Source: Mucisphaera calidilacus (GTDB lineage Bacteria; Planctomycetota; Phycisphaerae; Phycisphaerales; Phycisphaeraceae). Taken from it: a stretch of 32,000 nucleotides of DNA. Below, in pieces: positions 1 to 32,000 of the stretch. Numbering within the stretch: position 1 is the first letter of the stretch; each line of letters starts with the position of its first letter. The stretch covers positions 2,580,001-2,612,000 of the forward strand of contig NZ_CP036280.1 in the NCBI RefSeq assembly GCF_007748075.1, read 5' to 3'. The notes below the pieces were generated by a model, which did not search any database, was not told where the DNA came from, and saw only the letters and a list, made by a program, of their open reading frames with translations. A program made the position numbers and the translations under genes.

Positions 1-1
1 G

Positions 2-499
2 GATTCGATTCAGGCGATGCAGAGCGGCACGGAGCACGCGGTGGAACGGATGGAATCCAGTCGTGATCGCGTCACTACGGGCGTGGAGCGAGCGGGCCGG
101 GCGGGCGCGAGTCTGGAATCGATCGTGGCGGGTTCCCAGCAGGTATCGTCGCTGGCGGAGAGCATCGCGTTGGCGAGTCAGGAGCAGTCGACTGCGGCCC
201 ATGATGTGACGCAGAGCGTGACGTCGATGTCGTCGGTCATCAAGGAATCTGCTGAGGGCTCGCGTCAGGCTTCGCAGGCGGTGACGCAGCTATCGATGAA
301 GGCGGAGCAGCTGGCGGCCCTGATCGTTCGGTACAATTTGAACGCTGTCGACCGACGTAGTGACTCGAATCCTGTTTCTTCGGATATCCGTGAGCAGCGT
401 CTTGACGTGCTCGAGCGTAGTCGTGCGTTGATCCAGCATGTCGGGCTTGATGAGGCTGAGGTTCTCAGCAAGGGTCGAGGGTCCTCGTCGGAGGGGTGA
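2..499 (+). CDS. Methyl-accepting chemotaxis protein, C-terminal fragment (5' end lies outside the window)
   Basis: The frame is open to the window edge. The translation ...SLAESIALASQEQSTAAHDVTQSVTSMSS...SAEGSRQASQAVTQLSMKAEQL matches the conserved MCP signalling-domain pattern. Codons end in G/T, as in other + strand genes here. Confidence 0.8.
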   Translation, partial: DSIQAMQSGTEHAVERMESSRDRVTTGVERAGRAGASLESIVAGSQQVSSLAESIALASQEQSTAAHDVTQSVTSMSSVIKESAEGSRQASQAVTQLSMKAEQLAALIVRYNLNAVDRRSDSNPVSSDIREQRLDVLERSRALIQHVGLDEAEVLSKGRGSSSEG

Positions 500-560
500 G
501 GTGCCGCTTTCATGATCCGGGAAGGGCTGCGGGCGTAGTGGTGCTGGTCCTCGCTAGACT

Positions 561-1214
561 GTGGGGATGGGATGTATTGCGGTTCAATGGGATGTGGCGG
601 GGCGGAACTGTCTGGTGGTGGGTGCGGGCCGGACGGGTCGGCGTCGTGCGGGGGTGTTGTGCCGAGCGGGGGCGCGGGTGACGGTGGTGGCGCCGGACGC
701 GGACGAGGTGGATTTTCCGGCGGGTGTGGTGCTTGAGCGTCGCGAGGCGGTGGCGGGTGACCTGGTGGGGCGGGACCTTGTGGTGCTTGCGACGGATGAT
801 GCGGAGGTCCAGGCGTCGCTGAGCAAGAAGGCGGCTGAGTTCGGGGTGCTGGTGAATCGGGTGGATGACGGTGAGTCGGGCGACATCACGTTTCTGGCGA
901 CGCGGAGCGCGGGCGTGCTGACGGTGGCGGTGAGCACGGGAGGTGCTTCGGCGGCGGCGTCGGGCGTGATCGCGGAGGAGGCGTTGTCGGCGGTGGCGGG
1001 CGAGTGGGGAGGTTTGCTGGCGTTGGTGGCGGGGGAGCGGGCGCGGATTCAGTCGTCGATGGAGGCGGGTGCGGCTAGGGAGTCGCTGCTGCGTCGTCTG
1101 GTGGACGAGCGGTCGCGTGCGGCGGCGCGGTCGGGTGAGGCGGCGTTGCGTGCGCACTGGCGCGGGTTGTGGGAGGCGTCGATCGCGGGGCGTGACGGCG
1201 AGGTGTCGGCATGA
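561..1214 (+). CDS. Precorrin-2 dehydrogenase / sirohydrochlorin ferrochelatase (SirC / CysG N-terminal / Met8 family)
   Basis: It has an N-terminal Rossmann motif, RNCLVVGAGRTGRRRAGVLCRAGARVTVVAP, followed by VLVNRVDDGESGDITFLA, and sits in a cluster with hemA. The start is GTG 561 or ATG 567. Its stop overlaps the next start (ATGA at 1211-1214). Confidence 0.7.
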   Translation: MGMGCIAVQWDVAGRNCLVVGAGRTGRRRAGVLCRAGARVTVVAPDADEVDFPAGVVLERREAVAGDLVGRDLVVLATDDAEVQASLSKKAAEFGVLVNRVDDGESGDITFLATRSAGVLTVAVSTGGASAAASGVIAEEALSAVAGEWGGLLALVAGERARIQSSMEAGAARESLLRRLVDERSRAAARSGEAALRAHWRGLWEASIAGRDGEVSA

Positions 1215-2074
1215 GTCTGGGCGTGATCGCGGTGATCGTGGCGTTTCTGGCTTTTCTGGCGGGGGTGACGTGGGTGCTGGAGCTGCGGCTGGCGCTGGGT
1301 CGCGAATCGGCGCGGGTGGTGGTGGACGTGCTGGGCTGGGTGACGGTGTTGCTGACGGGCGTGGTGGCGTTGGTGCGTTGGCTGGGCGGACCGGACTGGC
1401 AGCCGTTTCACAGTCACCTGGACGCTTTGTTGTTGATGGTGGTTCTGCTGGGCGCTGCGTTGGTGTACCTGCAGATGCAGGCGCGTTCGCGTCGGGTGGG
1501 TCTGATCGGTTGGCCTGTGGTTTCGTTTCTGCTGGCGTGGGCGGTGTGCGCGTCGTTGTGGACGTACCGGCCGTTTCGTCTGGACACGATGGAGCCGGTG
1601 TGGCACGCGGTGCACCTGGCGGGTGTTTACGTGGGGACGCTGTTCGCGGTGCTGGCCGCGATCGGCGGGGTGTTGTACCTGCTGGTGTATCGGGGGTTGA
1701 AGCAGCACACGGTGACGGGTCCGCGTTGGGGTCTGCCGAGTCTGGCGTGGACGGAGTCGGCGGTGGTGTGGATGACGACGCTGGGTTTCGTGATGCTGAG
1801 TGTGGGTCTGGTGTCGGGCGTGGTGATCGTGACGGCGGAGCCGGGTCGTCTGGGCGAGGACTGGTGGTGGTCGCCGAAGGTCTTGCTGGCGGCGGGTGCG
1901 TGGCTGGCGTTCGCGGTGGCGATGAATGTTCGGCGTTTGAGTCTGCTGCGGGGCTCGCGTGCGGCGTGGCTGGCGATTGTGGGTTTGCTGCTGTTGATCG
2001 TGGTGCACGGGTTGGTGACGGCGTGGCCTGAGCCCGAGGCGGGGATGGGCGTGACCGAGGAGGTCGTGCCATGA
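1211..2074 (+). CDS. Cytochrome c assembly protein family membrane protein (HemX/CcsA-like)
   Basis: It is a polytopic membrane protein of about 8 hydrophobic segments with a degenerate Trp-rich motif, GEDWWWSPKVLLAAGAW, reminiscent of the CcsA/HemX WWD region. It lies immediately upstream of hemA, and HemX is hemA-adjacent in the Bacillus hemAXCDBL operon. ATGA overlaps occur at both ends. Confidence 0.6.
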   Translation: MSLGVIAVIVAFLAFLAGVTWVLELRLALGRESARVVVDVLGWVTVLLTGVVALVRWLGGPDWQPFHSHLDALLLMVVLLGAALVYLQMQARSRRVGLIGWPVVSFLLAWAVCASLWTYRPFRLDTMEPVWHAVHLAGVYVGTLFAVLAAIGGVLYLLVYRGLKQHTVTGPRWGLPSLAWTESAVVWMTTLGFVMLSVGLVSGVVIVTAEPGRLGEDWWWSPKVLLAAGAWLAFAVAMNVRRLSLLRGSRAAWLAIVGLLLLIVVHGLVTAWPEPEAGMGVTEEVVP

Positions 2075-3357
2075 GCGTGGGTCTGATCGCGCTGGACTAT
2101 CGCCAGGCGGGTGTTGACCGCAGGGAGGCGATTGCGCGTCGGATCGTTCGTGAGCCGGAGGCTTTGGCGCGGCTGCGTGAGGCGGCGGGCTTGTCGGAGT
2201 GTGTTCTGATCTCGACGTGCAACCGGGTGGAGATTTACTGGGCGGGCGGAGCGGGCGTGCAGCCGGAGGCGGTGTCGGCGTGGCTGGAGCCTGAGGGCGT
2301 GGCGTCGGCGTGGGCTTATCTTCACGGCCGCGAGGCGATCGAGCATCTGATGCGGGTGGCGGCGGGGCTGGAGTCGATGGTGCTGGGCGAGCCTCAGATC
2401 CTGGGTCAGGTACGTTGTTCGTATCACGATGCGCAGGAGGCGGGGAGTGTGGGTCCGGCGCTGCACGCGGTGTTCCAGCGTGCGTTGGCGGTGGGGAAGG
2501 CGGTTCGTCAGCAGACGGGGATCAGCGAGGGGCGGACGTCGGTGGCGAGCATCGCGATCGAGCACGTGCGTGCGGTGTTTGATGGTTTCGCGGGCAAGAC
2601 GATTCTGAGCGTGGGTGCGGGTCATATGTGCAAGGCGATGCTGCGGTCGCTGGAGGGCGATCGTCCGAAGCGGGTGTTGATCGCGAATCGTTCGGTGGAG
2701 CGTGCTCGGGGGCTGGCCTCGTCGCTGGGCGGCGACGCGGACGTGTGCGTGTGGGATGACGTGGGTTCGGCGTTGTCGGCGGCGGACGTGGTGCTGTGCG
2801 GGACGGGTTCGACGGATCCGGTGGTGACGGTGGATCTGTGTCGAGCGGCGATGGCGGATCGTCGCCAGGAGCCGCAGGTGATCGTGGATGTTGCGGTGCC
2901 GCGGGACGTGGAGCCTGAGGTGGGCGGTTTGGCGAATGTGTTTCTGGTCAACGTGGATCAGTTGCAGACGATGGCGTCGGCGACGCTTGACCGTCGTGCG
3001 GACGCGGTGTGTGACTGCGAGGGGTTGATCGGGACGGAGGTGGATCAGCTGGTGCAGTCGATGAGTCGTCAGGAGGCGGGTCACGTGATTCGTCGTCTGC
3101 GTCGTCGGGTGCAGGCGATCGCGGAGCAGGAGATGGAGCGGACGCGTCAGCGTGTGTCGACGAGTCTGGACGGTCAGTCGGACGAGGCGGCGTCGATTGT
3201 GGAGGAGCACACGCGTCGGTTGCTGAACAAGATTTTGCACCTGCCGGTGTCTCGTCTGGGGGTTTCGGATCGTGTTTCGCTGCTGGATCAGATCGAGGTT
3301 CTGGAGGACGCTTTCGGTCTGGACGTGTCTGAGGACAAGGATGGCGAGGCTGGTTAG
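2071..3357 (+). CDS. hemA: Glutamyl-tRNA reductase
   Basis: It carries the LISTCNRVEIY catalytic-Cys motif, LESMVLGEPQILGQV, and the NADPH Rossmann motif ILSVGAGHMCKAM. The length (428 aa) is typical. Confidence 0.95.
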   Translation: MSVGLIALDYRQAGVDRREAIARRIVREPEALARLREAAGLSECVLISTCNRVEIYWAGGAGVQPEAVSAWLEPEGVASAWAYLHGREAIEHLMRVAAGLESMVLGEPQILGQVRCSYHDAQEAGSVGPALHAVFQRALAVGKAVRQQTGISEGRTSVASIAIEHVRAVFDGFAGKTILSVGAGHMCKAMLRSLEGDRPKRVLIANRSVERARGLASSLGGDADVCVWDDVGSALSAADVVLCGTGSTDPVVTVDLCRAAMADRRQEPQVIVDVAVPRDVEPEVGGLANVFLVNVDQLQTMASATLDRRADAVCDCEGLIGTEVDQLVQSMSRQEAGHVIRRLRRRVQAIAEQEMERTRQRVSTSLDGQSDEAASIVEEHTRRLLNKILHLPVSRLGVSDRVSLLDQIEVLEDAFGLDVSEDKDGEAG

Positions 3358-3366
3358 AGTGCCGGA

Positions 3367-5466
3367 GTGTCTGAGGCCGTGGACAATTCGATGATGCGTG
3401 CCGCGGTCGGTCTGGCCGCGGTGACGGCGTTGAGTTCGTGGCTGGCGGTTCATCAGGGCGTGCTGCCGCTGGACGTGTGGGCGTCGGTGGATCAGGTGCG
3501 TGTGCTGGTGGTGTACGGTTTACCGGTGGCGGTGTTGTGGCTGGCTGCTTACGGCTTTGGTGCGGAGATGGTTCGGGGGCTGTACCCGTCGCGGGAGGGT
3601 CCGGCGGACGGGTTGAATGCTTCGGTGGCGGGGATGGGGCTGCTGCTGGTCGGTCACTGGGTGAACTCGATGCTGATCGGGTTGGCGGGTTGGATTGTGT
3701 GGCTGCTGGTGGGCCCGCTGGTGCTGGCGGGGGTGTGGCACTTGTGGCGGGCGCGGGGTGTGTTGAGGGCGTATCGGCCGGGGTTGAGTGTGTTGTTGCT
3801 GGGGTTGCCGCTGGGCGTGCTGCTGGCGGCGGCGTGTGCGCCGGCGGGGACGCTCTGGCGTGTGGAGGCTTATGGGTATGACGTGCTGTCGTATCACCTG
3901 CAGCTGCCTCGGGAATGGATGGCGACGGCGTATGTGCAGGGCTTCGAGCACAACGTGTACAGCTTTTTTCCGAGCCTGGTGGAGTCGGGCTACACGCTGA
4001 TCCCGATGCTTGCGGGGCGGGATGATGTTGCGACTTTGGTGTACAGCGGGCAGTTGCTGCACGCGAGTTTTGCGTTGGTGGCGGCGTTGTGCGTGGCGCG
4101 GCTGGTGGGTCGCGGCGGTGCGGACGCGGGCTGGGTGGCGGGCGCGGCGTTCCTGGCGGTGCCATGGGTGCTGGTGACCGGTTCGCTGGCGTACAACGAG
4201 ATGGCGGTGGTGGCGTTCGGGGCGTTGGCGCTGGATCGCGCGCTTCGGCCGGGGCGTGAGGCGTTGGTGGACGGATTGATGGTGGGCGGTCTGCTGGGGG
4301 TGGCGACGGTGTGCAAGCTGACGGCGGGGCCGATGGTGGGTGTTCCGGTGGCGGTGATCGGGGTGGTTCGGTGGTGGCGGCTGGGTCGGTCGGCGGAGGA
4401 TTTGAAGACGTTTGGTTTGTGCGTGGTGGTGGCGGGTGGTTTGGTGCTGGTGCCTTACTTCTGGCGGAACGCGTCGGCGACGGGGAACCCGGTGTTTCCG
4501 TTTGCGGCGGAGGTTCTGGGTTCGGGTCACTGGGGTGAGGCGGAGGTGGAGCGTTGGGATCGGGCGCACATGGCGTCGGCTTCGGAGGGGTCGGTGGTGG
4601 CGGCTCTGGACCGTCAGTTGCTACGGAACACGGGGTTTGGTGCGGCGGGTGGTTGGCCGGTCCCGGTGGAGACGCAGAACATTGCGCGGTTCGATCGCGA
4701 GGGGGGATTCCCGCTGGTGTGGCCGTTGGTGCTGCTGGGTTTGGTGGTGGGGCTTGTTCGTCGTGAGGATCGTCTGGTGGCGGGGTCGATGGCGGGGATG
4801 GTGTTGTGGCAGTTGTTGTTCTGGGGCGTGACGACGCATCACCAGAGTCGTTTTCTGATCCCGTTGTTGCTGCCCGGGATGGTGCTGGCGGGCCTGGTGC
4901 TTCGCTGGGTCTCGACGATGTCGGCTCGTGCGGTCGTGGTGGCGGGCGCGGTGTGGGTGATGTCGTTGTGGCTGGTGGGGATGACGGCGTTGTGGGAGCA
5001 GTCGGTGCCGGTGCGTCCCGAGGGTGCGCGGGAGGCGTTCCCGGCGCCGCTGGCGTGGGTGCTCGGTTCGCTGGAGCGTGGGGCGTTGGCGGATCACCCG
5101 ATCAACGCGTTGCCCGAGGGGTGTCGGGTGTACCTGGTGGCGGATGCTTCGCGGCTGCTTTATCTGGAGGGGGCGTTTGTTTACGAGAGTGCGTTTGATC
5201 GTTCGTCGATGGGGGATTGGGTGCGGATCGCGCGGGGTGACGGTCCGGCGTTGGATCAGGTGCTGCGGAACGTGGAGGTGACGCACCTGTGGGTGCACTG
5301 GGGTGAGTTGGCGCGTCTGCACGGCACGTATGGGTACGATCCGGACGTGACGGAGTCGGAGCTGCGGGCGATGACATCGGGTTGGCCGGTGGTGGCGGAC
5401 GTGGGTGCCGCGACGCTTTACCGGGTTCCGGAGGCGGTGGTTGATGAGACACAGGAGATGCCATGA
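3367..5466 (+). CDS. Large polytopic membrane protein with a C-terminal soluble domain (possibly a GT-C-type glycosyltransferase; function uncertain)
   Basis: The 699-aa ORF has coding-like G/T-ending codons and more than 10 hydrophobic helices, followed by a soluble tail of about 170 aa. The start is GTG 3367 or ATG 3391. Its stop overlaps the nfo start (ATGA at 5463). I saw no diagnostic catalytic motif, so the family assignment is a guess. Confidence 0.6.
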   Translation: MSEAVDNSMMRAAVGLAAVTALSSWLAVHQGVLPLDVWASVDQVRVLVVYGLPVAVLWLAAYGFGAEMVRGLYPSREGPADGLNASVAGMGLLLVGHWVNSMLIGLAGWIVWLLVGPLVLAGVWHLWRARGVLRAYRPGLSVLLLGLPLGVLLAAACAPAGTLWRVEAYGYDVLSYHLQLPREWMATAYVQGFEHNVYSFFPSLVESGYTLIPMLAGRDDVATLVYSGQLLHASFALVAALCVARLVGRGGADAGWVAGAAFLAVPWVLVTGSLAYNEMAVVAFGALALDRALRPGREALVDGLMVGGLLGVATVCKLTAGPMVGVPVAVIGVVRWWRLGRSAEDLKTFGLCVVVAGGLVLVPYFWRNASATGNPVFPFAAEVLGSGHWGEAEVERWDRAHMASASEGSVVAALDRQLLRNTGFGAAGGWPVPVETQNIARFDREGGFPLVWPLVLLGLVVGLVRREDRLVAGSMAGMVLWQLLFWGVTTHHQSRFLIPLLLPGMVLAGLVLRWVSTMSARAVVVAGAVWVMSLWLVGMTALWEQSVPVRPEGAREAFPAPLAWVLGSLERGALADHPINALPEGCRVYLVADASRLLYLEGAFVYESAFDRSSMGDWVRIARGDGPALDQVLRNVEVTHLWVHWGELARLHGTYGYDPDVTESELRAMTSGWPVVADVGAATLYRVPEAVVDETQEMP

Positions 5467-6353
5467 AGACTCTGTTCGGCAGTCACCTTTCGATCGCGGG
5501 GGGTATGGAGAAGGCGGCGCACGAGGCGGAGGAACTGGGGATGGGGTGCGTGCAGGTGTTCACGAAGAATCAGCGTCAGTGGAAGGCGCCGGCGCTGAAG
5601 GACGAGACGGTGGAGCGTTGGTGTGAGGCGGTGCGGGCGACGAAGCTCAAGACGACGGTGAGTCATGACAGTTATCTGATCAACCTGGCGTCGAAGGACG
5701 CGGAGACGCGGAAGAAGTCGTTGGCGTTGCTGGAGGTGGAGATCGCGAACTGTGATGCGCTCGGGATCCCGTGGCTGGTGATGCACCCGGGGGCGCATCT
5801 CGGGGACGGCGAGGCGGTGGGGATCGATCGGATTGTGGCGGGGCTGGACCGCGTGCACGAGGCGTTGCCTGATGCGCAGACGGTGACGTGTCTGGAGGTG
5901 ACGGCGGGTCAGGGGACGAACCTGGGTTATCGGTTGGAGCACCTGTCGGCGATCATCGACAAGGTGGCATTGCCCGAGCGTCTGGCGGTGTGTCTGGACA
6001 CGGCGCACCTGATCGCGGCGGGTTATGACCTGACGTCGGGGGAGGGGGCGGAGGGTGTGGTGCAGGAGGTGGGGGCGGTGCTGGGTTTTGATCGTGTGCG
6101 TGTGATGCACATCAACGACTCGAAGGTGGAGCGTGGCAAGCGTGTGGATCGTCACGAGCACATCGGGTACGGGACGGTGTCGCCTGAGGCGTTCAGCGTG
6201 CTGTTGAATCACAAGAAGCTCGGGCGTCTGCCTCTGATTCTGGAGACGCCCAAGGCGGAGGCTCCGGACGGTCGTGCGTGGGACCTGGTGAACATGGAGT
6301 CGCTGGTGCAGATGCGTGACGACGTGTCGGGCTGGAAAAAACTTGACGGGTAG
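5463..6353 (+). CDS. nfo: Deoxyribonuclease IV (endonuclease IV, AP endonuclease)
   Basis: The motifs are FGSHLSIAGG, VQVFTKNQRQW, SHDSYLINLAS, VMHPGAH, CLDTAHL and HINDSK..G.RVDRHEHIGYG, which form the Endo IV TIM-barrel metal-ligand pattern. Confidence 0.93.
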   Translation: MKTLFGSHLSIAGGMEKAAHEAEELGMGCVQVFTKNQRQWKAPALKDETVERWCEAVRATKLKTTVSHDSYLINLASKDAETRKKSLALLEVEIANCDALGIPWLVMHPGAHLGDGEAVGIDRIVAGLDRVHEALPDAQTVTCLEVTAGQGTNLGYRLEHLSAIIDKVALPERLAVCLDTAHLIAAGYDLTSGEGAEGVVQEVGAVLGFDRVRVMHINDSKVERGKRVDRHEHIGYGTVSPEAFSVLLNHKKLGRLPLILETPKAEAPDGRAWDLVNMESLVQMRDDVSGWKKLDG

Positions 6354-6538
6354 GCGTATCGGGGTCATGTTTAAAGTGGTTCAGAGGGCACTGGACCTTG
6401 TGAAAGGAGGCCGTTCGACAGGTGAAAACGTTTCGACAGCATGGGCCGGCGTGCAAAACCGTTTGATTTCGTTATTTTCCTTTCTATTCATCCCGCACGT
6501 TCGGCCTTTTTTATGCGCCGACCTTTCTGGACGGACGC

Positions 6539-7174
6539 ATGATGCACGATGAGCAACTCCGGATTCTGGATCACCCGCTGGCGGATGACGCATTGCGTCT
6601 GATGCGTGACGAGACGACGGGGCCGGCGGCGTTCCGCGGGGCGTTGGAGCGCATGACGACCTTGTTGTGTGTGGCGGCGTTGGAGGATGCGCCGCGTCAG
6701 GCGATGCTGGTGCGCACGCCTCTGGAGGAGACGGCGGCGGCGACGCTCGGGGGTCGGGTGCTGATTGCGCCGGTGCTGCGAGCGGGTCTGGGGATGGTGG
6801 ATCCGATGCTTCGGCTGGTGCCGGACGCGGTGGTGGGCTGTCTGGGTTTTTACCGCAACGAGCAGTCGCTTCAGCCGGTGGCTTATTACGAGAAGCTGCC
6901 GGAGGCGGGCGAGGATTACACGACGCTGGTGGTGGACCCGATGCTGGCGACGGGTGGGACGTCGGTGGCGGCGCTGGACCTGCTCAAGGAGCGTGGTTTT
7001 CCGAGCCCGAAGCTGTTGTGCGTGATCGCGGCGCCGGAGGGCGTGATGGCGGTGCGGTCGGTGCACCCGGACGTGGCGATCGTGGCGGGTGCGCTGGATC
7101 GTGAGTTGAATGAGCGGGGTTACATTCTGCCGGGGCTGGGCGATGCGGGCGACCGCCAGCTGGGGACGTTGTGA
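6539..7174 (+). CDS. upp: Uracil phosphoribosyltransferase
   Basis: It has APVLRAGLGM, the PRPP-binding loop LVVDPMLATGGT, and the C-terminal YILPGLGDAGDR motif. The length is 211 aa. Confidence 0.93.
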   Translation: MMHDEQLRILDHPLADDALRLMRDETTGPAAFRGALERMTTLLCVAALEDAPRQAMLVRTPLEETAAATLGGRVLIAPVLRAGLGMVDPMLRLVPDAVVGCLGFYRNEQSLQPVAYYEKLPEAGEDYTTLVVDPMLATGGTSVAALDLLKERGFPSPKLLCVIAAPEGVMAVRSVHPDVAIVAGALDRELNERGYILPGLGDAGDRQLGTL

Positions 7175-7696
7175 TCAGCGCAGGTGGTCGAGGATCTGCT
7201 GGATGACCTGGGGGATGGGTGTGGTGGCGACGTCGATGGTGAGGTCGGCGCAGCGCTGGTAGATGGGGATGCGTGGGGTGAGGACGCGTGCGACCTCGTC
7301 GGCGGCGGAGGCCTGTCCGGTGAGGCTGGGCCGGTCGGCGCCGGGGCCGGCGTCGGTGTCGATGCGTTGGGCGAGGACGTGGGCGGGTGCGCTGAGGTAG
7401 ACGCAGAGTCCGGGCCAGTCTTCGAGGGCTTGTGTGACGCGTGGCTGGACGGGGGTTCCGCCGCCGAAGGCTGCGACGAAGTTGGTTCGTTTGAGGACGT
7501 CGAGGGCGATGTCGGTTTCGGCGGCGCGGAAGGCGGGTTCGCCATGGTTGGCGAAGATGGTGGAGATGGGGTCGCCCTGGAAGTGTGCGCGGACGAGGTC
7601 GTCGGTGTCGATGAAGGGCCGTTCGAGGTCGTGGGCGAGGCGTTTGCCGACGCTTGACTTGCCTGAGGCGCGGTAGCCGATGAGTACGATGTCCAT
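7175..7696 (-). CDS. aroK: Shikimate kinase
   Basis: It has the P-loop IVLIGYRASGKSSVGKRLA, then FIDTDD, GEPAFRAAE and AFGGG. The length is 173 aa. Codons end in C/A, as in other - strand genes. Confidence 0.9.
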   Translation of the reverse strand: MDIVLIGYRASGKSSVGKRLAHDLERPFIDTDDLVRAHFQGDPISTIFANHGEPAFRAAETDIALDVLKRTNFVAAFGGGTPVQPRVTQALEDWPGLCVYLSAPAHVLAQRIDTDAGPGADRPSLTGQASAADEVARVLTPRIPIYQRCADLTIDVATTPIPQVIQQILDHLR

Positions 7697-7739
7697 GGCG
7701 GCGATTGTACGGGAGCGTGAGGACGGCTAGGGTGCGCGG

Positions 7740-8141
7740 ATGGATCGTAAGCGTCAGCTTGAGCAGTTGCGGTTGAGGCGGACGTCGGAGCGTCTGCGTC
7801 GGCGCGAGGCGGACTTGTCACTCGGGTTCATGGCGAAGCAGTTCAAGGCGGAGGTGGAGCGTCCGTGGAAGAAGGTGGAGGCGGCGACGGACGTGTGGAT
7901 GGCGTTGCTGCCGTCGTCGATCGCGGAGCGGACACGGCTGCAGGGCCTGGATCGTGGCGTGCTGCGTGTGGGTGTGTCGGACTCGGCGACGCTTTATGAG
8001 CTGGACCGGTTGTTGCGGGGCGGGGTTCAGCGTGAGCTTCAGCGTCGGGTGAAGGGTGGTGTGGTGAGTATCCGAAAGATTCGTCTGAGCCTGGACCCGC
8101 TGGCGTCGCGTCACGACGACGAGCCGGAGATGGGAGCCTGA
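7740..8141 (+). CDS. DUF721 (DciA-like) domain protein
   Basis: W..LLP..IAERTRL.GLDRGVLRVGVSDSATLYELDRLL....RELQ matches the DUF721 pattern (the target is 'region.. L.v.v.s..w..eL'). Its stop overlaps the next start by 1 nt (TGATG at 8139-8143). Confidence 0.6.
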   Translation: MDRKRQLEQLRLRRTSERLRRREADLSLGFMAKQFKAEVERPWKKVEAATDVWMALLPSSIAERTRLQGLDRGVLRVGVSDSATLYELDRLLRGGVQRELQRRVKGGVVSIRKIRLSLDPLASRHDDEPEMGA

Positions 8142-8797
8142 TGGTGCGTGTGTGGCTGCTGGTTGTGGTGCTGGTGTTGGGTGGGGGTTGTGCGTCGCGT
8201 CGTGATGCGGGGCCGGTGGATCCTGCGGAGCGGGTGGACGTGGCTGCGGTGGTGATGCGGAGCGATCCGGGCGCGACGTTTGTGCTGGACCCGTCGCGTG
8301 GCGGTGTGGAGCGGATCACGCGTCGTGTGGAGGAGGTCGAGGAGGGTCTGATCGAGGTTGACCTGGGCGCGGTGGGTTACGAGGTGTGGCGGCGTGGCGA
8401 GGGTGGTTGGCGGATGACGTCGCAGGTGGATCGGATCGATGGCGTTCGGCTGGCGTACGAGCCGGGGATGCCGCTGCGTCCGGACCGGCTGGCGCCGGGT
8501 GAGGCGTGGGAGGGGAGCGGGTCGGTGCGGATTGTTGAGTTGAAGGATGGTTCGCTGCGTGAGTCGGGTTCGTACCGGACACGGGTTCTGGTGGAGGTGA
8601 CGGCGTCGGGGTTGCGTCTGCACGAGCGTCGGCGGCTGGATCTTCGTCTGGCGGAGGTGACGGTGGAGACGCGTTGGGATTTTGACGGTCGTGCGGGTCT
8701 TGTGGATCAGGACAGCGCGATCACGACGCACGTGCTGGGGCTGTTTCCGACGAGGGAGGACCGGCGGATTTATCGGTCGGGCCGGAATCAGGATTAA
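8141..8797 (+). CDS. Hypothetical lipoprotein
   Basis: The N-terminus MVRVWLLVVVLVLGGGC has a lipobox-like LGGGC. Codon bias is coding-like. I recognised no family. Confidence 0.6.
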   Translation: MVRVWLLVVVLVLGGGCASRRDAGPVDPAERVDVAAVVMRSDPGATFVLDPSRGGVERITRRVEEVEEGLIEVDLGAVGYEVWRRGEGGWRMTSQVDRIDGVRLAYEPGMPLRPDRLAPGEAWEGSGSVRIVELKDGSLRESGSYRTRVLVEVTASGLRLHERRRLDLRLAEVTVETRWDFDGRAGLVDQDSAITTHVLGLFPTREDRRIYRSGRNQD

Positions 8798-8888
8798 ATG
8801 GGGTCTTTTAACCAGTTGCGCTTAACGCTGTCTGCGGGGTATTCGATAAGACACTGTAGACAGGAATCCTCTGATCTGAGGCCTTATC

Positions 8889-9080
8889 GTGAAGAACATC
8901 TGCATGATCTGCCCGAACCTCAAGTGCCGTTCCGTGCTGTCGGTGCCGGACCATGCGCGCGGGAAGAAGGTTCGGTGCAAGTCGTGCGGGATGCGGATTG
9001 GTGTTCCGATGCCTTCGTCGAATAACCCGGTTGAGGGTGAGGCGTTGGAGAAGGAGCCTCAGCAGGCCAAGAGCGGGTGA
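8889..9080 (+). CDS. Small zinc-ribbon protein (MJ0042-type finger-like)
   Basis: It has CPNLKC...(17 aa)...CKSCG, i.e. two Cys pairs. A GAGG Shine-Dalgarno lies 9 nt upstream of GTG 8889, and ATG 8904 is an alternative start. Confidence 0.55.
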   Translation: MKNICMICPNLKCRSVLSVPDHARGKKVRCKSCGMRIGVPMPSSNNPVEGEALEKEPQQAKSG

Positions 9081-9086
9081 GTCGTC

Positions 9087-9464
9087 TCAGGCTTTGAGAT
9101 CGTTTCCGGAAGTGGCGTGTTGATCCTGGGGGATGACGGTGATGACGGGCTGTCCGTCGTCGGGTTGTCCGTTGACGAGGACGCGGAAGGTGACGGGCCC
9201 GATCTCGATGTGGTCGCCCGCGTCGAGGGTGGCTTCTTCGACGCGTGTGCCGTTGCGGAAGGTCCCGTTGCTGGAGCCGAGGTCGCGGAGTCTGAGTCCG
9301 TCGTCGCTGACCTCGATGAGGCAGTGTCGGCGTGAGACGCTGGCGACGGGGATGCGCAGATCACAGCCGCCTGCGCGTCCGACGACGACGCGTTGTCCTT
9401 CGACGGGGAACTCCCGTCGGCTCCCGTCGGCTTTCACCATCATCAATGAGATCTGCATAGTCAT
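9087..9464 (-). CDS. FHA domain-containing protein (stand-alone)
   Basis: VVGRAGGCDLRIPVASVSRRHCLIEV.DDGLRLRDLGSSNGTFRNG is the canonical FHA signature (GR...SR.H...S.NGT). The length is 125 aa. Confidence 0.85.
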   Translation of the reverse strand: MTMQISLMMVKADGSRREFPVEGQRVVVGRAGGCDLRIPVASVSRRHCLIEVSDDGLRLRDLGSSNGTFRNGTRVEEATLDAGDHIEIGPVTFRVLVNGQPDDGQPVITVIPQDQHATSGNDLKA

Positions 9465-9502
9465 TCACACATGAGACGAGGCTCATATCATCATAACAAT
9501 TC

Positions 9503-10654
9503 ATGGACGCACACCCGAGCCATTTCGCCCAGATTTACAGCGTGTACGCGCATGTTCCGTTCTGCTTTCATAAGTGTCACTACTGCGACTTCTACAGCCT
9601 GGCGGAGCCGCGTGGGGACGCCAGTCGTCATCAGCCCTTTGCACGAGCGTTGTTGGGGGAGCTTGGAGCCCTTTCCGAGTCTTATCGGCTGGAACCGACG
9701 ACGGTATTCGTCGGTGGCGGCACGCCGACGCTGATGGGTGCCGATGTCTGGTCGTCTCTGCTGTACGACCTGCAGAGTCTGCTGGATCGTTCGAAGCTGC
9801 AGGAATTTACGGTGGAGGCGAATCCGGAGACGGTTACAGAAGACCTGGCGTCGGTATTGGTGGATGGGGGTGTGGATCGGTTTTCCCTGGGTGCCCAGTC
9901 GTTTCAGCCGGACCTTCTGAAGGCACTGGAGCGGTGGCATGATCCGGCGAGTGTGGGTCGGTCGGTGGGCATTTTGCGCAAAGCGGGGGTGAGTCGGCTG
10001 AACCTGGACATGATTTTCGCGATCCCGGGCCAGACGCTTGAGGATCTGGATCGCGATCTGGAGGCGGTGCTGGCGTTGGAGCCGGATCACGTGTCGTGTT
10101 ACGGGCTGACGTACGAGCCGAACACGCCTCTGACGACAAAGCTGCGTCTGGGTCGGGTGGATCGGGCGGACGAGGAGCTGGAGCGGGCGATGTACGAGCG
10201 GGTGATGGAGCGTCTGGGCGCGGCGGGGTTCGAGCATTACGAGATCAGCAACTGGGCTCGGCCGGGGCAGCGTTGCCTGCACAACATGGCGTACTGGGAG
10301 AACCGGGACTGGCTGGGGGTGGGGCCGTCGGCGGCGAGTCACGTGGGGGGTCGGCGTTGGAAGAACGAGGCGCACCTGGGGCGGTATCTGGAGGGGTGTC
10401 CGGAGCCGCCTGTGGTGGACGTTGAGGAGCTGAATGCGGCGCAGCGGCGTGGGGAGCAGCTGATGCTTAGGCTGCGTCTGATCGAGGGCGCCCCCCTGCC
10501 GTGGCTGGATGCGTTGCTTCCCGACGGTGACTGGCGCTGGGGTGAGATCAAGATGCTGATCTCGATGGGCCTGCTGGAGCGGACGGGGACGCATGTTCGG
10601 CTGACGCGTGCGGGGTTGTTTGTGGGTGACGATGTGGTGGCGAGGTTGCTGTGA
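9503..10654 (+). CDS. hemW: Radical SAM heme chaperone HemW (oxygen-independent coproporphyrinogen-III oxidase-like)
   Basis: It has YAHVPFCFHKCHYCDF (the CxxxCxxC radical-SAM cluster with the HemW-type context), GGGTPT, FSLGAQSF, and a C-terminal HemN_C-like region. The length is 383 aa. Confidence 0.9.
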   Translation: MDAHPSHFAQIYSVYAHVPFCFHKCHYCDFYSLAEPRGDASRHQPFARALLGELGALSESYRLEPTTVFVGGGTPTLMGADVWSSLLYDLQSLLDRSKLQEFTVEANPETVTEDLASVLVDGGVDRFSLGAQSFQPDLLKALERWHDPASVGRSVGILRKAGVSRLNLDMIFAIPGQTLEDLDRDLEAVLALEPDHVSCYGLTYEPNTPLTTKLRLGRVDRADEELERAMYERVMERLGAAGFEHYEISNWARPGQRCLHNMAYWENRDWLGVGPSAASHVGGRRWKNEAHLGRYLEGCPEPPVVDVEELNAAQRRGEQLMLRLRLIEGAPLPWLDALLPDGDWRWGEIKMLISMGLLERTGTHVRLTRAGLFVGDDVVARLL

Positions 10655-10669
10655 CGTTATGTTGCCTTC

Positions 10670-11695
10670 ATGTCCGCGGGTGACTTAGCCGTGCGTGCCG
10701 AGGTTCGTGTCGATACGGAGGGCCGGATCGATCAGGATCTGCCCTGCGCGGGGTGCGGTTACAACCTGCGGATGTCGTCGGCGGAGGGGGTGTGTGCTGA
10801 GTGCGGGGTGGGGGTGCGGCGGTCGATGCAGGTGTGGCGGCTGGGTCAGTGTGACCCCTTGTGGCTGCGGCGGATTTCGGCGGGGTTTTACTGGATCGCG
10901 GTGGGGATTCTGGTGCCGCTGGTGTTGGCGTTCGTGGTGCCTCGGCTGGTTCGTTCGATGTCCGCACGCGATGACTACCTGGCGGCTGCGTTGTTGGGGT
11001 TGCCGATCGCGGTGCTGATCGTGACGCTCGGTCTGGGTGTGTGGCGGATCACGTCGCCTAGCCCTGTGCAGAGCCCGACGCGGCTGATCGGCGTCACGCG
11101 TTGTGCGGGTCGGTGGTCGTGTGTGGCGTCGCTGGGGTTGTTGTTTATGGGGATCAACCTGTTTCTGGTTGATGTCTCGCTGGTGTGGCCTGCGGTGTTG
11201 CTGTCAGCGGTGAGTTCCCTGATCGCTGTCCTGATGCTGGTGTGGCTGCTTGAGCGGTTGGCTTCGCAAGTGAGAACGAAGCGGCTGCTTGCCGTGACGC
11301 GTATCCTGATGGGGTATGAGATTGTGTTTGTTTTGCTGGCGTCGGCCAACTATCTGCTGCTGGTTGATTACGGCTCAGCAGAGTTCATCATTGGATTCGC
11401 CATGCATTACATTGATCCGTATGTGTATGCCCCACCTCCGTGGCTTGCTGCCTCTCTGGGGCTGAGTATGTATGGGCAGCCGACGGGGTGGAGTGATATC
11501 TATGCTGAATTTTGGTGGGAGTATCGCGACAACTGGCTGACTCAGGCGGGGGTCTGGCCGGGCGTGGTGGGACTGGTGTTGCTGGCGTTGATGATGTTCT
11601 GGTACCGGCGACGCTTTCTGGACGCTTCGCGTGTGGCTCAGGGCGTGGTGGTGGACTCGGATTCGAGCACCGAGGCCCAGCGTGCTGAGTCGTAG
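10670..11695 (+). CDS. Membrane protein with an N-terminal CxxC...CxxC zinc ribbon
   Basis: It has CAGCGYNLRMSSAEGVCAECG followed by about 7 hydrophobic helices. Codon periodicity is coding-like. I recognised no family. Confidence 0.65.
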   Translation: MSAGDLAVRAEVRVDTEGRIDQDLPCAGCGYNLRMSSAEGVCAECGVGVRRSMQVWRLGQCDPLWLRRISAGFYWIAVGILVPLVLAFVVPRLVRSMSARDDYLAAALLGLPIAVLIVTLGLGVWRITSPSPVQSPTRLIGVTRCAGRWSCVASLGLLFMGINLFLVDVSLVWPAVLLSAVSSLIAVLMLVWLLERLASQVRTKRLLAVTRILMGYEIVFVLLASANYLLLVDYGSAEFIIGFAMHYIDPYVYAPPPWLAASLGLSMYGQPTGWSDIYAEFWWEYRDNWLTQAGVWPGVVGLVLLALMMFWYRRRFLDASRVAQGVVVDSDSSTEAQRAES

Positions 11696-11778
11696 CAGCT
11701 GGCGGCCCAGGTGCCTAGGATGAGGCCCAGGATCGCGGCGAGGATGCGGTAGCGCCAGCGTTTACGGGGCCGGCTCAT
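11638..11778 (-). CDS. Candidate 46-aa single-pass membrane peptide, translationally coupled to secA
   Basis: Its ATG overlaps the secA TGA (GGATGAGCC, ATGA). The product MSRPRKRWRYRILAAILGLILGTWAASCYDS... has a positive-inside N-terminus and one TM helix. Among the 26 codons after the ATG that lie outside any other gene (11696-11775), 17 end in C, which is the - strand coding signature. The last 58 nt overlap the 3' end of the convergent gene antisense, in the frame where third positions coincide, so a partial shadow-ORF artefact remains possible. Confidence 0.4.
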   Translation of the reverse strand: MSRPRKRWRYRILAAILGLILGTWAASCYDSARWASVLESESTTTP

Positions 11779-14700
11779 CCCCGGCCCTTGCCGCGGGCGC
11801 GGCGCTGCTTGCGGTTGAGGGGTGCCTGCGGCTGGGCGCCGCCCTGCTCGCGCATCTGTGCGGCGCGTTCCTTGAGTCGCTGCTCGGTCTCGGCGGTCAT
11901 GGGTGGTGCTTCGGCGGTGGCGGTCCCGCCGTTCTGCGCGGCGCCGGCGATGGCGCTCTGAGCGGCGGGGTGCATGGCCTGCTGCTGGTTGCCGTAGACG
12001 TTGCGGAGCTGGACGTTGGGTGTGAGTTTGGCGCGGAAGATGAGTTCGGTGACGCGGTCGCGGACGCCTGCCTGCATCTCGCGGAACTGTCTTGCGCCCT
12101 CGCGTTTGTACTCGATGCGCGGGTCTTTCTCGGCGTAGCCACGGAGTCCGATGGAGTCCTTGAGCTGGTCCATGCCGTAGAGGTGATCTTTCCAGGCCTG
12201 GTCGAGGATCTGGAGGAGGACGAAGCGTTCGAGCTGGGTGAGTTCGGAGCGGAGGCTCTCGCGGCATCTTGGGTTGAGGTAGTCGGCGACGTCGTCGGCC
12301 TCGTCGAGTTCGTCGGGGAGGACCTCGACGCCGAAGCGTTCGCGGACCCAGGCGCAGACGGCGGGGAGGTCGTTCTGTCGTTGGCCGACTTCCTCGGCGA
12401 GGTAGCTCTCGAGCTTGCCGTCGCGGAGCCAGAGCTGTGCGGTGTCCATGAGGGTGTCGTAGATCTGCTGCGCGGTCATGGTGCCGACGGTGTCGTCGGT
12501 CCAGCCGAGCTGGTAGCGCTGGTTGGCGAGTCCGAGGAGCTGGTCGAGCGCCCATCGCTGGTCCTGGAGGGCGCCCTGGTAGACGGCCTCGAGGTGGTAC
12601 TCGACGGGGTAGACGATCTCGCGTTCGGAGTAGGCGTGCTTGGCTTTTTCGAGGATGTGTTCGATGACGTCTTCGACATCGCGTTCGAAGATGTCGTCGA
12701 TCTCGATGGTGACCTCGAACTTGGCCTTGGCCCACTCGGCGAGACGTTCGTGGCCGTACTTGGGTTCGAGGTAGACGGCGAGTTCGGAGAGGTCGCGTTT
12801 GTCGACCTGCTCGGCGGCGGCCTCGGTGAGGGCGTCGCGGACCTGCTCCTCGGACATGTCCTTGATGCGTGAGGCGGGGAGGTTGACGGAGAATCGGCTC
12901 ATGGCCCAGGTGGAGAGTCCCTTGGTGTCCCAGGTGTCGGGGTTGTGGGGGTCGGCCATGTACTCGCCGAGGGTGACGTTGATGGTGTCGCGGGAGTCGT
13001 CGATGGCACCGGAGCGGATGGCTTCCTCGAGGTCCTTGCGTGAGTCGAGGTGGATGCGAGCGGGGTCGAGGCTGAATTCGAGGTTCTGTCGGCACCACTC
13101 GGCGACCTGGCCTCGTCGGTACTCGGGGTCGAGGTAGAGCTCGCAGGCGTCGTCGATGGCCTCGTCGAAGTATTCGAAGATGAGGTCGCGGATCTCGCGG
13201 CCTTCGAGGACGCGTTGGCGGAGGTCGTAGAAGGTGTTTCGCTGGTGTTCCATGAGCTCGTCGAATTCGAGGAGCTGCTTGCGGATCTGGTAGTTGCGTT
13301 CCTCGACCTTGCGTTGGGCGCGTTCGACGGACTTGGTGACCCAGGAGTGTTCGATGGCGTCGCCTTCCTTCATGCCGAGGCGTGAGAGCGCGGCCATGGT
13401 GGTCTTGCCGGCGAAGAGTTTCATGAGGTCGTCTTCGAGGCTGATGAAGAATCGTGAGGAGCCGTTGTCGCCTTGTCGTCCGGCTCGGCCTCGGAGCTGG
13501 TTGTCGATGCGTCGTGCCTCGTGGCGTTCGGTGCCGACGATGTGGAGACCGCCCATGGCCTCGATGTGGTCCCAGATCTGGAGTCGGTGTCGTCGGAAGT
13601 CGGGGAGTGCGTCGAGTTCGGCGATGCAGGCTTCGAGGTCCATGCGTTCGGCCTTCTTTTCCTCGACCCAGCTGTACTGGACGACCCACTTGCGGAAGAG
13701 CTGTGTCTTGAGGTCTTCGTCGGTGAGTTCTTCGACGTCGCGTTTCTTGAGGCCGAGTTCGACGGCGGCGGTGTGCCGGTAGGCGAGTGCGATGAGTTCG
13801 TCGTCGGCCATGTCGGGGCTGGCCTGTTTGGGCAGGAGGTTGCGTTGCTGCCAGTGCCGGACGAGTTTTTCGCGAGGGATGGGTCGGAGCTTGATGTCGG
13901 TGCCGCGTCCGGCCATGTTGGTGGCGATCATGACGGCGCCGAGTTCGCCGGCGTTCTCGACGATGTGTGCTTCGCGTTCGTGCTGCTTGGCGTTGAGGGT
14001 TTCGTGCTTGATGCCGTGGCGCTGGGTGAGCAGCTTGGAGAGCATCTCGGACTTCTCGACGGAGGTGGTGCCGACGAGGACGGGTCTGCCGTAGTCGTGG
14101 ACGCGTTTGATCTCGTCGAGGATGGCGTTCCACTTGTCCTTGGCGGAGAGGAAGATGAGGTCTTCGCGGTCGTGTCGCGCGATGTCGCGGTTGGTGGGGA
14201 TGCAGACGACGTCGAGTTCGTAGATCTCGCGGAACTCGGTGGCCTCGGTGATGGCGGTGCCGGTCATGCCGGCGAGTCGCTTGTAGAGCTTGAAGAAGTT
14301 CTGCAGGGTGACGGTGGCCATCGTCTGCGTTTCCTGCTTGACCTCGACGTTCTCCTTGGTTTCGACGGCCTGGTGGAGTCCGTCGGACCACTGTCGGCCG
14401 ACCATGAGTCGTCCGGTGAACTCGTCGACGATGACGACGTCGCCGTCCTGCACGACGTATTCCTTGTCGCGTTCGTAGATGACGTGGGCGCGGAGGGCGT
14501 TCTCCAGGAGGTGGGGCAGGTCCATGTTGTTGCCGACGTAGAAGGAACCGATGTTGGCCTGCTTCTGGGCCTCCTCGACGCCGTCGTGGGCGAGGTAGAC
14601 GGCCTTGCGTTCGCGGTTGACCTCGTAGTACTGGGTGAACTGGTCGCGTTCGGCTTCGAGGATGGGGATCTTGTGGGCGAGTTCCTTCATCTCGGCCTTC

Positions 14701-15794
14701 ATCTCGGCGATCTTCTCCTTGTCGCGGGAGTTGCGGATGTCGCCTTCGAGCCCCTTGATGCGTAGGTTGGCCTGCTCGACCTTGTCGTCGGCGGCGTTGT
14801 ACTCGGCCTGGCACTGGATGAGGTGTCGCGCGAGCTGGTCGGCGAGTGCGTAGCGTGGCTGCTGGTCGTGGGCGGGGCCGGAGATGATGAGGGGTGTTCG
14901 TGCCTCGTCGATGAGGATGGAGTCGACCTCGTCGACGATGCAGAAGTCGCGTCGTTTCTGGACCTGCTCCTGGGTGGACATCTTCATGTTGTCGCGGAGG
15001 TAGTCGAAGCCGAACTCGGAGTTGGTGCCGTAGACGACGTCGCAGAGGTAGGCCTCGGCCTTGGCCTGCGGGGGTGCCATGTGGTGGGGGTGGATGGCTC
15101 CGACGGTGAGTCCGAGGGCGTAGTAGAAGGGGAAGACCCAGTCGCGGTCGCGTTGGACGAGGTAGTCGTTGACGGTGATGACGTGGCAGCCGTGGTTCTC
15201 GATGCAGGCGGCGTAGCAGGCGAGGGGCGCGACGATGGTCTTGCCCTCGCCGGTCTTCATCTCGGCGACCTTGCCTTCGGAGAGGACCATGCCGCCGATG
15301 AGCTGGACGTCGAAGGGGCGTGCGCGGAAGGGCGGGCGTGATTGGGGGTAGATCTCGCGGACGGCGTTGTAGAGTTCGAGGGGGACCTCGACCTGGAGGT
15401 AGCCGGGCGCGGGCGCACCGCCCTGGACGGGCTGGGGCTCGATCGCCTTAGATTTCTCGAGGGTCTCGTGGTAGAGCGGCTGGAGGTTTTCGGGGAGTTG
15501 TGTGGGGTCGAAGCCTGCTTCGGGGTCGAAGATTTTGCGGAGTCCGACGGCGCGGTCCATGGCCTCGCGTGCGACGGCCATGACCTCGGGGAGGATGCTG
15601 CTCATTGCCTGTCCGTCGGCGACGCGTTGGCGGAACTCGGCGGTCCTGGCCTTGAGTTGTTCGTCGGTGAGCTGGCGGACCTGCGACTCGAACTCGTTGA
15701 TCTGGGCGACGCGGCGGTGGTAGCTCTTGACCATGCGCTGGTTGCGTGAGCCGAAGAGTTTGCTGAAGACCTTGCTGACGGCCTTGGAGACCAT
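11775..15794 (-). CDS. secA: Preprotein translocase ATPase SecA (unusually long, 1339 aa)
   Basis: The motifs are Walker A MKTGEGKT, VNDYL..RD, the DEAD-like IVDEVDSILIDEARTPLIISG, TGTA, MAGRGTDI, HIVGTERHEARRIDNQLRGRAGRQGD.GSSRFF, ERNYQIRKQLLEFD and GLRGYAEKDP..EYKREG. A GAGG Shine-Dalgarno lies 8 nt upstream of the ATG. Confidence 0.97.
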   Translation of the reverse strand: MVSKAVSKVFSKLFGSRNQRMVKSYHRRVAQINEFESQVRQLTDEQLKARTAEFRQRVADGQAMSSILPEVMAVAREAMDRAVGLRKIFDPEAGFDPTQLPENLQPLYHETLEKSKAIEPQPVQGGAPAPGYLQVEVPLELYNAVREIYPQSRPPFRARPFDVQLIGGMVLSEGKVAEMKTGEGKTIVAPLACYAACIENHGCHVITVNDYLVQRDRDWVFPFYYALGLTVGAIHPHHMAPPQAKAEAYLCDVVYGTNSEFGFDYLRDNMKMSTQEQVQKRRDFCIVDEVDSILIDEARTPLIISGPAHDQQPRYALADQLARHLIQCQAEYNAADDKVEQANLRIKGLEGDIRNSRDKEKIAEMKAEMKELAHKIPILEAERDQFTQYYEVNRERKAVYLAHDGVEEAQKQANIGSFYVGNNMDLPHLLENALRAHVIYERDKEYVVQDGDVVIVDEFTGRLMVGRQWSDGLHQAVETKENVEVKQETQTMATVTLQNFFKLYKRLAGMTGTAITEATEFREIYELDVVCIPTNRDIARHDREDLIFLSAKDKWNAILDEIKRVHDYGRPVLVGTTSVEKSEMLSKLLTQRHGIKHETLNAKQHEREAHIVENAGELGAVMIATNMAGRGTDIKLRPIPREKLVRHWQQRNLLPKQASPDMADDELIALAYRHTAAVELGLKKRDVEELTDEDLKTQLFRKWVVQYSWVEEKKAERMDLEACIAELDALPDFRRHRLQIWDHIEAMGGLHIVGTERHEARRIDNQLRGRAGRQGDNGSSRFFISLEDDLMKLFAGKTTMAALSRLGMKEGDAIEHSWVTKSVERAQRKVEERNYQIRKQLLEFDELMEHQRNTFYDLRQRVLEGREIRDLIFEYFDEAIDDACELYLDPEYRRGQVAEWCRQNLEFSLDPARIHLDSRKDLEEAIRSGAIDDSRDTINVTLGEYMADPHNPDTWDTKGLSTWAMSRFSVNLPASRIKDMSEEQVRDALTEAAAEQVDKRDLSELAVYLEPKYGHERLAEWAKAKFEVTIEIDDIFERDVEDVIEHILEKAKHAYSEREIVYPVEYHLEAVYQGALQDQRWALDQLLGLANQRYQLGWTDDTVGTMTAQQIYDTLMDTAQLWLRDGKLESYLAEEVGQRQNDLPAVCAWVRERFGVEVLPDELDEADDVADYLNPRCRESLRSELTQLERFVLLQILDQAWKDHLYGMDQLKDSIGLRGYAEKDPRIEYKREGARQFREMQAGVRDRVTELIFRAKLTPNVQLRNVYGNQQQAMHPAAQSAIAGAAQNGGTATAEAPPMTAETEQRLKERAAQMREQGGAQPQAPLNRKQRRARGKGRG

Positions 15795-15963
15795 GTGAAT
15801 ACCTCGGGAGTTGGCAGGCCCGAGACGGCGTGGGCCGTCGCTGGGGGCGCTGTGGGGCGTTTGAACGTGGCGTCTGCGGGTGGGCAGGCACCTCAGGTGT
15901 CATCGGTTGTTGGGCGGGAGGCCGCGAGCCTGGATCGGCTGTGGCCGGGTGTGTCGATGCGGA

Positions 15964-16278
15964 TCAGAGGCTGGGGGCGGGCGGGGGGAGGTCGATCAGG
16001 TCGTTGCGGTCCGATAAGCGGGCGTGCTGCTGATCGTTGTGATCCGTGAGGCTGTTGAGGGCCCGGGGGGCGTCGTCGGCGTCGGTCCGGCCGGCGGCGG
16101 CGTTGGCGTGTCGGTCGATGGTGTGGATGGACCGCTGGGCGACGTGGACGAGGTGGAGCAGGTCGTGTGCGGAGGCGAGGGGCAGCGGTCCGGCACCGGC
16201 GAGGACGCAGGGTCCGAGGAGCATGAGGGCGAGGACGCCTGTCCATGCCGCGTTGGCGTTGGCGGTGCTGCGTTTCAC
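15964..16278 (-). CDS. Small hypothetical secreted/membrane-anchored protein
   Basis: Third-position C bias is strong, matching the - strand coding signature. The signal-like N-terminus is VKRSTANANAAWTGVLALMLLGPCVLAGAGPLPLASA. GTG 16278 is preferred because it is preceded by GGGGAAG. The track ORF extends to TTG 16314. I recognised no family. Confidence 0.5.
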   Translation of the reverse strand: MKRSTANANAAWTGVLALMLLGPCVLAGAGPLPLASAHDLLHLVHVAQRSIHTIDRHANAAAGRTDADDAPRALNSLTDHNDQQHARLSDRNDLIDLPPPAPSL

Positions 16279-16398
16279 TGCTTTTATCTTCCCCGGGTGG
16301 GGCGGTGAGTTCAAGTTGGGGGGTGATAATTGGAGCTTTTCGGCGCGGCCCTGAACGGATTCGGATCAGCCGATAAGATCCATAAGAACTGCATCTAT

Positions 16399-16416
16399 TG
16401 ACCGCCACGGCGGTCA
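16399..16416 (+). promoter_or_regulatory. Perfect palindrome/hairpin TGACCGCC-AC-GGCGGTCA abutting the sucC ribosome-binding site
   Basis: I read it directly: 8+8 nt perfect inverted repeat ending 1 nt before the AGGAAGG Shine-Dalgarno and 16 nt before the sucC ATG (16433). Its role (operator or translational hairpin) is unknown. Confidence 0.4.
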
Positions 16417-16432
16417 GGAAGGCCCCGATTCG

Positions 16433-17638
16433 ATGAACATTCATGAGTACCAGGCGCGCGAGTTGCTGATCAAGTTTGGTGTCCCCGTCCCGGCGGCGAT
16501 TGTGGTGACGAACCCGATGGACGCGGCGAAGGCTTTCGACAAGCTGGTGACTCGTCAGCACGGTGGCGGGATGGCGGTGGTGAAGGCTCAGGTGCACGCG
16601 GGCGGGCGTGGCAAGGGTGGGGGTGTGCGGATGGTTCGTTCTTCGGATGAAGCGCGTAAGGCGGCGACGGAGATCCTGACGCGTCCTCTGGTGACACCTC
16701 AGACCCCGCCCGAGGGTGTTCCGGTGACGAAGCTGATGGTGGCGGCGGGCGTGGAGATCGCCAAGGAGTATTACCTGGCGATCGCGGTGGACCGTAAGAA
16801 CAGCGCGCCGATCATCGTGGCGTCGGCTGAGGGCGGTATGGATATCGAGCAGGTGGCTCGTGAGAAGCCCGAGGCGATCATCCGGGAGCCGATCAGCCCG
16901 ATCGCGGGTCTGGCGCCGTATCAGGCGCGGAAGATCGCGTACCGGCTCGGTTTCAAGGGTCAGCAGGTGCGTATGGCGGGCAAGATCATGCACCAGCTGT
17001 CGGACCTGTTTCTGAAGTGCGACTGCTCGCTGGCGGAGATCAACCCGCTGATCGTGACCAAGCCGACGGACGAGCATCCGGACGGCGTGGTGATGGCGGT
17101 GGACGCGAAGATCAACTTTGACGAGAACGCGTTGATCCGGCAGGAGGACATCCGTTCGCTGGAGGACCCGACGGAGGTGAACGCGGACGAGGCGCACGCG
17201 TCGCGTTTCGGTCTGTCGTACATCAAGCTGGACGGCTCGATCGGGTGTCTGGTGAATGGTGCAGGTCTGGCGATGGCGACGATGGACATCATCAAGCTGC
17301 ACGGCGGGGAGCCGGCGAACTTCCTGGACGTGGGTGGTTCGGCGTCGGAGGAGGCGGTGACCGAGGCGTTCCGGATCATCCTGCAGGACCCGAAGGTCAA
17401 CGGGGTGCTGGTGAACATTTTTGGTGGTATCGCCAAGTGCGACACGATTGCGCGGGCGATCGTGGTGGCGGCGAAGGAAGTGGGTTTCACGGTGCCGCTG
17501 GTGGTCCGCCTGGAGGGCACGAACGTCGAGGAGGCACGGAAGATCCTCGAGGAGGCGAAGGCGGAGATCCCGACGATGCAGATCGGCGGGGACCTGACCG
17601 AGGCGGCGAAGATGATTACGGCGGCGACGGCGGCGTAA
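16433..17638 (+). CDS. sucC: Succinyl-CoA synthetase (ADP-forming) beta subunit
   Basis: It starts [18 protein letters not shown], has ATP-grasp motifs ([17 protein letters not shown]), then LAEINPL and [15 protein letters not shown]...[10 protein letters not shown]. The length is 401 aa. Confidence 0.95.
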
Positions 17639-17759
17639 CGGCGCAAGGTTCATGCCGGATCTCTCTGTGTTTTTTGTGCCGAACCCCCCTTTCGGGTAGG
17701 TTGCCCATGCCTGAGTATCAGGCGCTGGTCGGGCGACTTCCGCAAAAAGGGGTTCTGAG

Positions 17760-18431
17760 ATGACGCTGAAGGGACTTGTACCGATGCTGCTCGCGGGCAT
17801 CCTTGGTGCTGCGATCTGGGCGGGCACGATCTATGCGACGGGCTATGAGTTTGGCCTGATGGCGTGGGGCATCGGGTTACTTGTCGGTGGTGCGGCGCTG
17901 GTGTCGGTGGGTGATGCGGCGAACGCGAGCACGGGCGTGCTGGCGGTGATCGTGACGCTTGTGTCGATCACGCTCGGCAAGGCGATGATCGTTGAGATCT
18001 ACGTGCAGGAGTACATGGCTGAGTCGGAGATGTTTGACATCGACGGGGAGATCAGCCGGATCGAGACCGACGTTGATTACCTGGTCACGTTCATCGCGGA
18101 CGAGATCGTGTGGGAGTATCAAACCGCGGGCAAGCCGTTGAAGTGGCCGGGCGGTGAGGAACCGGAGGAGTTTGATTCGCCTGACGTCTACCCCGACGAC
18201 GTGTGGATGGAGGCGGAGGACGTCTGGAGCGGGATGGACGCTGACGAGCAGGAGACTTTCCGTACGGAGACGATTGAGCGTATGAGGATGGGGCACGAGG
18301 CGGGCATGGCTTTGGTTGGGATCGGAGGTCGCATCGCTGGGTTTATCGGGAGTTTCGGCCTGCTGGACATCCTCTTCTATCTGCTGGCGATGGGCTCGGC
18401 GTACAAGATGGGCTCGGGCAACGGCGAGTGA
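17760..18431 (+). CDS. Hypothetical membrane protein with an acidic central loop
   Basis: It has three N-terminal helices and one C-terminal hydrophobic helix flanking an Asp/Glu/Trp-rich loop of about 110 aa. Codon periodicity is coding-like. I recognised no family. Confidence 0.65.
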   Translation: MTLKGLVPMLLAGILGAAIWAGTIYATGYEFGLMAWGIGLLVGGAALVSVGDAANASTGVLAVIVTLVSITLGKAMIVEIYVQEYMAESEMFDIDGEISRIETDVDYLVTFIADEIVWEYQTAGKPLKWPGGEEPEEFDSPDVYPDDVWMEAEDVWSGMDADEQETFRTETIERMRMGHEAGMALVGIGGRIAGFIGSFGLLDILFYLLAMGSAYKMGSGNGE

Positions 18432-18491
18432 GGCAGATCCATGGCACACGGGTGAACGGAAGCCCGTGGCCAACTGGCCTACACTGCGGTC

Positions 18492-18686
18492 ATGAAACCA
18501 GAACCCCTGCTTGCGGAATTGGATCGTCTGCGTCGTGACCTGGACAAGGACCCGACGGACATCGAGTGGTTGACGCTTCACCACGCTTTCGTGTTCATCA
18601 GTTACAAGACCGGCGAATTCGCGAAGTACGTCGAGGAGGCGTCGGAGCGTGGTGAGTTCGACGAGTATGAGCGGGAGAACGGCTGA
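18492..18686 (+). CDS. Small acidic hypothetical protein (64 aa)
   Basis: Codon periodicity is coding-like. It lies 5 nt upstream of the GNAT gene. I recognised no family. Confidence 0.5.
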   Translation: MKPEPLLAELDRLRRDLDKDPTDIEWLTLHHAFVFISYKTGEFAKYVEEASERGEFDEYERENG

Positions 18687-18691
18687 GACTG

Positions 18692-19267
18692 ATGGCTGAG
18701 GTGTTGTCCTGTCGGCTTGCGGAGGCGGATGAGGGGCTGGTGGTTCAGGCGTGCGCGTTGACGGAGGGTCAGTGGCCGAGCGACCCGCCTCTGGACCCGG
18801 TCGAGAAGGCGCGGGGTCGGGTTGCGGAGGCTCGGGCGTATACGGGCGATCCGGAACGGGCGGCGATGATGCATTTCGTGGTGGAGGGTGATCGCGTGCT
18901 GGCGGCGGCGCGGACGTTTGCGCGGACGATCGACACGACGGCGGGCGGGATGACGATCATGGCGTTGGGGGGTGTGATCGTTGAGGAGACTCGTCGGGGC
19001 AACGGTTATGGGCGAGACGTGGTGCGTGCGGCGTTTGAGCGTGTGGACCGGGGCGTGTTCGGGTTTTCGCTGTTCCAGACGGGGACGCACAACCGGGGGT
19101 TTTACGCGAAGCTGGGGGCGATGTATCCGGGCAACCGGGTGATCAATTCGCTGGACGAGCGTGGGCCGGAGTCGCCTGCGTTCAACGTGGACGAGTTGGT
19201 GGTGGTGTATCCGGAGCGGGAGGGCTGGCCGGCGGGGACGATCGACCTGCTGGGGCCGGGGTACTGA
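18692..19267 (+). CDS. GNAT family N-acetyltransferase
   Basis: GGVIVEETRRGNGYGRDVVRAAFERV is the GNAT motif A (R/Q-x-x-G-x-G/A acetyl-CoA loop), and FY.KLG lies downstream. Confidence 0.7.
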   Translation: MAEVLSCRLAEADEGLVVQACALTEGQWPSDPPLDPVEKARGRVAEARAYTGDPERAAMMHFVVEGDRVLAAARTFARTIDTTAGGMTIMALGGVIVEETRRGNGYGRDVVRAAFERVDRGVFGFSLFQTGTHNRGFYAKLGAMYPGNRVINSLDERGPESPAFNVDELVVVYPEREGWPAGTIDLLGPGY

Positions 19268-19277
19268 GTCTGAGGGG

Positions 19278-20765
19278 TCAGGCGAGTTTCTTCTCGGCGG
19301 TGGTGCCGTCCTGGGTCGTCGAGACGAGGTAGCCCATCGACTGGAGTTTGTCGCGGGCGGCGTCGGCGGCGGCGAAGTCTTTGGCGGCGCGGGCGGCGTC
19401 GATGGCGGCGCAGAGTTCGGCGGCCTCGTCGTTGGCGTCGGGGGCCTGGTCGGGCTGCATGACGGCGAGGACGCTGTCCATGGCAGCGAGGATGGCGGCG
19501 GCCTCGGCGGGGTCGTTGGCGTCGAGGCTGGCGGGTGCGATGAACTCGAAGGCGGCGGCGAGGGCACCGGCGACGTTGAGGTCGTCGGCGAGGGCGTCGA
19601 CGAAGGGTTTGAGTCCGGGGTGGTCGGCGGGGGCGGGGGTGGTGTCGGGGGTGAGGTTGGTCTTGCGGGCGGCTTCGCGGAGTCGTCGGACGGCGGAGGC
19701 GGATTCCTCGAGGCCCTTGAGTCGGAAGTCGGCGTTCTTGCGGTAGTGGCCGCGCATGAGTTCGAGCCGGATGACGGCGGGGTCGATGTTTTTCTCGACG
19801 AGGTCGCGGAGGGTGTAGAAGTTGCCGCGTGACTTGGACATCTTCTCGCCGTCGACCATGAGGTAGCGGGCGTGGAGCCAGAGGTTGGCGAATCGTTCGT
19901 TGCCGGAGGCGCCGCAGGACTGTGCGATCTCGCACTCGTGGTGCGGGAAGATGTTGTCCTCGCCGCCGGTGTGGATGTCGATGGTGTCGCTTTCGAGGGT
20001 GGCGCGTGCCATGGCGGAGCACTCGATGTGCCAGCCGGGGTAACCGGTGCCCCAGGGGGAGTCCCACTTCATGAGGTGGGTTTCGTCGGGTTTCCAGAGG
20101 AGGAAGTCGGCGGGGTGTCGCTTGTTTTTCTGGTCGGCTTCGGCGACGCGTCCGCCTGCGCCGCCTCGGAGCCGGTCGAGGCTGTTGCCCGAGAGCTGTC
20201 CGTAGGCGGGGAAGGACTCGACGGCGTAGTAGACGGCGCCGTCGTCGGCGACGTAGGCGTGGTCGTTGTCGATGAGTCGCTGGATCATGGGGATCATGGA
20301 GTCGGCGACGTGGTCGGTGGCTCGGGGGCGTTGGCGGTCGGGTTCGTCGGCGATGCGGAGCCGGAGCCGTCGGGCGTCATCGATGAAGGCGTTCTCGAAG
20401 TAGCGAGCGACCTGGTAGGGGTCGTTGGGGTCGTCGACGTCGGCGACGCCTGCCTTCTTGGTTTGCTTGGCGTCTTTGAGTCGCTGGGCGGCGAGGGCCA
20501 TCTTGTCCTGTCCGCCGCCGTCGGCCTGCCGGTCGTCGGTCATGTGTCCGACGTCGGTGATGTTCATGACCTGGGTGACGTTGTAGCCGAGGAATTCGAG
20601 GGATCGTCGGAGGACGTCGGCGAAGAGGAAGCTGCGGAAGTTGCCGATGTGCGCGTAGTCGTAGACGGTGGGGCCGCAGTTGTACATGGTGACGCGGCCG
20701 GGCTCGATGGGGTTGAGGGTTTCGAGCCGGTGGGTGAGTGAGTTGTAGAAGCGGGGCTGGATCAT
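19278..20765 (-). CDS. cysS: Cysteine--tRNA ligase
   Basis: It has [20 protein letters not shown] (the HIGH-type motif), [27 protein letters not shown] and KMSKSRGN. The length is 495 aa. Confidence 0.96.
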
Positions 20766-20782
20766 GGCGGGAGTGTAGCGGC

Positions 20783-22072
20783 TCAGCCGGCTGTCTCGTC
20801 ATCGTCGCCTGCGAAGGTGTCGTCGAGGTTTTCCATGCGGATGCGGACGACGCGTGTTTTTTCGGCGGCGGTGACGGTGAAGCGGAGGGTTTCGTGCTCG
20901 AAGGTGTCGTCGACCTTGGGGATGCGTCCGAGCTGGCTGAGGACGAACCCGCCGAGGGTGTCGAAGTCGTCGTCCTCGGGGAGTTCGAGTTCGAGTTCGT
21001 CGTTGATGTCGTCGATGGCGACACGGGCGTCGATCTCGACGGTGTTGTCGCTGATGCGTCGGATGGTGGGGTCGGGTTCGGCGTCTTCCTCGTACTCGTC
21101 ACGGATCTCGCCGACGATTTCTTCGAGGATGTCCTCGATGGTGATGAGGCCCGCGGTGCCGCCGTACTCGTCGAGCACGATGGCCATGTGCTGGTTGGTG
21201 TGCTGGAACTCGGCGAGGAGGTCGGAGACGGACTTGCTCTCGGGGATAAGGTACGGATCGCGGAGGAGGGTGCGGAGGTCGAAGCCGTTGGGCTTGCCGA
21301 GGAACTGGATGAGGTCGCGTGCGTAGAGCATGCCGACGATCTGGTCGAGGTTTTCGTTGTAGACGGGGACGCGTGAGAAGCCGATGTCGACCATCTCGTC
21401 GCGGACCTGTTCGAGGGTGGTGCTGTCGGTGATGTCGATGCCCTTGATGTCGGTTCGCGGGGTCATGATCTCGCCGGCGGCGGTGCTGGGCAGTTCGAAG
21501 ACGGCCTCGAGCATTTCTTTCTGGAGATCGTTGACCGAGTCGCCTTGCTCGTGTTCCTCGACGACGGAGAGGATGTCTTCGGAGATGGTGTCGTCGTCGG
21601 GTTCGAGGTCGACGCCTGACATGCGTCGGATGACCATGTCGAAGGCGTGGAGGGGGCGGACGACGGGCCAGAGGAGGAAGTAGAGGGTGGAGAGGATGGG
21701 GATGGAGGCGCTGATGAGTCCCTCGGGGGTGTAGCGTCCCCAGCTGGTGGCGATGGCGACGCTGAAGACCGAGAGGAGGGTTCCCGCGACGACGAAGGCG
21801 CTGGCGTAGGCGACCCAGCTGTCGTATCCGGCGAGCCGGAAGAGTTCGAGCGTGGCGAGGAGCATGATGAGGCTCAGGCTGACACGGAGCATGCCGGTCA
21901 TGACCTGGAGGTGCGGCAGGCGTTTGGGGAGCGCGAGCCAGGCGGTCCGTCCCTGTTCCTCGAGACGTTCTTCGAGGCGGCGGCGCGAGAAGGTCTTGAG
22001 GGCGACGTTGCAGGCGGAGATGTAGGTTCCAGCCAGCGTCGTGATCACCATGATGCCGATGACGATTTCCAA
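20783..22072 (-). CDS. Hemolysin-family / CNNM transporter-associated protein (DUF21-CBS pair-CorC_HlyC; CorC/TlyC-like)
   Basis: An N-terminal 4-TM DUF21-like region is followed by a CBS pair (IMTPRTDI..., RVPVY..., [23 protein letters not shown]) and a C-terminal transporter-associated domain. It sits downstream of ybeY, as in many bacteria. Confidence 0.88.
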
Positions 22073-22168
22073 GGTGGGGTCTGCCCGCGCCCCGGACGTG
22101 ATGGTTGTTGGTTTGGCGGACGCGGGGCGATCCGGGGCCTCGTCGCGTCCTCAGGCCTTGTGCCCGGT

Positions 22169-22702
22169 TTACGGGTCGGGTGCGTAGACGGCTCCGACGC
22201 CGATGGCGCGGAGCAGTCTGTCTTCTTCGGTGTGCATGATCTGTGCCTGCTCGGGGTCGTGGTCGTCGTAGCCGAGGAGGTGGAGCAGCCCGTGGACGGC
22301 GTAGAGGAGCAGTTCGCGTTCGACGCCATGGCCGCAGCTGTCGGCTTCGCGGGTTGCCTCGTCGACGCAGATGACCAGTTCGCCGTCGATCGGGCCTTCT
22401 TCGGTCTCGCGGAGGTCGAAGGTCATGACGTCGGTGGTGGTGGGGTCGTCGAGGTATTTGCCGTGGAGTTGTGCCATGGCCTCGTCGCCGACGAAGACGA
22501 CGCTGAGCGATTCGAGGGGTTGGTCGAGGAGTTGGAGCAGGGTGATGAGGTGCTGGTGGACCCAGTCGGCGTGGGTTCTGCCGAGCTCGTGCTCGGCCGA
22601 GACGGACAGACGGTCACGGACCCCCGGTTGCTCGGGTTGAGACGGGTCGGGGTCGTCGTCGCTGGGCAGCGGCGTGTCGGGAGTGAGGTCGGCCTGATGC
22701 AT
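22169..22702 (-). CDS. ybeY: rRNA maturation endoribonuclease YbeY
   Basis: It carries the AVHGLLHLLGYDDHD zinc-binding H..LH....H motif. The Asp/Pro-rich N-terminal extension suggests the true start may lie further downstream. Confidence 0.9.
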   Translation of the reverse strand: MHQADLTPDTPLPSDDDPDPSQPEQPGVRDRLSVSAEHELGRTHADWVHQHLITLLQLLDQPLESLSVVFVGDEAMAQLHGKYLDDPTTTDVMTFDLRETEEGPIDGELVICVDEATREADSCGHGVERELLLYAVHGLLHLLGYDDHDPEQAQIMHTEEDRLLRAIGVGAVYAPDP

Positions 22703-22765
22703 GGTTCTTATTGTATCGGCTTGGCGGAGGGGTCAAAACGGCGTTCGCCGGGGCATGAATGGCGA

Positions 22766-23197
22766 TCAGTCGTTTTTGTGTTCTCGGGCTCGTGTCATGG
22801 TGACGCAGTTGCCGGCGTCGTTGTAGGACACGGAGGTCATGTAGGCGGCCATGAGCATGACGCCGCGTCCGCAGGGCCGGACGAGGTTTTCTTCGAGTGT
22901 GGGATCGGGGACGTCGTGGGGGTTGAAGCCCTGTCCCTGGTCGCAGACGGTGATCTCGATCCGGTGTTCGTCGATGGTGTAGCGGATGGTGACGCGTAGC
23001 CTGGGGTCGCGTTTGTTGCCGTGCCGGATGGCGTTGGTGATGGATTCGTCGAGGCAGAGTTTGATGGCGAAGATGGCGTCGTCGGGGTAGCCGTGCTGCT
23101 GAGCGGCCTGGACGATGTGCTCCTGAACCGGTGCCACTTCCTCCAGGTCGCTGGGGATGGTCAGTGTTTCAGAGGTGGGCTTGCGTGATTCGCCCAT
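22766..23197 (-). CDS. Anti-sigma regulatory factor, Ser/Thr protein kinase (RsbW/SpoIIAB-like HATPase)
   Basis: It has the N-box ESITNAIRHGN and the G-box CGRGVMLMAAY. The length is 143 aa. A GGAG Shine-Dalgarno lies upstream, and it starts 30 nt after the STAS gene. Confidence 0.8.
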   Translation of the reverse strand: MGESRKPTSETLTIPSDLEEVAPVQEHIVQAAQQHGYPDDAIFAIKLCLDESITNAIRHGNKRDPRLRVTIRYTIDEHRIEITVCDQGQGFNPHDVPDPTLEENLVRPCGRGVMLMAAYMTSVSYNDAGNCVTMTRAREHKND

Positions 23198-23227
23198 CGC
23201 AGCTCGTCTCCACCCGACGGGGGATCA

Positions 23228-23587
23228 CTACTTGAAGCTCTCGATGGCCTTGGCGGTGGTGTCGTGGATCTGAAAGAGCTTGTTGAGCTTGGTGATCACG
23301 AACACCTCGTAGATCTGCGGGTCGATGTTGGCCAGTCGCAGCTGCCCGGCCTTCTGTCGGATCTTGTTGTTGATGGTGATGAGTGTTCCGAGCGCGGCGG
23401 AGGAGAGATGCTCGACGCGTTCGAAGCTGATGAGGATTTTAGGGTTGGTCGCCTTCTCGATCAGCGTGGAGATTTCCTCGCCAATCTGCTGGATGTTGGC
23501 TTCCTCCAGGATGTTCCGATCGAGGAACTCAACTTTGGTGATGTCGTCCTGCTCGTGGATGACGAGTCTGGAATCCTTGGTAGTCAT
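23228..23587 (-). CDS. Anti-sigma factor antagonist (STAS domain, RsbV/SpoIIAA-like)
   Basis: It has ...ISFERVEHLSSAALGTLI... with the conserved phosphorylatable Ser context, and ...LANIDPQIYEVFVITKL. The start is set at ATG 23587 because a strong AGGAG lies 6 nt upstream. The track ORF extends to 23644. Confidence 0.85.
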   Translation of the reverse strand: MTTKDSRLVIHEQDDITKVEFLDRNILEEANIQQIGEEISTLIEKATNPKILISFERVEHLSSAALGTLITINNKIRQKAGQLRLANIDPQIYEVFVITKLNKLFQIHDTTAKAIESFK

Positions 23588-23748
23588 CAACCGCTCCTGG
23601 GGCTTCGTGAGCCGGACCGTAGCCAAGCTGCCGAAGGGTGTCAAGAAAAAGACAGGTGGACCTTGTGCACTATAAGATCTCTGCCCGCGTTGCGTCCATG
23701 TCGTACACTATAGGGATATCGAGGCCACCTACGTCGCGGCGACCGAAC

Positions 23749-24573
23749 ATGAAAGCCCCCTATTACATCGCACTGGTTCTGGGCGTCCTGGTCTGTGCCT
23801 TCGCCGTGACGTACCGCGTCACTTCATCGGGTGGCGTGGCGGAGGAGGAGACGCAGGTGGTGGCGTCGGTGCCTGACGACGGGGGGCTCAAGCCGGCTCC
23901 GCCGCTGCCTGATCCCGAGGCCGAGCCTGAGCCTGTTGTGGAGCCGCCGACGAACGGGCGACGCCCGCTGCTGGTTCCGGTGGGTGCTGCGGACGAGACC
24001 GAGCCGGTCAACGCGGGTCCGCTGATCCCGATGCGTGCCGAGCCGGGGCTGGCGGAATCCGCGGAGCCCCGCGAGGAGCCGGAGGACGATGTTGAGGTGT
24101 CCGAGCCGGAGCCTGCCGGCCCGCCGGTGCTGAGGATCACCGACCCGCCGACGGCGAGCGATCGCCCGCGGACGTACATCGTGGAGGAGGGGGACACGTT
24201 CACGACGATCGCGCAGAAGGTGTATGGCGAGAGCCGGCACTGGATTCACCTGGCCCGGGCGAACGGGACGCTGGACCCGATCAAGCTTCAGATCGGGACG
24301 GAGATCATCCTGCCGCGGATCGACGCGTCGAGTGATGCCCAGCCGCTGACGGAGGCGGAGCAGGGGATTCGTTCGCCTGAGAAGGTTCGTCAGCACACGG
24401 TGAAGCCGGGCGAGAGTCTGTCGTCGATCTCGATGAAGTATTACCAGACGGCGACCAAGTGGCGGACGATCTTCAACGCGAACCGCAAGGTGATCGGTTC
24501 GGACCCGAACGCGATCCGCGCGGGCATGACGATCATCATCCCCCCTGTTCCCGTCCGCGAGCAGGACGAGTAG
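23749..24573 (+). CDS. LysM-repeat protein with an N-terminal membrane anchor and a Pro/Glu-rich linker
   Basis: It has two LysM motifs: YIVEEGDTFTTIAQKVYG...W..LARAN...DP.KLQIGTEIILP and HTVKPGESLSSISMKYY......W..IFNAN.......NAIRAGMTIIIP. The TM helix is YYIALVLGVLVCAFAV. ATG 23698 is an alternative start. Confidence 0.85.
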   Translation: MKAPYYIALVLGVLVCAFAVTYRVTSSGGVAEEETQVVASVPDDGGLKPAPPLPDPEAEPEPVVEPPTNGRRPLLVPVGAADETEPVNAGPLIPMRAEPGLAESAEPREEPEDDVEVSEPEPAGPPVLRITDPPTASDRPRTYIVEEGDTFTTIAQKVYGESRHWIHLARANGTLDPIKLQIGTEIILPRIDASSDAQPLTEAEQGIRSPEKVRQHTVKPGESLSSISMKYYQTATKWRTIFNANRKVIGSDPNAIRAGMTIIIPPVPVREQDE

Positions 24574-24585
24574 GTCATTGCTGGC

Positions 24586-25773
24586 ATGTCTCAAGCGCTG
24601 GCGCTAGACGCGTTGATTCTCGGCGGGGGTGTTGCGGGCCTGTGGACGCTTGACGAGTTACGGCGGCGGGGTTTCTCGGCGGTTCTGCTGGAGTCGGACC
24701 GGCTCGGGCGCGGCCAGACGGTTTCGGCGCAGGGGATTCTGCACGGCGGGATCAAGTACACGCTCTCGGGGATGATGACGGACTCGGCGCGGGCGCACCG
24801 CGACGCGCCGGCGGTGTGGCATCGCGCGCTGCGTGGCGAGGCATTGCCTGACCTGACGCGGACGCGTGTGCTGGCCGAGTCGTGCTATCTGTGGCGGACG
24901 GGCTCGCTCTCTTCGATCGCGGGCATGGTGGGTGCGCGAGCGGGGCTGGCGACCAAGCCGGAGCGGCTGGAAGCGGGCGAGCTGCCCGAGGTGTTGAACC
25001 GGTGCCCGGGTGAGGTGTTCCGCGTCAACGAGTGGATCATTGATCCGGTGTCGCTGGTGCGTGATTTCGCCCGGCAGCACGAGGACGCGATCCTCAAGGC
25101 CGAGCATCCGGTGTTTCGTCGCGAGGGTGAGAACGTGGTGGAGGTCGAGGCGGGGCCGGTTCGGCTTTCGCCTCGGGTGGTGATCCTGACGGCGGGGGCC
25201 GGGACGCAGGGGTTGCGTGATCAACTGGGTCTTGCGGGTGGTTCGACACAGAAGCGGCCGCTGCACATGGTGATGATGCGCGGGGACCTGCCTGAGTTGC
25301 ACGGTCACTGCGTGGATGGCGCGCACACGCGTGCGACGATCACAAGCGGCACGCATAGCGAGGGCCAGCGTGTCTGGCAGGTTGGCGGCCAGGTGTCGGA
25401 GGATGGCGTGAAGATGGAGGCCGGGGCGCTGATCGAGCACGCGAAGCGTGAGGTCGAGGCGGTGCTGCCTGGGATCGATCTGAACGGTGTGTCGTGGGCG
25501 AGTTACCGCGTGGACCGGGCGGAGTCGGCGACGCGGATGGGGCTGAAGCCGGACTCGGCGACGCTGCGGCGTGAGGGAAACGTGCTGACGGCGTTCCCGA
25601 CGAAGTTGGTGCTCGCGCCCTACCTGGCGGCGCAGGTTGTTGAAGAACTGGGAGAGCCGCGTGGTGATGGGCGTGCGGAGCAGGCGGCGTTGACGGAGTC
25701 GGCGGCGGGCGTGGATCGGCCTGAGACGGCGTGTGCGCCGTGGGACGAGGACGTGTCATGGACGTCGCTGTGA
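24586..25773 (+). CDS. FAD-dependent oxidoreductase (GlpD/DAO-like)
   Basis: The dinucleotide-binding motif DALILGGGVAGLWTLDEL is followed by GRGQTVSAQGILHGGIKY, which resembles the GlpD SGTSSRSSKLIHGGLRY segment. The substrate is unknown. Confidence 0.75.
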   Translation: MSQALALDALILGGGVAGLWTLDELRRRGFSAVLLESDRLGRGQTVSAQGILHGGIKYTLSGMMTDSARAHRDAPAVWHRALRGEALPDLTRTRVLAESCYLWRTGSLSSIAGMVGARAGLATKPERLEAGELPEVLNRCPGEVFRVNEWIIDPVSLVRDFARQHEDAILKAEHPVFRREGENVVEVEAGPVRLSPRVVILTAGAGTQGLRDQLGLAGGSTQKRPLHMVMMRGDLPELHGHCVDGAHTRATITSGTHSEGQRVWQVGGQVSEDGVKMEAGALIEHAKREVEAVLPGIDLNGVSWASYRVDRAESATRMGLKPDSATLRREGNVLTAFPTKLVLAPYLAAQVVEELGEPRGDGRAEQAALTESAAGVDRPETACAPWDEDVSWTSL

Positions 25774-26552
25774 CGCAGCGGCCGTTGGGGCGCACGGGGA
25801 TGTCGATCTCCCCGATCGGTTTTGGTGCGTTCAAGATCGGGCGTAACACCGGGATCAAGTATGAGCGGGGTTATGAGCTGCCGAGCGATGAGCGGGCGGA
25901 GCACATCCTGCGGGGCGTGCTCGATAGTGGGATCAATCACGTCGATACCGCGCCGGCGTACGGGATCAGCGAGCAGCGCATCGGTGCGGCGATCGCGGAT
26001 CGGCGCGACGCGTACATCCTCTCGACCAAGGTGGGTGAGACGTTTGAGGGGGGGACGTCGACGTATGACTTTTCGCCTGAGGCGGTGACGGCGTCGGTGC
26101 ACCGGAGTCTCAAGCGGCTAAGCACCGATCGGATTGATGTCGTGCTGATCCACGCGAACCATGATGACCTTGGCATCATGCGTGATTCGGGTGCGCCTGA
26201 GGCACTGGATCGGCTCAAGGCGTCGGGCGAGGTGCGTGCGGTGGGCCTGTCGGGCAAGACGCCGGCGGGGTTTGAGGCGGCATTGGGCTGGGCGGACGTG
26301 TTCATGGTGGAGTATCACGCCGAGCAGCGGGAGATGGCGGATTTGATCACGCGTGCGCACGAGCGGGGCGTGGGGGTGCTGATCAAGAAGGGGCTGGCGT
26401 CGGGGACGCTTTCGGCAGATGAAGCGATTCGGTTTGTGCTGGGTCATGAGGGCGTGGATTCGTTGACGCTGGGGTCGCTCAATCTGGATCATCTGCGTGA
26501 GAATCTGGCGAGCGCGATGGCGTGTCGCGGTGTCAACCCGGGCAGGGGCTGA
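25758..26552 (+). CDS. Aldo/keto reductase
   Basis: It has LGRTGMSISPIGFGAFKIG, GINHVDTAPAYG, and IDVVLIH...D. The start is set at ATG 25758 (MDVAVTQRPLG), which overlaps the upstream gene by 16 nt. The track ORF begins at 25731. Confidence 0.85.
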   Translation: MDVAVTQRPLGRTGMSISPIGFGAFKIGRNTGIKYERGYELPSDERAEHILRGVLDSGINHVDTAPAYGISEQRIGAAIADRRDAYILSTKVGETFEGGTSTYDFSPEAVTASVHRSLKRLSTDRIDVVLIHANHDDLGIMRDSGAPEALDRLKASGEVRAVGLSGKTPAGFEAALGWADVFMVEYHAEQREMADLITRAHERGVGVLIKKGLASGTLSADEAIRFVLGHEGVDSLTLGSLNLDHLRENLASAMACRGVNPGRG

Positions 26553-26573
26553 GGATTATCGGCAACGGGGTAA

Positions 26574-26601
26574 CCCCGGTGCGCGAGTTTCTCGGGGTTT
26601 T
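26574..26601 (+). terminator. Candidate intrinsic terminator downstream of the aldo/keto reductase gene
   Basis: CCCCG (26574-78) pairs with CGGGG (26593-97) and is followed by TTTT (26598-26601). A competing hairpin, CGGGG-TAA-CCCCG, lies at 26566-78. The stem is short and its interior imperfect. Confidence 0.3.
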
Positions 26602-26639
26602 GCTCGGCGGCGGGGTGGTGCGGGGTATAATGCACGCGA

Positions 26640-26860
26640 CAAGTGAAGAGCCTCACAGGATTGCTGGGGTCGATCCCCCTTCAGATCCATACGCCTCGAA
26701 CCCTTATGAACCTCAACGGGAGCGGGTATCGGGCACGACGGTCAAGCCCCCTCTGAGGGGACGGCCCGGATGACCCGGCGAAGCGCCCACCTACATGTTG
26801 GGGTTCGAGCAACTGGATCTGACGACCCCCGCATTCCCGTGAGGCTTGATCACAACGGCG
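26640..26860 (+). ncRNA. Candidate structured RNA with 6S-RNA-like rod architecture (ends and strand are tentative)
   Basis: Collinear complementary blocks are 26643-46/26850-53, 26649-56/26839-46, 26658-60/26835-37, 26662-64/26831-33, 26666-72/26823-29, 26681-89/26814-22 and 26695-703/26801-09. They are followed by a 14x12-nt open loop and a nested terminal arm with its apex at 26753-55. A perfect TATAAT at 26626-31 favours the + strand. The G>C skew disappears locally. I cannot run a covariance model here. Confidence 0.45.
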
Positions 26861-26864
26861 CACG

Positions 26865-26894
26865 AAAAAGGCGACGCGCCTCAGGCCCGTCGCC
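26865..26894 (-). terminator. Rho-independent terminator of the MRJP-like gene
   Basis: On the - strand it reads GGCGACG-(11 nt loop)-CGTCGCC followed by TTTTT. It begins 30 nt after the stop at 26925. Confidence 0.7.
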
Positions 26895-26924
26895 TTGTTG
26901 CTATTGGGTTTGATCGTGTGGTGG

Positions 26925-28898
26925 TCAGTCGGTGGGGACCGATGCGGTGCCGGTCTGCTGGATGACGCCTGGGGTTTCTGCGAACTCGGCGGCGACGGCC
27001 TGCTGGGTGGCCTGCTCGGCGATCCGTCGTGCGACCTCAGCGGCGGCCTGAGCCGAGTAGAGGTCTTCGTTGACGGCGTCGGCGGTCTGATCGGCCTTCT
27101 TCGCGGCGGCCCAGGTCTGGAGGGCCTGGAGTCCGGTTGCGGCGAGGGCACGCTCGGCGAGCCCCAGCTGGCGTTCGGATTCCTGGAAGACGAGTTCGGC
27201 TTCCTTGAGGGCGACCTGTGCAGCACGGACCTCGGCCTCGGCGAGTTCGACGTCGACCTGTGCCGCGAGAGCGCGGTCGCGGAGGACCAGGGCCTCTTCG
27301 GCACGGGCACGGGCCAGACGCATGAGGCGTTCGGCGACGTCGGTGGCTTCGCGTGCCGATGTGGCGCGGAGCTCGGCCTCACGGACCTTGAAGCGGGCCT
27401 GTTCGGCGGCGCGACGCTCGTGTCGGGCGACGGTGGCGACGGACTGGGAGGCCTGGCTGCGGAGAGCGTGTGCCTCGTAGACGGCCTCGGCCTGGACCTC
27501 GACCTTGCGGGCGGCCTGCTCGGCGACCTGTCGCTGGGTGTCGGCGGCGCGTCGTGCCAGTTCGGCCTCGCGACGCTTGCGTTCGGCGGAGGCGCGGGCC
27601 TCGGCGGCGCGTTCGCGTGCTTCTTCGGCTCGGATGGCGGCCTTGACGGCCTGCTGCACCTTCTCGACCGAGACACGCATCAGGGCGTAAGGCTCGTGCC
27701 TTGTGGCCTGCGTGCTGTAGGGCGAGGAGAGGTGACGCATGGAGGTCGTGAAGTAGAGGTAGCCGTCGGCGGCGATGGTCAGGGAGTCGGGCCAGCGGAG
27801 TTCGGGGCCGGCGACGACGGTTTCGACCTGTCCGTGGGGCTCGCGGACGATGATGGCGTGGTTCTCGAGGCCGGCGGCGTAGAGGCGTTCATCGGTGTCG
27901 AACCAGAGTCCGTCGACGGCGGTGCCGAGGTTGCCGAGGGTCTCGACCTGGAGCTTGACTTCCTGGTCGCCGAGTTCGGTGTTGAGCAGCGCGGCGGTGG
28001 GCACGCGGTAGAGTTCGCGTGAGCCAAGGGGCTGGTAGTAGAGCCATTCGCGGTCGTTGGAGAGTTCGAGGCCCCAGACGCCCAGTCGGCCTGCGCCGGC
28101 GGCGCGGGTGGCGTCGGCGGTGAACTCGGTGCCGGGCACGGGGGCGGTCGACGGGTCGCCGACGAGTCGGCTGGCGGCCCAGCGGCGGCTGAGGTCATAG
28201 ACGACGATCGCGCCGGATCCGGCGTCGGCGAGGTAGGCGACGCGCTTCTCGATGTCGACGCGGAAGTCACTGAGGAAGCTGGTCGGGCCGAGTTGACGCT
28301 TGTGGTCGAGGTAGAAAACCTGGGCGATGCTGTTGTCGGTCAGGTCGATGCGGACGAGTTTGGGTCCGGCGGTAACGATGCCGTCACCGGCCTGCGGGTT
28401 GCCCGAGTCGAGGACCCAGAGGTAGTCGAGGTCGTCGATGGCGATCGCCTCGGCGGAGACGAGCGTGTGCAACGCGGAGGGTCCGGGCTGGCCGTCCCAG
28501 CAGTTCCAGCCCACGGTGGGGTAGGGACGCGTGGTGCCGTCGGGGAAGACCTCGGCGAGCCCGAGTTCGGGCTTTGCGCTCCAGTAGGGGAAGCTGACGA
28601 AGACGCGGCCGCTTTCGGAGACGGCCACGCCGGAGGGCTGGGCGTCCTTGAAGCTGGCGACCTTGACTACGAGCTTGTCGAAGTGCCGTGCGATCTCGCT
28701 CCTGGCGCTGGCCTCGGGCGAGGCGGTCGCGGGCACCGGCTTGGTGGCGCTCTGGCTGATGGTTTTGGAGCTGCCCAGCGACATCTCGTCGGTCTGCTGA
28801 GACTCGGTTGCGGAACATCCCCCCAGCACCAGTCCTGCGGCCAGAAGGCCTGCCGTCACCGTGCCACGCCAAACGCGATCAAACTTCCAACTCGTCAT
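26925..28898 (-). CDS. Lipoprotein with an MRJP/yellow-family beta-propeller domain and a long C-terminal coiled coil
   Basis: The lipobox is LVLGGC. The propeller motifs are RVFVSFPYW, DYLWVLDSGNP, GPKLVRIDL, VAYLADAGSGAIVVYDL, GVWGLELS..REWLYYQPLGSRELYRVPTAALLN and YLYFTTS, which parallel the major royal jelly/yellow family signature. The last 250 aa or so are Ala/Arg/Glu-rich heptad-like sequence. The start is set at ATG 28898 (MTSWKF); the track ORF starts at TTG 28946. Confidence 0.75.
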   Translation of the reverse strand: MTSWKFDRVWRGTVTAGLLAAGLVLGGCSATESQQTDEMSLGSSKTISQSATKPVPATASPEASARSEIARHFDKLVVKVASFKDAQPSGVAVSESGRVFVSFPYWSAKPELGLAEVFPDGTTRPYPTVGWNCWDGQPGPSALHTLVSAEAIAIDDLDYLWVLDSGNPQAGDGIVTAGPKLVRIDLTDNSIAQVFYLDHKRQLGPTSFLSDFRVDIEKRVAYLADAGSGAIVVYDLSRRWAASRLVGDPSTAPVPGTEFTADATRAAGAGRLGVWGLELSNDREWLYYQPLGSRELYRVPTAALLNTELGDQEVKLQVETLGNLGTAVDGLWFDTDERLYAAGLENHAIIVREPHGQVETVVAGPELRWPDSLTIAADGYLYFTTSMRHLSSPYSTQATRHEPYALMRVSVEKVQQAVKAAIRAEEARERAAEARASAERKRREAELARRAADTQRQVAEQAARKVEVQAEAVYEAHALRSQASQSVATVARHERRAAEQARFKVREAELRATSAREATDVAERLMRLARARAEEALVLRDRALAAQVDVELAEAEVRAAQVALKEAELVFQESERQLGLAERALAATGLQALQTWAAAKKADQTADAVNEDLYSAQAAAEVARRIAEQATQQAVAAEFAETPGVIQQTGTASVPTD

Positions 28899-29032
28899 GA
28901 TGGACTCACCTTCATCCCATAAGGCCGCCGAACAGAGGCGTGCCAAGGTGCGGACTCTGGCGGCATCGGGTGCCCGGGCGTCGGGATTAAGCCCGGGTGG
29001 GTGACTATCGGACAGGAATCGCCGATGTGCGT

Positions 29033-29048
29033 CAGACCGTGCGGTCTG
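29033..29048 (+). promoter_or_regulatory. Perfect palindrome CAGACCG-TG-CGGTCTG just upstream of the CBM9-like gene start
   Basis: I read it directly: 7+7 nt perfect inverted repeat ending 8 nt before ATG 29057. Its function is unknown. Confidence 0.35.
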
Positions 29049-29056
29049 CGAGACTG

Positions 29057-29752
29057 ATGACGATTATGCAGCCTTCGATTGGACCCCAAATGGAAGATCG
29101 CCCTACCTGCCTCGTGCGTCGCGTGAAAGTTGCCCCCGATCTGGAGGGGCACGATGATTTGTGGTCGCGTGCCGAGCCGGTGCGTCTTGGCCACTACCAC
29201 GCGAAGAGTTCGGACCACCGTCCGGTGGTGTCCGCGCGTACGCTCTACGACGACGAGCACCTGTACATCCGTTTCGACGTCGAGGACCGCTATGTGATCG
29301 CGGTGAACACCGCGTCGAATTCACCGGTTTATCGCGACAGCTGCGTGGAGTTTTTCTTCCAGGTGCGTGAGAACCATTACATCAACATCGAGATGAACGC
29401 GATCGGGGCGATGCTGGTCGGGCAGGGTCAGGAGGACTCGGGGCGCAAGCACGAGATCGATCCGGAGCTGATCGCCAGGATCCGGCGGTGGACGTCGCTG
29501 GAGGGCCCGATCGAGGAGGAGATCGAAGAGCCGGTGGTGTGGCATGGCGCGATCGCGCTGCCCTTTGCGTTGGTCGAGGAACTCGAGGGCCCGCTGGGCG
29601 AGCGTCGACCTGCCGAGGGTGTGTCGTGGCGGTGCAATTTCTACAAGTGCGCGGACCGGAGCTCGCACCCGCACTGGGGGATGTGGTCGCCGATCGGCGA
29701 GAAGCTCTCGTTCCACCAGCCGAAGTACTTCGGTCATCTGAAGTTTGTCTGA
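29057..29752 (+). CDS. Carbohydrate-binding family 9 (CBM9/DOMON-like) domain protein
   Basis: It has DDLWSRAEPVRL, ARTLYDDEHLYIRFDVEDRY, RDSCVEFFFQ, NIEMNAIG, WRCNFYKC and a C-terminal SFHQPKYFGHLKF. These match the CBM9-like family pattern. No signal peptide is evident. The start is ambiguous (28997, 29057, 29066 or 29090). Confidence 0.7.
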   Translation: MTIMQPSIGPQMEDRPTCLVRRVKVAPDLEGHDDLWSRAEPVRLGHYHAKSSDHRPVVSARTLYDDEHLYIRFDVEDRYVIAVNTASNSPVYRDSCVEFFFQVRENHYINIEMNAIGAMLVGQGQEDSGRKHEIDPELIARIRRWTSLEGPIEEEIEEPVVWHGAIALPFALVEELEGPLGERRPAEGVSWRCNFYKCADRSSHPHWGMWSPIGEKLSFHQPKYFGHLKFV

Positions 29753-30552
29753 TGGCCCGTTACCCGCACCGTCTGGCGCTCTACCGCGCGGCCGTCCAGC
29801 ACCCGCTGGCGGAGGTGGCGATGATCGAGCGTGCGTTCGTGCGCACGTCGGAGCGTTGCCCGCTGCTGCTGCGTGAGGACTTCGCGGGGACGGCGGCGGT
29901 GTCGGGCGCGTGGGTGGCGTCACACCCGGAGCGGCAGGCGATGGCCATCGAGCGGCACGGCCCGACGGCGCGATGGGCGCGGCGTGAGGCGGCGCGATCG
30001 CTCGGCGATCAGGCGGAGGACCTGCACGTGGTGACGGCGGACGTGCACGAGGTGGGGTCGCCTCGCGTCGACGCGATCGCGGTTCTGAATTTCAGCCTGT
30101 GCGAGTTGCACGAGCGAGTCGCCCTGCTCGCCTACCTGCGTCATGCGCGCAAGGGGCTGCTTGGGGGTGGGATGATCCTGTTGGATCTCTTCGGCGGGCC
30201 GGGCGCGATCCGGCCCTTCACGCAGTCGCGTCGGATCACCCCGCCGGATCTGCCCGCCTTTGATTATCACTGGGAGCAGCGTAGGTTCGACGCGGCGAGC
30301 AACCGGATCGACTGCCGTATCCACTTCGGTTTTGATGACGGGCACACAATGCGCTCGGCGTTCCGCTACGACTGGCGACTGTGGTCGCCTGCCGAGGTGC
30401 GCGAGGCCCTGGCGGAGGCGCGGTACGAGAACATCACGGTCTGGTGTGATCGGTACGACTCTGCGACACATCGGTCGGACGGTCGTTACCGGCCGGTTCG
30501 CTCGATCTCACCGCGTGAGGACTGGATCGCTTACGTCACCGCGACACGCTGA
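29752..30552 (+). CDS. Class I SAM-dependent methyltransferase (putative)
   Basis: It has the motif I-like LLREDFAGTAAVS and the motif-like VDAIAVLNFSLCEL. Its ATG overlaps the upstream stop by 1 nt (TGATG at 29750-54). The track ORF start at 29488 lies inside the preceding gene and is rejected. Confidence 0.55.
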   Translation: MARYPHRLALYRAAVQHPLAEVAMIERAFVRTSERCPLLLREDFAGTAAVSGAWVASHPERQAMAIERHGPTARWARREAARSLGDQAEDLHVVTADVHEVGSPRVDAIAVLNFSLCELHERVALLAYLRHARKGLLGGGMILLDLFGGPGAIRPFTQSRRITPPDLPAFDYHWEQRRFDAASNRIDCRIHFGFDDGHTMRSAFRYDWRLWSPAEVREALAEARYENITVWCDRYDSATHRSDGRYRPVRSISPREDWIAYVTATR

Positions 30553-31447
30553 TGTTGAGGGTCTTGCCGGCAGCGACGAAGTCGTCCGGTGGCGGGGCGC
30601 GGAGGACGTGGCCGTCGAACTCGAGGGTGTCGGCGTGGAGCATCGGGCGTGTGGTTTCGATGACCGAGCCGTAGGCCTCGTCGCCGACCACGGGGTGTCC
30701 CTGTGCGGCGGCCATCGCACGGATCTGGTGGAGGAAGCCGGTGCCGAGGTCGACGGAGATCAGGGTCGCGCCGTCGCCGGCGGAGAGCGCCTGCCAGCGG
30801 AGGTCGCAGCGGCGGCTCTCGGGATGAGGCTGATCTGAGATCGGCAGGGCCTCGACGCGTGCGGGTTTGTGGGCTGCGACGCGGAGGTCCATCTCCCAGG
30901 CACCGCTGCCGGCGCAGTGGCCTTCGACGAGGGCGTGGTAGCGTTTGCGGATGGTGCGTTGCTCGAAGGCCTCGCGCAGTCGCTCCCAGGCCGGTTGGGC
31001 GGTGGCGACGAGGATGACGCCTGAGGTGGTGACGTCGAGTCGGTGCACGACGCCTGAGCGGAGCCCGCCCTCGCCTATGCCCTGGACGTGGGGCCAGCGT
31101 GCCGCGACGGCGTTGAGCAGCGTGCCCGTTTCGCCGGTGCGCAGCGGGTGAACGGCCCGCCCGGCGGGTTTGTCGATGGCGACCCAGCCGTTGCCCTCAT
31201 CGATGATGCGCAAGACGAGGTCGTATTCGGGTTCGATGCGGAGGTCTTCGGCGACGACGGGGCCTTCGACCACGACTTCCGAGCCGGTCTCGACGATCGT
31301 TGCGACGCGGTCGGTGACGCGTCCGCCCACGCTGACCTTGCCGTCTTCGATGGCTCGTCTGGCTTCGCCTCGGGTCACGCCAAGGCGTTCAACCAGGAAC
31401 AGATCGAGCCGCATGGCGAAGGCATCGTTGACGTACCACGAACGCAT
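30536..31447 (-). CDS. RluA-family 23S rRNA/tRNA pseudouridine synthase with an N-terminal S4 domain (RluD-like)
   Basis: It has the S4 segment RLDLFLVERLGVTRGEARRAIEDGKVSVGG, the catalytic motif VHRLDVTTSGVILVA, then KRYHALVEG and HQIRAM. ATG 31414 is an alternative start. Confidence 0.9.
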   Translation of the reverse strand: MRSWYVNDAFAMRLDLFLVERLGVTRGEARRAIEDGKVSVGGRVTDRVATIVETGSEVVVEGPVVAEDLRIEPEYDLVLRIIDEGNGWVAIDKPAGRAVHPLRTGETGTLLNAVAARWPHVQGIGEGGLRSGVVHRLDVTTSGVILVATAQPAWERLREAFEQRTIRKRYHALVEGHCAGSGAWEMDLRVAAHKPARVEALPISDQPHPESRRCDLRWQALSAGDGATLISVDLGTGFLHQIRAMAAAQGHPVVGDEAYGSVIETTRPMLHADTLEFDGHVLRAPPPDDFVAAGKTLNISVSR

Positions 31448-31474
31448 GGCCTCAAGGGTAGCGACCTTGGCGTG

Positions 31475-31505
31475 AAAAAACCCACGAGCCGTTAGGCCCG
31501 TGGGT
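31475..31505 (-). terminator. Rho-independent terminator downstream of the NagB/LmbE-like gene
   Basis: On the - strand it reads ACCCACG-(12 nt loop)-CGTGGGT followed by TTTTTT. It lies 27 nt after the stop at 31532. Confidence 0.7.
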
Positions 31506-31531
31506 CGGTTGTGCTGGAGATGAGCCGGGGG

Positions 31532-32000
31532 TCAGGAGGATTGCACGCCGGCGAGGGTGACGGCTTCGCCGAAGCCAACGGTGCCGCCGTCGCCTTCGAG
31601 GTCGGGGACCCATCGGACGAAGGCCTCGATGGCTTCGTACTCGGCGAGTCCGAGCGCGTCGTAGAGCTTGGCGGTGCCGCGGTTGCGGTCTTCAGCGCGT
31701 TGCCAGAACTCGCGTGGGTCGCTGCCGGGGAACAGCGCCTTGTCTTTCTGGGACTCGTGCTTGAAGATCGCCTGGCGTTTGCGTTGGAGCTCCTGGGGCG
31801 AGATGGGGACGGCCATCTCGATGTGCTCGGGCTCCCATTCCTGCCAGGCGCCGCGGTAGAGCCAGACCTGGCAGTCCTTGAACCACGCCTCGTTCTTGAC
31901 GCGGTGGATGGCGGCGAAGATGGCCATGAGGCATACGCGGTGGGTGCCGTGTGGGTCGGAGAGGTCGCCGGCGGCGTAGATCTGGTGGGGCTGAATCTTC
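31532..32000 (-). CDS. C-terminal part of a LmbE/PIG-L-like deacetylase domain protein (long-form glucosamine-6-phosphate deaminase-like); the 5' end lies outside the window
   Basis: The frame stays open to the window edge: ...KIQPHQIYAAGDLSDPHGTHRVCLMAIFAAI... I recognise the DLSDPHGTHR and FKHESQKD segments from the C-terminal domain of long NagB-like proteins. This is from memory and not verified. Confidence 0.55.
   Translation of the reverse strand, partial: KIQPHQIYAAGDLSDPHGTHRVCLMAIFAAIHRVKNEAWFKDCQVWLYRGAWQEWEPEHIEMAVPISPQELQRKRQAIFKHESQKDKALFPGSDPREFWQRAEDRNRGTAKLYDALGLAEYEAIEAFVRWVPDLEGDGGTVGFGEAVTLAGVQSS

Follow-up and report, generated by a model that had tools for sequence, protein, structure and literature searches.

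A candidate divergent 6S-type RNA gene in Mucisphaera calidilacus and related Phycisphaerae

In a 32,000-nt stretch of DNA (the window) from the planctomycete Mucisphaera calidilacus (class Phycisphaerae, phylum Planctomycetota), we found that the plus strand at 26639-26854 carries a gene for a conserved, structured RNA, which is probably a divergent 6S-type RNA of this species and related Phycisphaerae. 6S RNA is a global transcription regulator that sequesters bacterial RNA polymerase, and where covariance models fail, gaps remain in the range of organisms known to have it. A preliminary description of this DNA had proposed a 6S-like RNA at this place, and the proposal is supported by a conserved and covarying fold, by full-length matches to the Rfam 6S model RF00013, and by a conserved alternative helix of the kind that collapses the central bubble.

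The RNA lies in a 372-nt gap between the stop codon of an aldo/keto reductase gene (AKR; 26552, plus strand) and that of a convergent MRJP-like gene (26925, minus strand), with the AKR gene and a gene for an FAD oxidoreductase (DAO) immediately upstream. As noted earlier, this is the widest true gap in the window, judged from a rough gene map in which one ORF-filter artefact was set aside. The features of the gap and of the RNA within it are as follows.

26562-26582: short hairpin GCAACGGGGT/ACCCCGGTGC, 10 nt past the AKR stop codon and followed by T-rich sequence
26622-26632, plus strand: predicted promoter -10 region GGGGTATAATG, with TATAAT at 26626-31
26639-26854, plus strand: conserved RNA core of about 216 nt, defined by the family covariance model R1, the RF00013 match and the fold
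26639-26647, plus strand: single-stranded 5' tail ACAAGUGAA, conserved in sequence
26648-26672, plus strand: closing stem, 5' strand, pairing with 26823-26847 in 22 pairs
26673-26680, plus strand: 8-nt bulge on the 5' side, unpaired in the minimum free energy (MFE) and consensus structures
26681-26689, plus strand: helix P2, 5' strand, pairing with 26814-26822 in a perfect 9 bp in the window
26693-26704, plus strand: helix P3 beside the bubble, 5' strand, pairing with 26800-26810 in 11 pairs
26705-26717, plus strand: central bubble, 5' strand UAUGAACCUCAAC, unpaired in the consensus
26718-26788, plus strand: terminal arm, nearly invariant in sequence, with helices 7-9 fully paired in seven sequences
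26718-20 with 26786-88, plus strand: helix P4 of the terminal arm
26729-35 with 26771-78, plus strand: helix P5 of the terminal arm
26740-43 with 26763-66, plus strand: helix P6 of the terminal arm
26747-50 with 26757-60, plus strand: helix P7 of the terminal arm
26751-56, plus strand: apex loop of the terminal arm
26789-26799, plus strand: central bubble, 3' strand ACCUACAUGUU, unpaired and variable in sequence apart from CCCACCU
26800-10, 26814-22 and 26823-47, plus strand: 3' strands of P3, P2 and the closing stem, partners of the 5' strands above
26868-26905, plus strand: predicted terminator, a hairpin at 26868-26896 and then a U-rich tail GUUGCUAUU

The hairpin just past the reductase stop codon is probably the AKR gene's own terminator, and as such it would separate the AKR gene from the RNA promoter. 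The mechanical ORF of AKR overlaps the DAO gene by 43 nt (25731-25773), and since the deposited AKR protein is 264 aa long, the real start is probably at 25758. Base composition changes at the RNA: the GC skew of the plus strand, which is +0.245 over the whole window and reaches +0.40 per kb, drops to -0.07 within the element, and the earlier count of 20 G versus 19 C in 26701-26760 proved exact. The skew is still positive (+0.15) over the gene at 26925-28946 on the minus strand, the single case examined, so it looks tied to replication and not to transcription direction.

The plus strand folds into a rod in which a closing stem leads through a central bubble of 13 x 11 nt to a terminal arm of 71 nt, the full stem region comprising 26648-26704 with 26800-26847; a rod of about 180-220 nt with closing stem, large bubble and terminal stem is the architecture of the 6S class. 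The MFE of the plus strand (26636-26860) was -107.2 kcal/mol (z = -5.96), a value reached by none of 200 shuffles, and that of the minus strand was -113.4 kcal/mol (z = -4.66). Every complementary block listed in the preliminary description was recovered in place, with 26649-72 pairing with 26823-46 (24 nt, 88% complementary) and 26681-89 with 26814-22 and 26695-703 with 26801-09 (9 of 9 in both), and the facing segments that it had called largely unpaired were likewise so, at 26705-17 and 26789-99. Comparison with orthologues revised two of its pairings. The outermost one, GTGA with TCAC (26643-46 with 26850-53), is not conserved, and 26639-47 is instead a conserved single-stranded 5' tail; the mid-arm pairing CGGGC/GCCCG is broken by a C-to-A change in locus L081, and the comparative data place UCGGGCA (26729-35) against UGACCCGG (26771-78).

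Six further Phycisphaerae loci (L081, L082, L083, L097, L098 and L101) carry the same RNA in the equivalent syntenic place; there the flanking proteins are just 52-73% identical. In L081, L082 and L083 the AKR proteins are 64-68% identical and the genes follow the order LysM, DAO, AKR, then a gap of about 340-370 nt, with gene order and gap kept in L082 despite a different downstream gene. When the gaps of these close orthologues were aligned with that of the window, there was no conservation past the stop codon, and conservation set in sharply at GGTATAATGCA and ran for about 215 nt. The family model R1 scored 235 bits on the window RNA and 230-242 bits in L081-L083. Synteny of DAO led to a more distant group, L097 (strain D3-23), L098 (JB063, identical to L099) and L101, which has the same RNA one gene further downstream (R1, 96-103 bits), another gene standing between the RNA and the reductase gene. 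In these three the apex bears a hairpin extension of 30-40 nt, and the -10 box (GCGGGGTAGAATG) is 55-60 nt further upstream of the stem, so that the primary transcript would be either longer or processed. The extra leader is GC-rich and by eye self-complementary (L098 8793-8856; L097 8813-8878).

The RNA was absent from the DAO homologue loci L100, L102 and L103, and a reductase-gene scan of genome contigs found it in none of 80 loci whose reductases are 44-61% identical. Run on the related loci, R2, a core model of 142 positions, brought up no new members, and the family is thus far seen in two related clades only. Twelve metagenome matches to the pattern GGGTTCGAGCN{4,14}ACGACCCCCGC were rejected as chance, all of them lying inside unrelated sequence. 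Apart from this RNA, L098 has a separate hairpin of about 180 nt at 10168-10348, between the Hexapep and LON_substr_bdg genes and unrelated to the 6S-type RNA; on both strands it scored about 20 bits with R1, and 52 bits with a plant microRNA precursor model, which is below that model's threshold.

The conserved gene block around the RNA runs CorC, YbeY, HATPase, STAS, then LysM, DAO, AKR and the RNA. A YbeY gene and a HATPase_c_2/STAS pair stand beside the RNA gene (window, about 22169-23644, minus strand; L081, 1249-2704; L082, 1266-2706), the Pfam assignments having been made in L081, L082, L097 and L098. The pair look like an anti-sigma kinase and its antagonist, and a link between them and a polymerase-binding RNA is speculation.

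For covariation, the window and the six orthologous loci were fitted to R1 as a seven-sequence alignment. In it 96.0% of pair cells were paired, compared with 33-51% in shifted controls, and double compensatory changes occurred at 23 pairs; the covariation score was reached by 0 of 500 shuffles, and RNAalifold counted 24 compensatory pairs in the same alignment. An alignment of the four close orthologues that was independent of R1 (MAFFT and RNAalifold) gave 98.2% paired cells versus 32-51% in shifted controls, with double changes at 8 of 55 pairs. The changes fall in the closing stem, P2 and P3, and the sequence hardly varies in the terminal arm or the 5' bubble strand. Double compensatory changes affect 14 of the 22 closing-stem pairs, where 91-100% of cells are paired across the seven sequences. 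Within P2, double changes are seen in the seven-sequence alignment at 52/218 and 53/217, the two pairs of helix 4, and the pair 26686/26817 is U-A in the window and C-G in L081 and L082 (alignment A2). P3 is paired in 94.7% of cells and has a C-G to U-A change adjoining the bubble. The terminal arm has changes too: GU/AU/GC in one pair, CG/UG/UA in a second and CG/GC in another. It had been foreseen that an RNA would reveal itself by covariation in the aligned orthologous gaps, and these do hold a conserved element with many compensatory changes, a structure maintained by evolution as in the 6S class. Conservation together with paired compensatory changes rules against a MITE, a relic repeat or a coding region.

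The gene appears to be independently transcribed. The TATAAT reported at 26626-31 is present, and the -10 box is conserved among the orthologues; TATAATGCA is invariant at this region across the four close orthologues, and the window has a single occurrence of the -10 motif. Upstream of it we saw no convincing -35 box. The 5' end of the RNA is predicted near 26639, 7-8 nt past the -10 box, where all four close orthologues read ACAAGT[G/C]AAGA. Over its first 9-11 nt (ACAAGUGAAGA) the RNA is the same at 26639-26647 in the window, from 5881 in L081, from 5877 in L082 and from 2125 in L083. We saw no conserved pairing partner for this 5' tail in the alignment of the four, and it could be a processing site, the initial transcribed sequence or a contact site.

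At the other end, the centroid hairpin of the putative terminator has an energy of -20.5 kcal/mol. L081 and L083 have downstream hairpins of differing sequence (-25 and -26.6 kcal/mol) followed by U-runs, and in L082 a U-run comes directly after the closing stem. A simple terminator scanner did not flag the hairpin and tail at 26868-26905; an A-run precedes the hairpin, so the terminator could act in both directions. When the consensus structure is read on the plus strand, there are 3-6 G-U pairs versus 0-1 A-C pairs. We place the RNA on the plus strand because the promoter and terminator are there, because G-U pairs exceed A-C pairs, and because only this strand matches the Rfam 6S model. Evidence at the sequence level thus points to a gene that is transcribed independently, from a promoter of its own on this strand, as in the 6S class.

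We compared the RNA with Rfam on both strands of the gap. RF00013 matched the window at 26658-26838 (plus strand) over model positions 1-187 with 23.5 bits (E = 0.0079 for a 461-nt search region, which at whole-genome scale would not be significant alone), and it matched L081, L082 and L083 full-length with 30.5, 19.4 and 20.0 bits, on the plus strand only. The RF00013 gathering threshold is 46.4 bits; these scores of 19-30 bits lie below it and so place the RNA outside RF00013 by Rfam's rule. Even so, no family but 6S has a full-length match in each of the four close orthologues, and the check that had been suggested earlier, a search of the gap with Rfam models, singled out 6S as the sole full-length family, on the plus strand and at sub-threshold scores. 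L097, L098 and L101 gave no 6S match at E <= 1. No family anywhere in the window reached its Rfam gathering score, and 6S-Flavo (RF01685) was not among the matches at E <= 10. Matches at E <= 10 to Xist, PyrR209 and terminator-like sRNAs were set aside as partial or chance. The RNA is the only 6S candidate in the 32-kb window, and we found no tRNA or tmRNA gene anywhere in it. The minus strand, although equally rod-like, had no 6S match, indicating that rod shape alone is insufficient to yield one.

The reciprocal search agreed with this result. On a 2.5-kb E. coli locus, the best match of R1 was ssrS, at 979-1171 compared with the annotated 984-1166; the match is weak (12.5 bits, E = 0.0011) and could be partly due to the shared rod shape. 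In the alignment of R1 with ssrS, the bubble-flanking (3' bubble) and apical motifs line up. The CCCACCU motif of the window RNA (26786-92) matches the Rfam 6S consensus letter for letter in the RF00013 alignment.

RNAalifold on the core alone paired 26707-16 (UGAACCUCAA) with 26798-807 (UUGGGGUUCG), forming a collapse-type helix that overlaps the 3' strand of P3 and is mutually exclusive with P3. In all seven sequences the far half of the 5' bubble strand has remained complementary to the 3' strand of P3, with 95.7% of cells paired versus 16-56% in shifted controls. The helix has a duplex energy of -14 to -17 kcal/mol (z = -3.1 to -5.0 relative to shuffled bubble strands). One pair covaries (C-G in three sequences, U-A in three and U-G in one), a level that shuffles do not separate from chance. 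The helix thus supplies the built-in rearrangement element of a 6S-class RNA, with weak support from covariation at its one pair. In the ground state of the window RNA, P3 dominates with 9.4 expected bp, compared with 0.08 for the collapse helix; for the window and its close relatives together the values are about 9.4 for P3 and 0.1 to 1.3 for the alternative. When the P3 5' strand was blocked, as a product RNA would do, the collapse helix appeared in the MFE structure of all seven sequences. Among the distant sequences the collapse helix matches or exceeds P3 in stability, with a near balance between the two, and in L101 it prevails in the predicted ensemble, so that an open bubble cannot be counted on there. 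A helix of this type, the central bubble collapse helix, has been described in the B. subtilis 6S-1 and Aquifex 6S RNAs, where it forms upon product RNA synthesis and aids release from the polymerase (PMC8876501); in E. coli 6S, release is driven by a 9-bp hairpin within the 3' bubble strand (PMC8876501).

By analogy with these systems, the RNA would be transcribed from its own GGGGTATAATG promoter and would end at the hairpin and U-tail at 26868-26905. With its open 13 x 11 nt bubble the rod would imitate an open promoter, and would thereby bind and sequester the housekeeping RNA polymerase holoenzyme. Once nucleotides became plentiful, the polymerase may copy the 5' bubble and P3 strand, from about 26705 to about 26690, into a product RNA (pRNA) starting at about 26704-06 and reading towards 26690; that the P3 5' strand would serve as the pRNA template we infer by reference to the E. 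coli and B. subtilis 6S RNAs. The pRNA would open P3 and displace its 3' strand, and the freed 26798-26807 could then pair with 26707-26716, collapsing the bubble and releasing the polymerase much as in B. subtilis 6S-1 and Aquifex 6S.

Other explanations may be proposed for an element of this shape. The preliminary description had itself raised a DNA-level inverted repeat, that is, a MITE, a mobile-element relic or a cruciform site devoid of RNA function, and it could be argued that most pairs are Watson-Crick, that the minus strand folds about equally well (-113 kcal/mol) and that the element lies between the copies of a weak 24-nt direct repeat (71% identity). This reading is extremely unlikely: the single-copy comparison suggested earlier found the element once in the window and, over about 730 kb of related loci, nowhere but at the syntenic position; 23 pairs are altered on both sides yet still paired; conservation is lowest at the stem ends, the expected place of terminal repeats; the orthologues do not keep the flanking direct repeat; and a conserved promoter and terminator are found on one strand only. 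The window and the related loci hold neither the multiple copies, the conserved terminal repeats nor the target-site duplications of a MITE. Equally, the structure might act in cis, as a 3' UTR or terminator belonging to one of the neighbours, the reductase gene or the convergent MRJP-like gene, as its position between two convergent genes and a hairpin (26868-96) able to terminate in both directions might suggest. We consider this very unlikely, however, since the reductase gene has a hairpin of its own just past the stop (26562-82), conservation begins at the -10 box and not at the stop codon, and the RNA persists where the downstream gene is replaced (L082) or the reductase is separated from it (L097, L098 and L101). 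Two mechanical ORFs, one of 83 aa (26522-26773) and one of 47 aa (26770-26913), both on the plus strand, run into the region, but a small protein can be discounted almost entirely given the 1- and 2-nt indels within the conserved core, substitutions that are paired across the stems and lack a three-base period, and a GC skew and composition unlike those of the surrounding coding DNA.

A more serious alternative is that the RNA is a real, conserved and structured sRNA that resembles 6S in shape only and has another function, for example as a protein sponge or a two-state regulator. Scores below the 6S threshold, a distant group that lacks a 6S match, the near balance of two competing helices in that group, and a terminal arm and 5' tail conserved beyond the apparent need of a simple promoter mimic would all be compatible with such a function. 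On the other hand, a search at E <= 10 brought up no second Rfam family covering the whole RNA, 6S alone recurs full-length and on the correct strand in the four close orthologues, and the architecture, element sizes, shared motifs and collapse helix all fit 6S, so that we regard this reading as rather unlikely. In one form of it, which we hold to be improbable, a Phycisphaerae-restricted RNA would switch between P3 and the collapse-type helix in a non-sequestering function, its likeness to 6S being convergent or superficial.

A 6S-type RNA in this lineage would bear on the distribution of the family. No 6S RNA was found in Thermogutta, a member of the Planctomycetota (PMC5673643), and as cited there, a phylum-wide screen found none in Pirellula staleyi or Rhodopirellula baltica; the literature that we searched contained no description of a planctomycete 6S RNA. 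If validated, a 6S RNA in Phycisphaerae would fill part of this gap in distribution and give a seed alignment for the rest, and if the proposed mechanism is true, release by bubble collapse of the Bacillus/Aquifex type would be extended to a distant phylum. The analysis also marks, in a strain that has been cultured and sequenced (Pan265), an unannotated RNA gene with a predicted promoter and a predicted terminator.

Among known elements, MITEs and genomic inverted repeats likewise appear as mostly Watson-Crick inverted repeats of about 200 nt in an intergenic gap. Unlike them, the window RNA is single-copy and syntenic, has evolved by compensatory change, and has a promoter and terminator on one strand. 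A closer likeness is to E. coli SsrS and the RF00013 family, through the full-length, plus-strand model match in four orthologues and the reciprocal match of R1. The two share similar motifs, CCCACCU in the window RNA corresponding to UUCACCU in E. coli 6S, and CAAGCC-stem-GGGGAAGGCC to CAUGCUCGG-stem-CCGAGAAGCC, and we take the bubble and arm sizes of the window RNA to agree with those of E. coli 6S. They differ in that, with P3 blocked, the freed 3' strand of the window RNA pairs with the 5' bubble strand, whereas E. coli 6S forms a hairpin in the 3' bubble. Their surroundings differ as well: E. coli ssrS adjoins zapA and the 5-formyltetrahydrofolate cyclo-ligase gene, and the window RNA does not, with no ygfA-type neighbour beside it. 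6S-Flavo (RF01685) offers a parallel in a different lineage, being a lineage-specific 6S-like RNA that the general 6S model missed and that needed a model of its own. Close counterparts are also B. subtilis 6S-1 (BsrA) and Aquifex aeolicus 6S, which have the same rod of closing stem, central bubble and terminal arm and, compared by the definition in PMC8876501, the same complementarity between the far 5' bubble and the 3' strand of the adjacent helix; what sets the window RNA apart from these two is a sequence too diverged for the Rfam 6S threshold, its conserved 9-nt single-stranded 5' tail and its nearly invariant terminal arm.
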